Shown piece after piece: positions 1-64,000 of a DNA stretch of 64,000 nt; within the stretch, counting starts at the first letter, position 1; the number at the start of each line of letters is the position of its first letter. This DNA is from Eubacteriales bacterium (GTDB lineage: Bacteria; Bacillota; Clostridia; Oscillospirales; CAG-272). Below the pieces are notes generated by a model. The model saw only the letters and a list, made by a program, of their open reading frames with translations, ran no database searches and was not told the origin of the DNA. Position numbers and translations under genes: made by a program. The stretch covers positions 9,839 to 73,838 of the forward strand of contig JAZKZO010000052.1 in NCBI GenBank assembly GCA_045612665.1. Direction: 5' to 3'.

Positions 1-2122
1 CAGGAAGAGCGTAGTATGTGTACTCTCTTTCGGCATTCTCGGAGCTATCGTGAAGGGTAAGTGGAACGATTGCCATATCAGGGAACCATGAAAGAACGTC
101 ATCAGTATCGTTTTCGATATATTCGTTAAGTGGCAACACTGCGCTACGAAGTGCGAAGTCGATAATCTGCGCGCTCGCCTCCATCAAGGAAACGTCCGGT
201 CCTGCGTTCGCAAGAACAGAAGGAAGAAGTGTTCCGCCTGATACGAGCTTGAGGTTAGCTGATACGCCTGTTTTAGGTGTGAAATCATTATCTATAAGGC
301 TTCTCATTACTTGTGCTTGGTCACGTCCTGAGGCAATCCATACCTCAACAGGATCAACCTTGGAGCTCTCATCGGTGGTTGAGCCGAGAGAGTTATAGTC
401 TGTGATAAAGCTGTAGAAGAACATTCTAAGCTCATACCACAAGGATTCAAAGAAATTACCATCGCTCTTCGGTAATTCTGAATTTGCGCTTTGAACTGTA
501 ATATAGTCAACCTTCAATGGCTGTGCCGATACGTTTGTTATCCAAGTACCGAGTGAGCCGAGCTGTGTCTTAAAGGTTTCGAGGTTACCTGCAATATCCT
601 CATCTCCGCCACTCGCCATTTTACCAAGGAGAATGTAGAGCTGTTCAAGTGTTGCAGTGTTCTCACCCTTCAAGCCTGTTGTCTCAGAGAGGTATGTATA
701 AACTCTCTTAAGGTTAAAGGACTCGGTCATAAGTGTTTCGATAACCTCAGGCATTACCTTTGAGAAGTTATATGTGCGGTTTTTATCAGGGTTACTACCT
801 GTAAGCTTAACAATCTGCAAGTATGCGTTGTTAAGATTTGCAAGAGTTGATGAAATTTGTCTTAATTGCTCACCCATATCGGAAAGAACAGCCTCAAACT
901 TAATTGTGTATGGCTCTTCTCTTGCCTCAAGGTAGAACACAAATTCCTGACTTCCCGAGCCAAGATACTTTGTTTGCCACTTACTTGTGTAGTCGAAACG
1001 GCAATCAGCAGCCTCTTGGAAAGGAATTTCATCATCAATGTAAACCTTACGTGAAACATACATGTTGCTAAGAAGGTCCTGCTTATAGCGCATACCGATT
1101 CCATAGTATCCGCTTTCGGTTACCTTTACCTCATATGTAATCCAGTCGCCAACGGTGCTCCACTGTGTTCCGCCTGCGATATTGTACTTTTGTACCTGTG
1201 CAGACTGTGGACCTGTAAGACCGCTTGTGATAGGAGAGGTTCTATCCTGAAGAGGATAAATTGTAACGCTTGAGGTGTTGGTTACCTTCTCTGCCTCAAT
1301 CAAAATTGCAGGAGCGCTTGGAGTGTTAGATGCGATGTCGCCGTGCTTTGCGATGTATTCCTCATAAGTAGGAATATCAATCTTTGAAACAGGGCGAAGC
1401 ACGATGTCGCCAAGTACAACAGGCTCTCTTGTGCTTTCGAGAGTGATTGTGTTTTCTCCTGCCTGGAAGAAGAATTCAAATGGCTCGGTGTAGTATCCGT
1501 TTGCATCCTGAAGGGTACGAACAACCCACTTTGGATCCTCGGAAACTGACGGACGAATATCGTTACCGTTACCGTCCTGCTTGAATGATTCTTTTCCGTT
1601 TTCATCAATTACGTAATCGTATTTCCATACCTTTGAGAGGACGATTGAACGAGCCTCGGAGAAAGGAATCTCTCCATTGATAGAAAATACACGCTCAATA
1701 GACGTGGTTTTTCCCACGATCTGACAATATGGAATGTCAATTTGATAAAATCCTGTTACAGGAACATTGAACTTCCATGTAATTTTTCCAGTGTCGGATG
1801 TTTTGAGCACATCATCCTTACCGTAGTAGCCATCTACCTTTTCAATGGTCGAGGTTGTGTCGGACGCAACGACATCGTCAACTATATCGATTACAACGTC
1901 CTTCATACCCTCAGTTGTCTCTTGTCTACCGCTGAACTTGTCCTGATACTCCTTGTAAGAGAGAGCGTTAAGAATCTCACTTACGTCAGAGATGGACACC
2001 TTTCCATCAGTAGAGGAAGAGCTACCACTGTCGGTAGCGGCAGATACAGGCATAGCAACAGCGCCGGCTAACATCATAGCGCAGATAAGAAATGCCAGTA
2101 ATCTTTTCGCCTTCTTTTTCAT
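1..2122 (-). CDS. Large extracellular solute-binding protein of a carbohydrate ABC system (partial, runs off the left edge; missing from the ORF track)
   Basis: ATG at 2122 after GGAGG; signal peptide MKKKAKRLLAFLICAMMLAGAVAMPVSA; segments IERVFSINGEIPFSEAR and NLKLVSGGTLLPSVLANAGPDV typical of long Firmicute sugar SBPs; the frame at the window edge (..EYTYYALP) agrees with the start. Confidence 0.8.
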   Translation of the reverse strand, partial: MKKKAKRLLAFLICAMMLAGAVAMPVSAATDSGSSSSTDGKVSISDVSEILNALSYKEYQDKFSGRQETTEGMKDVVIDIVDDVVASDTTSTIEKVDGYYGKDDVLKTSDTGKITWKFNVPVTGFYQIDIPYCQIVGKTTSIERVFSINGEIPFSEARSIVLSKVWKYDYVIDENGKESFKQDGNGNDIRPSVSEDPKWVVRTLQDANGYYTEPFEFFFQAGENTITLESTREPVVLGDIVLRPVSKIDIPTYEEYIAKHGDIASNTPSAPAILIEAEKVTNTSSVTIYPLQDRTSPITSGLTGPQSAQVQKYNIAGGTQWSTVGDWITYEVKVTESGYYGIGMRYKQDLLSNMYVSRKVYIDDEIPFQEAADCRFDYTSKWQTKYLGSGSQEFVFYLEAREEPYTIKFEAVLSDMGEQLRQISSTLANLNNAYLQIVKLTGSNPDKNRTYNFSKVMPEVIETLMTESFNLKRVYTYLSETTGLKGENTATLEQLYILLGKMASGGDEDIAGNLETFKTQLGSLGTWITNVSAQPLKVDYITVQSANSELPKSDGNFFESLWYELRMFFYSFITDYNSLGSTTDESSKVDPVEVWIASGRDQAQVMRSLIDNDFTPKTGVSANLKLVSGGTLLPSVLANAGPDVSLMEASAQIIDFALRSAVLPLNEYIENDTDDVLSWFPDMAIVPLTLHDSSENAEREYTYYALP

Positions 2123-2218
2123 AAGAAACCTCCATTTATTTTGCAACGTTATTCACCACCGAGCGAAGGTGGCGTGATGCCTTATACACGCGTGTATAGG
2201 CGTCTTTATGCAAAGGTA

Positions 2219-2248
2219 ATTGTACCACACGGGCTTGGCAATTGTCAA
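2219..2248 (-). promoter_or_regulatory. Sigma-A-type promoter for the SBP gene
   Basis: Minus strand TTGACA-N18-TACAAT with extended TG. Confidence 0.55.
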
Positions 2249-2617
2249 GCATTATATTTATATATAAAAAAACACGGCGCGTTTTAAGAAATAAGCGCTT
2301 AGGCGCATTTTTCCTTATTATTAACTTTTTGTAAATTTTTTGAAGAAAATTTTTATTTCTAAAAAAGAGGAAAATTTCCTCTTGCCAAGCCATTTTCGAC
2401 ATTTTTTGCGCAACAAATTGTGAACAAATTGTGAACAAATTTCAAAAATTTGTTTTGTAAGTATTGCACAAAATTACAGGTCTATTTTTAGGCATATGTT
2501 ACAACGCAACAAACTTTTTTGGGCTATTTTTCGCATTTTGCAATTTTTTGGTAATTTTTGCCGTATTTTGCCTTTATTTCATCATTAAAAAAATCGACAG
2601 TTTTTTCCTGTTAAGTA

Positions 2618-2646
2618 TTGACTTTAGGGGCGTAATCTTATATAAT
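2618..2646 (+). promoter_or_regulatory. Sigma-A-type promoter for glucokinase-recG
   Basis: TTGACT-N17-TATAAT, followed by an AAGGAG RBS. Confidence 0.7.
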
Positions 2647-2676
2647 TGACTTATAAACTATCAAGGAGAACTCACA

Positions 2677-3639
2677 ATGTATTATTTAGGTATTGACCTC
2701 GGCGGAACAAACATCGCCGCAGGTATTGTAGATGAAAACAGTAAAATTCTATTGAAGGGCTCTGTGCCAACTATGGCAAACAGAGACGGCAAGCTTATCA
2801 TTAAGGATATGGCTGAGCTTTGCAAGAAGCTCGTTTCCGATATGGGCTTGACAATTGATGATATCGAGTATGCAGGTATTGCAACTCCCGGTACTGCCAA
2901 CTCCGACACAGGTGTTGTTGAGTACGCAAACAATCTCCCCTTTGTAAACTTCCCTATTGCCGACCTTTTGAAGGAATATCTCGGTGTTAAGAAGGTTTAC
3001 ATAGAAAACGATGCTAATGCTGCTGCAAAGGCTGAGGCTGTTGCAGGTGCTGCCAAGGGTGCAAAGTATTCAGTTATGATTACTCTCGGTACAGGTCTTG
3101 GTGGCGGTATCGTTCTTGACGGCAAGGTATATTCAGGCTTTAACCACGCAGGTGCTGAGCTTGGACACGTTGTTATCGAAAAGGACGGCAAGCCATGCTC
3201 ATGTGGAAGAAAGGGCTGTTGGGAAGCATACAGCTCCGCGACAGGTCTTGTTAATATGACAAAGCAAAGACTTATCGAGGCAAGAGCTAACGGTGTTCAC
3301 TCTCTTATCGACGATATGATTGACTCGGATCTCAACAGAGTTAACGCTCGCGTTGCGTTCGCTGCTATGAAGCAAGGGGACGAGCTTGGCGCGAAGATTG
3401 TTGACGAGTATATCGATTATCTTGCAAGCGGTATTGCAACAATGATTAACATTTTCCAACCAAACGTACTCTCCATCGGCGGTGGCGTTTGCAACGAAAA
3501 GGATTACCTTCTCGTTCCACTTAAGGAAAAGGTATTCAAGGAAACATATTCAAGAGATCCTGCAAAGCAGACACAAATCAAGATTGCTGAGCTCGGTAAC
3601 GATGCGGGCATTGTTGGTGCAGCTTCACTCGGTCTTTAA
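2677..3639 (+). CDS. glcK: ROK family glucokinase
   Basis: GIDLGGT, ENDANAAA, GTGLGGG, GAELGH and CSCGRKGCWE zinc motif; no N-terminal HTH. Confidence 0.9.
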   Translation: MYYLGIDLGGTNIAAGIVDENSKILLKGSVPTMANRDGKLIIKDMAELCKKLVSDMGLTIDDIEYAGIATPGTANSDTGVVEYANNLPFVNFPIADLLKEYLGVKKVYIENDANAAAKAEAVAGAAKGAKYSVMITLGTGLGGGIVLDGKVYSGFNHAGAELGHVVIEKDGKPCSCGRKGCWEAYSSATGLVNMTKQRLIEARANGVHSLIDDMIDSDLNRVNARVAFAAMKQGDELGAKIVDEYIDYLASGIATMINIFQPNVLSIGGGVCNEKDYLLVPLKEKVFKETYSRDPAKQTQIKIAELGNDAGIVGAASLGL

Positions 3640-3705
3640 TCAACGACTTATAAAAGCGTGGCTCGCCCACGCTTTTGTTCTATAAAATTGAAAGGGGGTA
3701 ACAAA

Positions 3706-5874
3706 ATGACGCTTGATATGCCTATTGGCAAGCTATACGGAGTAGGTCCAAAATATGAAAAGCATTTTGCGATGGGCGGTCTATACACCGTTGAGGATTT
3801 GCTTTACTATTTTCCAAGAGCCTATCAAAACCGTGCCGACATTTGCTCTCTTGCAAGCGCGAGCTTTGACAGCGCCCCGCACGCATATATTTTGACTGTT
3901 GCCTCCGACGTCAAGGTTGCCATGATTCGTCGAGGAATGAACATTTTGAAGTTCAAGGCATTTGACGAGAGTGGAACGGTTGAGATAACCTACTTCAATC
4001 AAAATTATCTAAAGGAAGTGTTTAAAAAGGGTGCTACCTTTAGATTTTGGGGCAAGGTTACAAAGGAAAAGCGCACCCTGTGTATGAATTCGCCATCATA
4101 CGAGGCATATACAGAAGCAAGACCGCTTGACCCGTTCGTTTCGGTTTATCCTCTCTTTTCGGGAATGAACCAAAAGTATCTTTCAAGGCTTATCGGCTCG
4201 ATTTGTGATGAAATTCAGCTTATTGTCAAGGACCATTTGCCTGAAAAAATCCGTCTTGAAAACGGGCTTTGCACGCTCGCTTATGCCCTTAAAAATATTC
4301 ACTTCCCCGAAAGCAACGATGCCCTTGAAAGAGCGATGCGCCGTCTCACCTTTGACGAGCTTTTCTTGTTCGCGCTTTCAGCCTCGCAAATAAAGACGGT
4401 TTCTTATGCAAAGCTTGCGCCCAAGATGAAAGAGGTTGATTTATCGCCTCTGCTCTCGCAAATGCCATATGAGCTAACCGATGCGCAAAAGCGCACGATT
4501 TCCGAAATTCAAGGGGATATGTGTGCGAATTTCGCTTCTTCTAGCTCAAATTCGGACAAATATATTCCGCTAGAATTCACGATAAAGCCAATGAACCGAA
4601 TTATAGTTGGCGACGTTGGTAGCGGCAAGACAATTTGTGCTGCTTCATCTGCGTTTATCGCGTGTAAAAACGGATATCAATGCGCGCTTATGGTGCCAAC
4701 CGAAATTCTTGCCTTTCAGCATTTTGAGGATTTGAAGCCTCTATTCGAAAATGCAGGTATTTCCTGCGAGCTTTTGACGGGCTCAACCCCTGCAAGGGCT
4801 AAAAAAGAGATACTCTCCCGACTAAAAAGTGGTGAAACCTCGTTTGTAATAGGCACTCACGCACTAATTCAAGAGAGTGTTGAATTCAAAAATTTGGGAC
4901 TCGTTATAACCGACGAGCAACACAGATTTGGCGTTATGCAAAGGGCAAGGCTTGCCGAAAAAAGCAAGAGCGCGCACGTGCTCGTAATGAGCGCTACTCC
5001 TATCCCCCGTACTCTCTCGCTTATGATTTACGGAGACCTTGATATTTCGCTCATCGACGAGATGCCAAGGGGACGTCAACGTGTTGACACATTCGTTGTT
5101 GACGAGGGCTATCGCACACGTCTTAACGGCTTTATAAGAAAGCAGGTTGAGGGTGGAAATCAGGTTTACGTGGTTTGTCCAAGTGTTGAGGAAAAGAAGG
5201 ACGACATTCTTGAAAGTGCCGATTTCAATCCGTTTATTATCAATTTTAAAGACACTCCCCCCCTTAAAGCGACAGTTGACTACGCAAAGGAGCTTTCCGA
5301 AAACGTATTCCCTGACCTAAACGTAGGCTTCCTTCACGGAAAGATGAAGGCTAAGGAAAAGGACGCGATTATGATGGACTTTGCTAACAGGAAAATTGAC
5401 ATTCTTGTGTCAACTACGGTTATCGAGGTCGGTGTAAACGTTCCGAATGCGACTCTTATGGTGGTCGAAAATGCCGAGCGCTTCGGTCTTTCACAGCTTC
5501 ATCAGCTAAGAGGTCGTGTCGGTCGTGGCAAGGACAAGTCGTATTGTATTCTCGTTTCTAATTCAAGAAGCGACGCAAGCCGTGAGCGCCTTGAAATAAT
5601 GCGCACAACCTATGACGGCTATACAATTGCCGAGCGCGACCTTAAAATGAGAGGACCTGGCGATTTCTTTTCTAACAGCTCGGGAATTCGACAGTCGGGC
5701 GAGGTAAGCTTTAATATCGCAAAATCTTGCTCCGACGAGGCACTTCTCCACTCCGCATTTGAAAGCGCAAGAGCGGTTTTAAAGGACGATAAATCCCTCT
5801 CGAAAGCCGAAAACGCACCTCTGCTTGCCAAGGTTGAAAAAATTTGCAACGTTACCGCAAAAACTATAAATTAA
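3706..5874 (+). CDS. recG: ATP-dependent DNA helicase RecG
   Basis: GDVGSGKT, DEQHRFG, SATPIPRTL, QLRGRVGRG, RGPGDF; ATG at 3706 after AAGGGGG. Confidence 0.95.
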   Translation: MTLDMPIGKLYGVGPKYEKHFAMGGLYTVEDLLYYFPRAYQNRADICSLASASFDSAPHAYILTVASDVKVAMIRRGMNILKFKAFDESGTVEITYFNQNYLKEVFKKGATFRFWGKVTKEKRTLCMNSPSYEAYTEARPLDPFVSVYPLFSGMNQKYLSRLIGSICDEIQLIVKDHLPEKIRLENGLCTLAYALKNIHFPESNDALERAMRRLTFDELFLFALSASQIKTVSYAKLAPKMKEVDLSPLLSQMPYELTDAQKRTISEIQGDMCANFASSSSNSDKYIPLEFTIKPMNRIIVGDVGSGKTICAASSAFIACKNGYQCALMVPTEILAFQHFEDLKPLFENAGISCELLTGSTPARAKKEILSRLKSGETSFVIGTHALIQESVEFKNLGLVITDEQHRFGVMQRARLAEKSKSAHVLVMSATPIPRTLSLMIYGDLDISLIDEMPRGRQRVDTFVVDEGYRTRLNGFIRKQVEGGNQVYVVCPSVEEKKDDILESADFNPFIINFKDTPPLKATVDYAKELSENVFPDLNVGFLHGKMKAKEKDAIMMDFANRKIDILVSTTVIEVGVNVPNATLMVVENAERFGLSQLHQLRGRVGRGKDKSYCILVSNSRSDASRERLEIMRTTYDGYTIAERDLKMRGPGDFFSNSSGIRQSGEVSFNIAKSCSDEALLHSAFESARAVLKDDKSLSKAENAPLLAKVEKICNVTAKTIN

Positions 5875-5936
5875 CCGTACTTTTTCTTTAGGAGAAGAAA
5901 AAGTACGCAAAAAGAAACCAAAATTATAAACAGCAA

Positions 5937-5962
5937 AAAACCGACTCACTTGAGTCGGTTTT
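5937..5962. terminator. Bidirectional intrinsic terminator
   Basis: AAAACCGACTCA-CT-TGAGTCGGTTTT between convergent genes. Confidence 0.8.
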
Positions 5963-5974
5963 GTTTTTTATTTG

Positions 5975-6182
5975 GTTCGCCGCTATCAACGACCGAGGCA
6001 TTTTAGACATTTAGAGCAAGCTAGTAACGACGCATAGCGAAGCTATCAACGACTGAAAGCATTTCGGGCGTTCAGAGCAAGAAATTCTAGGCGCGACGAT
6101 GCCCGAGGGCGATGGTGTACTTGCGTACATCGAGGTCGAGGGCAAGGAAGCAACAACGAAGTTCGCCGCCATCAACGACCGA
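5975..6182. repeat. REP/MITE-like intergenic element with terminal direct repeats and an internal hairpin
   Basis: GTTCGCCGCYATCAACGACCGA at 5975-5996 and 6161-6182, degenerate third copy near 6041; central GTAC-TTGC-GTAC stem. Confidence 0.6.
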
Positions 6183-6184
6183 AA

Positions 6185-7672
6185 TTAGCCGTGGTACAAT
6201 TTCTTAGTCTGATACACCGGCTCGCAGGTTAGGTTTACACCGAGCTTGCGGAACGTGCCAACGTCAACGGGTGAAAGAATTACGCTTGAGTGGAGCTCGG
6301 CATTTTTGAGAAGCGCCAAGGTTTCCATTGCTTTTTTTGCTTCTGCGCTTGTTGCAGCGGTAATTGCCAAGGCGATAAGCACCTCGTCGGTGTGAAGTCT
6401 TGGGTTGTGTCCACCGAGGTTTTCAACCTTCAATTTTTGAACAGGGCCTAAGACGTCGGGAGAGATAATATCCTTATCGTCGTCAATTCCTGCAAGAGCC
6501 TTAACTGCATTTACAAGCACGGCACTTGATGCGCCAAGGAGTGCAGAGGTCTTTCCTGTTACAATTCTTCCGTCGCAAAGCTGAATTGCAGCGGCAGGAG
6601 CGCCTGTTGCCTGTGCCTTATCAAGAGCTGCCTTGATACACGGTCTTTCGCCTGCAATATCAATACCACCATTTTTCATAATGAGCTTGATTTTATTGAT
6701 TTCAGTTTCGCAATTGTTGCCCTTTCTTTGGTTGCAAAGAGCACTATAGTATCTTCTTATAATCTCGCGTCTTGAAGCATCTCTTACCGCCTCATCGTCA
6801 AAAATACAGTTTCCTGCCATATTTACACCCATATCCGTTGGGGATTTATAAGGGCATTCGCCAAGAATTCCCTCATACATAGCGCGCAAAACAGGGAAAA
6901 TTTCAACGTCGCGATTGTAGTTAACAGTAGTTTCTCCGTATGCCTGAAGGTGATACGGATCTATCATATTTATGTCGCTTAGGTCGGCAGTTGCAGCCTC
7001 ATAAGCCTCGTTTACAGGGTGGTCAAGAGGAATATTCCAAATTGGGAAGGTTTCGAATTTAGCATATCCCGACTTAATTCCGCGCTTATATTCGTGATAA
7101 ATTTGGGAAAGACAGGTAGCCATTTTTCCACTTCCAGGACCTGGAGCGGTAACAACAACGAGTGAACGAGTGGTTTCTATGTATTCGTTTTTGCCATATC
7201 CCTCGTCGCTTACTACCTTTTCAATGTCATATGGATAGTTTTCGATTTGGAAATGCTTATAAACCTTTATTCCAAGCGCCTCAAGCTTCGCCTTGAACGC
7301 CTCAACAACGCTTGACTTTTGATATCTTGTAAGCACAACGCTTCCAACGTAAAGACCGAAGCCACGGAATGCGTCAATTAAGCGAAGTACGTCAAGGTCA
7401 TAGGTAATTCCGAGGTCGCCTCTTACCTTGTTTTTCTCAATGTCGGTTGAGTTAATGGCGATAATAACCTCTGCCTCGTCCTTAAGCTCAGCAAGCATTC
7501 TTATCTTACTGTCGGGAGCAAATCCAGGTAAAACTCTTGATGCGTGGTGGTCGTCAAAAAGCTTGCCACCGAATTCGAGGTAAAGCTTACCACCGAACTG
7601 TGCAATTCTCTGCTTTATTTTTTCGGATTGTAATTTTAGATATTTTTCGTTGTCGAATCCTATTTTGTACAT
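6185..7672 (-). CDS. DUF1846 / UPF0371 family protein
   Basis: IGFDNEKYL, GKLYLEFGGKLFDDHHASRVLPGF, GPGSGKMATCLSQ. Confidence 0.9.
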   Translation of the reverse strand: MYKIGFDNEKYLKLQSEKIKQRIAQFGGKLYLEFGGKLFDDHHASRVLPGFAPDSKIRMLAELKDEAEVIIAINSTDIEKNKVRGDLGITYDLDVLRLIDAFRGFGLYVGSVVLTRYQKSSVVEAFKAKLEALGIKVYKHFQIENYPYDIEKVVSDEGYGKNEYIETTRSLVVVTAPGPGSGKMATCLSQIYHEYKRGIKSGYAKFETFPIWNIPLDHPVNEAYEAATADLSDINMIDPYHLQAYGETTVNYNRDVEIFPVLRAMYEGILGECPYKSPTDMGVNMAGNCIFDDEAVRDASRREIIRRYYSALCNQRKGNNCETEINKIKLIMKNGGIDIAGERPCIKAALDKAQATGAPAAAIQLCDGRIVTGKTSALLGASSAVLVNAVKALAGIDDDKDIISPDVLGPVQKLKVENLGGHNPRLHTDEVLIALAITAATSAEAKKAMETLALLKNAELHSSVILSPVDVGTFRKLGVNLTCEPVYQTKKLYHG

Positions 7673-7696
7673 AACCGTATCCTTTAAATTAGTGAT

Positions 7697-8908
7697 TTAT
7701 TTTATGATAATTTGATGTGGCAATCCGTTTTTGAATTCAGGAAAGCGCTCTCCCTGTATCAACGGAAGAACGTATTTTACGCATTCCTTTGTTGCCGAGC
7801 ATTCATCCTCACCGATAAAGCTATCGGGGACAAATTTAACCTTGTTTGCAACGTCGCACGCATTAGCGTACGAAATCTCTATTTTATAATCTCCGTGGGC
7901 ACGCACGAACACGGGAACTGTTCCGTTTTCGCCATCAAGTGCGAGCTTAACTGCCTCTTTACCGATTAAAATGCTTTCCTCAATGTCGGTTTTTGACGAG
8001 AGGTGAGATGCGCATCTTTGAGGCACATTTAGCTCAATTGCGCGAGTTTTACAGCCGAGCCTGCCCTTTACAAGGCTTGCAAGTGCTATTGCCGAGCCAC
8101 AAAGCTGACGGTTTCCAAACGCATCAACCGAGTTGTTATGGCAAACGTATTCACCGTCGGAATAGCGAATTCCCTCGCTTATTGCAACTACGACGTCGTT
8201 GTGGTCGCCAAGCACGCGCTCAACGTCGGAAATAAACTTATCGTTATCAAAGGCGCGCTCAGGAAAATAAATTAAGTCAACGCCCTTTCCATCAAGCGCG
8301 CAAAGGGATGCCGAGGCTGTAAGCCAACCGCTATCTCTACCCATAATTTCAACAATAGTAACCGCCCTTTGCGTATAAACGGCACAGTCGCGAATTATCT
8401 CCTTTAAGGTAGTGGCAATATATTTACATGCCGAGCCATAGCCCGGTGTATGATCCGTTATAACAAGGTCATTGTCAATCGTCTTTGGCACTCCGACAAC
8501 CACGATATCAAGCGAATTTTTCGCAACATATTGCGAAAGCTTATCAACCGTATCCATCGAATCGTTACCACCGATATAGAAAAAGTAACGGATGTTGTGC
8601 TTTTTTAGCACACTGACGATTTTCTCGTATCTAGACTCATCAGTGCCAAGCGACGGTAGACACAAGCGACAAGTGCCGAGGGCGCTGGCGGGTGTTAGCT
8701 CAAGCGCTTCAAGATCTCTTTCGTCCTCAAAAAAAGAAAAAAGGTCGACAATATCATCCCTTAAAAGCCCCTCTATGCCGTTTTTCATACCGTAGAGGCG
8801 ATTTATTTTTCCACTTTCAAGGCAAGCCCTGATAACTCCGGAAAGAGTTGCGTTTATTGCACAGGTTGGGCCACCTGACTGACCAACGATAGCATTAAAT
8901 TCACTCAT
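7697..8908 (-). CDS. pfp: Pyrophosphate-dependent-type 6-phosphofructokinase
   Basis: GQSGGPT, GGNDSMD (Asp) and PKTIDND (Lys) signatures, EIMGR; ATG at 8908 after AAGGAG. Confidence 0.8.
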   Translation of the reverse strand: MSEFNAIVGQSGGPTCAINATLSGVIRACLESGKINRLYGMKNGIEGLLRDDIVDLFSFFEDERDLEALELTPASALGTCRLCLPSLGTDESRYEKIVSVLKKHNIRYFFYIGGNDSMDTVDKLSQYVAKNSLDIVVVGVPKTIDNDLVITDHTPGYGSACKYIATTLKEIIRDCAVYTQRAVTIVEIMGRDSGWLTASASLCALDGKGVDLIYFPERAFDNDKFISDVERVLGDHNDVVVAISEGIRYSDGEYVCHNNSVDAFGNRQLCGSAIALASLVKGRLGCKTRAIELNVPQRCASHLSSKTDIEESILIGKEAVKLALDGENGTVPVFVRAHGDYKIEISYANACDVANKVKFVPDSFIGEDECSATKECVKYVLPLIQGERFPEFKNGLPHQIIIK

Positions 8909-9010
8909 GGCTCTCTCCTTTGTTTTTATCAACATATACATAGTATATCACAAGCGCGCGCAAAAGTAAAGGGCTGAATTTATTTTTTACATTTTTTTAA
9001 TTTTAATTCA

Positions 9011-9035
9011 AAAACGCCACACGAGGTGGCGTTTT
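9011..9035 (-). terminator. Intrinsic terminator
   Basis: AAAACGCCAC-ACGAG-GTGGCGTTTT just after the 9037 stop. Confidence 0.75.
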
Positions 9036-9036
9036 C

Positions 9037-10014
9037 TTATTTTATGTCTTCAAACACCTGTGCAGGTGCGTCATCAAGGCATTCGGGATGCTTAAAGCAT
9101 GCTCTTATCACCTTGAGTGCCGATGCATAATAGAAGCCGTCGCAAATACGCTCATCAAGATTATAGGTTATCTCGGTAAAGCTATGCTTTGTAACGCTTC
9201 CGTCCTCGTTTACCAAAAGCTCTCTTTGCTTTGAGCCAAAGGATATGAACGCGGGAACTGTACCGAAATCGTAAAGATGATGCACGATAGGCGGAATTCC
9301 GAGCGAGCCCATTGAGGTTATAAAAAGCGATGCGTGGAACGGGCTAAGCCTTGTCAAAAACTTGGGCAAAAGTCCGCAATAGTCAAGAAATCTCAAAAAT
9401 CTGATTGTCCAACGAAGCAAAAGCCCCGGAATAAAGTTAAGCGCCTTTGCGAGCTTATCAAACTTACTGTTTGGCTTTGCGCGATACTCCTCGATTTTGC
9501 CGTTCATAATTCTATAAACGTCATCAGCGGTAGCCGATGGGTCGATTATAACCTTAACGACGGTATCGGGCGATTCAAGAGTCATTTCCTTCTTAACGAC
9601 GAGGGAAATTTCAATTTTCTTTCTTGTATAAATCTTTTGACCGCGAATAAAGCGATTAATAGCCGGTCTTTGAGAAACTGCACGCACGTATGCTGCAAGA
9701 ATCACGTGCATAAGGTTAAAGCCAACAAGTCCCTCCGACTGCTTTTTCTTGATATACTCGTCAATCTTTGGCATACTGATTCTATCAAAAATAAAGTTTT
9801 GAGAGGTGTTTCTCGTTTCCATTATATAAGGGACAAGACGTTGCATAGGAGCAACTCCTCTTACCTTGCGTATCTTATCCTTTTCATAGAGCTTTTTTTC
9901 TTTCTTTTTAAGCTTAAGCTCTTCCTTTTTTTGTTTGTCAAGAGCCTTTTGCTCCTGCCTACTTAAAGGGCGTTGCTCTTCTGTCATTTCGTTCTTGTTT
10001 TCTATCATTTTCAA
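9037..10014 (-). CDS. 2-oxo-acid dehydrogenase E2-like acyltransferase-fold protein, no lipoyl domain
   Basis: FITSMGSLG and C-terminal LDERICDG resemble the E2/CAT catalytic domain. Confidence 0.7.
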   Translation of the reverse strand: MKMIENKNEMTEEQRPLSRQEQKALDKQKKEELKLKKKEKKLYEKDKIRKVRGVAPMQRLVPYIMETRNTSQNFIFDRISMPKIDEYIKKKQSEGLVGFNLMHVILAAYVRAVSQRPAINRFIRGQKIYTRKKIEISLVVKKEMTLESPDTVVKVIIDPSATADDVYRIMNGKIEEYRAKPNSKFDKLAKALNFIPGLLLRWTIRFLRFLDYCGLLPKFLTRLSPFHASLFITSMGSLGIPPIVHHLYDFGTVPAFISFGSKQRELLVNEDGSVTKHSFTEITYNLDERICDGFYYASALKVIRACFKHPECLDDAPAQVFEDIK

Positions 10015-10133
10015 GTCGTCCTTTTTGGATTTTGTTGATAAATCAATTCATATTTTACCACAAACAAGTAAAAAAATAAATACCTTTTTGAAAAAAACTT
10101 CTTTTTTAGAGTCTAGATTTATTTTTCCAAAAG

Positions 10134-10162
10134 TTGATTTTTCATTTATTATGTGATAAAAT
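10134..10162 (+). promoter_or_regulatory. Sigma-A-type promoter of the deo operon
   Basis: TTGATT-N17-TAAAAT with extended TG. Confidence 0.6.
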
Positions 10163-10193
10163 ATAAATATAGAACACGCAAAAGGAGCTTTTT

Positions 10194-10859
10194 ATGGAAA
10201 TTAGCAAGATTATATCAATGGTTGACCACACGCTTTTAAAGCAGGATGCAACCTGGAATGAGATAAGGGTTGTTTGCGATGATGCTATCAAGTTCGGCAC
10301 AGCGTCGGTTTGCATTCCACCGTCATTTGTAAGAGAGGTTAGCGAATACTGTCAGGACAAAATGAGAGTTTGCACGGTTATCGGCTTTCCTAACGGATAC
10401 GCAACCGAAAAGGTAAAGTGCTTTGAAATAAAGGACGCAATCGCAAGCGGTGCGCACGAAATCGATACCGTGATCAATATAGGCGACCTAAAGGACAGGC
10501 GTTTTACAAAAATCGAAAACGATTTAAGGGCTGAGAGGTTCTTTTGCGGAGATAAAATCTTGAAGGTTATAATCGAGACCTGCCTTTTGACCGATGACGA
10601 GAAAAAGCGCATGTGCGAGATTGTAAGCGAGGTTGGCGCTGATTTTATTAAAACATCCACAGGCTTTTCAACGGGTGGTGCAACGCGAGAGGATATTGCG
10701 CTTTTCGCAAAGCATATTGCCCCTGAGGTTAAAATCAAGGCGGCAGGCGGAATTTCCTCGTTTGACGATGCACGCGATTTCATTTCGCTCGGTGCATCAA
10801 GGCTTGGTACGTCAAGACTTGTAAAAATACTTAAAAATGAAAACGGAGGTGGCTACTAA
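10194..10859 (+). CDS. deoC: Deoxyribose-phosphate aldolase
   Basis: DHTLLK, VIGFPNG, FIKTSTGF, KAAGGI, RLGTS. Confidence 0.95.
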   Translation: MEISKIISMVDHTLLKQDATWNEIRVVCDDAIKFGTASVCIPPSFVREVSEYCQDKMRVCTVIGFPNGYATEKVKCFEIKDAIASGAHEIDTVINIGDLKDRRFTKIENDLRAERFFCGDKILKVIIETCLLTDDEKKRMCEIVSEVGADFIKTSTGFSTGGATREDIALFAKHIAPEVKIKAAGGISSFDDARDFISLGASRLGTSRLVKILKNENGGGY

Positions 10860-11596
10860 TGGCTTTATATCCTACTCCACACATAAACGCATCTCCCGAG
10901 GATTTCGCTAAAACAGTCCTTATGCCGGGAGATCCGCTTCGTGCTAAATTTATCGCTGAAAGCTTCCTTGAAAATGCGCGTTTGGTTAACAATGTGCGTG
11001 GAATTCAAGGCTATACGGGCACATACAAGGGTGTGCCTGTATCGGTTATGGCAAGTGGTATGGGAATGCCGTCAATCGGCATTTACTCGCACGAGCTTTT
11101 TAGCATTTTCGGTGTTGAAAATATTATTCGCGTAGGCTCAGCAGGCGGTATGCAGGAGAGCATCAGGGTAAGAGATATTGTTCTTGGAATGGGCGCTTGC
11201 ACCGATTCAAATTATGCGAGCAATTTCCGTCTTAACGGCACGTTTGCGCCGATTGCAAGCTATAAGCTTTTGAGCACCTGTGTACAAAAGGCGAGTGAGC
11301 TTGGACTTACCTACCACGTAGGAAATCTTTTATCCTCAGATGTTTTTTACGGAGATTCCGAGGGCGTTGCCAAGAGCGATTTGCCTGTAAACAAATGGGG
11401 CAAAATGGGCGTTATGGCAGTTGAAATGGAGGCTGCGGCGCTATATATGAACGCATCAAGGCTTGGCAAAAACGCACTTGCGATTTGCACCGTATCCGAC
11501 CATCTTATAACAGGTGAGGCTACAAGTGCCGAGGAAAGACAAAACAGCTTTACGCAAATGATAACACTTGCGCTTGAAACCGCTATATCACTATGA
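10859..11596 (+). CDS. deoD: Purine nucleoside phosphorylase, DeoD type
   Basis: TPHI, MPGDPLRAKFIA, GMGMPSIGIY, VEMEAA. Confidence 0.95.
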   Translation: MALYPTPHINASPEDFAKTVLMPGDPLRAKFIAESFLENARLVNNVRGIQGYTGTYKGVPVSVMASGMGMPSIGIYSHELFSIFGVENIIRVGSAGGMQESIRVRDIVLGMGACTDSNYASNFRLNGTFAPIASYKLLSTCVQKASELGLTYHVGNLLSSDVFYGDSEGVAKSDLPVNKWGKMGVMAVEMEAAALYMNASRLGKNALAICTVSDHLITGEATSAEERQNSFTQMITLALETAISL

Positions 11597-12753
11597 AAAG
11601 AGTATTTTTAATTGTTTTAGATAGCTTTGGAATAGGTGCGCTCCCTGATGCCGACAAATTCGGCGATTTGGGCACAAATACGCTGGGGAGTATCGCTAAA
11701 TCGCCATTTTTTGCGTGCGACAACCTATCCAAATTAGGGCTTGCAGGCATTGACGGAGTGGCTCTTACTCCGTCAGATAACGCAATAGGTGCACACGGAA
11801 GATGCAAGGAGGCCTCAATGGGCAAGGACACAACCGTTGGGCATTGGGAAATTGCCGGAGTCATATCCGAAAATCCTCTTCCTACCTATAAGGACGGATT
11901 CCCAAAGGAAGTAATTGACACCTTTGAGGCGCTAACAGGGCGCGGTGTGCTTTGCAATAAGCCGTATTCTGGCACTGAGGTAATAAAGGATTACGGCAAG
12001 GAGCATCTAGAAACAGGTAAGCTTATAGTTTACACCTCGGCTGACAGTGTTTTTCAAATTGCCGCGCACGAGGATCTTGTTCCTCTTGAAAAGCTTTACG
12101 AGTATTGCAAAATCGCAAGAAAAATGCTCGTTGGCGAGCACGGAGTCGGTAGAGTTATTGCAAGACCGTTTAACGGTGAGGTTGGCAATTTTGTGAGGAC
12201 CTCGGGCAGACACGACTTCTCTCTTGAGCCAAGCGGTGTAACCATTCTTGATGAAATTTACAATTCAGGGCGCGAGGTTATCTCGGTTGGAAAGATATTT
12301 GACATTTTCGCAGGTCGCTCCATTAGCAAAAGCTATCCGACGAAGTCGAATACTGACGGAATTGAGCGCACGCTCGAAATAATGGATAGCGATTTTGAGG
12401 GGCTATGCTTTGTAAATTTAGTTGATTTCGATATGCTCTATGGACACAGAAACGACATAGACGGCTATGCCAAGGCGATTGCTGATTTTGACAGAGTGCT
12501 ACCGAAAATAATGGAAAAGCTACGTGGGGACGATGTGCTAATTATAACCGCCGACCACGGCTGTGATCCCGGAGATATAAGCACCGACCATTCAAGAGAA
12601 TACATTCCTTTTCTTATGTACGGAAGCGGAATTGCACCGAAAAATCTTGGAACACGCACCACGTATGCCGACATTGGCGCTACCGTGTGTGAGCTTTTGG
12701 GCGTTAAGCACGAGGGCGAGGGCACTAGCTTTTTAGGCGAGGTAAAGATATGA
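11593..12753 (+). CDS. deoB: Phosphopentomutase
   Basis: VLDSFGIG, GKDTTVGHWE, YTSADSVFQIAAHE, TADHGCDP. Confidence 0.95.
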   Translation: MKRVFLIVLDSFGIGALPDADKFGDLGTNTLGSIAKSPFFACDNLSKLGLAGIDGVALTPSDNAIGAHGRCKEASMGKDTTVGHWEIAGVISENPLPTYKDGFPKEVIDTFEALTGRGVLCNKPYSGTEVIKDYGKEHLETGKLIVYTSADSVFQIAAHEDLVPLEKLYEYCKIARKMLVGEHGVGRVIARPFNGEVGNFVRTSGRHDFSLEPSGVTILDEIYNSGREVISVGKIFDIFAGRSISKSYPTKSNTDGIERTLEIMDSDFEGLCFVNLVDFDMLYGHRNDIDGYAKAIADFDRVLPKIMEKLRGDDVLIITADHGCDPGDISTDHSREYIPFLMYGSGIAPKNLGTRTTYADIGATVCELLGVKHEGEGTSFLGEVKI

Positions 12754-13142
12754 AATACGATTTTTTAATAAAGGAAGCATTAGAGGCGCAAAAAAGCTCC
12801 TATGCTCCGTATTCACATTTTAACGTAGGCGCTGCACTACTTACAAATGACGGAAAAGTATACAAGGGCTGTAACGTTGAGAATTCGTCCTACGGGGCGA
12901 CAATTTGTGCCGAAAGAGTTGCCTTCGGCAATGCTATAAGCGACGGTAAGCGTTCCTTTTCGGCTATTGCAATCGTTGGTGGCAAGGACCGCTCACATTG
13001 TGAGATGGCTATTCCCTGTGGAATGTGTCTTCAGGTGATGAGTGAGCATTGCTCTGATGATTTTGAAATTGTGCTATGCAAGGGCGAGGAGATTAAGGTA
13101 TACAAGCTATGCGAGCTTCTCCCAAACAGGTTTAAGCTATGA
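12750..13142 (+). CDS. cdd: Cytidine deaminase, homotetrameric type
   Basis: YAPYSHFNVGAA, CAER, PCGMC. Confidence 0.93.
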   Translation: MKYDFLIKEALEAQKSSYAPYSHFNVGAALLTNDGKVYKGCNVENSSYGATICAERVAFGNAISDGKRSFSAIAIVGGKDRSHCEMAIPCGMCLQVMSEHCSDDFEIVLCKGEEIKVYKLCELLPNRFKL

Positions 13143-14437
13143 GAATGTACGATATAATCTATAAAAAGCGTCTAGGCGATGCGCTCACAAAAGAGGAAAT
13201 CGACTTTGCCATTAGTGGCTTTGTAAAAGGCGATGTGCCCGACTATCAAATGTCGGCGCTTGCTATGGCGATTTGCTTTAACGGTATGAGCGCAAATGAA
13301 ACCTTTTATCTAACAGATGCGATGATGCGCTCGGGCGACATTGTGAATTTAGAGCGTTTTGACGGACTGTGTGTCGATAAACACAGCACGGGCGGTGTCG
13401 GCGACAAGACAACTCTTATCGTTGCGCCTATCGTTGCTTGCCTTGGTGCAAGAGTTGCGAAGATGTCGGGGCGCGGTCTTGGGCACACGGGCGGAACGGT
13501 TGACAAGCTCGAGGCTCTTGACGGCTATCGCACCTCTCTTTCAAGCGAGGAATTCCTTGAACAGGTTGAGAGAGTTGGAATTGCCGTAACAGGACAAAGT
13601 GGAAATTTAGTGCCCGCAGATAAAAAGCTTTACGCGCTTAGGGACGTAACCGCAACGGTTGACTCAATTCCACTTATCGCATCAAGCATTATGTCGAAAA
13701 AGCTTGCATCGGGCGCTCATTCAATCGTGCTCGACGTAAAATGCGGAAGTGGCGCGTTTATGAAAAACGAGGACGATGCCACAGCACTTGCCAAGGCTAT
13801 GGTTGAGATTGGCGAGAGCTTTGGACGCAATGTACGCGCGCTAATTACCGATATGAGCGTGCCTCTTGGCTCGTTTGTAGGAAATTCGCTTGAGGTTTAC
13901 GAGGCGATACAGGTTTTAAGCGGAAAGGGCGAGAAGGCTCTTAGCGAGATTTGTATTGCACTTGCCTCGAATATGATATCTATGGCTCTTGAAATAGATA
14001 TAGACGAGGCTACAAAAATGGTTGAAAATGCTATTTCAAGTGGCCTAGCGCTCGCAAAATTCAAGGAATGGATTGGCGCACAGGGTGGCGACACATCAAA
14101 AATAGACGATCCTGTATCGCTTTTAGGTGCAAAATACAAGCTCGAATACAAGTCAAGGGGCGACGGCTTTATTTATGAAATAGATGCCGAGGGAGTTGGT
14201 ATTGCATCAATGCTTCTCGGTGCAGGCAGGGCGAAAAAGGACGACGTCATTGACCCTCTTGCGGGAATTGAGCTTCGTGTAAGCTATGGCAATTATGTAA
14301 AAAAAGGCGACACTCTCGCGCTTCTTTACTCATCTGACGCTTCTCTTTTTGAGAGTGCCTGTGAAAGGCTTGATATCTCGTTCAAGCTAAGCGACGAAAA
14401 GCCGAGCGAAAAGGCTCTTATCAAGAAAATAATTTAA
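13139..14437 (+). CDS. pdp: Pyrimidine-nucleoside / thymidine phosphorylase
   Basis: DKHSTGGVGDK, KMSGRGLGHTGGT, SIMSKKLA. Confidence 0.95.
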   Translation: MRMYDIIYKKRLGDALTKEEIDFAISGFVKGDVPDYQMSALAMAICFNGMSANETFYLTDAMMRSGDIVNLERFDGLCVDKHSTGGVGDKTTLIVAPIVACLGARVAKMSGRGLGHTGGTVDKLEALDGYRTSLSSEEFLEQVERVGIAVTGQSGNLVPADKKLYALRDVTATVDSIPLIASSIMSKKLASGAHSIVLDVKCGSGAFMKNEDDATALAKAMVEIGESFGRNVRALITDMSVPLGSFVGNSLEVYEAIQVLSGKGEKALSEICIALASNMISMALEIDIDEATKMVENAISSGLALAKFKEWIGAQGGDTSKIDDPVSLLGAKYKLEYKSRGDGFIYEIDAEGVGIASMLLGAGRAKKDDVIDPLAGIELRVSYGNYVKKGDTLALLYSSDASLFESACERLDISFKLSDEKPSEKALIKKII

Positions 14438-14463
14438 AAAAAGCACCTACAAGGGTGCTTTTT
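14438..14463 (+). terminator. Intrinsic terminator of the deo operon
   Basis: AAAAAGCACC-N6-GGTGCTTTTT. Confidence 0.75.
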
Positions 14464-14487
14464 CATATTATGTATAGGGGTGATTTT

Positions 14488-14823
14488 ATGGAATCCGCTT
14501 CTATGCTTGAAGAGTTCAAGCGCGAAAATCCGACGCGCAAAATAATCTTTTTGAATGCCACAAACGAAAAATATTTTGAGGACTACGTGCGATTTAATCT
14601 CGATATTTTAAGTGAGGGCTTGAAAGAGCGCGATGTCGACTTTTCTATATGTGAGAATGGAGTTATAATATATGGGAACGATATTGTAAGGCGACTTCTT
14701 TTTGATTGTGCCGTGCTGGGTGCGTGGACTGAGGGTGGTGTACTTTTAAAGCCTTATGCAAGCGCGTGCGATATAATGAGTGCAGTTTGCAGAATTGGTG
14801 AAAAATTCGGCAAATTCTCTTGA
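14488..14823 (+). CDS. Hypothetical protein
   Basis: ORF with GGGGTG RBS and ATG at 14488; no motif recognised. Confidence 0.55.
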   Translation: MESASMLEEFKRENPTRKIIFLNATNEKYFEDYVRFNLDILSEGLKERDVDFSICENGVIIYGNDIVRRLLFDCAVLGAWTEGGVLLKPYASACDIMSAVCRIGEKFGKFS

Positions 14824-14880
14824 CTTTACGCGCACTTAGGTGTAAAATTTATTTGTATTAAATTTCAGGTGGTATAAAAT

Positions 14881-15546
14881 ATGTTTAGAACAGAGCTTCA
14901 TTGTCATTCAAGCGACGTTAGCGGTTGTGCAAGAGTCGATGCTGACGTTATAATAGAAAAATTCACAAGCGCAGGCTACTCTACGCTCGTGCTATCAAAT
15001 CATCTTCATCCGTGGACTCACTGCCACGTTAAGAGCGAGAGTTGGAGCGAGCTAATCGACAAATATATTGCTTCATATAAGAATCTAAAGGAAAAGGCTA
15101 AGGGCAAGCTCAATATTTTGCTCGGAATGGAGCTTCGTGTAAAGGAAAACTCTAACGATTATCTTGTTTTCGGCGTTACCGAGGAGTTTTTGAGAGCGCA
15201 CGAAAACCTTCTTGATATGAACATTTGGGACGTGCATAAGCTAACCTCGGAAAACGGTATGCTTTTAATTCAAGCGCATCCGTTCCGTGACTCAATGACC
15301 GTTACTAATCCAAAGGCTATCGACGGTGTTGAGGTGTTTAACGGACATATGGGACACGATTCAAGAAACGATATTGCCGAGGCTTGGGCAAACAAGTTCT
15401 CTCTTATCAAAACCTCGGGTACTGACTTCCACTATGCAGACGTGCCTACAAATGCCGGTATCTTGACCGAGAATGAAATCACAACAATGGACGAGCTTGT
15501 TGATGTGCTTAAGAGTGGCAATTACGAGCTTGTTAAGGCAAACTAA
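14881..15546 (+). CDS. PHP-domain metal-dependent phosphoesterase
   Basis: ELHCHS, SNH, AHPFR, EVFNG, SGTDFH; upstream TTGACT-N17-TAAAAT at 14820-14848. Confidence 0.85.
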   Translation: MFRTELHCHSSDVSGCARVDADVIIEKFTSAGYSTLVLSNHLHPWTHCHVKSESWSELIDKYIASYKNLKEKAKGKLNILLGMELRVKENSNDYLVFGVTEEFLRAHENLLDMNIWDVHKLTSENGMLLIQAHPFRDSMTVTNPKAIDGVEVFNGHMGHDSRNDIAEAWANKFSLIKTSGTDFHYADVPTNAGILTENEITTMDELVDVLKSGNYELVKAN

Positions 15547-15549
15547 AAG

Positions 15550-15583
15550 AAAAAGAGATTTTCCGATTGGAAAATCTCTTTTT
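15550..15583 (+). terminator. Intrinsic terminator
   Basis: AAAAAGAGATTTTCC-N4-GGAAAATCTCTTTTT. Confidence 0.8.
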
Positions 15584-15718
15584 GTTACTTTTTAAGCTTG
15601 AATATTCTCCGAAGTAAAGGAGTTAATATTTTCGGCGACTTAACAATTACTATTTTCATAAATAAAACTCCCATTTGGCATTGCTACAATACCATAGTAT
15701 GGGAGTTTCTTATTTTTG

Positions 15719-16651
15719 CTACTTTTTCCACTTGGGTTTATTTTTTAGAATTGTGTAGAGTGCTACGTAGCTATCGTGGCGTGATTTCGGTATTTCTCCA
15801 CTCTCAACTCTTGCGATAATATCGCAGCCCTCCTCCTTGGTGTGTGAGCACTTGGTATAGCGACACATCCCCTCGGATTTTCTAAATTCTCTAAACGTAT
15901 CAAAGAGGTCCTCAAGGTCGAAAAAGTCAAATCGCTCAAAGTCGAGCAGGGTAAAGCCGGGAGTGTCGGCAAGATAGCCGGTATATTCCTTTCCCAACAG
16001 GTCGCAAAGTGCGAAAAGCTCCGTCTTTCTTGTGGTGTTCTTACCTCTTTCAAGCTTTTGCGAAAGCTCGCCTGTTTCAAGGGACAAATTCGGGAAAAGC
16101 TTGTTTATAAACGTGCTTTTGCCTGCACCTGATGCACCTGAAAATGCAAAAATCGTGTTTGTACCCTTGGTGGAAATATACGAAAGAAGCTCGTCCCTTC
16201 CCTCTCCGTTTTCGCTTGAGGTGATAAACGTGGTAAAGCCACTTTTCTTGTAAATTTCGGCAGTATCGCGTGCAAAATCCATATCAAGGTCAGCCTTGGT
16301 AATAACAATTACACATTCAATACCCTTTGACTCTGCAATACAAATAAGCTTATCAATCGTTTCAAGCACAGGGGACGGCTTTACGCAAGAGATAACCACG
16401 AATAAAACGTCAAGATTTGCAAGAGGTGGGCGAATTAGCGAATTTTTGCGTGGCTCGATTTTACTAATATACGGCTCACCGTTTTCATTTATATCAACCT
16501 GAACTCTATCTCCTGCCAAAAGCGTTATGTTGTCGTGCTTGAATGCACCCTTGGCGCGAGTTTCTATGTAATTTTTTCCGTTGTATTCCTCGTCAAGCAT
16601 AACGGTAAATATACCGCCTACGCTTCTTACCACTGTTCCAACAAGAATCAT
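15719..16651 (-). CDS. rsgA: Ribosome small subunit-dependent GTPase A
   Basis: TKAD, GASGAGKS, GKNTTR, DTPGF, C-x4-C-x-H-x5-C zinc finger. Confidence 0.93.
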   Translation of the reverse strand: MILVGTVVRSVGGIFTVMLDEEYNGKNYIETRAKGAFKHDNITLLAGDRVQVDINENGEPYISKIEPRKNSLIRPPLANLDVLFVVISCVKPSPVLETIDKLICIAESKGIECVIVITKADLDMDFARDTAEIYKKSGFTTFITSSENGEGRDELLSYISTKGTNTIFAFSGASGAGKSTFINKLFPNLSLETGELSQKLERGKNTTRKTELFALCDLLGKEYTGYLADTPGFTLLDFERFDFFDLEDLFDTFREFRKSEGMCRYTKCSHTKEEGCDIIARVESGEIPKSRHDSYVALYTILKNKPKWKK

Positions 16652-17598
16652 CTTTTCTTTTTTACTCCAAAAATTCTACGAACGCTCGACATAAAGTTAG
16701 AAAATCCACTTCTACAAGGGAGCTTCTCGAATTTTATTTTCTTATTCTTTTGAAGGCTCTTTACGTATTCGAGCATACTGTCGGCGCTTTGGAATCTATC
16801 ACCGGGCTTTTTGCTCATAGCGCAAAGAATAATTTGCTCAAGTCCCACGGGAATATCGGGGTTGATTTCTCTTGGTGGGATTGGCTCTTCATTTATTTGC
16901 TTAACGGCAATTGACACAGGCGACTCTCCGTCAAACGGAAGCTTTCCTGTTGCAAGCTCATAAAGCATTGCACCGAGCGAATAAATATCACTTCTACAGT
17001 CTATCGGCTTCGCGCTCGCCTGCTCGGGACTCATATAATAAACCGTTCCGATTGCCTTGTCAGTCATTGTAACCGTTTCCGCGTTAGGAAGCTTCGCAAT
17101 ACCGAAGTCCATGACCTTAACAAGACCGTTTTTCAAAACCATAACATTTTGTGGCTTTATATCTCTATGGATAATTCCACCGTCGTGCGCAGTCTTAAGT
17201 GCCTTAAGAGTCTGTATTGTATAGCTCATTATTTCCTCGAAGGTAAAGGGGCCCTTTTTAGCCTTGAGGTACGCCTTGAGCGTAATTCCCGACACATACT
17301 CCATTACCATATACTTTTTCTCGCCCTTGGTTGAAAATTCGTACATAGCAACGATATTCGGATGCTTGAGCATTGTTTCAACACGAGATTCGTTCTTGAA
17401 GCGCTTAAGCATTGTCTTATCGCACGCGACGTCGTCCTTGAGCATCTTGATGGCTACCGTGTTATCGTTTACATATGTATCGGTTGCCTTGTAAACGATT
17501 GCCATTCCACCGATACCGATGAGCTTGTCAAGGCGGTATCTTCCGTCCAAAAGCTCTCCCTCGAGCTGTTCGTATCTTTCAAAAATTTCTTTTTCCAT
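16648..17598 (-). CDS. prkC: Hanks-type Ser/Thr kinase (PrkC/PknB-like), kinase domain only
   Basis: GIGGMAIV, VAIK, HRDIKPQN, DFG, YMSPEQA; lies between prpC and rsgA; ATG at 17598 after GAGGAGG. Confidence 0.88.
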   Translation of the reverse strand: MEKEIFERYEQLEGELLDGRYRLDKLIGIGGMAIVYKATDTYVNDNTVAIKMLKDDVACDKTMLKRFKNESRVETMLKHPNIVAMYEFSTKGEKKYMVMEYVSGITLKAYLKAKKGPFTFEEIMSYTIQTLKALKTAHDGGIIHRDIKPQNVMVLKNGLVKVMDFGIAKLPNAETVTMTDKAIGTVYYMSPEQASAKPIDCRSDIYSLGAMLYELATGKLPFDGESPVSIAVKQINEEPIPPREINPDIPVGLEQIILCAMSKKPGDRFQSADSMLEYVKSLQKNKKIKFEKLPCRSGFSNFMSSVRRIFGVKKKR

Positions 17599-17609
17599 AA
17601 CAGCCCTCC

Positions 17610-18383
17610 TCAAAATCTCACAAGCAAGGCGGTAATGTTATCGGCACCACCGTTTTCGTTTGCACAGTCAATGAGTCGTCTTACGGTAAGAGAAAGCTCT
17701 ATTTGGTCAAGGCTCTTTTTATCAGAGCCAACAACGATATCGCGAATGCCCTCGTTGCTTACGAAATTGGAAAGACCGTCGGAGCAAAGAAGCATATATG
17801 TTCCCTCGGAAACACCCTCTCTTATAAAATCTCCCTTAACCGAGCCCTCGGTTCCAACAGCACGGGTGATGATATTCTTATTAGGAAATACCTCTGCCTC
17901 CTGCTCGGTAATTTGTCCTATATCAAGCAAATACTGAACGTAGGAGTGGTCCTTTGTGATTTGCTTTATTTTATCGCCCTTCATAAAGTACATACGGCTA
18001 TCACCGACGTTTACGCAAAAAACGGTATTTTGAATTATAAGGGCAGCAACAAGAGTTGTTCCCATTCCGCGAAGGGTCGGATGCATAAGCGCATAATCGT
18101 GAACGGCGGTATTGGCTTGGTCGAGAGCATCGAGCATAACGGTTTTAATATCCGAGCCCTGAAGCTTTTTGGTTTTATTACCGATATAGGGGGATATAAA
18201 ATCGTCGATTATAGAAACGAATTTTTCCGACGCAATTCTTGACGCCTCTGCGCCTCCCTTTGCGCCTCCCATTCCATCACAAACCACGCAAAGGCAGGTT
18301 TTTTCGGAATAGGTTTTCAGAATATACGTATCCTGATTTACGTTTCTTTTCATTCCCACATCGGTGTTAGCCGAGCAAATCAT
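17610..18383 (-). CDS. prpC: PP2C-type Ser/Thr phosphatase (PrpC/Stp1)
   Basis: NQD, VCDGMGG, GMGTT, VGDSR, LCSDGL, GGADNIT. Confidence 0.92.
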   Translation of the reverse strand: MICSANTDVGMKRNVNQDTYILKTYSEKTCLCVVCDGMGGAKGGAEASRIASEKFVSIIDDFISPYIGNKTKKLQGSDIKTVMLDALDQANTAVHDYALMHPTLRGMGTTLVAALIIQNTVFCVNVGDSRMYFMKGDKIKQITKDHSYVQYLLDIGQITEQEAEVFPNKNIITRAVGTEGSVKGDFIREGVSEGTYMLLCSDGLSNFVSNEGIRDIVVGSDKKSLDQIELSLTVRRLIDCANENGGADNITALLVRF

Positions 18384-18389
18384 AAGTTA

Positions 18390-19436
18390 CTAATTACCTT
18401 TCTTGTCTAATTTTTGAGATTGTCTTCTTAGCTGACCGCACGAGGCATTTATATCCGAGCCGAGTCGGCGCCTTACGGTTGCGTTAATTCCAAGCGAAAT
18501 GAGCTTGTTTTTAAATATATTTACGTTTTTAGAGGTCGAAAGCCCTGTTTCCTTAACCTCGTTTAGAGGGATAAGATTTACGTGGGGAGTTGACCTTATG
18601 TATTTTTTAAGCACCTTGGCAAGGGCAATAGCGCCCTCTACGGTGTCGTTTTTACCTGAGATAAGCGTGTACTCAAAGGAAATTCGTCTTCCCGTTTTGT
18701 CGAAATATCTTTGGCACGAGGAAAGTAACTCGTGAATTGAAAATTTCTTATTTACGGGCATAATTTCATTTCTTACATCATCATCGTATGCGTGAAGTGA
18801 AATCGAAAGAGTGATTGGCAAGCCCTCGTCTGCAAGAGCATCGATTTTATCCACCAAGCCACAGCTTGAAACGGATATATGACGAAGTCCTATGTTAAGG
18901 TTGTCGGGTGAGGAAACAAGCTTTAAAAACTTGATTGTGTTATCGTAGTTATCAAGTGGCTCACCTATTCCCATCATAACGACGTTGGAAATACGCTTGC
19001 CTGTGTCTCTTTGCGCTACGATAATTTGTCCGAGCATCTCCGAGGGGGTAAGGTCGCGCACCTTACCGTTAATGGTTGAGGCGCAAAATTTACAGCCCAT
19101 ACGGCAACCGACCTGTGAGGAAATACACAGGGTGTTTCCGTGCTCATATTCCATAAAAACGCTCTCTATGCACTCGCCGTCTATAAGCTCGAAAAGATAC
19201 TTTTTCGTGCCGTCAAGCGCACTGTCAAGGCGTGTTACAATGCTTGGCAGGCGTAGCTCACAACCTTCCTTTAACGCATCGACTGTCTTTTGAGAAACGT
19301 TTCTCATCTCATCAAAGCCCGCGCCCTTAAGCATCCAGCCGTATATTTGCTTTGCTCTAAATTTCGGCTCACCTATGCTTAAAACGACCGCTTCAAGCTC
19401 GGCAAGAGTCATCGAAAGAATATCGTGCTTCATCAT
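18390..19436 (-). CDS. rlmN: 23S rRNA m2A2503 radical-SAM methyltransferase
   Basis: CISSQVGCRMGCKFCAS, MGIGEP, ASCGQL. Confidence 0.95.
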   Translation of the reverse strand: MMKHDILSMTLAELEAVVLSIGEPKFRAKQIYGWMLKGAGFDEMRNVSQKTVDALKEGCELRLPSIVTRLDSALDGTKKYLFELIDGECIESVFMEYEHGNTLCISSQVGCRMGCKFCASTINGKVRDLTPSEMLGQIIVAQRDTGKRISNVVMMGIGEPLDNYDNTIKFLKLVSSPDNLNIGLRHISVSSCGLVDKIDALADEGLPITLSISLHAYDDDVRNEIMPVNKKFSIHELLSSCQRYFDKTGRRISFEYTLISGKNDTVEGAIALAKVLKKYIRSTPHVNLIPLNEVKETGLSTSKNVNIFKNKLISLGINATVRRRLGSDINASCGQLRRQSQKLDKKGN

Positions 19437-20734
19437 TTAACTCTTTTCATTTTTGCAACGAAAAATCCGTCCGTGCCCATAACGTGTGGCATAAACGTGT
19501 ACATTCCGTTTTGAGATTTTATTTTACCAAGCTCAAAATCCTCGCTCTCAAAGTCAGGGTGTCCCTCAAGGAATGATGAAACAACGCTTTCGTTCTCCTG
19601 TGAATTGAGTGTACAGGTGGAATAAACGACACATCCCCCAACCTTTGCGTATTTTGAGCAGTTTTCAAGAATTTCCGATTGAATTTGTGGTAGATTTGCA
19701 ATTTGCTCGATTGACTTATACTTTATATCGGGCTTCTTTGCAATCACGCCAAGTCCCGAGCAAGGCACGTCGCACAAAACGAAGTCAAAGGCGTTAACGA
19801 AATCCTCTCTTGCCTCTCTTGCGTTTTGCTCCTCGACCTCAATTATATCAATGCCGAGTCTTTGTGCGCCACTCCTTACCAAGGATAGCTTGTTTTTGTG
19901 AAGGTCGCAGGACAAAATTCTGCCCTTATTTTTCATATCAATTGCGCACGAGAAGGATTTACCACCAGGACAAGCGCAGGCATCAAGCATATCCTTGCCC
20001 TCTGACGGTGCAAATATTTTTGTGCATGCAAGAGATGCCTCATCTTGAACAAAGCAGTATCCCTTGTCAATTATGTCTATAATCTCGGAAATAGGTGCAT
20101 CAATTATAATCATTTCGTCGGAAATCGCGGACACTGTGTGCTTAATTCCACGAGAAATAATAATTCTCTTGAATTCCGATACGCTCACCTTAAGAGTGTT
20201 TATTCTTGCGCTAACGCCCTTACGAGGCTTGATTGCAAGTGCGATTTCTCTTGCGCACTCATCTCCGTAGGATTCTCTGAAAATGCTTAAGATGCTTGTG
20301 GGAATTGAGACTTCAATTGAAAGCGCCTCCCACTCGTCCTCGGGCAAGATATATTCCTTATTCTTTCTTAAAAATGCACGAAGGCACGCATTAACATATC
20401 CCTTTGACCTCTTCGGACAAATGGAAACGGTTTCGGAAACAGCCGAGTAATCGGGAATTTTATCCATATAAAGAAGCTGATAAAGTCCTAGGCGCAATGC
20501 GTTTTTTGTCTCGGTGTCAAGCTCAGAAATGCTCTTTTCCGAGCATTGTGAAATTATATAGTCGAGAGTTATAAGTCTCTCGGTAACGCCAAGATAAAGT
20601 GCAGTATAAAGTGATGCGTCAAGCTTTGACATATCAGCCCTTGATATAACACTGTTAACCTCGATATTCGAGTAGCTTGACATTTCGTCTGACTTGATTA
20701 GCGATGCAAGCGCAAGTCTTCTTGGATTTTCCAT
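19433..20734 (-). CDS. rsmB: 16S rRNA m5C967 methyltransferase
   Basis: NusB-like N-terminus, VQDEAS, DACACPGGKS, DVPCSGLG, YSTCT. Confidence 0.93.
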   Translation of the reverse strand: MENPRRLALASLIKSDEMSSYSNIEVNSVISRADMSKLDASLYTALYLGVTERLITLDYIISQCSEKSISELDTETKNALRLGLYQLLYMDKIPDYSAVSETVSICPKRSKGYVNACLRAFLRKNKEYILPEDEWEALSIEVSIPTSILSIFRESYGDECAREIALAIKPRKGVSARINTLKVSVSEFKRIIISRGIKHTVSAISDEMIIIDAPISEIIDIIDKGYCFVQDEASLACTKIFAPSEGKDMLDACACPGGKSFSCAIDMKNKGRILSCDLHKNKLSLVRSGAQRLGIDIIEVEEQNAREAREDFVNAFDFVLCDVPCSGLGVIAKKPDIKYKSIEQIANLPQIQSEILENCSKYAKVGGCVVYSTCTLNSQENESVVSSFLEGHPDFESEDFELGKIKSQNGMYTFMPHVMGTDGFFVAKMKRVK

Positions 20735-20745
20735 AAGCCTCTCCT

Positions 20746-21678
20746 TTATTTTCCTAAAATATCGCCCTTTGAAATTTTTCTTCCGTTGATGAAGTCCTTT
20801 GCGTTCATTTTACCCTTGCCCTCTGGGACAATGACATCGAGCGCAATAACTCCGTTTTTGGTTTTTACGTGTATCGAGCTATCGAGTGCGACAACCTCGC
20901 CCTCTTTTGCTCCTTCGGCATATTTATCTGAAATATGCGCGCTAACGATTTTTATGAGCCTTCCGTCAGAGCCTCTTGTGTATGCAAGCGGAATCGGAGA
21001 AAGCCCTCTTATTTGGTTGTGTGTTGAAATCGCATCGAGAGTGAAGCTTACAAAGCAGTCCTCCTTTGTGATTTTCTCGGCATACGTAAACGTGTCTGGC
21101 TGTTTTGTATAGGTAGCCTTGCCACTCTTGAAAAGCTCAACTGCCTTTAGAAGTCCCTTCGAGGAAGCCTCGGCAAGCTTGTCGTGAACGCTTTCAAAAT
21201 TGTCGTTTTCCTCAATTGTAACCTTTTCAACAAGAATAACGTCGCCTGTGTCAAGTCCTACGTCCATTCTCATAACGCTAACGCCCGTTTCCCTCTCGCC
21301 ATCGATTATGGCTCTTTGAATAGGGGCAGCACCACGGTATTTTGGAAGAATTGACGCGTGTGCGTTAATGCATCCGTATTTAGGATAATTTAGCACGTAT
21401 TCGGGAAGAATTCTTCCGTATGCAACAACCACGATAAGCTCCGGGTCGAGTGCCTTAAGGGTTTGCTCAAATGCACCGTCCTTTAGCGTTTGCGGTTGAT
21501 ATATATCAAGATTTTTTTCGAGAGCATATTTTTTTACATCGCTTGGAGTTAGGACCATTCCTCTGCCCTTTGCCTTATCAGGAGTTGTAACGACTCCGAC
21601 AATCTCCTCACCACTCTCATAAAGGGCGCTCAAATTTATTTTTGCAAATTCGGGCGTGCCCATAAAAAGTATTCTCAT
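20746..21678 (-). CDS. fmt: Methionyl-tRNA formyltransferase
   Basis: FMGTPEFA, NAHASILPKYRGAAPIQ, GLDTGD. Confidence 0.95.
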   Translation of the reverse strand: MRILFMGTPEFAKINLSALYESGEEIVGVVTTPDKAKGRGMVLTPSDVKKYALEKNLDIYQPQTLKDGAFEQTLKALDPELIVVVAYGRILPEYVLNYPKYGCINAHASILPKYRGAAPIQRAIIDGERETGVSVMRMDVGLDTGDVILVEKVTIEENDNFESVHDKLAEASSKGLLKAVELFKSGKATYTKQPDTFTYAEKITKEDCFVSFTLDAISTHNQIRGLSPIPLAYTRGSDGRLIKIVSAHISDKYAEGAKEGEVVALDSSIHVKTKNGVIALDVIVPEGKGKMNAKDFINGRKISKGDILGK

Positions 21679-21680
21679 AT

Positions 21681-22139
21681 TCAGTCCTCGATTTTTCTTA
21701 TCACCTTATCGGTATAAAGCACACCGTCAAGGTGGTCAAGCTCATGACAAATAGCCTTTGCCAAAAGTCCCTCGGCATTTATTTCATATTCATTTCCATC
21801 ACGGTCAAGCGCGCGTGCGGTAACATACATAGGGCGTTTTGTAATTCCCCACTCGCCCGGCAAGGAAAGGCATCCCTCCTCGCTCTCCTGCTCGCCTGCC
21901 ATAGCTATAATACGGGGGTTTATCATTTCGAAAAGTCCCTCGTCGGTTTCTATAACTACAATTCTGCGAAGCACTCCAACCTGTACGCCTGCAAGTCCGC
22001 ACCCGTTTGCGTGGCGCATGGTTGCAACCATATCGTCAAGAAGTGTTTTAATTCTTGGTGTAATTTGCTCAACAGGACGGCTCTTCTTTCTCAAAAAAGC
22101 CTCGTCTGTATCTCTTTTTACAATTTTAAGTATAGCCAT
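21681..22139 (-). CDS. def: Peptide deformylase
   Basis: GCGLAGVQ, EGCLS, HELDHLDG; ATG at 22139 after GGAGG. Confidence 0.95.
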   Translation of the reverse strand: MAILKIVKRDTDEAFLRKKSRPVEQITPRIKTLLDDMVATMRHANGCGLAGVQVGVLRRIVVIETDEGLFEMINPRIIAMAGEQESEEGCLSLPGEWGITKRPMYVTARALDRDGNEYEINAEGLLAKAICHELDHLDGVLYTDKVIRKIED

Positions 22140-22154
22140 ATTTCCCTCCACGGT

Positions 22155-24647
22155 TTATAGCGACGTTGGATTAAAGTCTATTGAAATTCTCGCGCCCTGT
22201 GATGATTTTGAGAGCGAGATTAAAATATCAGAGAATATCGTACGCACAGTAGAAGTGAGCTTGCACTTGACGATAATTCTCTTTCTATATCTTCCCTGTG
22301 CCTTGTAAACGGGAGCTTCAAACGGTCCGTAGGCGATTGCGGGAACGTTGCTTTTCTTCAGTCCGTCCTCAAGCATTTTTACAATATCGCCCGACACACG
22401 GTTTACCTCGCCCTCAAGTGGTGAGGAAACGGTAATCACGGCAATATCGCAAAACGGTGGAAACTGATAAGCCTTTCTTATTTGAATTTCGTTTTGATAG
22501 AACGAATCGTAATCTTGCTCGGACGCGTACAAAATCGTACGGTCGTTTGGAGAGTTGGTTTGGATAACGGCAACGCCCTTATCGCTCGCTCTGCCCGCGC
22601 GGCCTATTACCTGTGTGAGCATAGAAAATGTACGTTCAGATGCGCGGTAGTCGCTTGTATAAAGCATCATATCGGCAAGCATTACGCCAACCAAGGTAAC
22701 CGATGGGAAATTATGCCCCTTTGTTACCATTTGCGTTCCTATCATAACATCGGCATCGTGATTTAAAAACGAGCCGAGTATATCTTCATACGAGGATTTT
22801 GTCGTGGTTGTATCCGCATCAAGACGTAGAGTTTTAACTCCCGGAAATAGTCCTTGAAGGTCGCCCTCAAGCTTTTGAGTGCCAAAGCCAACGTACTCAA
22901 GCTCGCTCTTTTGGCAAGACGGACATTCCTTGGGAACACGTCTTTGATAGCCACAGTAGTGGCAACGCAAGATTCCACTTCCGCTCATTACGCGATATGC
23001 GTTTTCTGCGTCAATTTCCTCGTCAATTTTCTTAAACGAATGATATGTAAGCGCAACCGAGCAATTAGGACATTCAAGCACCTTGCCACATTCGGTACAG
23101 GACACGGCGCTATGATATCCGCGACGGTTCAAAAACAGGATTGCCTGCTTTCCGTCATCAAGCGTGCGCGCAGTAAGAGATGCGAGCTTTGTGCCGAAAA
23201 CGGACATATTTCCGTTTCCCCTCTCGCGCTTCATATCGGTTATAATTACGTCGGGCAAAACTGCCTTTCCGTATCTTTTTGTGAGCTTAACAAGCTCGTA
23301 CGCGCCACCCATTGCCTTATAGTAGGAATTGAGCGACGGTGTAGCCGAGGCAAGTAGCATAAGTGCCTTTGATTTTGCACAACGGAATCTTGCAATATCG
23401 TGTGCCAAATACTTTGGACTGGTCTCGGACTTATAGGTATGCTCCTGCTCCTCGTCAATTACAATCATTCCAAGGTTAGCAAGAGGTGCAAATACTGCGG
23501 AGCGAGTGCCGATTACGACATCAATTTCTCCGTCCTTGATTTTTTTGTATGCATCAAAGCGCTCTCCCTGAGAGAGTCCCGAGTGAATTACGGCTACTCT
23601 ATCACCGTAATATCCACAAAATACTGATACGGTTTGAGGTGTGAGCGAAATTTCGGGCACAAGCACGATAACGCTACGTCCGCTTGAAACAACCTCGTCA
23701 ATCATTTTCTTGATAACGCTCGTTTTTCCGCTTCCTGTAACGCCATAGAGCAATGCCCCGTGCGCCTCGCCCGTGTTATAAAGAGCCTTTAATCTTTCGA
23801 ACGCCTCGGATTGCTCGTTGCTAAGGACGTAATCCTCGCGCTCCTTTGCCTTGGCAAGATACGAGGCGCGACGAGTTGGCATTCTCTCGATTTTAACAAG
23901 TCCCTTATCAACGAGCGCCAAAAGCTGTTGACGGGTGGTATCTGTTCTTTCGTAAATATCCTTGTCGGTAAGAGAGCCAAGCTCACAAAGAAGACGCAAA
24001 ATATCCTGTTGCTTTTTGCTACGGAGCTTTTTCGGTGCATCATCGGACGATGCCAAAATCGCCTCATCTCTTGACACGTTAAGGGAAATTACGTTTTCGT
24101 ATTTCGCCTTATCCATTTGCTCAAGCTCGGTTCTTCTGAGAATATACTTATTCTTTGCAAGCCATTCTATGCTCACGCTCGCACCGTCAAGCTTATCCTT
24201 AAGATAAGAGGTGCTAACTCCTGCGTGATCCTTTATATATTCGTAAAGCTCCCTGTGCTCCTCGGGCAGGCGCTCCCCCGACTTGTCGCTGACAAAGCAT
24301 CTTTCGTTTACCTTGGTAGCCATAACGGCGGGAACGATGCATCTAAGCGCCTCGCCTATGGTGCAAAGCGTTTGAGATTTCATAAATCGACAAAGCTCCA
24401 TCATATCGCTATCAAGGGACAAATAATCGCTCATTTGCGATTTAAGCTCCTTGACCTTTGATGATGGCTCGTCATTATAAATCTCGGTAACGAGTGCGAC
24501 TCTTTGCTTATCGGACTTGCCAAACGGCACGATAACAAGAGAGCCTACACTGATTTGCCCCTCTAGCTCAGCGGGGACTGTATACGAATATTCTATATCG
24601 GCGTGATATGGAACATCCAAAATATGAGCCTTAACAAACTCTGCCAT
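22155..24647 (-). CDS. priA: Primosomal protein N'
   Basis: GVTGSGKT, DEEQE, SATPS, four CxxC pairs, GRAGR. Confidence 0.95.
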   Translation of the reverse strand: MAEFVKAHILDVPYHADIEYSYTVPAELEGQISVGSLVIVPFGKSDKQRVALVTEIYNDEPSSKVKELKSQMSDYLSLDSDMMELCRFMKSQTLCTIGEALRCIVPAVMATKVNERCFVSDKSGERLPEEHRELYEYIKDHAGVSTSYLKDKLDGASVSIEWLAKNKYILRRTELEQMDKAKYENVISLNVSRDEAILASSDDAPKKLRSKKQQDILRLLCELGSLTDKDIYERTDTTRQQLLALVDKGLVKIERMPTRRASYLAKAKEREDYVLSNEQSEAFERLKALYNTGEAHGALLYGVTGSGKTSVIKKMIDEVVSSGRSVIVLVPEISLTPQTVSVFCGYYGDRVAVIHSGLSQGERFDAYKKIKDGEIDVVIGTRSAVFAPLANLGMIVIDEEQEHTYKSETSPKYLAHDIARFRCAKSKALMLLASATPSLNSYYKAMGGAYELVKLTKRYGKAVLPDVIITDMKRERGNGNMSVFGTKLASLTARTLDDGKQAILFLNRRGYHSAVSCTECGKVLECPNCSVALTYHSFKKIDEEIDAENAYRVMSGSGILRCHYCGYQRRVPKECPSCQKSELEYVGFGTQKLEGDLQGLFPGVKTLRLDADTTTTKSSYEDILGSFLNHDADVMIGTQMVTKGHNFPSVTLVGVMLADMMLYTSDYRASERTFSMLTQVIGRAGRASDKGVAVIQTNSPNDRTILYASEQDYDSFYQNEIQIRKAYQFPPFCDIAVITVSSPLEGEVNRVSGDIVKMLEDGLKKSNVPAIAYGPFEAPVYKAQGRYRKRIIVKCKLTSTVRTIFSDILISLSKSSQGARISIDFNPTSL

Positions 24648-24682
24648 ATCACACCTCCCAGTAGTTTTAAGCTGTTTTTAAA

Positions 24683-25186
24683 TTAGTTGTTTGGAGAAAT
24701 TGAAGGATCCTCGTATCTTTCGTCAAATCCACCCTCGTCGGTATAAACCTCTGATGCGTTCATAAGGTCCTGAGTATCCTCGTCGTCATCGTCGAAGGTG
24801 TGAACATATCTATCCTTCTCGAGTGCCTTCTTCTTTTCGAGCTTTTCCTGCTCCTCAATTGCGAGAAGCTCCTCCTCAAGCTTAGCATCAAGAGCGCGTA
24901 CGTCTACGATAGCGCTATCGTAATCCTCATCGCCCTCAAATACAACCTTGAATTCGCCTGACTTAAGCTCTCTTACAGCGCTTCTTACAGCCTTCTCGTC
25001 TCCCTTGTATTCCTTCTTACCGTGTCTGTCGGTTGTTACCTTTTCGTCCTTGCGTACGCGTGTGTCGTTTGTGATGATGCGCGCGCATTTAGCGGTTGCC
25101 ATAACAAGAGTGTACTTGTTAAGTCTCTCGTTTCCGTTTTCGTCCTCTGAAAGCTTCAAAAGCTCTTGAATTGATGGATAAAGCAT
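24683..25186 (-). CDS. rpoZ: RNA polymerase omega subunit with a long acidic C-terminal extension
   Basis: MLYPSI...KYTLVMATAKCAR...KAVRSAVREL omega core; lies between gmk and priA. Confidence 0.75.
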   Translation of the reverse strand: MLYPSIQELLKLSEDENGNERLNKYTLVMATAKCARIITNDTRVRKDEKVTTDRHGKKEYKGDEKAVRSAVRELKSGEFKVVFEGDEDYDSAIVDVRALDAKLEEELLAIEEQEKLEKKKALEKDRYVHTFDDDDEDTQDLMNASEVYTDEGGFDERYEDPSISPNN

Positions 25187-25209
25187 TTTTTAATCTCCTT
25201 GTTTTTTGC

Positions 25210-25821
25210 TTATATAAATTTTTTAATAATCGTTTTTGTTCTTTTTGTTTTTGCGTGCTCGGCTGAAATGATATTATAAATAAGCTCTGCACACTCCTTA
25301 ACCTTACCGTCCTCATTTACAACCGAATAGTCGTATTTTGGCATAAGGGCAATTTCCTCCTTGGCTCTTGCAAGACGCCAAAGAATAACCTCGTCAGTTT
25401 CAGTTCCGCGTGAGCGAAGTCGCCTTTCAAGCGTTTCTCCGTCGGGCGGGGTGAGCATAACGGTTATCGCGTTACGCATCTTTTTCTTTACCTGCATAGC
25501 ACCGTCAACCTCGATTTCAAGCACGATATCCTTGCCCTTAGCAAGCGCGCGCTTTACTTCCTTTAAAGGAGTACCGTAGTAATTCTCACAGTAGGTTGTA
25601 TATTCAAGGATTTCTCCGTTTGCTATGCGATTTTCAAATTCCGCCTTATCAATAAAATGATAATGAACGCCGTTTATTTCTCCCGGGCGAGGATTTCTCG
25701 TGGTTGCCGATACCGAAAGCTCAATCTCCTCGTGAGAGTCAACGAGCTCCTTGACAACCGTTCCCTTTCCGCTTCCTGCAGGACCCGAGACGATAATCAA
25801 AATTCCCTTTCTCTTACTCAT
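25210..25821 (-). CDS. gmk: Guanylate kinase
   Basis: [25 protein letters not shown]. Confidence 0.95.
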
Positions 25822-26083
25822 CTCTTATCCCTCCATTATCGTCAGTTTCAACTCCGTTTAATCTTTGTGCGACAACGTCGGTTGCGAGTGCCGACAAAAT
25901 CACGTGGTCGGAGTCTGTGATTATGATACTTTTTGTTCGTCTGCCACTTGTGCAGTCGATGATTCTTCCGTTATCCTTTGCCTCGCCAACCGTTCTTTTC
26001 GCGGGAGCTGAGTCGGGGGAGATGAGCGCAACCACTCTCTCGTCGAGAATCATATTTCCAAATCCTACGTTTATTAGCTTCAT
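25814..26083 (-). CDS. remA: RemA / DUF370 family protein
   Basis: [28 protein letters not shown]. Confidence 0.9.
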
Positions 26084-26084
26084 A

Positions 26085-26972
26085 TTACTCTATATTCTGA
26101 ATTTGCTCTCTGATTTTTTCGAGCTCGTTTTTGATGTTCACCACAAGATGTGCAGTGCTCGAATTAGATGCCTTTGAGCCTATGGTATTCGTTTCTCTGT
26201 TCATTTCCTGAAGCAAGAAGTCAAGCTTACGTCCTGCGGGCTCGTTTGACGCAACGATATCCTCAAACGCGCCGAAGTGGCTATCAAGTCTTACAAGCTC
26301 CTCGTCGATTGCAATTCTATCAGCGAAGATTGCAACCTCGGTAAGAATTCTTTGCTCATCGATTTCGATTGTGTTCTCGGAGAGGAATTTCTTAATTCTA
26401 TCCTCGAGCTTTGATGCGTACTCGTGAGTGTCCTTGTCGGAGTTTTCGGAAATTTGAGCAAGGTATCCCTTGATATTTTCAATCTTCTCACGAATGTTGC
26501 GAAGAAGATTTTCGCCCTCGGTCCTTCTTCTTTCAAGGAAGTCAGCGAGTGCAATATCGAGAACCTCCTTTATATCGTTCCAATCGCCCTCGAGGTCGTC
26601 CTCGGGCTTCTTTACATTAAAGATTTCGCGATTAGATGCGATTTTGCAAACCGTGATATCGTCGTGAAGACCGAAGGTATCACGAAGCTTATAAAGTGCA
26701 TTTATGTACGACTGTGCGTAAGCGGTATCGAGGTTGATTTCAACTCCCTGCTGCTCAAGCAAGTCAACGTTTACGTAAATTTCAACCTTACCTCTTGAAA
26801 TGCCGTTTGCCTGTACATATTGCTTTATTTTGTCCTCGAGGAAGCTATAAAGACGGGAAATCTTTACGTTTGCATCAAGGTATCTGTTATTTACCGATTT
26901 TATCTCGACGGTGATGTCCTTACCGGCGACGGTTTTGCGCGCTCTTGCGAACGCAGTCATGCTTTTAAACAT
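26085..26972 (-). CDS. yloC: YicC/YloC family endoribonuclease
   Basis: [47 protein letters not shown]. Confidence 0.92.
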
Positions 26973-27065
26973 ACGCTTCTCCATTAATTTTATATTATAT
27001 ATACTATTTTAATATATTTAAGGCGATTTTGTCAACTTTTTTCGCAAAATATTGGATACATAAAT

Positions 27066-27094
27066 AAAACCCCACTCTAAAAGAGTGAGGTTTT
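27066..27094 (-). terminator. Intrinsic terminator
   Basis: AAAACCCCACTCT-AAA-AGAGTGAGGTTTT. Confidence 0.65.
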
Positions 27095-27102
27095 TGTGTT
27101 AT

Positions 27103-27624
27103 TTAACTAAAAAATTTGTCAATGCGAAGCATTTTCCTGATTTTCAAGTGGTAATATTTTGAAAACCTTTTAAAGGCAACGTCGCAAAGGACGAGGCAAG
27201 CAAGACCGATAACGCCCGTCAAGATTTCCCAGTGAAGCGCGAGCCTTTCGCCTGTTGTGAAAACAAATCTTATAAGCAAAATCGTAAGCGTCGCACTCAT
27301 TACCATATATAGTGCCTTAAGAGTTAGACACACAGGCCTTGGACGAGCCTCGAAAATTCTGCGTATCACGGGATAAAAGCCGAAAATCGCATATTCCGTC
27401 GCAACGAGCTTTGAGGGCAAAATCAAAAATGCAATCACAGCGCAAACGGCATACGTGAGCATTCCCGCACCGTTGCCAAGCTCCTCGCAAACGACGAAAA
27501 TTAAAATTGATGCAATCAAAACGGCACAAAGGTCAAAAACGTTAAAAAACGAGCCAAGAAGCAATATTACAACGCCAAGTGATGCCATAATTGCACAAAA
27601 GGCGAGATATTTTGTCTTCTTCAT
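27103..27624 (-). CDS. Multi-pass membrane protein of unknown function
   Basis: About five hydrophobic segments; ATG at 27624 just after the J-domain gene. Confidence 0.7.
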   Translation of the reverse strand: MKKTKYLAFCAIMASLGVVILLLGSFFNVFDLCAVLIASILIFVVCEELGNGAGMLTYAVCAVIAFLILPSKLVATEYAIFGFYPVIRRIFEARPRPVCLTLKALYMVMSATLTILLIRFVFTTGERLALHWEILTGVIGLACLVLCDVAFKRFSKYYHLKIRKMLRIDKFFS

Positions 27625-27629
27625 TTTTC

Positions 27630-28196
27630 TTACCTGCAAAGACAGTCAAGACAAATAAGGCACGAGCAAATGTCGCACATATCACATCCTGCGTTGCCCG
27701 GCTGTGAGGTTGTTTGTCTTCCGTATGCGTTACCGCGATTTTGCAAATTATCTCTGAAAAGCTTGTATTCTCCGTTGTTTGGAGCCATATTACAAGCCAT
27801 ATTTGAATATTTGAGCGCATCGGCATAAGCGCCCTTGCTTGCAAAAACGCACGCCTTAAGATAATGCCATTCAGCATTTCTTCCCGCTTGGTCAATCGAA
27901 TCAAGCACGAGGTCAGCCTCAATAAACTTGCTTTCCGTAATCTTTCTTCTCGCATCGGCAAGTGCTGCTGAATAGTCAACGTCAGAATCGGAGTTATACT
28001 TTGCACCGCCTGCTCTTTGACGGAGAATTTCGTCGTAAGCCTCGTTTATTTCCTTCATCTTGGACTCGGCATAATCAGCCATAGGTCCGGGATTTTTGTC
28101 GGGATGATATTTAAGAGCAAGCTCCTTATAAGCCTTTTTTACCTCTTCGTTTGTTGCGTTTGGCGATATGCCAAGCACCTTGTATGGATCAGTCAT
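27630..28196 (-). CDS. J-domain + TPR protein with Cys-rich C-terminus
   Basis: DPYKVLG..KYHPD..EINEAYD J-domain, TPR-like helices, tail [19 protein letters not shown]. Confidence 0.85.
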
Positions 28197-28259
28197 TTCG
28201 TTCCTCCACGGTTTAGTTTAACCTATTTTAACACAAAAGCACACGTATGTAAATAGTTT

Positions 28260-29114
28260 TCACACAGTTTTCATTTTCAAAATTCGAGCAGTTTGATTTA
28301 CCATGCCGATATATATCGTATTTTTTAGAATTCCCTCGACGTCGCGGTGAGATGAGAAATCAAGTGCCTCAAGGGCGTGGCTAAGCTCATCAAGCTCCAG
28401 CATAAGCGCAATTCGAAGCAAATTTTTGTTTTCATCGCTCAGCTCATCGCCAAATGAATTGATAATCGCGTTAAACGAGCCTGTCTTAGCATCGCTTGGC
28501 ATATCGTCAATTGCATCAATAATGTATATCCATTTGCCAAGATGATAGCCGATTTTCGCACACAGGGTCGCGTTTTCTGCATCCAAGCCGTAAGATGCAA
28601 CCGTTCCCAAGAGGTCGCCAAATATGCTCGCAACAGAGTCGATGCTGTCGGTATTTTGGATTTCAAGAGCGCTGAGATTATCTATTTTTTTCTTCAAATT
28701 CGTTTCCAAATCCTTTAGCTTCGGATCGGTTTTCTTAAAAAATACAGTGCTAAGAGCGACAATTCTTGCCAAAAGCTTTTTAAAGCCGTGAGAGTCGTTT
28801 ATATTGTCCTCTAGCTTTAAGCGAGTGAGCATTACGCTCGTTTTGGCGCAATATTCAAGAGTTTCGTCAATTTCAAGCATAGGGCGACGCATAAAGGGAT
28901 GTGCAATGCAACGGCGCATTTTAACCTCTCCTGTGCGCTTTTCAGCCACCTTGCGAAGTAATACGAGAAACACAAAATCGTAGCTGAGTGTCATTTTAGA
29001 CATACAGCCCGTGCGCTTTCCCATAGCGCGACAAAGTCCGCAATAGGTCGCCTTATAAAGCTCGTGTTCCTTAACCTTTAGCTCGGGTATTTGTGGCTTT
29101 ATGTATCCGAACAT
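28260..29114 (-). CDS. DUF5685 family protein
   Basis: MFGYIKP, YCGLCRAMG, LSYDFVF, RCIAHP, GKWIYIIDAIDD. Confidence 0.8.
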   Translation of the reverse strand: MFGYIKPQIPELKVKEHELYKATYCGLCRAMGKRTGCMSKMTLSYDFVFLVLLRKVAEKRTGEVKMRRCIAHPFMRRPMLEIDETLEYCAKTSVMLTRLKLEDNINDSHGFKKLLARIVALSTVFFKKTDPKLKDLETNLKKKIDNLSALEIQNTDSIDSVASIFGDLLGTVASYGLDAENATLCAKIGYHLGKWIYIIDAIDDMPSDAKTGSFNAIINSFGDELSDENKNLLRIALMLELDELSHALEALDFSSHRDVEGILKNTIYIGMVNQTARILKMKTV

Positions 29115-29211
29115 TTCGTGTCCCCCTTCTTTTAATACTTCTCTTAATATATTAACACTAAATGCAAATTATTTCAATAGAAAATAACAATAAAAACGGC
29201 ACTTAGTGCCG

Positions 29212-29826
29212 TTAATATTCAAATCCGAATGCGTTTGCGGCGATTTCCAAAAGCTTGAACTTAATTTCGTATTCGCCCGAGGTGCCCGTTATCATATAAT
29301 ACTGCTCCTTGGTAAGCCCTGTGCTTATATACGCATCATCGTCATACTCGATTGCCTGTGCCGTGCAAAGGGGTGGAAAAAGCACGCACCACCAATTTTG
29401 TCCCTCTCCATTTCCTATTATAACTCTTACCGAGGTATATTCTCCTGCGGGAAGCGAAAAGCCCTCGTAATCTCGCCTTGGATAGTCCTCTTTGCCTATT
29501 TCTATGGATACTGTGTCAATAATTCCCTCTTTTTCAAGAGCTTTCATAGCTAGCTCCTCTAGATATTTTTTATCCGATGCAATCATAGCAAGAGCCTGCT
29601 CCTTGCTATCGCAATCGTATTTTGATATATGCTCAAGCAATGCATCTCTTACCTTAAGCTTGAGCTCTTGATCGCGCTCACTATCCGAATTTGCAAGGAC
29701 GTGGAGTCTTATTGTCGAGTTGTATATCTCGCACTCCTTAGCCGACGGAATGACTGCCCAAAGCGACAAAAATATGACGAAGCAAAAAAGTGATGTAAGC
29801 AATATTCTTAATTTTCTTTTTTTCAT
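29212..29826 (-). CDS. spoIIR: Stage II sporulation protein R
   Basis: IRLHVLANSDS, LPAGEY, GQNWWCVLFPPLC. Confidence 0.95.
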   Translation of the reverse strand: MKKRKLRILLTSLFCFVIFLSLWAVIPSAKECEIYNSTIRLHVLANSDSERDQELKLKVRDALLEHISKYDCDSKEQALAMIASDKKYLEELAMKALEKEGIIDTVSIEIGKEDYPRRDYEGFSLPAGEYTSVRVIIGNGEGQNWWCVLFPPLCTAQAIEYDDDAYISTGLTKEQYYMITGTSGEYEIKFKLLEIAANAFGFEY

Positions 29827-29850
29827 AAAATAAAAACCTCCGTACTCGGT

Positions 29851-29880
29851 AATTGTTTCCCGTTTACGAAGGCTTTATTC
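29851..29880 (-). promoter_or_regulatory. Sigma-F-type promoter for spoIIR
   Basis: Minus strand GAATA-N15-GGAAACAATT fits the sigma-F/G consensus; spoIIR is an established sigma-F target. Confidence 0.6.
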
Positions 29881-29883
29881 ACA

Positions 29884-30060
29884 TTAGTTAAATTCTACTA
29901 CGTTATCAACGTCTGTCTTTTCGCTTGGAAGCTCGCCAGGAAGCTCGCTTGATGATGACTCGCTTGATGAGCTTGATTCATCTCCGTCATCAGGACCGCA
30001 CGCGATAAGCATGCCAAGGCACAAAAGAAGTGACAACATAAGAGCAATAATTTTCTTCAT
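29884..30060 (-). CDS. Small 58-aa lipoprotein (below the ORF-track cutoff)
   Basis: AAGGAG RBS; MKKIIALMLSLLLCLGMLIAC lipobox, then GPDDGDESSSSSESSSSELPGELPSEKTDVDNVVEFN. Confidence 0.75.
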   Translation of the reverse strand: MKKIIALMLSLLLCLGMLIACGPDDGDESSSSSESSSSELPGELPSEKTDVDNVVEFN

Positions 30061-30198
30061 ATATAATTCTCCTTATAATTTAGACATAATTTACAAATTT
30101 ATTTTACTACATTTTATCTAATTTGTCAATAGAATGTTTAATTTTTCTTGCGTAAGTATAATTTTTGTGGTAAAATAATAGCAGATGGGAGTGATTTT

Positions 30199-30681
30199 AT
30201 GAATTTCGCAAATGAGCTTGTTACACTTTTAAAGGAAAAAAATCTCACAATCTCGTGCGCTGAGTCCTGTACCGGCGGTCTTGTTGCCAAATCTATAACC
30301 GACGTGTCGGGCTGTTCTAGCGTTTTTTGGGGCGGAGTTGTTTCGTACGACAATAGCGTGAAGATGGGGCTTTTAGGCGTGCGTGAGGACACCTTGAAGG
30401 CGTTTGGCGCAGTATCGGAGCAAACGGCTACGGAAATGGCTTTAGGCGTTTCAAGGGCGTGCAAAACGGCAATAGGCATAAGCACGACAGGAATTGCCGG
30501 TCCTGACGGTGGAAGCCCTGAAAAGCCCGTAGGAACGGTTTATATCGGCGTATGCATTGAGGGCGAGGCTTGCGCAAAAAGGCTCAATATTTGCCCCTCT
30601 CTTTCGCGTGGTGAGATAAGAGAAAGGGCGGTAGAGCTTTTGCTTGCTTATCTTATAGATAAAATTAAAGAAAGGTATTGA
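30199..30681 (+). CDS. CinA C-terminal / NMN deamidase (PncC) family protein
   Basis: CAESCTGGL, GAVSEQTATEMA, STTGIAGPDGG, KPVGTVYIG. Confidence 0.9.
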   Translation: MNFANELVTLLKEKNLTISCAESCTGGLVAKSITDVSGCSSVFWGGVVSYDNSVKMGLLGVREDTLKAFGAVSEQTATEMALGVSRACKTAIGISTTGIAGPDGGSPEKPVGTVYIGVCIEGEACAKRLNICPSLSRGEIRERAVELLLAYLIDKIKERY

Positions 30682-30740
30682 TTTTAATACCTTTATATGG
30701 TAAAATATACCTTGAAAATTTTTATCAAACGGAGTTATTT

Positions 30741-31811
30741 ATGGAACAGAAGAAATTTAGAAGAATAGGCATTCTTACCTCGGGCGGAGATGCACCTGGT
30801 ATGAGCGCCGCTATAAGAAGCGTTACGCGTTCCGCACTCGCACGTGGCGTTGAGGTTATGGGCGTTATCGGCGGATATGCAGGTCTTATCAATAATAATC
30901 TTAAGCCACTTACAGCAATGGACGTAAGCGGAATCGCATCACACGGCGGTACTGCACTCTACTCTGCTCGTTGCAACGAATTCAAGTACGAGGAAGGTAT
31001 GCAGCAGGCTATCGCTACTTGCAAGGCTAACGACATTGACGGTCTTATTTGCATCGGTGGCGACGGTACGTTCAGAGGTGCTACCGACCTTAGCATCCGT
31101 GGAATTCCTTGCATCGGTATTCCAGGCACCATTGACAACGATATTACCGCAACCGATTACACAATTGGCTACGATACAGCTATGAACACCGCTCTTGAGC
31201 TTTGCGACAAGATTCTTGATACGTCAGAGTCTCATGACCGTTGCGCAGTTGTTGAGGTTATGGGTCGTGATGCAGGCTATATTGCAATCGAAACAGGTAT
31301 TGCACTTGGTGCGGTTGGTGTTGCTCTTATTGAAATGCCTTTTGACAAAGAGGCTCTCTTCGCTAAGATGAAGGCTCTTCGTGCACAAGGTCAGCATAGC
31401 TTTATTGTTATTGTTGCCGAGGGAATGGGCGCTGAGTTTGGCGAAAAGCTTACAAAGGAAATCGAGCAAGAAACAGGTATCGAGTCAAGATTTGCTCGCC
31501 CTGCTCACATTGTTCGCGGTGGTACACCTACCCTTCGCGACCGTTCACTTGCAGCCGTTATGGGCGACAAGGCAGTTGATCTCCTTCTCGCAGGAAAGAG
31601 CGACCTTGTAATTTGCTCAAGAAACGACAAGATTATCGCAACCGACATTAAGTGGGCACTTATCGTTGATAGAATGTTTAAGGGCAAGCTTAAGGATGGC
31701 GACCTTGATAGCTTCACAGCTGAGCAAATTGAGGAAATGAAGGCTCTTTGTGCTGAGCGCCGTGCTTACTTCGAGGATATGTACGACATTATGCTTACCA
31801 TCGGTGGCTAA
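30741..31811 (+). CDS. pfkA: ATP-dependent 6-phosphofructokinase
   Basis: TSGGDAPGM, GGDGT, PGTIDND, EVMGR; promoter TTGATT-N17-TAAAAT at 30678-30706. Confidence 0.92.
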   Translation: MEQKKFRRIGILTSGGDAPGMSAAIRSVTRSALARGVEVMGVIGGYAGLINNNLKPLTAMDVSGIASHGGTALYSARCNEFKYEEGMQQAIATCKANDIDGLICIGGDGTFRGATDLSIRGIPCIGIPGTIDNDITATDYTIGYDTAMNTALELCDKILDTSESHDRCAVVEVMGRDAGYIAIETGIALGAVGVALIEMPFDKEALFAKMKALRAQGQHSFIVIVAEGMGAEFGEKLTKEIEQETGIESRFARPAHIVRGGTPTLRDRSLAAVMGDKAVDLLLAGKSDLVICSRNDKIIATDIKWALIVDRMFKGKLKDGDLDSFTAEQIEEMKALCAERRAYFEDMYDIMLTIGG

Positions 31812-31898
31812 GGTCGAGGAGCCTCGACAGGCAAAATCCGATATTGATACATTCAATTTATCGATTCTCACGAAGCAATTTTCTAAACAGTATAAAAC

Positions 31899-31926
31899 AA
31901 AAAGCTCTGATTTCTCAGAGCTTTTT
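31899..31926. terminator. Bidirectional intrinsic terminator
   Basis: AAAAAGCTCTGA-TTTC-TCAGAGCTTTTT. Confidence 0.8.
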
Positions 31927-31943
31927 TATTTTTGATTTAGGAA

Positions 31944-33776
31944 TTATTTTTCCTCTTCCTCGGACTCCTCGTCTTCGTATTCCTCGTCGTCCTCGTATTC
32001 TTCTTCGGCTTCCTCTTCGGCTTTTCTCTTAGCCTCTTCCTCAGCAAGACGCTTCTTTTCTTCCATCTTTGGCTTGATTACAAGTGAGTAAACACCGATA
32101 GCGGTACATCCACCGACAACCACAACGCAACCAACAACAATGCCGACAATCGCGCCTGTGCCAAGACCGTTTTCAACGATCATAGGAAGAACCTCAGTTT
32201 CTTCCTTATCGCAGTTTACACAGTAATGCGCTCTCATACCGTCGGATTTCTTTGATGCGGGAACAAGAGTGATCCAATCGCCGTAAATGTGCTTAGAAAC
32301 GGTTCTTTGTGCGCCACAGGTGTTACAGTTTATATCGCAAACGTTGTCGTATCTATGGTCGTCAACGGTTCTCTTTTGATGACATTCGTTGCAATCTCCG
32401 TCGCAAGCGTTATCGTAAACGTGGCCCTCAACGTAGTCAGGGTTAGCCTCGTTACACTTGTCGCAGTTCTTGTCGCACTTATTCTTGAACGGATGATCCA
32501 TAAGAGGTTGTCTTACGTATACGCATCCATCATTGTTACAGTGAGTATCACAGTCAGCTGTGTAGGTGTGAGGGATAAGTGTTGGGTCGGAAACGGAGTT
32601 TCTTTCATAGCCACAGTTAGGTGTGTTACAAACCTCGTCGCACTCGGAGTTATAAACGTGAGGTGGTACAAGTCTTTCAAGTGAGCAGAAGTTACAGGTT
32701 GTATCGCAATCACTTGTATATGTGTGGTCTACCCAATTTGGATTATCCTCATAACAGTTAAGACACTCGGGTGTGCAAGCGTATGGGAAGTCGTGCTGTG
32801 CGCCACCAACAGGTGATCTTTGCAAGTTACAGTTGTTACAATGCACATCGCAGTCGGACACGTAAACGTGGTCTCCAACCGTTCTTACGGCATTACATAC
32901 GTTACAGTTGGCATCGCACGCGTTATCGTACTCGTGGTCGCCTGTTTCAAAGAGAGTTCCTGCAGGCGCACTACATTTGCCCTCGCTTCCACGAAGACAG
33001 GTTCTAGCGTGCTTTGTTGGATCATCAGGATGTATTTTGAATGAGCCGTAGTCGTGTCCTGTTGAGTAAATAACGTCGTACTTGGTTGCACCGCATGAGC
33101 ACTTGTAAGTACCCATACCGTTGTTTACGCAGTCAGCAGCTACGTATGGATTTTCGGTTGTGCTAATAGTTGAATCCAAAGCCCAGTCGTGTGTACCGGA
33201 GCCTTCATAGATAAGAACCTCACCAATAGGTGTTTTTCCCCATTGTGAAGAGGATTCAAATATATGTATAACTACTTTTCTAACCTTATAAACATCAACA
33301 GAATTTACCATATAAGGAGCGAAGCCGGCAGGAGTGGTTGTTGTAGTTGTGCTAGAGGTATTAAGCTCGCCACTGTCCCAAACAACCTCATCGGTTGCAG
33401 AAAGGAATTGAACCTTAACTCTTCCAACGGTTATTTGTCCTTGCTGATATGTCCATGGCGTAGGAGCTGGATATCCGTTGTCATCTCCCGTCATATATCC
33501 GTTGATTGCAAGACCAACCGAGGAAACAGGCTTATCCTCAGTGAAAACAAAGGTAAATGAACCGCCACCAGTCCATGTACCGGTCATACCATTTCCGTCA
33601 ACAAGCTTGCTAGTATAAATGTAAGTAGCTTCCGAGCTTGCAATAATGTTAGCATCCTTGGCAATGTTTTTACCGGAAGATGCAACAGAGCAAGCAGCAG
33701 ATGAGTTAATGGCAAAAACAACGGCTGAAACGAGCATTGTTACTACCATTACAAAAAGCAAAATTCTCTTTTTCAT
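31944..33776 (-). CDS. Membrane-anchored surface protein with 9 His/Cys3 repeats
   Basis: Signal peptide, beta-rich N-domain (KLVDGN, discoidin-like by inference), HxYDNACDxxCNxC repeats, C-terminal TM and Glu-rich tail. Confidence 0.85.
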   Translation of the reverse strand: MKKRILLFVMVVTMLVSAVVFAINSSAACSVASSGKNIAKDANIIASSEATYIYTSKLVDGNGMTGTWTGGGSFTFVFTEDKPVSSVGLAINGYMTGDDNGYPAPTPWTYQQGQITVGRVKVQFLSATDEVVWDSGELNTSSTTTTTTPAGFAPYMVNSVDVYKVRKVVIHIFESSSQWGKTPIGEVLIYEGSGTHDWALDSTISTTENPYVAADCVNNGMGTYKCSCGATKYDVIYSTGHDYGSFKIHPDDPTKHARTCLRGSEGKCSAPAGTLFETGDHEYDNACDANCNVCNAVRTVGDHVYVSDCDVHCNNCNLQRSPVGGAQHDFPYACTPECLNCYEDNPNWVDHTYTSDCDTTCNFCSLERLVPPHVYNSECDEVCNTPNCGYERNSVSDPTLIPHTYTADCDTHCNNDGCVYVRQPLMDHPFKNKCDKNCDKCNEANPDYVEGHVYDNACDGDCNECHQKRTVDDHRYDNVCDINCNTCGAQRTVSKHIYGDWITLVPASKKSDGMRAHYCVNCDKEETEVLPMIVENGLGTGAIVGIVVGCVVVVGGCTAIGVYSLVIKPKMEEKKRLAEEEAKRKAEEEAEEEYEDDEEYEDEESEEEEK

Positions 33777-33848
33777 ATCAAATCTCCTTTTAAGATTTAG
33801 TTACTAATTATATTTTAGCACAGGCAAGGTAAATTGTCAATATAAGAG

Positions 33849-33881
33849 AAAAAATCCTTGACACTAGGTCAAGGATTTTTT
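33849..33881 (-). terminator. Intrinsic terminator
   Basis: AAAAAATCCTTGAC-ACTAG-GTCAAGGATTTTTT. Confidence 0.8.
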
Positions 33882-33898
33882 GTTTTATTTAGGTTAGA

Positions 33899-35785
33899 TT
33901 AGATAGCCTTCTTTTTGAAGATGAACCACCAAGCAGCGAATCCGCCACCGCCAACTACGGCAACTGAACCGATTACGATGCCGGCAATAGCACCACCGCC
34001 AAGACCTGTCTTTTCGCCTGAGTCATTCTTATAGCCACAAATTGAGCATGTGTAAACCTTTGTGCCCGCTTCGCTCTCCTCGAATTCCTCACCGTAAACG
34101 TGGTCTGCTACTGTTCTTTCAGCTGAGCATACGTTACATGTCTTGTCGCAATCATTATCATATGCATGTGCAGCTGGTGTTCTTGCAGCGCTACATACGT
34201 TACATGTTGCATCACAAGCGTTATCGTAAACGTGGTCGGCAGGTGTTCTTGTTACTGTGCAGTTGTTACATGTGCCATCACAAGCGTTGTCATATACGTG
34301 CGCAACTGCTGTTCTTGTCATACCACAGGTGTTACAGCCTGTATCATCGCAATTGTCATAGATGTGAGCAACTGCTGTTCTTGTAAATTCACACTCGTTA
34401 CATACTGTGTCATCACAGTTGTCCCAAACGTGGCCCTCTTCGTAGTCAGGATTTGCCGCGCCACAAGCGTTACACTCGTTATCGCAAGCGTTGTCCCAAG
34501 TATGACCTGGAGCCGTTCTTGTTGCGCCACACTTGATTGTGCCGTCTGCATTTTGAGAATTACACTCTGTATCTTCACAGTCTGTGTAAACGTGCTCTGT
34601 TTCTCTTGCTGTCATACACATATTGCACTGTGAATCACAAGCGTGATCGTATGTATGAGCTACTGTTGTTTCTCTTGCTTCACCACAGCTATTGCAAGCC
34701 TCTTGGCAATCAGCAAGATAGAAGTGAGCTGTTGAGGACTCTCTTGCTTTTGAACATTTGTTACAAGCAAGATCGCATTCGGATGAATATGAGTGTGTAC
34801 CATAGTCAAGCTTTTCGTTACAGCCTGTATTAGCGCATCCCTGGTAGCACTTTTCAGGAATAGCTGCTGCTGTTTCATCAACGCCCTCGGTTGCAGGATC
34901 ATCTTCTACTGCAGGAACAGCTGGTTCTACCGTCCATTGACCATTGCCTTTATGTCCCAAAGCAGGAATTGTAGCATTTGCAAGTGTAGCACCACAATTA
35001 CAGGTGTAGCCACCAACGCCCTCAGTTGTACATGTAGGAGCTGTGATTATAGCATTTTCATTAACAGTCCAATTGTGGAATACTTGAGTTGACCAAACCT
35101 CAACTTCCCAAAGGACTTTATTAATCGACCATGTGCTATTTCTACCATATTCAACTGTCATTTTTGTTATATTAACATCACCAAGTTCAACGGTGAGAAC
35201 AGGAGTAGACTTGTTAACAGTATGCTCCAAAACCTCTCCATACTGAACCTCGGAACTAGTAGTTTCATCCCATGTATAAATTGTCAATTTAATAACAAAG
35301 CTAGTAGGATTGTCCCAAGAATCATTTCCGTCCAAGTTTGTATGTGTAGGTGTATATGTAGCACCACTAGAGTTTGTGCCCTGTCCATAGTTGTCAACTA
35401 CAAAAACGATTTTATCAACAGAGTTCGCCTCATCAAATTTCATTGTGAAGGTCTGCCAAGGACCACCTGATGGCGAAAGAACTCCATAGTGCCAGTCACC
35501 ATCTGTCAATCTGTTGATTGGCTCTATACCACCCATAAAATGCCAGTGACCATTAGCGACATCAACAATCTTTGCACTTGGTGCAATATTCAAATACTGT
35601 TGTCCCTGACATTCTGTGATTTCAGCGTCAGATCTCAAGCCGGCTTCAGTGCCTGTACAAGCAGGGCAACTACAAACAAATCCTTCAGGCTCGTCTCCGC
35701 CTTCTTCTTCAGCATGAGCTACGCTTACAAGGCTTGTGAAGATCATAGCAAATGCCAATACAAATAGTAAAATTTTCTTTTTCAT
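33899..35785 (-). CDS. Membrane-anchored surface protein with 10 His/Cys3 repeats (paralog of 31944-33776)
   Basis: Signal peptide, NIAPSA..RLTDGD beta domain, APTCT..YTCNCG..ALGH module, repeats, TM ending WWFIFKKKAI. Confidence 0.85.
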   Translation of the reverse strand: MKKKILLFVLAFAMIFTSLVSVAHAEEEGGDEPEGFVCSCPACTGTEAGLRSDAEITECQGQQYLNIAPSAKIVDVANGHWHFMGGIEPINRLTDGDWHYGVLSPSGGPWQTFTMKFDEANSVDKIVFVVDNYGQGTNSSGATYTPTHTNLDGNDSWDNPTSFVIKLTIYTWDETTSSEVQYGEVLEHTVNKSTPVLTVELGDVNITKMTVEYGRNSTWSINKVLWEVEVWSTQVFHNWTVNENAIITAPTCTTEGVGGYTCNCGATLANATIPALGHKGNGQWTVEPAVPAVEDDPATEGVDETAAAIPEKCYQGCANTGCNEKLDYGTHSYSSECDLACNKCSKARESSTAHFYLADCQEACNSCGEARETTVAHTYDHACDSQCNMCMTARETEHVYTDCEDTECNSQNADGTIKCGATRTAPGHTWDNACDNECNACGAANPDYEEGHVWDNCDDTVCNECEFTRTAVAHIYDNCDDTGCNTCGMTRTAVAHVYDNACDGTCNNCTVTRTPADHVYDNACDATCNVCSAARTPAAHAYDNDCDKTCNVCSAERTVADHVYGEEFEESEAGTKVYTCSICGYKNDSGEKTGLGGGAIAGIVIGSVAVVGGGGFAAWWFIFKKKAI

Positions 35786-35930
35786 AATTTTGCTTTTTCT
35801 CCTTTTCTATGAAATTTTACTACTTATATTATACTACTTGTAAGCTTTTGTTGTCAATTCGCAGTTTAGCCGAAAAAGCCCCTTTATTTTTGTGCAATGT
35901 GCATAATAACTATTGCCCCCCCCCCTATTT

Positions 35931-36258
35931 TTGTGCTTTATACACAAAAATATCCAACTCGACTTGTCAGAGTTGGCATGGCATCACCGCAGGTGTATGT
36001 AATCAATGCGTTACATTGTATGTTACCCCTTGTCGAGTTGATTCCATGCCGTTTGCACGGATTACATTCACGCTTTGCGTGATTACATACAAGCGAGAGC
36101 GCTTGATTTGTTGGAACTCGCTTTGTACTTTATGTACAAAAAATCCAACTCGACTTGTCAGAGTTGGCATGGCATCACCGCAGGTGTATGTAATCAATGC
36201 TTTACATTGTATGTTATCCCTTGTTGAGTTGATTCCATACCGCTTGCACGGATTACAT
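35931..36258. repeat. Non-coding tandem duplication (period 191 bp) built from 10-nt repeats and palindromic spacers
   Basis: ATCCAACTCGACTTGTCAGAGTTGGCATGGCATCACCGCAGGTGTATGTAATCAATGC at 35952 and 36143. Confidence 0.9.
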
Positions 36259-36300
36259 GCAATCACTTGATTTTTGCCTTTCTTGCAACCTACGGTTAAC

Positions 36301-36329
36301 AAAAAATCTCGGCATTTGCCGAGATTTTT
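36301..36329 (-). terminator. Intrinsic terminator of the Fic gene
   Basis: AAAAATCTCGGCA-TT-TGCCGAGATTTTT. Confidence 0.8.
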
Positions 36330-37375
36330 CATTTAATTCTATAATAGCAAACGTTCTTGCCCTTGCCTTCTCTTTTTAACTCACCATCGGCAACCAACCT
36401 TCTCAAAGCGCCCTCTATTGAGCTTATGCTAAGTGATGGGCACAGCTCTCTTATATCTTGCTTTGAAAATCTGCCTATTTTTTCTTTTGTTGCCATTTTT
36501 ACAGTTTCATAGCTAGGCATTTTCGTTTCCACAAGTGCAAATCTACTCTCTAAGTCCTTATATGCCGAAAGTATCGTTCCAAGCAAATACTTGACGAACG
36601 GGATCGCATCCTCTTCCCCCTCGTGCCATCCATCTTGCGCCTCTTTTAACGTGCTATAATACAAGTCCTTGTTCTTCGCTATTTTTGCCTCAAGAGATAT
36701 ATATCTACCTATGCAAAAGCCACTTTTATACAATAGCAAAGTGGTAAGCAATCGGCTCATTCTACCATTACCGTCATTAAACGGATGAATGCAAAGAAAA
36801 TCGTGAATAAATATAGGTATTGCAATCAATGGCTCTAGAGAATTATTGCCTATCACACGATTAAATTCCTCACATACTCTCTCCAAAGCAATCGGTGTTT
36901 CGAATGGGTCGAGTGGTGTAAAAATAGTCCTTGTTACACCGTCGGCATAGGTTGCGCTAATATAATTTTGCACAGCCTTGGTCTTTCCTGCACTTGGATT
37001 ATTCATATGATTATAGAGTATTTTATGAAGCTGCAAAATATAATTTGGCGTAACAGGGATTGCATCAAAGCTCTCATGAATGATGTTTAACACATCACGA
37101 TATCCTGCAATTTCCTGTTCATTTCTATTTTTGGGTGTTGTTTTATCCTCTACAAGCTGTCTTACTCTCGTATTGGTTGTCATAATTCCCTCTATGGCGT
37201 TAGAGCTTTCCGTGCTTTGCACCTTTGCGATTTCAACTAGCTTTTCCAGCTCGTTCGGTCTGCTCTTAACATACATTTCTTGTTTGCCCGATGCCTTATA
37301 AATTGCGCTTATCAAGCCGAGAAGCTCTGAGTCCCATTTTTGCTCGCTTATTTTCGAATAATTAAATGTTCTCAT
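36329..37375 (-). CDS. Fic family AMPylase (class II) with probable C-terminal wHTH
   Basis: HPFNDGNGRMSR active motif; N-terminal SSNAIEG inhibitory motif. Confidence 0.92.
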   Translation of the reverse strand: MRTFNYSKISEQKWDSELLGLISAIYKASGKQEMYVKSRPNELEKLVEIAKVQSTESSNAIEGIMTTNTRVRQLVEDKTTPKNRNEQEIAGYRDVLNIIHESFDAIPVTPNYILQLHKILYNHMNNPSAGKTKAVQNYISATYADGVTRTIFTPLDPFETPIALERVCEEFNRVIGNNSLEPLIAIPIFIHDFLCIHPFNDGNGRMSRLLTTLLLYKSGFCIGRYISLEAKIAKNKDLYYSTLKEAQDGWHEGEEDAIPFVKYLLGTILSAYKDLESRFALVETKMPSYETVKMATKEKIGRFSKQDIRELCPSLSISSIEGALRRLVADGELKREGKGKNVCYYRIK

Positions 37376-37394
37376 TTCCTTAAGCTCACCTTCT

Positions 37395-37478
37395 TTCCCT
37401 TAAATAGTATCACATTTTAAGGTATTTGTCAATATATCAAAGGAAAATTCCCTTAATATTATATTCAAATTAAGGGAA
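37395..37478. promoter_or_regulatory. Fic promoter with two inverted-repeat operators
   Basis: Minus TTGACA-N17-TACTAT (37432-37404); TTCCCTTAA-N13-TTAAGGKAW at 37395-37425 and 37448-37478. Confidence 0.65.
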
Positions 37479-37504
37479 ATTCATTCATTTAATGTTATAA
37501 AAAA

Positions 37505-37536
37505 CAAAAAACGAGGAATTTACATTCCCCGTTTTT
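37505..37536 (-). terminator. Terminator of the ribosomal superoperon
   Basis: CAAAAAACGAGGAAT-TTAC-ATTCCCCGTTTTTG after rplQ. Confidence 0.7.
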
Positions 37537-37547
37537 GTTGTTTTTAA

Positions 37548-37892
37548 TTAGTCAACAAGCTTAATGAGAGCCATTTCAGCGGCATCACCGCGTCTTGGAC
37601 CGAGCTTGTAAACCTGTGTGTATCCACCGTTGCGAGCTGCATACTTTGGTGCAATCTCGTCGAAGAGCTTCTTAACTACAGTCTCTTTTGTGATATAGCC
37701 AAGTGCTTCACGGCGTGCAGCAAGGCTTCCGTCCTTGCCAAGTGTTATCATTTTATCGGCAACTGCGCTGAGTTCCTTTGCTCTTGCGTAGGTTGTTTCA
37801 ATCTTGCCGTTTTCGAGGAGCAAGGTTACCATTCCGCGGAGCATAGCAATTCTGTGAGCAGTAGGTCTGCCGAGCTTTCTATTTCCTGCCAT
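37548..37892 (-). CDS. rplQ: 50S ribosomal protein L17
   Basis: [25 protein letters not shown]. Confidence 0.97.
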
Positions 37893-37931
37893 TGTTTATT
37901 CTCCTTTGCAGAGTTTTCTTTGGAAAAAGAA

Positions 37932-38900
37932 TTACTCCTCTTCCTTTCTGAGTTCAAGCCCGAGTGATGCGAGCTTAGCTATTACTTCCTCGAGGGATTT
38001 CTTTCCGAGGTTCTTAACCTTAATCATGTCCTCTTCGGTACGGTTGATAAGGTCTTCTACATTGTCAATGCCTGCACGCTTCAAGCAGTTGAAGCTTCTT
38101 ACAGACAAGTCAAGTTCCTCAATGGTCATCTCAAGTACCTTTTCCTTGATGGTCTCTTGTCTTTCAACCATTGTTTCAGTTCCTCTTGCCTCATCAGAGA
38201 GATCTACGAGCAAGCTGAAATGATCGTTGAGAACCTTGGCTGCGAGCGATATTGCCTCTGTTGCGCTGATTGTGCCGTTTGTCTCTACGTCAACAGTAAG
38301 CTTATCGTAGTCAGCGATGCTTCCTACACGAGTATTTTCAACTGAGTAGCTTACGTTGTAAACAGGTGTATAAATTGAGTCTACGAAAATTGTTCCGATT
38401 GGAATAATTGCCTGGCTCTTTATATGGTCTGTCTTATTCTTTTCCTGTGATACATATCCACGTCCACGCTCGAAGGTAAGCTCCATATAGAAGTGTGTAC
38501 CCTCTGCTACGGTTGCGATATGAAGGTCAGGATTGAAGATTTCGAGGTCGGCATCATGTTTAATGTCACCGGCAGTAACCTCACAAGGACCTGTTACGTC
38601 GATAAACGCGGTCTTTGTTACGTCTCCGTAGATCTTTGGGATAATTCCCTTAACGTTAAGAACTATCTCAGTTACGTCCTCGGTTACACCCTCAACGGTT
38701 GAAATCTCGTGAAGAGCGCCGTTGATTTTGATGCTAGATACTGCGTATCCAGGAAGAGAGCTAAGGAGCACTCTTCTAAGTGAGTTACCGAGAGTTGTAC
38801 CGAAGCCTCTTTCAAGAGGTTCGATTACGAATCTACCCTTACTACCGTTATCGCTTTCACCCATTATAGTAATATTAGGCTTTTCGATTTCTATCATCAT
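37932..38900 (-). CDS. rpoA: RNA polymerase alpha subunit
   Basis: [38 protein letters not shown]. Confidence 0.98.
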
Positions 38901-39044
38901 AATAAATAATCCTCCTTGTATTAACGTATGTTTTGTTTTTTCTCAATCTTGAGGAATTGTTACATAGCTTTTATCAGACTGTACCTGCACTCTAGGTGCA
39001 CTCTCCACACGAGGTGGAGTAGTACAGTAGACAAAGAGCGATTA

Positions 39045-39662
39045 TTATTTTGAGTAAAGTTCGATGATGAGCTGTTCGTTGATTTCGAAGTCGACATCGT
39101 CACGCTCAGGCATTGCGATAACCTTTGCGCTACCGTTCTTATCGAGCTCGAGCCACTTTGGAGCTACAACATCAGCCATTGCTTCAACAAGAGCCTTAAT
39201 CTTTGGTGATTCGGTTTCCTTAACTGCGATTACGTCGCCAACCTTTACAAGGATTGAAGGGATGTTAGCCTTGTGGCCGTTAAGAGTAAAGTGGCCATGA
39301 AGCACGAGCTGACGAGCTTCCTTATGGCTTGTTGCGAGACCCATTCTGAAAACTACGTTGTCAAGTCTTCTTTCAAGAAGTCTGAGGAGGTTTTCACCTG
39401 CGATGCCTTCCTGATTATCTGCCTTCTTGTAGTAGTTCAAGAACTGCTTCTCGAGAACGCCATAGTATCTCTTAGCCTTCTGCTTTTCTCTCAACTGAGT
39501 ACCATACTCAGTGAGCTTCTTCTTAGCTGCTCCGTGCTGACCTGGAGCAGATTTTCTTCTATCCAAAGCACACATGCCGGAGGTGCAACGCTCACCCTTA
39601 AGGTAAAGCTTTTGTCCTTCTCTACGGCAAAGCTTGCATGAAGGTCCTGTATATCTTGCCAT
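39045..39662 (-). CDS. rpsD: 30S ribosomal protein S4
   Basis: [27 protein letters not shown]. Confidence 0.98.
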
Positions 39663-39683
39663 TTGTTCGTTCCTCCTATAAAA

Positions 39684-40076
39684 TTAAACGCGTCTGCGCT
39701 TTGGTGGTCTGCAACCGTTGTGAGGGATAGGAGTTACATCCTTAATCATTGTAACGGTAAGGCCTGCAGTTGAAAGTGCACGAATTGCTGACTCTCTTCC
39801 TTGACCTGGGCCCTTTACATAAACCTCAACAGTCTTCATACCGTGTTCCATTGCTGCCTTTGCTGCTGCTTCAGCTGCCATTTGTGCAGCGAATGGAGTT
39901 GACTTTCTTGAACCCTTGAAGCCGAGCTCACCAGCAGATGCCCATGATACAGCATTGCCGTTTACGTCGGTGATGGTTACTATTGTGTTATTAAATGTAG
40001 AGCTGATATGCGCTGCACCCTTTTCGATGTTCTTGCGCTCACGGCGTCTTCTAACAACTTTTTTATCGTTTGCCAT
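39684..40076 (-). CDS. rpsK: 30S ribosomal protein S11
   Basis: [27 protein letters not shown]. Confidence 0.98.
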
Positions 40077-40088
40077 TTGCTACACTCC

Positions 40089-40457
40089 TTATTTCTTCTT
40101 GTTAGCTATCGTCTTTGCAGGACCTTTTCTGGTTCTTGCATTTGTCTTTGTTCTTTGTCCTCTTACAGGAAGACCTTTTCTGTGTCTGGTTCCACGATAG
40201 CAGTTAATTTCTACCAGACGCTTGATGTTGAGTGCTACTTCTCTTCTGAGCTCACCCTCAACGTGGTAATTTGTTTCGATTTCCTCACGAAGCTTCGCGA
40301 TTTCATCTTCTGTCAAATCTTTTGCGCGCTTGTCAGGATCGATTTCTGTCTTAGCGAGAATGTCCTGTGCGCTCTTAAGTCCGATACCGTAAATGTATGT
40401 CAAAGCAATTTCAACACGCTTTGCGTTCGGAATATCAACACCAGCTATACGAGCCAT
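40089..40457 (-). CDS. rpsM: 30S ribosomal protein S13
   Basis: [28 protein letters not shown]. Confidence 0.98.
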
Positions 40458-40506
40458 TTGTTTTTCACCTCATTAAATATTGGTTTGAATATTGGTTTGG
40501 TTTGAA

Positions 40507-40620
40507 TTAGCCCTGTCTCTGTTTGTGCTTAGGATTTTCGCAGATAACCATAACGGTACCTTTTCTCTTAATAATCTTGCACTTATCACAGATTTTCTTT
40601 ACGGAAGGCTTTACTTTCAT
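40507..40620 (-). CDS. rpmJ: 50S ribosomal protein L36, zinc type
   Basis: [25 protein letters not shown]; start at ATG 40620. Confidence 0.97.
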
Positions 40621-40636
40621 TATGAAACCACCTTTC

Positions 40637-40855
40637 TTATTTAGCACGCCATGTGATACGGCCCTTTGAGAGGTCATAAACTGAAACCTCAACTGTTACC
40701 TTATCACCGGGCAGAATTCTTATATAGTTTAATCTGAGCTTTCCTGAAATATGGGCAGTTACAATGTGTCCATTAGGAAGCTTTACCTTGAAGGTCGCGT
40801 TAGGAAGTGCTTCCGTTACAACGCCCTCAAATTCAACAACATCATCTTTTGCCAT
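40637..40855 (-). CDS. infA: Translation initiation factor IF-1
   Basis: [23 protein letters not shown]. Confidence 0.98.
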
Positions 40856-40970
40856 TGATATACTCCTTTAAATTTTAGGTAATCTTATTTTTGATTCTTC
40901 GTAAGTAAGTGACTTATACGAATTCTCTGCCACCTTGATTTCAGCCGCGCAAGGGGCATTTAGTTATTCA

Positions 40971-41729
40971 CTAGTCGATTTTAGTCAAGAGAATGACACC
41001 GTTATTTGTAACTGCTACGCTATGCTCATAATGAGCGGAAAGCTTAGAGTCCTTAGTAACGACTGTCCACTTATCTCCGAGCACGCGCACCTCGTGAGTG
41101 CCCTCGTTAATCATAGGCTCAATTGCGAGAGTCATACCGGGATAAATTCTCGGTCCACGGCCTGCAGTTCCGTAGTTAGGAACATTAGGGTCCTCGTGAA
41201 GCTTAGCGCCCACGCCGTGTCCAACAAACTCGCGTACTACCGAGAAGCCCTGCGCCTCAGCATATGTCGATACAGCATTACCGATATCGCCGATTCGAGG
41301 ATTCTCTGCGTTTTCGACAGCCTTTATAGCCTCGAAAAAGCTTTGGGTTGTAGCATCAATGAGCTTTTGTGCTTCGGGTGAAATTTGACCAACTGCGAAG
41401 GTATTCGCGCTATCTCCTGTGAAGCCGTGCCATGTAGCCCCTACATCGATTTTTACGATGTCGCCATTTTTAAGTATCTTTTTATGCGAGGGAATACCGT
41501 GTATAACCTCATCATTGACACTTATACAAGCGCTTCCAGGGAATCCGCCATATCCGAGAAATGTTGGCTTTGCACCACATTTCTCGATATATTTACGAAT
41601 TTTATCGTCGATTTCCTTAGTAGTTACGCCCTCGTGAATCATTTCCTTAGCAACGAGAAGAGCCTCACCGGTAATTCTACCGGCAACCTTCATTATCTCG
41701 ATTTGCTCAGGTGTTTTAAGTTGAATCAT
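40971..41729 (-). CDS. map: Methionine aminopeptidase type I
   Basis: CISVNDEVIHGIP, GHGVG, AIEPM, SAHYEH. Confidence 0.97.
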   Translation of the reverse strand: MIQLKTPEQIEIMKVAGRITGEALLVAKEMIHEGVTTKEIDDKIRKYIEKCGAKPTFLGYGGFPGSACISVNDEVIHGIPSHKKILKNGDIVKIDVGATWHGFTGDSANTFAVGQISPEAQKLIDATTQSFFEAIKAVENAENPRIGDIGNAVSTYAEAQGFSVVREFVGHGVGAKLHEDPNVPNYGTAGRGPRIYPGMTLAIEPMINEGTHEVRVLGDKWTVVTKDSKLSAHYEHSVAVTNNGVILLTKID

Positions 41730-41732
41730 ACT

Positions 41733-42383
41733 TTAAGCGATTGCGTCTTCGATTGCCTTAAGAGTAAGTGCGGTTGTATCAGCAACCTCTTCTTGACCCT
41801 CAACCAATGAAAGAACGCCCTTCTTACCATAGAATTCTTTAAGAGGCTCGGTTTGAGCATGATAGATTTCCAATCTGCTCAAAACAACCTCAGGAGCATC
41901 ATCCTTACGGATTATGAGCTTTTCTCCGCACTTGTCGCAGAATTCGCCCTTAGCCGAAGGCTTATAAACGGTGTGGTATGATGCTCCGCATGGGCAGACA
42001 CGTCTGCCGGACATGCGTTCAACAATTTTATCATCCTCTACCTCGATGCTGACAACGCAGTTGATACCAACTCCCATTTTGTCAAGCGCCTCAGCCTGCG
42101 GAACTGTTCTGGGGAAGCCGTCAAGGATAAATCCGTTTGCACAGTCATCCTTTGCAAGTCTTTCAGCAATAATGCCGATTACAACCTCATCAGGAACGAG
42201 CGCTCCCTTTTCGGTGTAGGACTTTGCAGCCAAGCCCATCTCAGTATTGTTTTTAATTGCCTCTCTGATCATATTACCTGTTGAGATGGTAGGAATACCA
42301 TACTTTTCAGCAACGATGTCAGATTGTGTTCCCTTGCCTGCACCAGGTGCGCCAAGGAATATCATTTTGAGATTCTTACTCAT
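41733..42383 (-). CDS. adk: Adenylate kinase
   Basis: GAPGAGKGTQ, LDGFPRT, zinc-type lid. Confidence 0.97.
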   Translation of the reverse strand: MSKNLKMIFLGAPGAGKGTQSDIVAEKYGIPTISTGNMIREAIKNNTEMGLAAKSYTEKGALVPDEVVIGIIAERLAKDDCANGFILDGFPRTVPQAEALDKMGVGINCVVSIEVEDDKIVERMSGRRVCPCGASYHTVYKPSAKGEFCDKCGEKLIIRKDDAPEVVLSRLEIYHAQTEPLKEFYGKKGVLSLVEGQEEVADTTALTLKAIEDAIA

Positions 42384-42399
42384 GAGTTTTCTCCTTATA

Positions 42400-43740
42400 T
42401 TATTCGAGGAAACCTTTGTAGTGACGCATTGTCATTTGAGCTTCCATATCTCTTACTGTTTCAAGGATTACGCCTACAACGATGATTATAGAAGTACCGG
42501 AGAATGCAATGCTTGAGAACATTCCCGAGTAATCCTTAACCACTGGAATGTAAGACATAATAAGATGAATTACGAGTGGGAGTACGGATACAACTGAAAG
42601 GAACAATGCTCCTATGAGTGTGATTCTTGAAAGAACCTTTGATATAAAGTCGGAGGTTGCCTTACCAGGACGAATACCTGGGATAGAACCGCCGTTCTTT
42701 TGCAAGTTACCTGAAACCTCAATCGGATTGAATGAGATTGCTACATAGAAGTATGCGAATGCAACGATAAGAACGAATTGCAATACTACATATACCCAAG
42801 AGGTGCTAGCAAAGATATTAAGGAATCCGTGCCAGAATGTGCCCTCCTTTGGAGTATCAAAGAACATAGCGATTGTTGCAGGAAGTGTAAGAATTGCGTT
42901 TGCGAAGATGATAGGCATAACACCTGTCATATTGAGCTTAATCGGGAGATTAGAGCTTTGTCCGCCGTACATCTTTCTACCAACAACCTTCTTTGCATAC
43001 TGTACAGGAATTCTACGCTCACTGTCGGTGATGTAGATAATGAACCACATCATTGCGAACAAGAGAATCAAGTAGCAAATAGGATATACGATTGAGAATA
43101 CGAGGTCGCTAACCTTTGCACCACCGATGCTCTTTACAAGATTTGCAATAAAGCCGATGAGTGTTGAAGGTACGCGTGATACGATGTTTGCGAAAAGGAT
43201 GATTGAAATACCGTTACCGATACCCTTCTCATTTACCTTTTCAGCGAGCCACATTACAAGTGATGAACCAGCTACGAAGCAAGCAACGATTACGAATGCG
43301 AAGAACACGCCAGTGTAGTCTTTTCTGATTGCACCGTAGTTCTTAAGCAAGAAGTAGTAACCGATACCTGTGATGATAGCGATTGCGATTGTAATGTAAC
43401 GAGTAATTTGAGCTATTTTGTCCTTACCCTCTTCGCCTCTCTTAGCGAGTCTTTCAAGTGCAGGAATTGCAATTGTAAGAAGCTGAATTACAATAGAAGC
43501 TGTGATGTAAGGTGATACTCCGAGAGCGAACAATGTCGAATACTCGAAAGCAGATCCTGAAAGGATGCTTACGAATCCGAGAATTGAGCTTGAGTCGAAG
43601 CTATCAAGCAATGCACCGCTTTCTACGAATGGTACAGGTAGGCAAGCACCTACTCTGTAAATAAGAACGATGAAGAGTGTGAACAATAGCTTTTTCTTTA
43701 AATCTGGAATTTTCCAGGCGTTAGCTAAAGTACGAAACAT
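42400..43740 (-). CDS. secY: Preprotein translocase SecY
   Basis: ALGVSPYITASI, GIGNGIS, GVMPIIFA, IPGIRPG. Confidence 0.98.
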   Translation of the reverse strand: MFRTLANAWKIPDLKKKLLFTLFIVLIYRVGACLPVPFVESGALLDSFDSSSILGFVSILSGSAFEYSTLFALGVSPYITASIVIQLLTIAIPALERLAKRGEEGKDKIAQITRYITIAIAIITGIGYYFLLKNYGAIRKDYTGVFFAFVIVACFVAGSSLVMWLAEKVNEKGIGNGISIILFANIVSRVPSTLIGFIANLVKSIGGAKVSDLVFSIVYPICYLILLFAMMWFIIYITDSERRIPVQYAKKVVGRKMYGGQSSNLPIKLNMTGVMPIIFANAILTLPATIAMFFDTPKEGTFWHGFLNIFASTSWVYVVLQFVLIVAFAYFYVAISFNPIEVSGNLQKNGGSIPGIRPGKATSDFISKVLSRITLIGALFLSVVSVLPLVIHLIMSYIPVVKDYSGMFSSIAFSGTSIIIVVGVILETVRDMEAQMTMRHYKGFLE

Positions 43741-43742
43741 AA

Positions 43743-44183
43743 TTATTTCACCTCAGCTTTTCCGCCTGCAGCCTCAATTTTCTCCTTAGCTGTTGCTGAG
43801 AAAACTGTTGCTACTACAGTGAGAGCTTTTTTGAGTTCACCGTTACCGAGCACCTTAAGTCCATCGCAAGCCTTTGAAACCATACCCTTGTTCATAAGTG
43901 TTTCAAGAGTTACAGTTGTGCCTTTTCTGAAAGAGTTAAGAGCGCTAACGTTAATAATAGCGTATTCTTTACCAAATTTATTATTGAAACCTCTCTTAGG
44001 GAGTTTTCTGTAAAGTGGGAGCTGTCCGCCTTCAAATCCAGGTCTTACGCCACCGCCTGAGCGTGCATTCTGACCCTTGTGGCCCTTACCTGCGGTCTTA
44101 CCGTTACCAGAGCCTGGACCTCTTCCCTTGCGCCAAGCTGCCTTTGCTGATCCGGCAGCGGGTGAAAGTTCATGGAGCTTCAT
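43743..44183 (-). CDS. rplO: 50S ribosomal protein L15
   Basis: [20 protein letters not shown]. Confidence 0.98.
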
Positions 44184-44259
44184 TTTTTATCCTCCTTGTT
44201 GAAATTGATTTTGTGTAATTGATTTGTTGAACCAATTTCTGCCCTTTGGCAGTCTAAGG

Positions 44260-44439
44260 TTACGCGTTTTCTACAGTTACGAGATGACCGATAACCTTCA
44301 ATTTGCCTGCCAAAACCTGATCGTTTGCGAGAACGATGCTGTCACCAATCTTGGTAAGGCCAAGAGATTTTGCAGTTGCCTTTTGGTTAGGCTTGGAAGC
44401 AATAAGACTCTTTGCAAGTGTTACTTTAACCTTTTCCAT
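44260..44439 (-). CDS. rpmD: 50S ribosomal protein L30
   Basis: MEKVKVTLAKSLI..SLGL..HLV; ATG at 44439 after GGAGG; position between rpsE and rplO. Confidence 0.92.
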   Translation of the reverse strand: MEKVKVTLAKSLIASKPNQKATAKSLGLTKIGDSIVLANDQVLAGKLKVIGHLVTVENA

Positions 44440-44452
44440 CTTATCTTCCTCC

Positions 44453-44953
44453 TTAGCCCAACTTTGTCGCGTCAACGCCGCGAGTCTTTGCAACTTCTTC
44501 AGCAGTTCTAAGTGCCTTAAGTCCTTCAAATGTAGCCTTAACTACGTTTGTCTTGTTGTTAGAACGAAGGCTCTTAGCTCTGATATTCTTTATACCAGCA
44601 AGCTCAAGTACTGCACGAACAGTCTGTCCTGCGATAATACCAGTACCGAGTGAAGCTGGCTTGAGAAGCACGGTGCCTGCACCGAACTTTCCGATTACTT
44701 CATGTGGGATTGTAGTATCCTTCATTGCTACGGTAATCATGTTCTTCTTAGCATCTTCGATTCCCTTACGGATAGCGTCTGGAACCTCAGCTGCCTTACC
44801 GAGACCGTAACCTACGTGACCGTTGCCATCACCAACAACCATAAGAGCTGTGAAGCGAGCGATACGACCACCCTTTACTGTTTTGGATACACGGTTGAGT
44901 GCAACCATTTTCTCTTTGAGATCAAGGGTTGCTGCGTCAATCTTTGTTGCCAT
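44453..44953 (-). CDS. rpsE: 30S ribosomal protein S5
   Basis: [21 protein letters not shown]. Confidence 0.98.
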
Positions 44954-45030
44954 TTTAAATTTCTCCTCTATGTTTAATTAAATAAGTGAATTAAACAGTG
45001 TACAAACCGAAGTCTTGTTTAAGACAAGAA

Positions 45031-45390
45031 TTAGAACTTAAGTCCGCCTTCTCTTGCGCCTGCTGCAAGCTCCGATACACGTCCGTGATATACATAACCG
45101 CCACGGTCAAATACTACTGTGTCGATTCCCTTTGCGAGTGCCTTTTCAGCAATCATAAGGCCAACCTTCTTAGCTGCCTCTTTGTTGCTTCCGATTCCTT
45201 CGAAGCCAGCCTCCTGAGTAGAAGCGGAAACGAGTGTTACTCCTGCTACGTCATCAATGATTTGGCAAGAGATGTTCTTGTTTGAACGATATACGCAAAG
45301 ACGAGGACGCTCAGCTGTTCCGGAAATCTTTCCACGAACTCTTGCGTGTCTCTTAAGGCGTTGTGCGTTGCTATCTTTTCTTGATACCAT
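45031..45390 (-). CDS. rplR: 50S ribosomal protein L18
   Basis: [22 protein letters not shown]. Confidence 0.98.
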
Positions 45391-45408
45391 CTTTGTCGTC
45401 TCCTTTCA

Positions 45409-45951
45409 TTATTTACCAGTCTTACCGGCTTTACGGCGAATCTTTTCGCCCTCATATTTGATACCCTTGCCCTTATATGGCTCAGGTGCTCTCTTAGAAC
45501 GGATAAATGCTGCTGTTTCGCCAACGAGCTGCTTATCAATTCCCTTAACGATGATTGTGTTTGCATCTGGAACCTCGAATGTGATTCCCTCTGGAGCGTC
45601 AACGATAACTGGATGTGAATATCCGAGTGTGATGTTGAGGCTCTTGCCCTGCAATGCTACTCTGTAACCAACGCCTGTGATTTCAAGCTTCTTGGAATAG
45701 CCAGCTGTAACACCAACAACCATGTTATTGATGAGAGTTCTTGTAAGACCGTGAAGTGCACGATCTTCCTTTTCGTCGCTTGGACGAGCTACTGTAAGTG
45801 TAGCGCCATCAAGAGCAACGATCATTCTATTGTGATAGTTCAAGCTCAATGTACCCTTTGGGCCCTTTACTGTAATTACAGAGTTAGCCTTGTCGATGTT
45901 TACATCAACGCCAGCAGGAACAGTGATTGGAGCTCTTCCGATTCTTGACAT
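45409..45951 (-). CDS. rplF: 50S ribosomal protein L6
   Basis: [16 protein letters not shown]. Confidence 0.98.
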
Positions 45952-45969
45952 GTCCTTTTCCTCCTATAA

Positions 45970-46365
45970 TTACCAAACAAATGCGAGAACTTCGCCGCCA
46001 ACATTTTCATGTCTAGCCTTTTTGTCTGTCATAATGCCCTTTGATGTGGATACGATTGCGATGCCGAGGCCGTTCATAACCTTTGGCATATCCTCGCAAT
46101 TTGAGTAGATACGAAGACCTGGCTTTGAAACTCTACGGATACCGTGAATTACTCTTGCCTTGCCCTCATACTTAAGGGTGATTCTGATAACACCCTGCTT
46201 TCCGTCTTCGATAACGGATACAGCCTTGATGTAGCCCTCTTCGAGAAGAATGTCAGCGATTGCCTTCTTCATGTTAGAAGCAGGAACATCTACTGTTTCG
46301 TGCTTTGCATTGCTCGCATTTCTAATTCTTGTGAGCATATCTGCGATTACGTCTGAAATTTGCAT
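45970..46365 (-). CDS. rpsH: 30S ribosomal protein S8
   Basis: [23 protein letters not shown]. Confidence 0.98.
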
Positions 46366-46487
46366 TTTAATTTCTCCTTTTATGCAAGTATTTAATTCTT
46401 GCTGCCACTAAAAAGTGACGGCATATCGGTGGTTAAACAATTGTTTCCTTCCGATAGATGGAGTGAGCGCTGAGCGCCCGTGCTGTT

Positions 46488-46673
46488 TTACCAGCTTGCT
46501 TTCTTTACGCCTGGGATTTCGCCTGCGTAAGCTCTTTCACGGAAGCAAATACGGCAGATGCCATACTTACGAAGATAACCGTGAGGTCTGCCACAGATTT
46601 TGCAGCGGTTGTATTCTCTTGTGGAGAATTTCTGCTTCTTCTGCTGTTTGAGTACCATTGCTTTCTTAGCCAT
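46488..46673 (-). CDS. rpsZ: 30S ribosomal protein S14, zinc type
   Basis: RCKICGR..CRICFRE..GVKKASW. Confidence 0.97.
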
Positions 46674-46687
46674 TTTAAATCCTCCAA

Positions 46688-47227
46688 TTATTTAGCAAAT
46701 GGAGCGCCCATAAGTGTAAGGAGCTCTTTTGCTTCTTCGTCGGTATTTGCGGTTGTTACGAATGTGATATCCATACCACGAATCTTGTCAACCTTATCGT
46801 ACTCGATTTCAGGGAAAATCAACTGCTCACGAAGACCCATGGAGTAGTTACCGTGGCCATCAAAGCCGTTAGGATTGATACCCTTAAAGTCACGAACTCT
46901 TGGGAGAGCGAATGTGAAGAGTCTATCCATAAACTCATACATCTTCTCGCCACGAAGTGTAACCTTAACACCAATCTTTACGCCCTCACGGAGCTTAAAG
47001 TTAGCAACGCTCTTTCTAGCGTAGGTAGGAACAGCCTTCTGTCCTGCGATCATTGAAATTTCCTCGATGATGCTATCGATAACCTTTGCGTTATCCTTTG
47101 CATCGCCTGCACCAACGTTGATTACAATCTTGTTAAACTTTGGAATCTGCATTGGGCTCTTGTATCCGAACTTGCTCATGAGAGCAGGAGCAACTTCGTT
47201 CTTATAAAGATCTGCAAATCTTGCCAT
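46688..47227 (-). CDS. rplE: 50S ribosomal protein L5
   Basis: [20 protein letters not shown]. Confidence 0.98.
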
Positions 47228-47243
47228 TTTCAGTTACCCCCTA

Positions 47244-47558
47244 TTAAAGTTCCTTGCCGCATTTTGCGCAAACGCGGATTTTATTGCCGTCCTCGATCTT
47301 GTGTGCAACTCTTGTAGCCTTTTCGCATGACTTGCAATAGATCTGAACCTTTGAAGCGTACATAGCGCCTTCAACCTTGATAATACCACCGGTTTCGCCC
47401 TGTCTTCTTGGCTTTGTGTGCTTTGTAACAATGTTAGCACCCTTAACAATAACCTTCTTTTCGTCTGGGCTTACAGCGAGTACTTCACCCTTAACACCCT
47501 TATCGTCTCCGGAGATAACAATAACGGTATCGCCTGTCTTAACATGCATCTTATTCAT
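47244..47558 (-). CDS. rplX: 50S ribosomal protein L24
   Basis: KTGDTVIVISGDDKG KOW motif. Confidence 0.97.
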   Translation of the reverse strand: MNKMHVKTGDTVIVISGDDKGVKGEVLAVSPDEKKVIVKGANIVTKHTKPRRQGETGGIIKVEGAMYASKVQIYCKSCEKATRVAHKIEDGNKIRVCAKCGKEL

Positions 47559-47574
47559 TATTATTTCCTCCTAA

Positions 47575-47943
47575 TTAAAGAACTTCTGGTGCAAGAGAAA
47601 GAATCTTTGTAAATTCCTTTTCACGGAGCTCTCTAGCCACTGGGCCAAAGATACGTGTTCCTCTTGGTGTCTTATCTTCTTTTACTATAACAGCTGCGTT
47701 CTCGTCGAACTTAATGTATGAACCGTCAGCGCGGTGAACACCCTTAACGCTTCTTACAATAACAGCCTTAACAACGTCGCCCTTCTTAACAATACCGCCA
47801 GGAGCAGCCTTCTTTACTGAGCATACAACTACGTCACCGATGTTAGCATATCTTCTGCCTGTACCACCGAGAACTCTGATGCAAAGAAGCTCCTTAGCGC
47901 CTGTATTGTCGGCAACCTTCATTCTGCTTTCTTGCTGAATCAT
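47575..47943 (-). CDS. rplN: 50S ribosomal protein L14
   Basis: [21 protein letters not shown]. Confidence 0.98.
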
Positions 47944-48008
47944 TTTTATCCTCCTAATAAGGTTTCCCTATACTCGGCACATATTAAATGTACCCTTATA
48001 CGGATTAA

Positions 48009-48266
48009 TTATTTTGCCTTTTCTATGATTTGAACGAGGCGCCATCTCTTTGTCTTTGAAAGAGGTCTTGTTTCCATAACCTCGATCTTGTCGCCTACGT
48101 TGCACTCATTCTTTTCGTCGTGAGCGTGGATCTTTGTTGTACGCTTGATAATCTTGCCGTAAACTGCGTGCTTTACATTATCCTGGATTGCAACAACTAC
48201 TGTCTTGTCCATCTTATTGCTAACAACAATACCAACTCTTGTTTTTCTCAAGTTGCGTTCTGTCAT
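48009..48266 (-). CDS. rpsQ: 30S ribosomal protein S17
   Basis: [19 protein letters not shown]. Confidence 0.98.
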
Positions 48267-48283
48267 AACTCTTTATCCTCCAA

Positions 48284-48472
48284 TTATGCGTTCTTCTCGT
48301 TGAGAATGGTCTTTACGCGTGCGATGTCCTTCTTAACATCTGCGATCTTGTGAGGATTGTCGAGCTGGTTAATAGCATGTTGGAAACGAAGGTTGAAAAG
48401 CTCTTGCTTAAGTTCCTTCAACTTCTTTTCCAAGTCTTGTGAAGACATTTCTCTGATTTCATTAGTTTTCAC
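48284..48472 (-). CDS. rpmC: 50S ribosomal protein L29
   Basis: [17 protein letters not shown]; GTG start. Confidence 0.96.
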
Positions 48473-48475
48473 AGC

Positions 48476-48904
48476 TTATTCCTCCACTTCCTCGATTTGC
48501 TCCTTCACCATAAACTTACATTTAATGGGAAGTTTGTGCATTGCAAGACGCATAGCCTCTCTTGCAATCTCTTCAGATACGCCGTCCATTTCGAACATTA
48601 CTCTACCTGGCTTAACAACAGCTGCCCAGTACTCTGGTGAACCCTTACCGGAACCCATACGAGTCTCAGCTGGCTTTTCTGTGATAGGCTTATCAGGGAA
48701 TATTTTGATCCAAACCTTACCACCACGACGGATATATCTTGTCATAGCGATACGGGCTGCTTCTATCTGATTTGCGTGAATCCAAGCAGGCTCCATAGCA
48801 ACAAGGCCATACTGACCGTTTGTTATGGTGTTACCTCTTGAAGCCTTACCTTTAAGGCGGCCTCTTTGAACACGTCTGTATTTTACTCTCTTAGGCATTA
48901 ACAT
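48476..48904 (-). CDS. rplP: 50S ribosomal protein L16
   Basis: [15 protein letters not shown]. Confidence 0.98.
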
Positions 48905-49659
48905 TAGTGTGCGCCTCCTTCGGTATTTTTAGGAGCACGTGGTGCTCTTCTACGGCCATCACCTTTGTTATCCTTGTTAAATCTTCTCTTTGGACGATCG
49001 TTCTTTTCTTCAACAGTCTTAGAAACCTCGGAAAGAACCTCACCCTTGTAGATCCATACCTTAACACCGATTTTACCGTAGGTGGTATTTGCTTCCCAGA
49101 AACCATAGTCAATGTCTGCTCTGATTGTCTGGAGTGGAATTGTTCCCTCATGGTAGTGCTCAGTACGAGCGATTTCAGCGCCGCCAAGACGACCGCTACA
49201 AGCGATCTTGATACCCTTAGCGAACTTCATTGTTCTACCGATTGCCTGCTTCATAGCACGACGGAAACCAATTCTTCTTTCGAGCTGGCTACAAATGCTT
49301 TCTGCAACGAGCTGAGCGTCAGTATCGATGTGCTTAACCTCAACTACGTTTACAGCTGCCTTCTTGCCGGTGAGCTTCTCAACATCCTTACGAATGTTTT
49401 CGATTTCAGCACCGCCCTTACCGATGATCATACCTGGCTTTGCACAGTGAATGAACACCTTAACCATTTCGTTTGCAGCGTCTCTTTCGATTTCGATTTT
49501 TGAAACTCCTGATGCGAGGAGCTTGTTCTTGAGATGCTTTCTCAAGTTGTAGTCAGATACAAGGATGTCGCCAAAGTTTTCGTCAGAAGCGTACCATCTT
49601 GAATCCCAATTCTTAATTACGCCAACGCGCAATCCGTGTGGGTTAACTTTCTGTCCCAT
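48904..49659 (-). CDS. rpsC: 30S ribosomal protein S3
   Basis: [21 protein letters not shown]. Confidence 0.98.
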
Positions 49660-49672
49660 TTCAGCGTCCTCC

Positions 49673-50011
49673 TTACTCTTTCTCAGCCACTGCGATTGTG
49701 ATGTGGCTGGTTCTCTTCAATATTCTATTTGCACTGCCCTTACCTCTTGGCATTACTCTCTTGAGCATATGGCTGCCAGCGGTTACGAAGCACTGTGATA
49801 CATAGAGTTTTGATTTGTCCATTTGATGATTGTTCTCAGCATTAGCTACTGCGCTCTTAAGCAATTTTTCAAGATACTCAGCTGCGCTCTTAGGAGTGTT
49901 CTTAAGAATTGCTGCTGCGATCTCTACATTCTTGCCACGAATGAGGTCAAGAACGATTTTTACTTTGCGAGGAGCGATGCGAACATCATAAAGGTATGCT
50001 TTTGCTTCCAT
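49673..50011 (-). CDS. rplV: 50S ribosomal protein L22
   Basis: [23 protein letters not shown]. Confidence 0.98.
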
Positions 50012-50029
50012 TGTGATGTGTGCCTCCTA

Positions 50030-50311
50030 TTACTTACCGTTATTTGATGTTTTTGAGCCTGCGTGGCCTTTGAATGTTCTAGTAAGAGCAAACTCACCGA
50101 GCTTGTGTCCTACCATGTCTTCAACTACATATACCGGAACATGCTTTCTTCCATCATGAACGGCAATTGTATGTCCCACGAATTCTGGGAAGATGGTCGA
50201 AGATCTTGACCATGTTTTCAAAACTTTCTTTTCGCCCTTCTCGTTCATAGCAACGATACGGTTGTAGAGCTTTTCTTCTACATAAGGCGCTTTTTTCAAA
50301 CTTCTGCTCAT
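50030..50311 (-). CDS. rpsS: 30S ribosomal protein S19
   Basis: [16 protein letters not shown]. Confidence 0.98.
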
Positions 50312-50325
50312 TGTCTTCTCCTTCC

Positions 50326-51153
50326 TTATCTGCCGTTTCTGCGTTTAACGATATATTTGTTTGTTCTTGCCTTCTTGTTTCTGGTCTTAAGGCCAAGTGC
50401 TGGCTTGCCCCATGGGGTTACAGGACCTGGACGACCAACAGGTGACTTACCTTCACCACCACCGTGAGGGTGATCGCAAGGGTTCATTACAGAACCGCGT
50501 ACAGTAGGACGAATGCCCATATGACGGGTCTTACCTGCTTTACCGATCTTAATGGTATCATGCTCGATGTTACCAACCTGACCGATAGTTGCTTTACAAT
50601 CAAGTCTTACAAGACGAACTTCACCGGATGGGAGACGAACCTGAGCCATTCCGTTTTCCTTAGCCATGAGCTGAGCCTGTGCACCAGCGGTACGAACAAG
50701 CTGAGCGCCCTTACCAGGATAAAGCTCGATGTTGTGAATGATTGTACCTACAGGAATATTCTCGATTGGGAGAGTGTTACCTGGCTTAATATCAGCATCA
50801 GCACCGCTGTAAAGAACGTCGCCGTCAGTTACTCCTGCAGGAGCGATAACGTAGCTCTTCTTGCCCTCATCGTTTTGGAGAAGTGCGATGTAGGATGTTC
50901 TGTTAGGGTCGTATTCGATACCGATAACAGTTGCCTTCTCTTCAGTTCTCTTGAAGTCGATAAGTCTGTACTTTTGCTTGTTTCCGCCGCCCTGATGACG
51001 AACGGTGATCTTACCGTAGCTGTTACGGCCGGAGTGCTTCTTCTTTGTTGTAATAAGGCTCTTCTCTGGGGAGAACTTTGTTACTTCATCGAAGGATGCT
51101 ACTGACATGTGTCTTCTCGACGGTGTAGTAGGTTTATATTTCATTGTTGCCAT
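50326..51153 (-). CDS. rplB: 50S ribosomal protein L2
   Basis: [19 protein letters not shown]. Confidence 0.98.
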
Positions 51154-51170
51154 AATTACTGCCTCCCGTC

Positions 51171-51464
51171 TTAGTTCAAGCCGTTAAAGAATTCGATTTC
51201 CTTGGAGCTTTCCTTGAGTGTTACGATTGCTTTCTTCCACTCAGAGGTGTAACCATAGTGATAACCCATTCTCTTTGGCTTTTTCTTCATTATTATTGTA
51301 TTTACGCTTGCAACCTCTACGTTGAAGAGCTCTTCAACTGCTGCAGCGATTTCAGGCTTTGTTGCGTCGATAGCAACCTTGAATGTGTATCTCTTCGCGG
51401 AGATGCCATCCATTGACTTTTCAGTGATTACTGGTTTGAGGATTATGTCCTGAGCAAATTTCAT
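51171..51464 (-). CDS. rplW: 50S ribosomal protein L23
   Basis: [15 protein letters not shown]. Confidence 0.97.
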
Positions 51465-52087
51465 TATGCATATACCTCCTCTATTTTAGCTACAGCATTC
51501 TGTGCAAATACGATTGAGTTGCAGTTAAGAATGTCGTATGCGTTCAAGGTGTTTGCGTATGTTACCTTAACACCTGGGATATTAGCAAGGCTCTTTACTA
51601 CCATTGCATCAGGAGCTTCAAGAACTACGAGGCTCTTCTTTCCTGCGCCGATTGCCTTAAGCATTGCTACCATTGCCTTTGTCTTGTACTCAGCTGCTAC
51701 GATTGAGTCAACAACGATCATCTCGTTTGCTGCAACCTTTGCGCTAAGAGCACTGAACAAAGCGATTTGTTTTACTTTCTTGTTGAGCTTGGTTGTGTAT
51801 GAGCGTGGCTTTGGACCAAGAGCGATACCACCGTGTGTCCATTGTGGAGATCTTGTTGAGCCCTGTCTTGCTCTACCTGTACCTTTCTGCTTCCAAGGCT
51901 TACGTCCACCACCTGAAACCTCGCTTCTGGTGAGAGTTGACTGTGTGCCCTGTCTTTGATTGAGAAGGTAAGCTCTTACTGCCGCATGAAGTACTGCTTC
52001 GTTAACGCTTGCACCGAAAACCTTTTCGCTGAGTGCGAGTGCGCCAACCTCTTCGCCATTCATGTTTAAAACCTTGATATCTGGCAT
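51464..52087 (-). CDS. rplD: 50S ribosomal protein L4
   Basis: KPWKQKGTGRARQGS. Confidence 0.98.
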   Translation of the reverse strand: MPDIKVLNMNGEEVGALALSEKVFGASVNEAVLHAAVRAYLLNQRQGTQSTLTRSEVSGGGRKPWKQKGTGRARQGSTRSPQWTHGGIALGPKPRSYTTKLNKKVKQIALFSALSAKVAANEMIVVDSIVAAEYKTKAMVAMLKAIGAGKKSLVVLEAPDAMVVKSLANIPGVKVTYANTLNAYDILNCNSIVFAQNAVAKIEEVYA

Positions 52088-52105
52088 TGTTTCTTCCTCC
52101 TACTT

Positions 52106-52738
52106 TTATGCTTTAACGCTGTTACGAATGAACACGATACCACCGCGAGCACCTGGAACTGCGCCCTTGATTGCGATGAGGTTCTTTTCTGCGTCAACTT
52201 TGATTACTTCCAAATTAAGTACTGTAAGATTTTCGTTACCGTACTGACCAGCCATCTTCTTGTTCTTGAAAACTCTGGAAGGTGTTGAGTTAGCACCCAT
52301 TGAGCCTACTTGGCGGTGGATAGGACCAACACCGTGTGTTGCCTGAAGCATGTGATGTCCCCATCTCTTAACTGCACCTGAGTAACCGTGGCCCTTTGTA
52401 ACGCCTGAAATGTCGACCTTTTCGCCTGCTGCGAAGGTATCGACTGCTATTACATCGCCTACGTTCATGTCAGCTGCACCCTCGAGTCTGAACTCCTTAA
52501 GATGCTTCTGTGGTTCTACGCCAGCCTTCTTGAAATGACCAGCAAGTGGTTTGTTAACGTGCTTCTCTGATGCCTTCTCGAAACCGAGCTGAACTGCATC
52601 ATAGCCGTCTGTTTCGGTAGTCTTCTTTTGAACTACCACGCAAGGACCAGCCTCGATTACTGTCACAGGAACTACAACGCCGTTTTCAGCGAAGATCTGT
52701 GTCATACCGAGCTTCTTACCGATAATTGCTTTTTTCAT
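52106..52738 (-). CDS. rplC: 50S ribosomal protein L3
   Basis: [22 protein letters not shown]. Confidence 0.98.
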
Positions 52739-52886
52739 TTTTTGCTTCCTCCTAATTTAAGGTTATTGGTTGATGTTGGATTTTTGTCGAGCCACCGACA
52801 CATCAACTTGACCTTCCGTCATCATAGCGCACTAAGATTTTACGCTACTGTACAGTTGGGTTTGGCTTTTATGCTTCCTACGTGAA

Positions 52887-53198
52887 TTAAAGCTCTACCT
52901 TAATTTCAACGCCAGCTGGAAGCTCAAGACCCATAATCGCCTCAGCAACCTTCTTTGAAGGCTTAATGATTTCGATGAGTCTCTTGTGAGTACGCTGTTC
53001 GAACTGCTCACGGCTGTCCTTGTACTTGTGTACTGCACGAAGGATTGTTACGATCTCCTTCTGTGTGGGAAGTGGAATAGGTCCCGATACAGTCGCGCCA
53101 TTTCTCTTAGCTGCCTCAACAATCTTTTCAGATGCAAGGTCAACCAATGTGTGGTCATAACCCTTAACTCTTACTCTGATCTTCTCGTTTACTGCCAT
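52887..53198 (-). CDS. rpsJ: 30S ribosomal protein S10
   Basis: [19 protein letters not shown]. Confidence 0.98.
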
Positions 53199-53508
53199 TT
53201 TGCTTTCCTCCTTATTATATAGAATTTTGGACGGGGGCTACTTGCTTTACACCGCCCCGTGTGTTTCAATCACCCGCTTAACAAAACCGAACCCGTCAGC
53301 ATATCATAGGTTCGGACAAATGTAAGCAGGCGTCGCCTCGGTCTTTGCCAAGGGGAAGATTCCCGACATACATTCTCTGCCGTGTGAAATCCGATGAGCT
53401 CCACGAAAATTACCCGTAAATGCCTTAGCAGTGCGACCCTTACGGCAACCTCTCGCTTCTTCGCGCATCAAGCCTGTATATTTTATCATATATATATAGG
53501 AAAATCAA
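53199..53508 (-). promoter_or_regulatory. S10 operon promoter and ~275-nt structured 5' leader
   Basis: Minus TTGATT-N17-TAAAAT (53508-53480); leader contains GAAGCGAGAGGTTGCCG...TTTTCGTGGAG, reminiscent of Firmicute rpsJ leaders. Confidence 0.6.
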
Positions 53509-53847
53509 CATTTTTTTGAAATTTTTTTGAAAAACCATTTTTGTCAAATGTAGAAAAAAGTGCCGTTTTTTGTATATTATGCACAAAGAAATCGGCATAT
53601 TTCTTTAAAAACGGCGATTTTAAGGCGCAAAAAGCTTGAAAAAACCTTAAAATTTCGTATACTTGCACAAACGCCATATGAGCATTTTTGAGCAGTTTTC
53701 TTCCTTATTATTATATATAGTGCCTGTTTGCAAAAGAAAAAAGCGAGAAATTCAAAAAATCTCTCGCTTAATTTTGTTATTTTTCGTCTTTCAATTTTGG
53801 CAAATTATGTTTAATATTTGATTTTTTAGCTATAATTCTCTCCTTGT

Positions 53848-55581
53848 TTATTCCTTTGGCTCAGTTGCGTCGCCATAAGCGGTTGTTTTCGCCTCTTGCG
53901 CTGCCACCAAGTTAAGATTTACGCTATCAAAGATTACATCGCCAACGGTTGTTTTGTTAGCGTAATCGCTCTCGGACTGAACGTAAAATACGTTACCGTC
54001 GCTATCAATTATATAAAGCACGAAAATTAGCTCAAGCTTTTCCTTTGCAAGCTCGCTGAAATTGTCAATTGAATAGCTGAATTTGCTATATTCGGTAGTC
54101 GTCATTTCAACTTGAAGGCCAAGATTGCTATTAAGCTTGCCTTCAGAGTTGAGTAGTCCACTTCCTTGTTCAAAGGAGTTTGCGTTTACCGCAATTATAC
54201 CGAATCTAAGCGCATTTTGAGTAGCGTTTAGATAATTTGTATAAGCATCTGAGTCGAAGGTGAATCCACCGTTCAAGCCTGCGCCCGAAAGTGCTATGGA
54301 ATATCCGGATGCGCCAAAAATCGCTTTAGCTACCGTTTCTTCTCCGTCGACGTACGTACAGGTATTATTTGTGCATATTGAGCCACAAATTCCATCCTTA
54401 CCAAAGCCATTCGGGTATTTTATGGTATTTAAAAGCTCGTGATTTGCAAGTCCCTCGGTCAAAATCTTATTACAGGTTAGGCAAAGGTTATTTGTTATAC
54501 AAATAAAATCCTCATTTTCAATGTGATTTTCACCGTAAAACGCCTTACATTTGTTATAGCCCGTGATGATTACGGCAGTATAACCGCTTTGCGCTGTGCC
54601 GGCGTCAATTTCCTCTTGAGTTGCGAATTTTACTCTACCCGTGCTCTTCAAGGTGCTGACAAACGCGCTAGTATCCTCGCCCTCTTTTGCGATTACGTAG
54701 AAGCTTATAGGTCCTGCCGAGGATGCAAACCACGCCTGACTTTTATCACTGACAAAGCTCGCTTCTATCGGAATGTAAATTTCTCTTAAACATTGGTCGC
54801 CATCATTACCAACTATATTGTAACCCAAATCGACAGGTCCGTCACCGATTTTAAACACCTCAATTTTAGTGCCGCGAAAAGCACCGTCATCGAGTTTTAT
54901 AACCGAATTCGGGAGAGCCACAGTACCCGAAAGACCGCTCAAATAGAATGCCGCCCAACCAACCTTTTCAAATCCTTCCGGAAAATCAAAGCTAGTAAGC
55001 GCCGAACACGCCCTGAAAGTTTCTCTTCTGATTTCCTTCAGTTGCGAATTCTCTTCAAGTTCAACGGTAGTCAAGGTGCTGAGTCCGTAAAAAGCACTAT
55101 TACTTATTATCTGAACAGTGTTAGGAATCCACACATACTCAAGAGAGGAATATCCCTTTCCTGACGCAAAAGAGTTATCGGCAATGTATAGTGCGCCTTG
55201 CGGATAGTAAACCTTCTTCATGTTAGAAACATCATCCGAATATGCCAAAAGAGTTTGCGGATAAGTGCCGGTTTTCGTAAAGATTCCGGTTTTAGCATCG
55301 TAGGTGCAAATCTCGGTACGTCTACCATCAAAGATTTCCACATCAGACCAAGCAATCGTTTTAGAAGTGTCAGTATAATCCGCATAAAGTGTAACACGGT
55401 CATAACCCTGATAACCATCCCACGAATTACCCTTTTTAAGATAACCCACGGTTTGAGTTCCGTCGGTTAATGTCAGATCAATATTTATAAAATTCGACAG
55501 ACTATCAGCACTGATCGTGATTGCAAAAATGCACGATATCAAAGTGATAAAGAGTGCGAGCAACAATATTTTCCTTTTCAT
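53848..55581 (-). CDS. Secreted BspA-type leucine-rich repeat protein
   Basis: Signal peptide; IPNTVQIISNSAFY, FPEGFEKVGWAAF, LPNSVIKLDDGAF repeats. Confidence 0.85.
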   Translation of the reverse strand: MKRKILLLALFITLISCIFAITISADSLSNFINIDLTLTDGTQTVGYLKKGNSWDGYQGYDRVTLYADYTDTSKTIAWSDVEIFDGRRTEICTYDAKTGIFTKTGTYPQTLLAYSDDVSNMKKVYYPQGALYIADNSFASGKGYSSLEYVWIPNTVQIISNSAFYGLSTLTTVELEENSQLKEIRRETFRACSALTSFDFPEGFEKVGWAAFYLSGLSGTVALPNSVIKLDDGAFRGTKIEVFKIGDGPVDLGYNIVGNDGDQCLREIYIPIEASFVSDKSQAWFASSAGPISFYVIAKEGEDTSAFVSTLKSTGRVKFATQEEIDAGTAQSGYTAVIITGYNKCKAFYGENHIENEDFICITNNLCLTCNKILTEGLANHELLNTIKYPNGFGKDGICGSICTNNTCTYVDGEETVAKAIFGASGYSIALSGAGLNGGFTFDSDAYTNYLNATQNALRFGIIAVNANSFEQGSGLLNSEGKLNSNLGLQVEMTTTEYSKFSYSIDNFSELAKEKLELIFVLYIIDSDGNVFYVQSESDYANKTTVGDVIFDSVNLNLVAAQEAKTTAYGDATEPKE

Positions 55582-55758
55582 TTTTTACCTCGAACAGACA
55601 AACTAAATATACATAATTATTTTATCATAATTATATAGTATTTGTCAATTAAAAAATGAGCGTGCGCGAGCTTCGATTCGTCAAATTATTAAATGCACAT
55701 ATGTTCATATTATTTGAAATGCGCTTGGCAAAAGGGTTTTAAGGATTTTTGAAAAAGA

Positions 55759-55782
55759 AAAGCTACGCGTTTGCGTAGCTTT
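55759..55782 (-). terminator. Intrinsic terminator after araD
   Basis: AAAGCTACGC-GTTT-GCGTAGCTTT. Confidence 0.75.
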
Positions 55783-55787
55783 GTTTT

Positions 55788-56495
55788 TTATTTTTTGCCC
55801 TGTCCGTAATAAGCGTTTGGACCGTGCTTACGGTCGTAATGCTTACGAAGCAAGGTTTCCTGCATTCTCTCGGTTTTGCCGTTTGCATTAAGCATAAGCA
55901 TCTCCGTATTATATGCCATCATAGCAACCTGCTCAAGCACAACAGCAGCCTCAACTGATGCCTTTGCATTATCGCCCCAGGTAAACGGACCATGTGAATG
56001 AACGAGTGCTGCGTGCATTTGAGTTGCGCCGATATCCTTGAGTGCCTCGAGAATTACAGTTCCCGTTTCCTTTTCATACGCACCCTTAATCTCAGCATCG
56101 GTCATCTTGCGTGTGCAAGGAATGGTTGTGCCAAAATAGTCAGCGTGAGTTGTGCCGTACGGAGTGATACCTCTACCTGCCTGCGCGTAGATAACCGCCC
56201 AAGGTGAGTGAGTATGGGTTACACCACCAATTTCAGGATAAGCCTTATAAAGCTCTAGGTGAGTTGCGGTATCAGATGATGGCTTATAGTCGCCCTCGAT
56301 AACGTTTCCATCAAGGTCGAGAACAGGAAGCATACCAGGAGTTAAATCATCATACTCAACGCCCGATGGCTTTATAACGACAAGCCCCTTTTCTCTGTCA
56401 ATTCCACTAACGTTTCCCCAAGTGAATGTGATGAGGTTATATTTTACGAGCATCATATTTGCCTCGTAAACCTCTTTTTTAAGCTGCTCTAGCAT
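55788..56495 (-). CDS. araD: L-ribulose-5-phosphate 4-epimerase
   Basis: TFTWGNVS, IKPSGV, PSSDTATH, HTHS, GTTHADYF, RKHGPNAYYGQ. Confidence 0.93.
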   Translation of the reverse strand: MLEQLKKEVYEANMMLVKYNLITFTWGNVSGIDREKGLVVIKPSGVEYDDLTPGMLPVLDLDGNVIEGDYKPSSDTATHLELYKAYPEIGGVTHTHSPWAVIYAQAGRGITPYGTTHADYFGTTIPCTRKMTDAEIKGAYEKETGTVILEALKDIGATQMHAALVHSHGPFTWGDNAKASVEAAVVLEQVAMMAYNTEMLMLNANGKTERMQETLLRKHYDRKHGPNAYYGQGKK

Positions 56496-56507
56496 TTTTC
56501 TATCTCC

Positions 56508-57101
56508 TTATATCTTTGCTCTTAATTCTACGACCTTACCGATTATTGTAACAGGCAAGCTCGCAATTTCTTCGTTTGAAAAATATCTTGGCTCATAAGC
56601 CGGATTTGTCGGCATAAGTCTAATGCCCTCGGTATATCTTACAACCTTCTTCATCGTCGCCTCATCGCCAACAAGAACAACGGCAATATCACCGTTATCA
56701 ACGCTACTTTGGCAACGAATGATTACAATATCACCGTTCGAAAAGCGCGGCTCCATACTGCGACCCTTAACACGAAGTCCGATAAGCGTTGCGCCCTTGC
56801 CAAGAGATGCATCAACGTCAACGTACTCCTCGACATCCTCAATTGCATCAATAGGAATACCTGCGGCAACGTTACCGCAAACGGGGACCTTGATCATATT
56901 CGTGCTAGCCTCACCGGCAACAAGCTCCCCAACGCCAACACCAAAAAGTCTGGCAAGAGTTGCGACGGTATTCGCATCAGGCGTGCTAACTCCACGCTCA
57001 TACGCGGAATAGGTTTGTCTTCTTATGCCAAGGCAGTCGGCAACCTCGGCTTGAGTGAGCCCTGCCCCCTTACGCGCGGATATCAATCTTTGCTTTAACA
57101 T
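56508..57101 (-). CDS. CI-like repressor (XRE HTH + S24 autopeptidase)
   Basis: LTQAEVA..YSAYERG HTH, VAAG cleavage site, GRSM Ser and ATMKK Lys dyad. Confidence 0.9.
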   Translation of the reverse strand: MLKQRLISARKGAGLTQAEVADCLGIRRQTYSAYERGVSTPDANTVATLARLFGVGVGELVAGEASTNMIKVPVCGNVAAGIPIDAIEDVEEYVDVDASLGKGATLIGLRVKGRSMEPRFSNGDIVIIRCQSSVDNGDIAVVLVGDEATMKKVVRYTEGIRLMPTNPAYEPRYFSNEEIASLPVTIIGKVVELRAKI

Positions 57102-57151
57102 AACAATCTCCTAAAAATAGTTAGAATATATAATATTCATATTACAAAATC

Positions 57152-57279
57152 AGTATAGCAAATATTTTTTGCCTTGTCAAGTGATTTTTCGAAAATAATG
57201 TCATTTATTTTTCACATTTTCCTCTTGACAATGCAAATTTAATTTGCTAAAATGTTGGCGTAAGCAATTTTAATTTGCT
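57152..57279. promoter_or_regulatory. Divergent promoter pair with three operator palindromes
   Basis: Leftward TTGACA-N17-TATACT (57180-57152); rightward TTGACA-N17-TAAAAT (57225-57253); GCAA-N7-TTGC at 57158, 57233, 57264. Confidence 0.8.
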
Positions 57280-57480
57280 TTTGCTTACCTCTTAAACCGA
57301 CGCCTTCCACTCCGTGTCGGTCATTCGCCCCGTAGCAGTTTTCTGTTAAGAGCGTGCGTATCGGCTTTTAGTGCTTTGCCGTTCTCCTACGCAAAATCAG
57401 CAAATTTCTGCGCACATACGCAAAAAAGTGGCAGTATGTGTCGATAAAACGAAATTTAGATTTTTAGGAGGTATAAAATT

Positions 57481-57750
57481 ATGTGTAAAATATGCAATTC
57501 AATTTACGGTCATTTAGATAGCTGTCCCGACCATTCGCCAAGAAGCGACACCTATTGCATTTCATGCGAGTGTGAAATCGAAAATGGTGAGCCAATGGTC
57601 GTTTTTCCAAAGGGAAACGTCTTTTGCAAGGATTGCGTCAGCTGTCTTGACATGCACGATCTATGTCTTTATCTTGACGTTGACAATCCCTTTGACCTTA
57701 TCCAAGAATATGGTATTTGCGAAATCGCAAGGGCAGGTAGATATCAATGA
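57481..57750 (+). CDS. Small Cys-rich, probably zinc-binding phage-type protein
   Basis: AGGAGG RBS; CKIC-x5-H-x3-CP, CISC and CKDC motifs. Confidence 0.75.
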   Translation: MCKICNSIYGHLDSCPDHSPRSDTYCISCECEIENGEPMVVFPKGNVFCKDCVSCLDMHDLCLYLDVDNPFDLIQEYGICEIARAGRYQ

Positions 57751-58130
57751 CAATGAGCGAGTTAAAGCGCCTACACGCATTAAACAAGGAAATAGAGCTT
57801 GAAAAGGAAAGGCTTTATTCCATGCGTTGCATCTCTAACCGTGTAAACATAAACGGCGTTTCATTGCTCAAAAAAGGTGATTTTGCCGAGGACGTGTCTA
57901 TTTTAGAGGATAAAATCAAGGCACATTTAAAGGATTGTCTTGTCCTTTATCGCGAAATTATGGATTTTATAAACTCAATTCCCGACCCCCTTGTCCGCCT
58001 TATTACGTCGCTGAGATACGTAAATGGGCTCGAATGGGAGCAGGTCGCCTTGCATATCGGTGGTGGAAATACCGGGGAGAGTGTGCGTAAAACGTGCGAA
58101 AGATACTTAAAACAGCATATTAACAAATAA
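57747..58130 (+). CDS. RinA/ArpU/DUF1492-like phage late-gene regulator
   Basis: ATGA overlap with the upstream gene; coiled N-half, then LRYVNGLEWEQVALHIGGGNTGESVRK sigma-region-4-like HTH. Confidence 0.7.
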   Translation: MTMSELKRLHALNKEIELEKERLYSMRCISNRVNINGVSLLKKGDFAEDVSILEDKIKAHLKDCLVLYREIMDFINSIPDPLVRLITSLRYVNGLEWEQVALHIGGGNTGESVRKTCERYLKQHINK

Positions 58131-58218
58131 AATTTCTCTTTTACCTTGATTTTATTTAAAATATATGGTAAAATATTTTCGTATATTTATTTTTTATATT
58201 TTAAAAGGAATTTTGAAA

Positions 58219-59166
58219 ATGAGAAAAACCTGTAAGTTTCTTGAAAAGTTCATCTTGGTTATCCTAATTGAGCTTCTATTCGTTGCATTGTTCGGAGTAA
58301 TTAGCTTCTCCTTTATGCACAATGCCGAAACAAACACTCTCGCAATGCCTCACATCGTTACCATCGTGTTCATTCTTTTCATCTTGGGCACTATCGGAAC
58401 GTCCGTTTACATGGCATTCAAGGCGAAGGATATTTGCGTTGTAAGCATAAAGAAAACCGAGCCGTATCTTATGTTCGCATCAACCTTTGCTGCTCTTATG
58501 GCACTTGCAATTTTCGTTTATGAGTCAATCATAAGCGTTGCAAGGGGACAAATGAACGCGTATTTCGTGTTCAGAGCTACCAAATGGGTGCTTTCACTCG
58601 TGCTTGTTGCTTACTTTGTAATTCAAGCACTTCCAAAGAAGTTCGGAAAGCTTCGCGTTCATATTCCGTCGGCTGCTAAAATAGGTGTATCCATTTGCGC
58701 TATTTTGTGGGCGGTGTTCGGTGTTCTTACCGTATATTTCAACGCGCTCCACATGAACGACGTTTCAAAGGTATCACAGCTTCTTGTGTACGCATCAATC
58801 GCCGTATTCTTCGTTTTCGAGGGCGAATTTGACAACGTAAAGCCTGTATATAAGCCTTATATAATCAGCGCTATCACCTGCTCCGCGCTCACGTTCGGAT
58901 TCCCTCTTGGAATTTCAATTTCCAAGATTATAGGAAAGTTTTCACCGTACGGTGCATTCTCTCAGGCAGAGCTTTTGCTCTCGTTTGCAATTGGTCTTTA
59001 TGCCTTTGCAAAGATGCTCGCTATGGTTCGCACAATGAGAATCGTGGTTGACAGCAAAACAAACGACCATCACAAAAAATTCAACAAGCACAAAAAGGCA
59101 GAAGAGCCCGCTGAGGAAATCAAAGCAGAAGAGGTAGTTGAATCTGCCGAGGTTAGCGAAAAATAA
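58219..59166 (+). CDS. Multi-pass membrane protein of unknown function
   Basis: About eight hydrophobic segments and a charged tail; ATG at 58219 after AAAGGA. Confidence 0.75.
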   Translation: MRKTCKFLEKFILVILIELLFVALFGVISFSFMHNAETNTLAMPHIVTIVFILFILGTIGTSVYMAFKAKDICVVSIKKTEPYLMFASTFAALMALAIFVYESIISVARGQMNAYFVFRATKWVLSLVLVAYFVIQALPKKFGKLRVHIPSAAKIGVSICAILWAVFGVLTVYFNALHMNDVSKVSQLLVYASIAVFFVFEGEFDNVKPVYKPYIISAITCSALTFGFPLGISISKIIGKFSPYGAFSQAELLLSFAIGLYAFAKMLAMVRTMRIVVDSKTNDHHKKFNKHKKAEEPAEEIKAEEVVESAEVSEK

Positions 59167-59188
59167 GCGACCTGTGTCTATAAAATCA

Positions 59189-59215
59189 AAAACCGCACCG
59201 ATACGGTGCGGTTTT
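59189..59215. terminator. Bidirectional intrinsic terminator
   Basis: AAAACCGCACCG-ATA-CGGTGCGGTTTT. Confidence 0.85.
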
Positions 59216-59257
59216 CTTTTTCCGAAAAAGATGCTAATTTGAAAAACTCTTATTCGG

Positions 59258-61063
59258 TTATTGGTTTTCGGCGCTCGAAAGGTATTTTTTAGCCTGAAGC
59301 TCGAACATATCGGCATATTTTCCATTTGAGGCAATAAGCTCGTCATGGCTTCCGCTTTCGATAATTTTACCGTTTTCAAACATATATATCTTATCCACGT
59401 GTCTTGTCGTGGAAAGCCTGTGAGTTATAAAGACAACGGTCTTGCCCCTCGCGTTTTTATCTATGCCGACGTTAAGATTATACTCGGCAATAGGGTCAAG
59501 GGCGCTCGACGGCTCGTCCATTATGATAAGCTCGTTATTGTGGGCGAAAACTCGCGCTATGGCAATTTTTTGGTTTTCACCGCCACTAAGCTCCGTTCCG
59601 TCATTATAAAACTCGCGTGTAAGTTCGGTGTTTAGTCCGTTCGGCAAGCTATTAAGCTTATCGCCAAAGGTACTGTCCTCGAGCGCACTAAGAACTGTTT
59701 GCTCCTTATCCGGTGTATACTTGTCAGCCAAAACATTTTCGGCAACGCTTGCGGCAAACACCTTATAATCTTGAAATACAGCACCGATTTTCTCACGAAG
59801 CATATCGAGTCGGTATTCCTTAATATTCACACCGTTGACGAGAATTTCGCCGCTTGTAACGTCATACAGGCGCATCATAAGCTTTGTAACGGTCGTTTTA
59901 CCCGCACCGTTATAGCCTACAAACGCAATTCTGTCGCCCTGTTCAACCTTGAAGCTTACACCGTCAAGAGCCTTCTTTCCATCTCCGTACTCAAACGAAA
60001 CATCCTTAAATTCGATGCTTTCAAAGGTATCGAGCTCTCTGTCGCCCGACATGATTTCGCTCTCAAGAGAGAGGAATTTTCTTACCTTGTCGGCAAAAAG
60101 CGAGGTTTGATTGATATCCGAAAGTCGCCACTGAAGCTCGGAAAACATCCCCCTTACCTTATTGGCTGCGGTGATGGCTATGGCGAAGCCACCAACGAGA
60201 ATCGTCTTTGTTTCCATCAAATGGTATGCCATATAAAGGATTACGAACAAATCCTCAGCTATATGAATAAGCGAGAACATGATTTGCGTAAACAAAAGCT
60301 CCTTTTGGCGCTTTACCGTGATTTTTCTTTCCTCGTCCTTGTTTTTCTCAAACTCGCCCTTCATATTTTGTGATATCTTGGTAAGACGAATTTCCTTTGC
60401 ATAATCGGCAAGGGAGAAAAATCTTTGGAAATACCAATCCTTTCGCCAAATAACATTAGAAATAAGCTCGTACTTATAATAGATGTTATTTTGAATAATG
60501 TTCATAATCATTGTGATTATGGAAAATCCGAGAATAACAACGGAAATTATCGGATCAACGCTTAACACAACACCGAACACCGAAACGGATGCAACGAGGC
60601 ATCTTATAATATCGGAGAAGGTGTCAAGAGTTCTCAAAATACTCTTGTCGCTGTTTTGCATAGAGTAAATAAAGTCGTTGTAAAATTCGGGGGTGTCGTA
60701 TCTTGCAAGGTCGATTTCGTTTGCCTTTATAAAGAAGCGCTTATGTAGCTTTCTTATAAAATCAAGCTTTCTCATCGGATAGTAAATCTTCCAATGCCAC
60801 GAATAAAAGAGCTGATATGCGAGCATATATGATGCCATAATGACGGTTTTCCAAAGAATTGTTTCAAAGGTATCGCCCTTGTCAAGGGAGTTCAAAATCT
60901 CGCTAATAAGATACACTGTAACACCGTGATTAAGACCTGTTATTACGCCCATAATTATGCGCATAATGCAAAGCCCCGGTGAGCTTTTGAATACAGTTTT
61001 TATAATGAAGGAGTTATTCTTCACGGACTGCGAGAATTTAACCTTTTCTCTTTTATTACTCAT
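59258..61063 (-). CDS. ABC exporter half-transporter (TMD + NBD)
   Basis: GYNGAGKT, LSGGENQK, IMDEPSSALD, THRLS; ATG at 61063 after GGAGG. Confidence 0.92.
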   Translation of the reverse strand: MSNKREKVKFSQSVKNNSFIIKTVFKSSPGLCIMRIIMGVITGLNHGVTVYLISEILNSLDKGDTFETILWKTVIMASYMLAYQLFYSWHWKIYYPMRKLDFIRKLHKRFFIKANEIDLARYDTPEFYNDFIYSMQNSDKSILRTLDTFSDIIRCLVASVSVFGVVLSVDPIISVVILGFSIITMIMNIIQNNIYYKYELISNVIWRKDWYFQRFFSLADYAKEIRLTKISQNMKGEFEKNKDEERKITVKRQKELLFTQIMFSLIHIAEDLFVILYMAYHLMETKTILVGGFAIAITAANKVRGMFSELQWRLSDINQTSLFADKVRKFLSLESEIMSGDRELDTFESIEFKDVSFEYGDGKKALDGVSFKVEQGDRIAFVGYNGAGKTTVTKLMMRLYDVTSGEILVNGVNIKEYRLDMLREKIGAVFQDYKVFAASVAENVLADKYTPDKEQTVLSALEDSTFGDKLNSLPNGLNTELTREFYNDGTELSGGENQKIAIARVFAHNNELIIMDEPSSALDPIAEYNLNVGIDKNARGKTVVFITHRLSTTRHVDKIYMFENGKIIESGSHDELIASNGKYADMFELQAKKYLSSAENQ

Positions 61064-62906
61064 CAGCCTCACCTCCCTCTTCTATGTCAACATAGTTTTG
61101 AGCCTGCTTTTTGAACATATCGGCATATTTGCCGTTTTTAGCCATAAGCTCGGTGTGAGTTCCGCATTCGGCAACCTCTCCGTTTTCAAGCAGATATATT
61201 CTATCTGCGCCAACTGCACTGGAAAGCCTGTGAGAAATAAATATCATTCCCTTGTTTTCGCCTGCCTGCATCATATTGTTGTACATTTCGCTTTCAGCAA
61301 CGGGGTCAAGGGCACTTGACGGCTCGTCAAGAATTATGAACGGTGCATCCTTCAAGAATGCGTGCGCGATAGCAAGCTTTTGGCTTTGTCCGACGGAAAG
61401 AACCGCTCCGTTTTCGTCGAATTCCTTTGTAAGAATCGTTTCTATGCCGTTTGGAAGCTCCATTACTCGCTCGTAAGCACCGCTCTTTTTAAGAGCATCG
61501 ATTATACGCTCATCATCGCCCTCTATTCTTGGGCGCATAAGCACGTTTTCGGACACAGGTAGCGCCATAAGCTTGAAATCCTGGAACACCACGCTGAACA
61601 TATCGCGATATTCATCTATCTTGATATCCTTTAAATCCGTGCCATTCAAGGTTATTTTTCCATCAGTCGGATCATAGAGTCGAAGTAAAAGCTTGACAAG
61701 CGTGCTTTTACCTGCACCATTGTGTCCGACAAGCGCGATTTTCTCGTTTTTGCCAACCTTGAGATTTACGTTTTTGAGCACGTAAGAGTCGCTTCCCTCG
61801 TATTTAAACGACACTCCCTCAAGGCAAAGCGCGCCTCTTTCTGGCGAAAGCGCATTTTCTGAGTCCTTCATTTTCGGCTCGTAATCCATAAAGGATTTAA
61901 AATCCTCGAAGAACAACGCGTGCTCGTGAAGCTTGTAATATCTATCGGTAATTTGGCTAAACGTGCTTGTAAGGCTAGACACGGAGTTGATAACCACCGC
62001 GCAATCGCCAATACCAAGCGTTCCCGCAACAAGTGTACGGAAAACCGCATATCCTATTGCAAGAGGGTTTGTAATAATGCTTTGGAAGCCGTTTTGGAAA
62101 ATCTCCAAAACCATTTCCTTGACACCGTAACGACGGACAATGTCAACTCTTCCGTCCGATGCCTCATCGTATCTTTCGAGCAAAAATTCCTTTGCGTTTG
62201 TCAAGCGCATTTCCTTTGCATAATCACTCGAATAAAAAATTCTTTGTGCGTACTGGGCACGTCTATGTAGGACTCTATCCTCGCTTGAATGCTTGTGCCA
62301 TTGCTCGTTGGATATCTTTTTAAGAAATGCGCCAAAGAGTGGCAAAATCGCAAAAACAATAAACACAGGGTCCATTGTAAACAAAATCGAGCCGTATAGC
62401 GCCATTCCGATTATAACACCGAAAAGGCTTGTTACAGTCCACGTAATATTCCACATACGCCACACCAAATCTTGGTTTGCTTTTACATACTTATCATAGA
62501 AGTCGGGATTTTCAAAGCAAGCAAGCTCAACACTTGTACATTTATCGTAAAGCCTCGTAAGCACCTTCTTTTCCACTTTTATAAACGCAATATCGGTTAT
62601 AAAATTAGTAAGAGGTGTGATAATCAAAACCAGCAATGCCGGAATTACTATCATAATAAGCGCCTCGAGTGCGACCTCACCAAACGGTCTGCCCGCCTCA
62701 AAGGAATTGATTATATGACGAAGCGAATACGTACCAACTACAAATCCGAGCACGGTTTCCAAAAGCTGAACCAGCAGTCTAAAAATAAAAACCGCAGGAG
62801 CTGAGGAAATTATCAGCCTCATCGCATAAACCGTATCCTTGAAAACGGCCTTAAACGAAAGCTTTTTGCCCTTGTCCTTCTTCTTTTTGGTCTTATCCTT
62901 TTTCAA
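61056..62906 (-). CDS. ABC exporter half-transporter (TMD + NBD), heterodimer partner
   Basis: GHNGAGKS, degenerate signature LSVGQ, ILDEPSSALD; probable TTG start at 62906 after AAGGAG. Confidence 0.92.
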   Translation of the reverse strand: MKKDKTKKKKDKGKKLSFKAVFKDTVYAMRLIISSAPAVFIFRLLVQLLETVLGFVVGTYSLRHIINSFEAGRPFGEVALEALIMIVIPALLVLIITPLTNFITDIAFIKVEKKVLTRLYDKCTSVELACFENPDFYDKYVKANQDLVWRMWNITWTVTSLFGVIIGMALYGSILFTMDPVFIVFAILPLFGAFLKKISNEQWHKHSSEDRVLHRRAQYAQRIFYSSDYAKEMRLTNAKEFLLERYDEASDGRVDIVRRYGVKEMVLEIFQNGFQSIITNPLAIGYAVFRTLVAGTLGIGDCAVVINSVSSLTSTFSQITDRYYKLHEHALFFEDFKSFMDYEPKMKDSENALSPERGALCLEGVSFKYEGSDSYVLKNVNLKVGKNEKIALVGHNGAGKSTLVKLLLRLYDPTDGKITLNGTDLKDIKIDEYRDMFSVVFQDFKLMALPVSENVLMRPRIEGDDERIIDALKKSGAYERVMELPNGIETILTKEFDENGAVLSVGQSQKLAIAHAFLKDAPFIILDEPSSALDPVAESEMYNNMMQAGENKGMIFISHRLSSAVGADRIYLLENGEVAECGTHTELMAKNGKYADMFKKQAQNYVDIEEGGEADE

Positions 62907-63106
62907 TTTTATCTCCTTATTTTTCCACACCCGTGGGATTTTGCCGAGGCAAAAAAGTGGGTTATTTTTCTTGCTCGGTATCTACATTTTAACACAGTCA
63001 ACATTTCTTGTCAATATGCACAAACAAAATTACCCCCCCCCCGAATTTTTTGTTGCTTTTCACAAAATCGCAATTTTGAGTCCTTTGATTTTTTGTGCAT
63101 ATTATA

Positions 63107-63670
63107 CTATTTTGATTTTCGTTTGCTCTTTCTTTTTTCGGCACATACATAAAAGTCCATATACACCCTCCTACGATAAAGATAGAGATTTAAAAAATAC
63201 GAAAGCACAGTCAAAATAGCCGAAGCCGTGGCTCCCAAGGCTCTTGGCATTATATCGTTAAAAATATACAAATACTGTACCAAATAAATAAGTGGCTCAA
63301 AAATCACGCCAAGCGTTGCAGTAAGGACAACAAAAAACATAAAGTAAGCCTCTCTTCTAAAGCATTTTTTGCTCTCCTCAAATATATTACCGATTGGCTT
63401 ATCCTTGTAGCCTCTTATCACCTCATTATCGCCTCTGCCTCTTATAGAATACTTCCAACCTACGTGCAATTTAGTAAAAATGTATATGCTGACAAGCCCA
63501 AGAAGAATTGTAACAATAATCGGAAGAAAATTGCTATCCGTCAAATGCTCGTCAAACGGTATAATGCACCATTTCAAAAACGCATAAATTATTTTTGTGC
63601 AAACGGCAGTACCAAGAAAATACAGTCCCTCCTTGCATAGTAGCTTGATTTTTCTCTTAAAGCTATGCAT
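63107..63670 (-). CDS. Small membrane protein (about 4 TM)
   Basis: GGGGAGG RBS; four hydrophobic segments. Confidence 0.65.
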   Translation of the reverse strand: MHSFKRKIKLLCKEGLYFLGTAVCTKIIYAFLKWCIIPFDEHLTDSNFLPIIVTILLGLVSIYIFTKLHVGWKYSIRGRGDNEVIRGYKDKPIGNIFEESKKCFRREAYFMFFVVLTATLGVIFEPLIYLVQYLYIFNDIMPRALGATASAILTVLSYFLNLYLYRRRVYMDFYVCAEKRKSKRKSK

Positions 63671-63875
63671 TATCCTCCCCCCTTAGCTTTTGCTCGTCCA
63701 CAGTTTAACATAAAATAAGACTTATAATTAAATTTTGGGATATCTTGGAGTGGAAAGGGATATCTTTTTGTTTTTGGAATTTTATCCCTAAAACAATACT
63801 TTTTATCACAGCTATTGCTTTAAGAGGATTAGATATGCTAAAATATATATATATATAAAATTTAAGGAGAAGGCT

Positions 63876-64000
63876 ATGATTACTATTGCACTTTGTGATG
63901 ATAATACACAGTTTGCGTGCCTTTTAAGGCAACATCTACAAAGGCTTTGCGCCTATAACATTCCGAACAGAGTTGACATAAGCATCGCTCCGACCTTTTC
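63876..64000 (+). CDS. Response regulator receiver domain, probably LytTR family (partial, runs off the right edge)
   Basis: AAGGAG RBS; MITIALCDDN start typical of clostridial LytTR regulators. Confidence 0.65.
   Translation, partial: MITIALCDDNTQFACLLRQHLQRLCAYNIPNRVDISIAPTF

Follow-up and report, generated by a model that had tools for sequence, protein, structure and literature searches.

A three-gene cassette that seems to be an orphan within the 64-kb window (the whole stretch of DNA analysed, 64,000 nucleotides) is probably the regulatory half of a split, domesticated prophage resembling a gene transfer agent (GTA) or PBSX, with an activator that acts in trans on a particle gene cluster and on gyrB. 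The cassette is most likely the control unit of the unlinked particle cluster and apparently also that of gyrB. It was matched to these targets by phyletic co-occurrence and by the promoter type of phage homologues, and the anatomy, conservation, strict co-occurrence and promoter architecture described below were established by computation. The candidate circuit is compact and combines a cleavable repressor, a sigma region-4-like activator and a 16-base promoter element suitable for genome searches.

Organization and conservation of the module

The three open reading frames (ORFs) proposed in the first-pass annotation of this DNA are present as described. A repressor gene on the minus strand (56508..57101, 197 amino acids) diverges from a plus-strand unit that encodes a Cys-rich protein, designated here as the two-zinc protein (57481..57750, 89 amino acids), and an activator (57747..58130, 127 amino acids). 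The overlap of the latter two genes, also described there, amounts to 4 bases (ATGA) shared by the stop codon of the first and the start codon of the second. The annotation was likewise correct about the surroundings: araD (Aldolase_II, 2.8e-48) flanks the module on one side and a membrane protein gene without family assignment on the other, and no phage structural gene lies near the module within the window.

The module represents 1.7 kb of inserted DNA that separates araD from the membrane gene. These two flanking genes are visibly adjacent in 11 of the 16 loci of module-free relatives, and the three module genes occur in none of these 16. At the same site, the three genes and their three operator palindromes are found in 7 further species, and across 8 species that form one Oscillospiraceae-like clade the module has stayed intact under purifying selection. 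Synonymous sites are saturated among the 7–8 species in which no ORF of the module is disrupted. The same module is located between housekeeping genes at another site in a second genus (genome G060). The first-pass annotation had held that absence or pseudogenization in close relatives, or constant residence in full prophages, would argue against its reading; the comparison of synteny and dN/dS found the module intact and outside prophages in the 8 species and in the second genus.

The downstream membrane gene was considered as a member of the unit and was excluded by its presence in 21 of 24 genus relatives, by its own conserved promoter, and by a terminator between it and the activator gene in 4 of 8 species.

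Divergent promoters and operators

The region between the divergent genes contains two promoters with 11 of 12 matches each. The leftward promoter of the repressor gene (57152..57180, minus strand) consists of TTGACA, a 17-base spacer and TATACT, and the rightward promoter of the two-gene unit (57225..57253, plus strand) of TTGACA, a 17-base spacer and TAAAAT; both carry a TG extension and are conserved in a 5-genome alignment. Three putative operators were found. O1 (57158..57172), a GCAAA-N5-TTTGC palindrome with a position weight matrix (PWM) score of 25.0, is located within the leftward promoter spacer, O2 (57233..57247; 26.5) within the rightward promoter spacer, and O3 (57264..57278; 27.7) directly downstream of the rightward -10 box. 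The three are conserved at the same places in all five aligned genomes. The predicted leader of the rightward transcript (57254..57480, plus strand; about 220 bases) contains a hairpin that shows compensatory changes across species in the 5-genome alignment, and an Rfam search of 56400-58400 gave nothing at E values up to 1. With these promoters and with dN/dS values well below 1 (given below), the earlier impression that ORFs and promoters are intact is borne out.

In a PWM scan of the whole 1.85-Mb source genome (G000), the next-best site scored 16.9 and was located in a coding region. Most lower-scoring sites were also in coding sequence, and no operator was present upstream of recA or other genes. 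With no other high-scoring operator in the genome, the repressor therefore acts locally.

Contigs from RNA libraries (four runs of one study) map to both transcription units, and none lies on 57152-57272. These contigs are no evidence of repression or induction, because levels, transcription starts and strand are invisible in them and DNA carry-over is possible.

The repressor

The repressor is composed of an XRE-type helix-turn-helix (HTH) domain (residues 8-60; HTH_3, 1.6e-13) and an S24 self-cleaving domain (residues 73-191; Peptidase_S24, 3.7e-29, 101.2 bits against a cut-off of 23.3). Alignment to Thermotoga maritima LexA (3k2z) indicated that Ala80-Gly81, Ser115 (GRSM) and Lys152 are kept, in agreement with the Ala-Gly site and Ser/Lys dyad noted in the first-pass annotation. 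The Pfam score and the aligned hallmarks predict a repressor of the S24 self-cleaving kind, to which LexA, lambda CI and UmuD belong. From the S24 motifs, and these only, induction by DNA damage through repressor self-cleavage may be expected; recA is present in the source genome (535.8 bits). Orthologues in five genus relatives share 85-96% identity, and dN/dS relative to the closest relative is 0.02. With PADLOC, the repressor gave generic HTH matches alone and the other two proteins gave no match, an outcome by which a known defence system was ruled out.

HdiR of lactococci and streptococci is an example of a LexA substitute, and the repressor may similarly have replaced LexA in this clade, with the host SOS response as its main job and the divergent genes as SOS genes unrelated to the cluster. 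The repressor itself fails the test for canonical LexA (TIGR00498; 86.7-87.6 bits, below the cut-off of 110.95). Profile positions 76-197 alone match, corresponding to the S24 part, and the N-terminus is HTH_3 and not the winged helix of LexA. A replacement would account for the lack of a canonical LexA in the source genome (97.55% complete), where the other S24 match is a signal peptidase alone, and for the missing lexA–small ORF–Y-family polymerase operon of the relatives. Full-length LexA-type matches were found in 19/19 module-free genus genomes (17 over the cut-off and two at 101.8 and 104.4 bits) and in 0/6 module-bearing ones, although this complementary pattern is confined to one clade and may represent a single event. 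However, the operator is present at its own locus alone (25-27.7 versus 16.9 for the next site) and upstream of no DNA-repair gene, and G060 has both the module and a canonical LexA (163.9 bits). Because of the operator scan and the G060 LexA, we consider this explanation unlikely.

The two-zinc protein and the activator

The two-zinc protein has two putative zinc sites, C2-C5-H11-C15 and C26-C29-C49-C52, and all of these residues are invariant in 9/9 homologues. It matched no family in Pfam, PHROGs, NCBIfam or PADLOC, and a fold search gave no row at E <=0.001, with weak RING/LIM/PHD rows alone. The pLDDT of its structure model is 84.5 and dN/dS is 0.20 (closest pair).

The activator consists of an N-terminal helical hairpin and a C-terminal sigma region-4-like HTH. 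In its structure model (pLDDT 86.1), the C-terminal 52 residues superpose on region 4 of M. tuberculosis SigD (2.0 Å, probability 0.99), and the rows of the fold search were region 4 of SigD, SigL and SigR. As modelled, it has the makeup of an Ltr late activator, namely a small protein with a C-terminal sigma region-4-like/HTH DNA-binding part. The RinA/DUF1492-like label of the first-pass annotation stands in part. The activator matches phrog_36 (“transcriptional regulator” in PHROGs) at 1.8e-10, but its match to Pfam DUF1492 (LtrB; E 0.084, 13.5 bits) is below the cut-off of 21.5, so that “DUF1492-like” denotes resemblance and not membership; 1 of 39 distant relatives passes this cut-off. 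The activator is the sole member of its family found in the source genome, and dN/dS is 0.12 (closest pair). In 3 of the 4 viral contigs that were scanned, its homologues (31-50% identity) are preceded by replication genes and followed by terS-terL-portal, and they hold the same position in prophage-like loci. Unlike that of the phage homologues, the activator gene is not directly upstream of terS or a late operon; the membrane gene comes next.

An unlinked particle gene cluster

The source genome contains a 12-gene terS-terL-portal-scaffold-capsid-connector-Dit-holin-like cluster on another contig (C57:2743-10332). The first searches of this genome, with Pfam TerL_ATPase, Terminase_6N, Phage_capsid and Phage_portal, gave nothing because the wrong families were used. 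The cluster was located by tblastn with proteins of related prophages, and Pfam then named Terminase_3 and SPP1_portal (363 bits). A DUF4355 scaffold, SPP1_Dit, a major head protein, a gp6-like connector and two small membrane proteins were also assigned, while terS (109 amino acids) has a weak, sub-cut-off match to Terminase_2 (positions 64-131 of 141, E 7e-4). The capsid family comprises 1270 proteins. The “orphan” switch of the first-pass annotation is therefore an orphan locally and not genome-wide, and the terminase/capsid cluster lacking its own regulators for which that annotation had proposed a search does exist.

The cluster is flanked by a secreted protein gene, a HAD hydrolase gene and mnmE; its gene order is kept beside HAD-mnmE and its position is fixed in 5 species. 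It contains no regulator, integrase or replication gene, and no tail tube, tape measure or endolysin was seen in it. Head and packaging genes without integrase, replication genes or regulators of their own, at a site fixed across species, are among the features of a GTA. A GTA is further marked by a small terminase without a DNA-recognition domain and by particles filled with random host DNA pieces too small to hold what the element itself requires. The features of a capsid-forming phage-inducible chromosomal island were not found, as the flanks are without integrase, regulators and a primase/replication module and the site is fixed. Judged from gene content, the missing tail tube, tape measure and endolysin may count against a working particle from this cluster.

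Within the genus, the cluster is present in 5/5 module-bearing and 0/19 module-free genomes, a co-occurrence that could stem from one acquisition by a common ancestor, given the relatedness of these genomes. Orthologues of terL (4 full-length and 1 fragment) were found in the 5 module-bearing relatives and in 0/19 module-free genomes. The closest relative (G022) has lost about 6 kb of the cluster, from terL residue 83 to p325 residue 93, while its module is intact, a pattern which could mean that the module has another role or, in G022, is about to be lost. In G060, a terS-terL-portal cluster with a 59% identical portal is located on another contig.

A promoter element shared by terS and gyrB

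The terS promoter has no -35 box and carries two direct repeats 9 bp apart and an extended -10. The sequence TTGTCCGTTTTGTCCG, followed by 8-9 bases and TGnTATGAT, is identical upstream of terS in 6/6 genomes. The exact 15-mer element occurs twice per genome in all 6 module-bearing genomes, upstream of terS and upstream of gyrB, and a PWM built for this element gave these two sites alone in the source genome. The gene behind the second copy is a true gyrB (TIGR01059, 912.5 bits against a cut-off of 882.4). In G060, the variant TTGTCCGTTTTTTCCG is found exactly at terS and upstream of remB-gyrB. In both genera, the variant base of the element at gyrB agrees with that at terS within each genome. 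The domesticated cascade acting in trans on an unlinked particle cluster or host genes, as suggested in the first-pass annotation, gains support from the cluster, the co-occurrence and this shared element at gyrB.

Right after the stop codon of the activator homologue, 9/9 phage or prophage loci have two similar 6-7-mers 9 bp apart and an extended -10. In 6 of these loci the repeats are imperfect and were identified by visual inspection, and in 3 a script flagged exact 7-mers. A residue of the recognition helix co-varies with the repeat, with K accompanying TCC in 10/10 loci and M accompanying GTTA/GTTC in 3/3.

A 7-base tandem repeat upstream of terS in the source genome was also considered as the activator site, since it resembled the Ltr repeats in the literature. 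It was ruled out because it is dispersed (35 sites on 9 contigs) and missing at terS in 4 of 5 other species.

The element could instead belong to a host factor of gyrB, such as a supercoiling-responsive one, from which the cluster borrowed it while the activator has its targets elsewhere. Its location before the true gyrB in 6/6 genomes and before remB-gyrB in G060 would suit this explanation, as would the oddness of an essential gene as the target of a repressed phage activator. Yet no element of this kind is present at gyrB in the module-free relatives within the genus, where a remB-like gene abuts gyrB, and the exact 15-mer is absent from 35 other genomes. Together with the phage loci and the tracking of the recognition helix by the repeat, these distributions make a host gyrB factor quite unlikely.

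Proposed circuit

In the circuit that we favor, the repressor bound to the three operators, two of which lie in promoter spacers, would shut the rightward promoter and limit its own synthesis. Self-cleavage of the repressor, presumably stimulated by RecA filaments after DNA damage, would then let the rightward promoter fire and produce the two-zinc protein and the activator. The activator is predicted to bind TTGTCCGTT twice, 9 bp apart, in place of a -35 box before the extended -10, and its sigma region-4-like domain would read these repeats to switch on the particle cluster and gyrB in trans. The circuit would be expected to yield particles, which might transfer DNA or kill.

Module and cluster might instead be functionless remnants of a single decaying prophage that common descent alone keeps together. 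Their confinement to one clade of the genus would fit this, as would the loss of most of the cluster in G022 and the fact that no genes for tail tube, tape measure, endolysin, integrase or replication were seen. This explanation is very unlikely given that three module and twelve cluster ORFs are intact across species at dS > 1, that the operators and the 15-16-base element are fully conserved amid diverged flanks, that a second genus has the same parts elsewhere in its chromosome, and that RNA-library contigs, for which DNA carry-over is possible, lie on both transcription units.

Returning to the split-prophage circuit, we put forward only tentatively that a phage late activator kept by the host drives an essential gyrase gene along with the particle cluster. 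As gyrB is essential, strict dependence on a repressed activator would be lethal, which implies basal activity or another factor reading the promoter. If the proposal is true, the supply of gyrase, and hence the supercoiling of the chromosome, would be coupled to the self-cleaving repressor and to the production of particles, and a core housekeeping gene would be wired into a domesticated viral circuit. The triggers of such elements, the membership of scattered genes and the reason for the gyrase tie-in would thereby become open to test.

Comparison with known systems

PBSX of Bacillus subtilis is a defective domesticated prophage in which an Xre repressor gates the sigma-like Xpf, which turns on a terminase-first late operon. 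The present system resembles it as a probable domesticated prophage in a Gram-positive host with an XRE-type repressor and a small sigma-like positive factor, and its terL is of the Terminase_3 type; Xpf is called sigma-like in PMC4243946. Unlike in PBSX, the regulator genes lie apart from the late operon, the repressor has an S24 self-cleavage domain, and gyrB shares the late promoter. The activator here is a region-4-like domain behind a helical hairpin alone, and tail sheath, tube and tape measure are unseen.

The Ltr late activators of Gram-positive phages (RinA, ArpU, LtrA/Sigma70_r4, LtrB/DUF1492 and LtrC) are described as encoded just upstream of terS and as recognizing short direct repeats in its promoter, by which they switch on packaging and lysis genes under the phage cI (PMC3753634). 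Relative to that description, homologues of the activator hold the Ltr position and similar repeats are present at terS here, with binding predicted. The differences are that the activator is outside a phage, has no late operon downstream, would act on sites in trans and scores below the DUF1492 cut-off.

For the Caulobacter GTA, the repressor RogA is reported to act on the promoter of the GafYZ activator operon, and GafYZ to activate both the main GTA cluster and scattered accessory promoters with a degenerate -35 (PMC11150451). A repressor on the promoter of a small activator operon, with activator targets that are dispersed and lack a proper -35, would be common to both systems. The protein families are unrelated, S24 cleavage is not part of that account, and GafY binds far upstream and needs IHF, whereas the repeats overlap the -35 position here.

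For FpGTA of Faecalibacterium, likewise a Gram-positive anaerobe of the gut and from this broad group, a ten-ORF operon of terS, terL, portal, scaffold, capsid and hypotheticals was described (Nat Commun 2026, PMC12946183). Its terS is without an obvious DNA-binding domain, additional genes are found at other genomic positions, and a podovirus-like particle is considered probable; the packaged DNA takes the form of short fragments of uniform size, distributed evenly along the chromosome (PMC12946183). The particle cluster is likened to this operon by the description of gene content. The word “regulator” is absent from the main text of that paper, so no control module is described there, and GTA-like packaging of host DNA is stated to be common in gut Ruminococcaceae and Oscillospiraceae (PMC12946183). 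If the tentative proposal made above is true, the three genes would be the first control module for these newly recognised GTA-like elements of gut Clostridia.

The repressor, zinc protein and activator

The three open reading frames of the module claimed in the first-pass annotation were confirmed at their positions. The repressor gene (56508–57101, minus strand) encodes 197 residues with an XRE-type helix-turn-helix (HTH_3, 1.6e-13) and a Peptidase_S24 domain (3.7e-29). Alignment to solved LexA structures indicated that A80-G81, S115 (the serine of GRSM) and K152 are kept, which bears out the earlier description of a CI-like repressor with an intact Ala-Gly site and Ser/Lys dyad. The zinc protein gene (57481–57750, plus strand; 89 residues), whose product had no family match in the four libraries searched, shares an ATGA overlap with the activator gene (57747–58130, plus strand; 127 residues). 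The assignment of the activator as a RinA/DUF1492-like HTH protein stood in part: it matched phrog_36 “transcriptional regulator” (1.8e-10), and its DUF1492 score of 13.5 bits was below the cut-off of 21.5.

The divergent genes are separated by two near-consensus promoters, both with a TG extension. Three palindromes (GCAA-N7-TTGC) are located one in each promoter spacer and one directly past the rightward −10 box, with identical spacing across five aligned genomes. A weight matrix built from 15 operator copies scored these sites at 25.0–27.7, and the rest of the 1.85-Mb genome at 16.9 or less, the majority of the lesser sites being within coding sequence. Since the three local sites alone score high, the repressor has no visible regulon outside its own locus, and it is predicted to act locally. 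The leader of the rightward transcript (57254–57480, ~220 bases), which matched no Rfam family, contains a hairpin (CCGACGC...GTGTCGG) with compensatory changes in the relative G023; the hairpin is absent from the relatives G008 and G024.

Of 24 same-genus relatives, five carry the activator; none of 16 genomes from other genera of the order does. Repressor orthologues (85–96% identical) occur in the same five relatives. In all five, the locus lies near the S10 ribosomal operon in the order araD, repressor, divergent zinc protein, activator and membrane genes, and two ABC transporter genes; two further species in a public genome collection share the araD–module–membrane gene order. The membrane gene is part of the genus backbone (21 of 24 relatives). 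It is visibly adjacent to araD in 11 of the 16 loci of module-free relatives, and none of these 16 loci contains a repressor, zinc protein or activator gene; the module is therefore a 1.7-kb insertion. It is not decaying, as the first-pass annotation had held: its frames are open in all copies, and dN/dS values for the closest pair (dS ~1; synonymous sites are saturated between most species) are 0.02 (repressor), 0.20 (zinc protein) and 0.12 (activator), compared with 0.01 (araD) and 0.11 (membrane gene). In the interval from the S10 operon to araD, the window also encodes a 577-residue secreted protein with BspA-type leucine-rich repeats (53848–55581; LRR_5, 2.2e-18).

An unlinked cluster of particle genes

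The first four Pfam searches detected no terminase, capsid or portal in the genome. A tblastn search with 222 proteins from phage and prophage loci as queries matched contig C57 (prophage terL, 37% identity over 372 residues, and portal), and the unlinked terminase/capsid cluster without its own regulators, for which the first-pass annotation had proposed to search, was found there. On the minus strand, terS (C57:10332–10003, 109 residues) is followed by terL (Terminase_3 and Terminase_3C), portal (SPP1_portal, 363 bits), scaffold (DUF4355), major head protein (phrog_544), a gp6-like connector, two small proteins, a Dit-like protein (SPP1_Dit), a 325-residue protein with a weak Sipho_Gp37 match, and two small membrane proteins, resembling a holin pair, with no family match. 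The cluster is bordered by the gene of a 534-residue secreted protein, related to that of the window, on one side and by HAD hydrolase and mnmE genes on the other. The cluster itself showed neither a regulator, integrase or replication gene nor a tail tube, tape measure or endolysin.

Orthologues of terL (72–75% identity) were found in G024, G011, G008 and G023, and in none of the 19 module-free genus relatives. The gene order beside HAD–mnmE is conserved in G024, G008 and G023, and in G011 as far as the contig end. The closest relative, G022, retains only residues 1–77 of the terL match: its cluster is deleted from terL residue 83 through residue 93 of the 325-residue protein. The deletion (locus L143, G022:C1:104000–121000, at ~9266–10150) is clean, joins terL residue 82 to residue 94 of the 325-residue tail protein and takes out the portal, capsid and connector genes; terS, the promoter element and the module stay intact. 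Because the module-bearing genomes form one clade (GyrB identity 91–98% versus 84–87%), the association of cluster and module within the genus may rest on one event.

The Dit-like and 325-residue proteins are 27–37% identical between species, versus 69–79% for the capsid; such fast evolution would be in keeping with contact with a changing cell surface. The capsid gene (6018–7064 of extracted locus L131) belongs to a family of 1270 proteins at E ≤ 1e-10, nearly all of them encoded in metagenome bins of unnamed Clostridia. A word-based search gave 23 close activator homologues, and given the size of the capsid family, such clusters may be far commoner than these.

A promoter element shared by terS and gyrB

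Upstream of terS, all six module-bearing genomes have an identical TTGTCCGTTTTGTCCG, then 8–9 bases and an extended −10 (TGnTATGAT or TATGCT), with no sigma-A −35 box at the right distance; the element is identical while its flanks have diverged. Each of these genomes contains the exact 15-mer TGTCCGTTTTGTCCG twice. It is absent from the other 35 genomes searched, in which one-mismatch matches alone appeared, at the reversed-control rate and in unrelated places. A 40-base matrix gave two sites in the assembly under study (64.7 and 56.1 bits) and no other at 14 bits or more. In 6/6 genomes, the second copy precedes the true gyrB (TIGR01059, 912.5 bits against a cut-off of 882.4) by 100–170 bases, gyrB of G008 being cut by a contig end. 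In most module-free relatives, a remB-like gene abuts gyrB without such a promoter.

Outside the window, C57 carries a second, very divergent GyrB-like gene (C57:23069–25186; 29% identical to gyrB), which at 446 bits on TIGR01059 is far below the cut-off and thus not clearly assignable to gyrB or to parE. A 7-base tandem unit, [CT]CGCA[CT]T, occurs in 2 to 7 copies at 35 places, many intergenic or at contig ends, on C6, C15, C16, C17, C32, C40, C42, C57 (e.g. C57:10421–10473) and C67, likewise outside the window; it was rejected as a late-promoter feature, being a dispersed repeat not specific to such promoters.

The activator family and its phage counterparts

A profile of 13 close activator homologues, searched against a library of 1.84 billion proteins (E ≤ 0.001), retrieved 2700 proteins, mostly of ~130 residues and aligned over their full length. 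In Pfam, the homologues gave weak matches to DUF1492, DUF722 and Sigma70_r4 alone, and 1 of 39 tested passed the DUF1492 cut-off. The predicted structure (pLDDT 86.1) consists of a long helical hairpin and then a three-helix bundle, which aligns structurally with region 4, the −35-binding part, of M. tuberculosis SigD (2.0 Å over 52 residues, probability 0.99) and with region 4 domains of other ECF sigmas. The structure search found no match to the whole-protein fold.

In three of four viral contigs scanned with PHROGs, the homologue lies downstream of helicase, primase or RusA genes and upstream of terS, terL and portal; prophage-like loci of the same bacterial family have a similar layout, judged by gene order alone. 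This gene position is the same as that of Ltr late activators, which, according to PMC3753634, bind to short direct repeats located at the terS promoter and are in turn controlled by the phage cI repressor. All nine phage or prophage loci examined have, within ~40 bases past the homologue's stop, two similar 6–7-mers 9 bp apart, together with an extended −10. The duplicated unit is TTGTCCG in one prophage, TTGTTAC in two loci and TGTTCG in another; the remaining loci carry TGTCCC/TGTCCG variants. Of the nine, three have exact repeats that were flagged by script, and six have imperfect ones identified by eye. The recognition-helix residue after the conserved R/K is K at 10/10 loci with a TCC repeat and M at 3/3 loci with a GTTA or GTTC repeat, in a small sample of loci that are not independent.

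The entire pattern is repeated in G060, a GC-richer genome of a second genus in the same family. Its HTH_3–S24 gene is divergent from genes for a 95-residue zinc protein, in which all eight ligands are kept, and a 135-residue activator; the three are set between housekeeping genes that include a pyridoxal/HMP kinase-like gene and a deaminase gene. Its terS–terL–portal genes (terL 62% and portal 59% identical to those of the assembly under study) are on another contig, beside a different host gene. The element is here TTGTCCGTTTTTTCCG, with two exact copies, one ahead of terS and one ahead of remB–gyrB, and three one-mismatch matches elsewhere. The variant base is shared by the terS and gyrB sites of one genome and thus changes together at both, as one shared reader would predict.

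Proposed mechanism

Full-length LexA-type matches were found in all 19 module-free genus genomes (17 above the cut-off, two at 101.8 and 104.4 bits) and in none of the six module-bearing ones, the assembly under study having no detectable canonical LexA. This complementary distribution within the genus would be expected if the module repressor were a simple replacement for LexA; against this, the operator scan gave its own locus only, and G060 carries the module plus a LexA (163.9 bits). In four module-free relatives (G012, G016, G004 and G020; loci L085–L088), lexA, encoding 199 residues with a winged helix and S24 domain, is first in an operon with an ORF of 87–95 residues and a Y-family polymerase gene (IMS). 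None of the three genes was found in the assembly under study, the entire operon being missing.

The reading of module and particle cluster as a switch split between two loci builds on an S24-hallmark repressor, operators at both of its promoters, a zinc protein coupled to a sigma-4-like activator, and two late-type promoters per genome; recA is also present. RecA activation would lead to self-cleavage of the repressor, upon which the rightward promoter would fire. The activator, probably paired via its helical hairpin, would read the two direct repeats instead of a −35 box, thereby bringing RNA polymerase to both gyrB and the terS cluster. Without it, basal gyrB expression may still be possible from the extended −10. 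The zinc protein might serve as a co-activator, a brake or an anti-repressor, and any particles made from the cluster might transport DNA, be lethal to other cells or have no effect. The test proposed in the first-pass annotation thus supports its suggestion of a domesticated cascade acting in trans on an unlinked cluster. The main uncertainty in this supported, sequence-based reading is that the within-genus statistics depend on one clade, which is partly offset by the second genus. Contigs 95–99% identical to the window, located on araD plus the repressor gene as well as on the zinc protein and activator genes, are present in four bovine-gut RNA libraries of one study, which show presence in the libraries only.

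Comparison with known systems

Control of PBSX passes from Xre to Xpf and then to the late operon. Xpf is called sigma-like in PMC4243946, and this logic of repressor, sigma-like protein and late operon is the same as that suggested for the module and cluster. The control logic is also like that of the Caulobacter GTA, in which, according to PMC11150451, gafYZ is under RogA repression and GafY acts as activator of the main cluster and of ~18 accessory promoters whose −35 is degenerate. The gene set of the cluster resembles FpGTA I of Faecalibacterium as described in PMC12946183, the main text of which mentions no regulator. No prior description of the present arrangement was found in the open-access literature. 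It differs from the known systems in having an S24 repressor, a putative Ltr-type activator whose target would be an unlinked cluster reached in trans, a gene set that lacks a tail tube, and a gyrB that carries the same promoter as the cluster.
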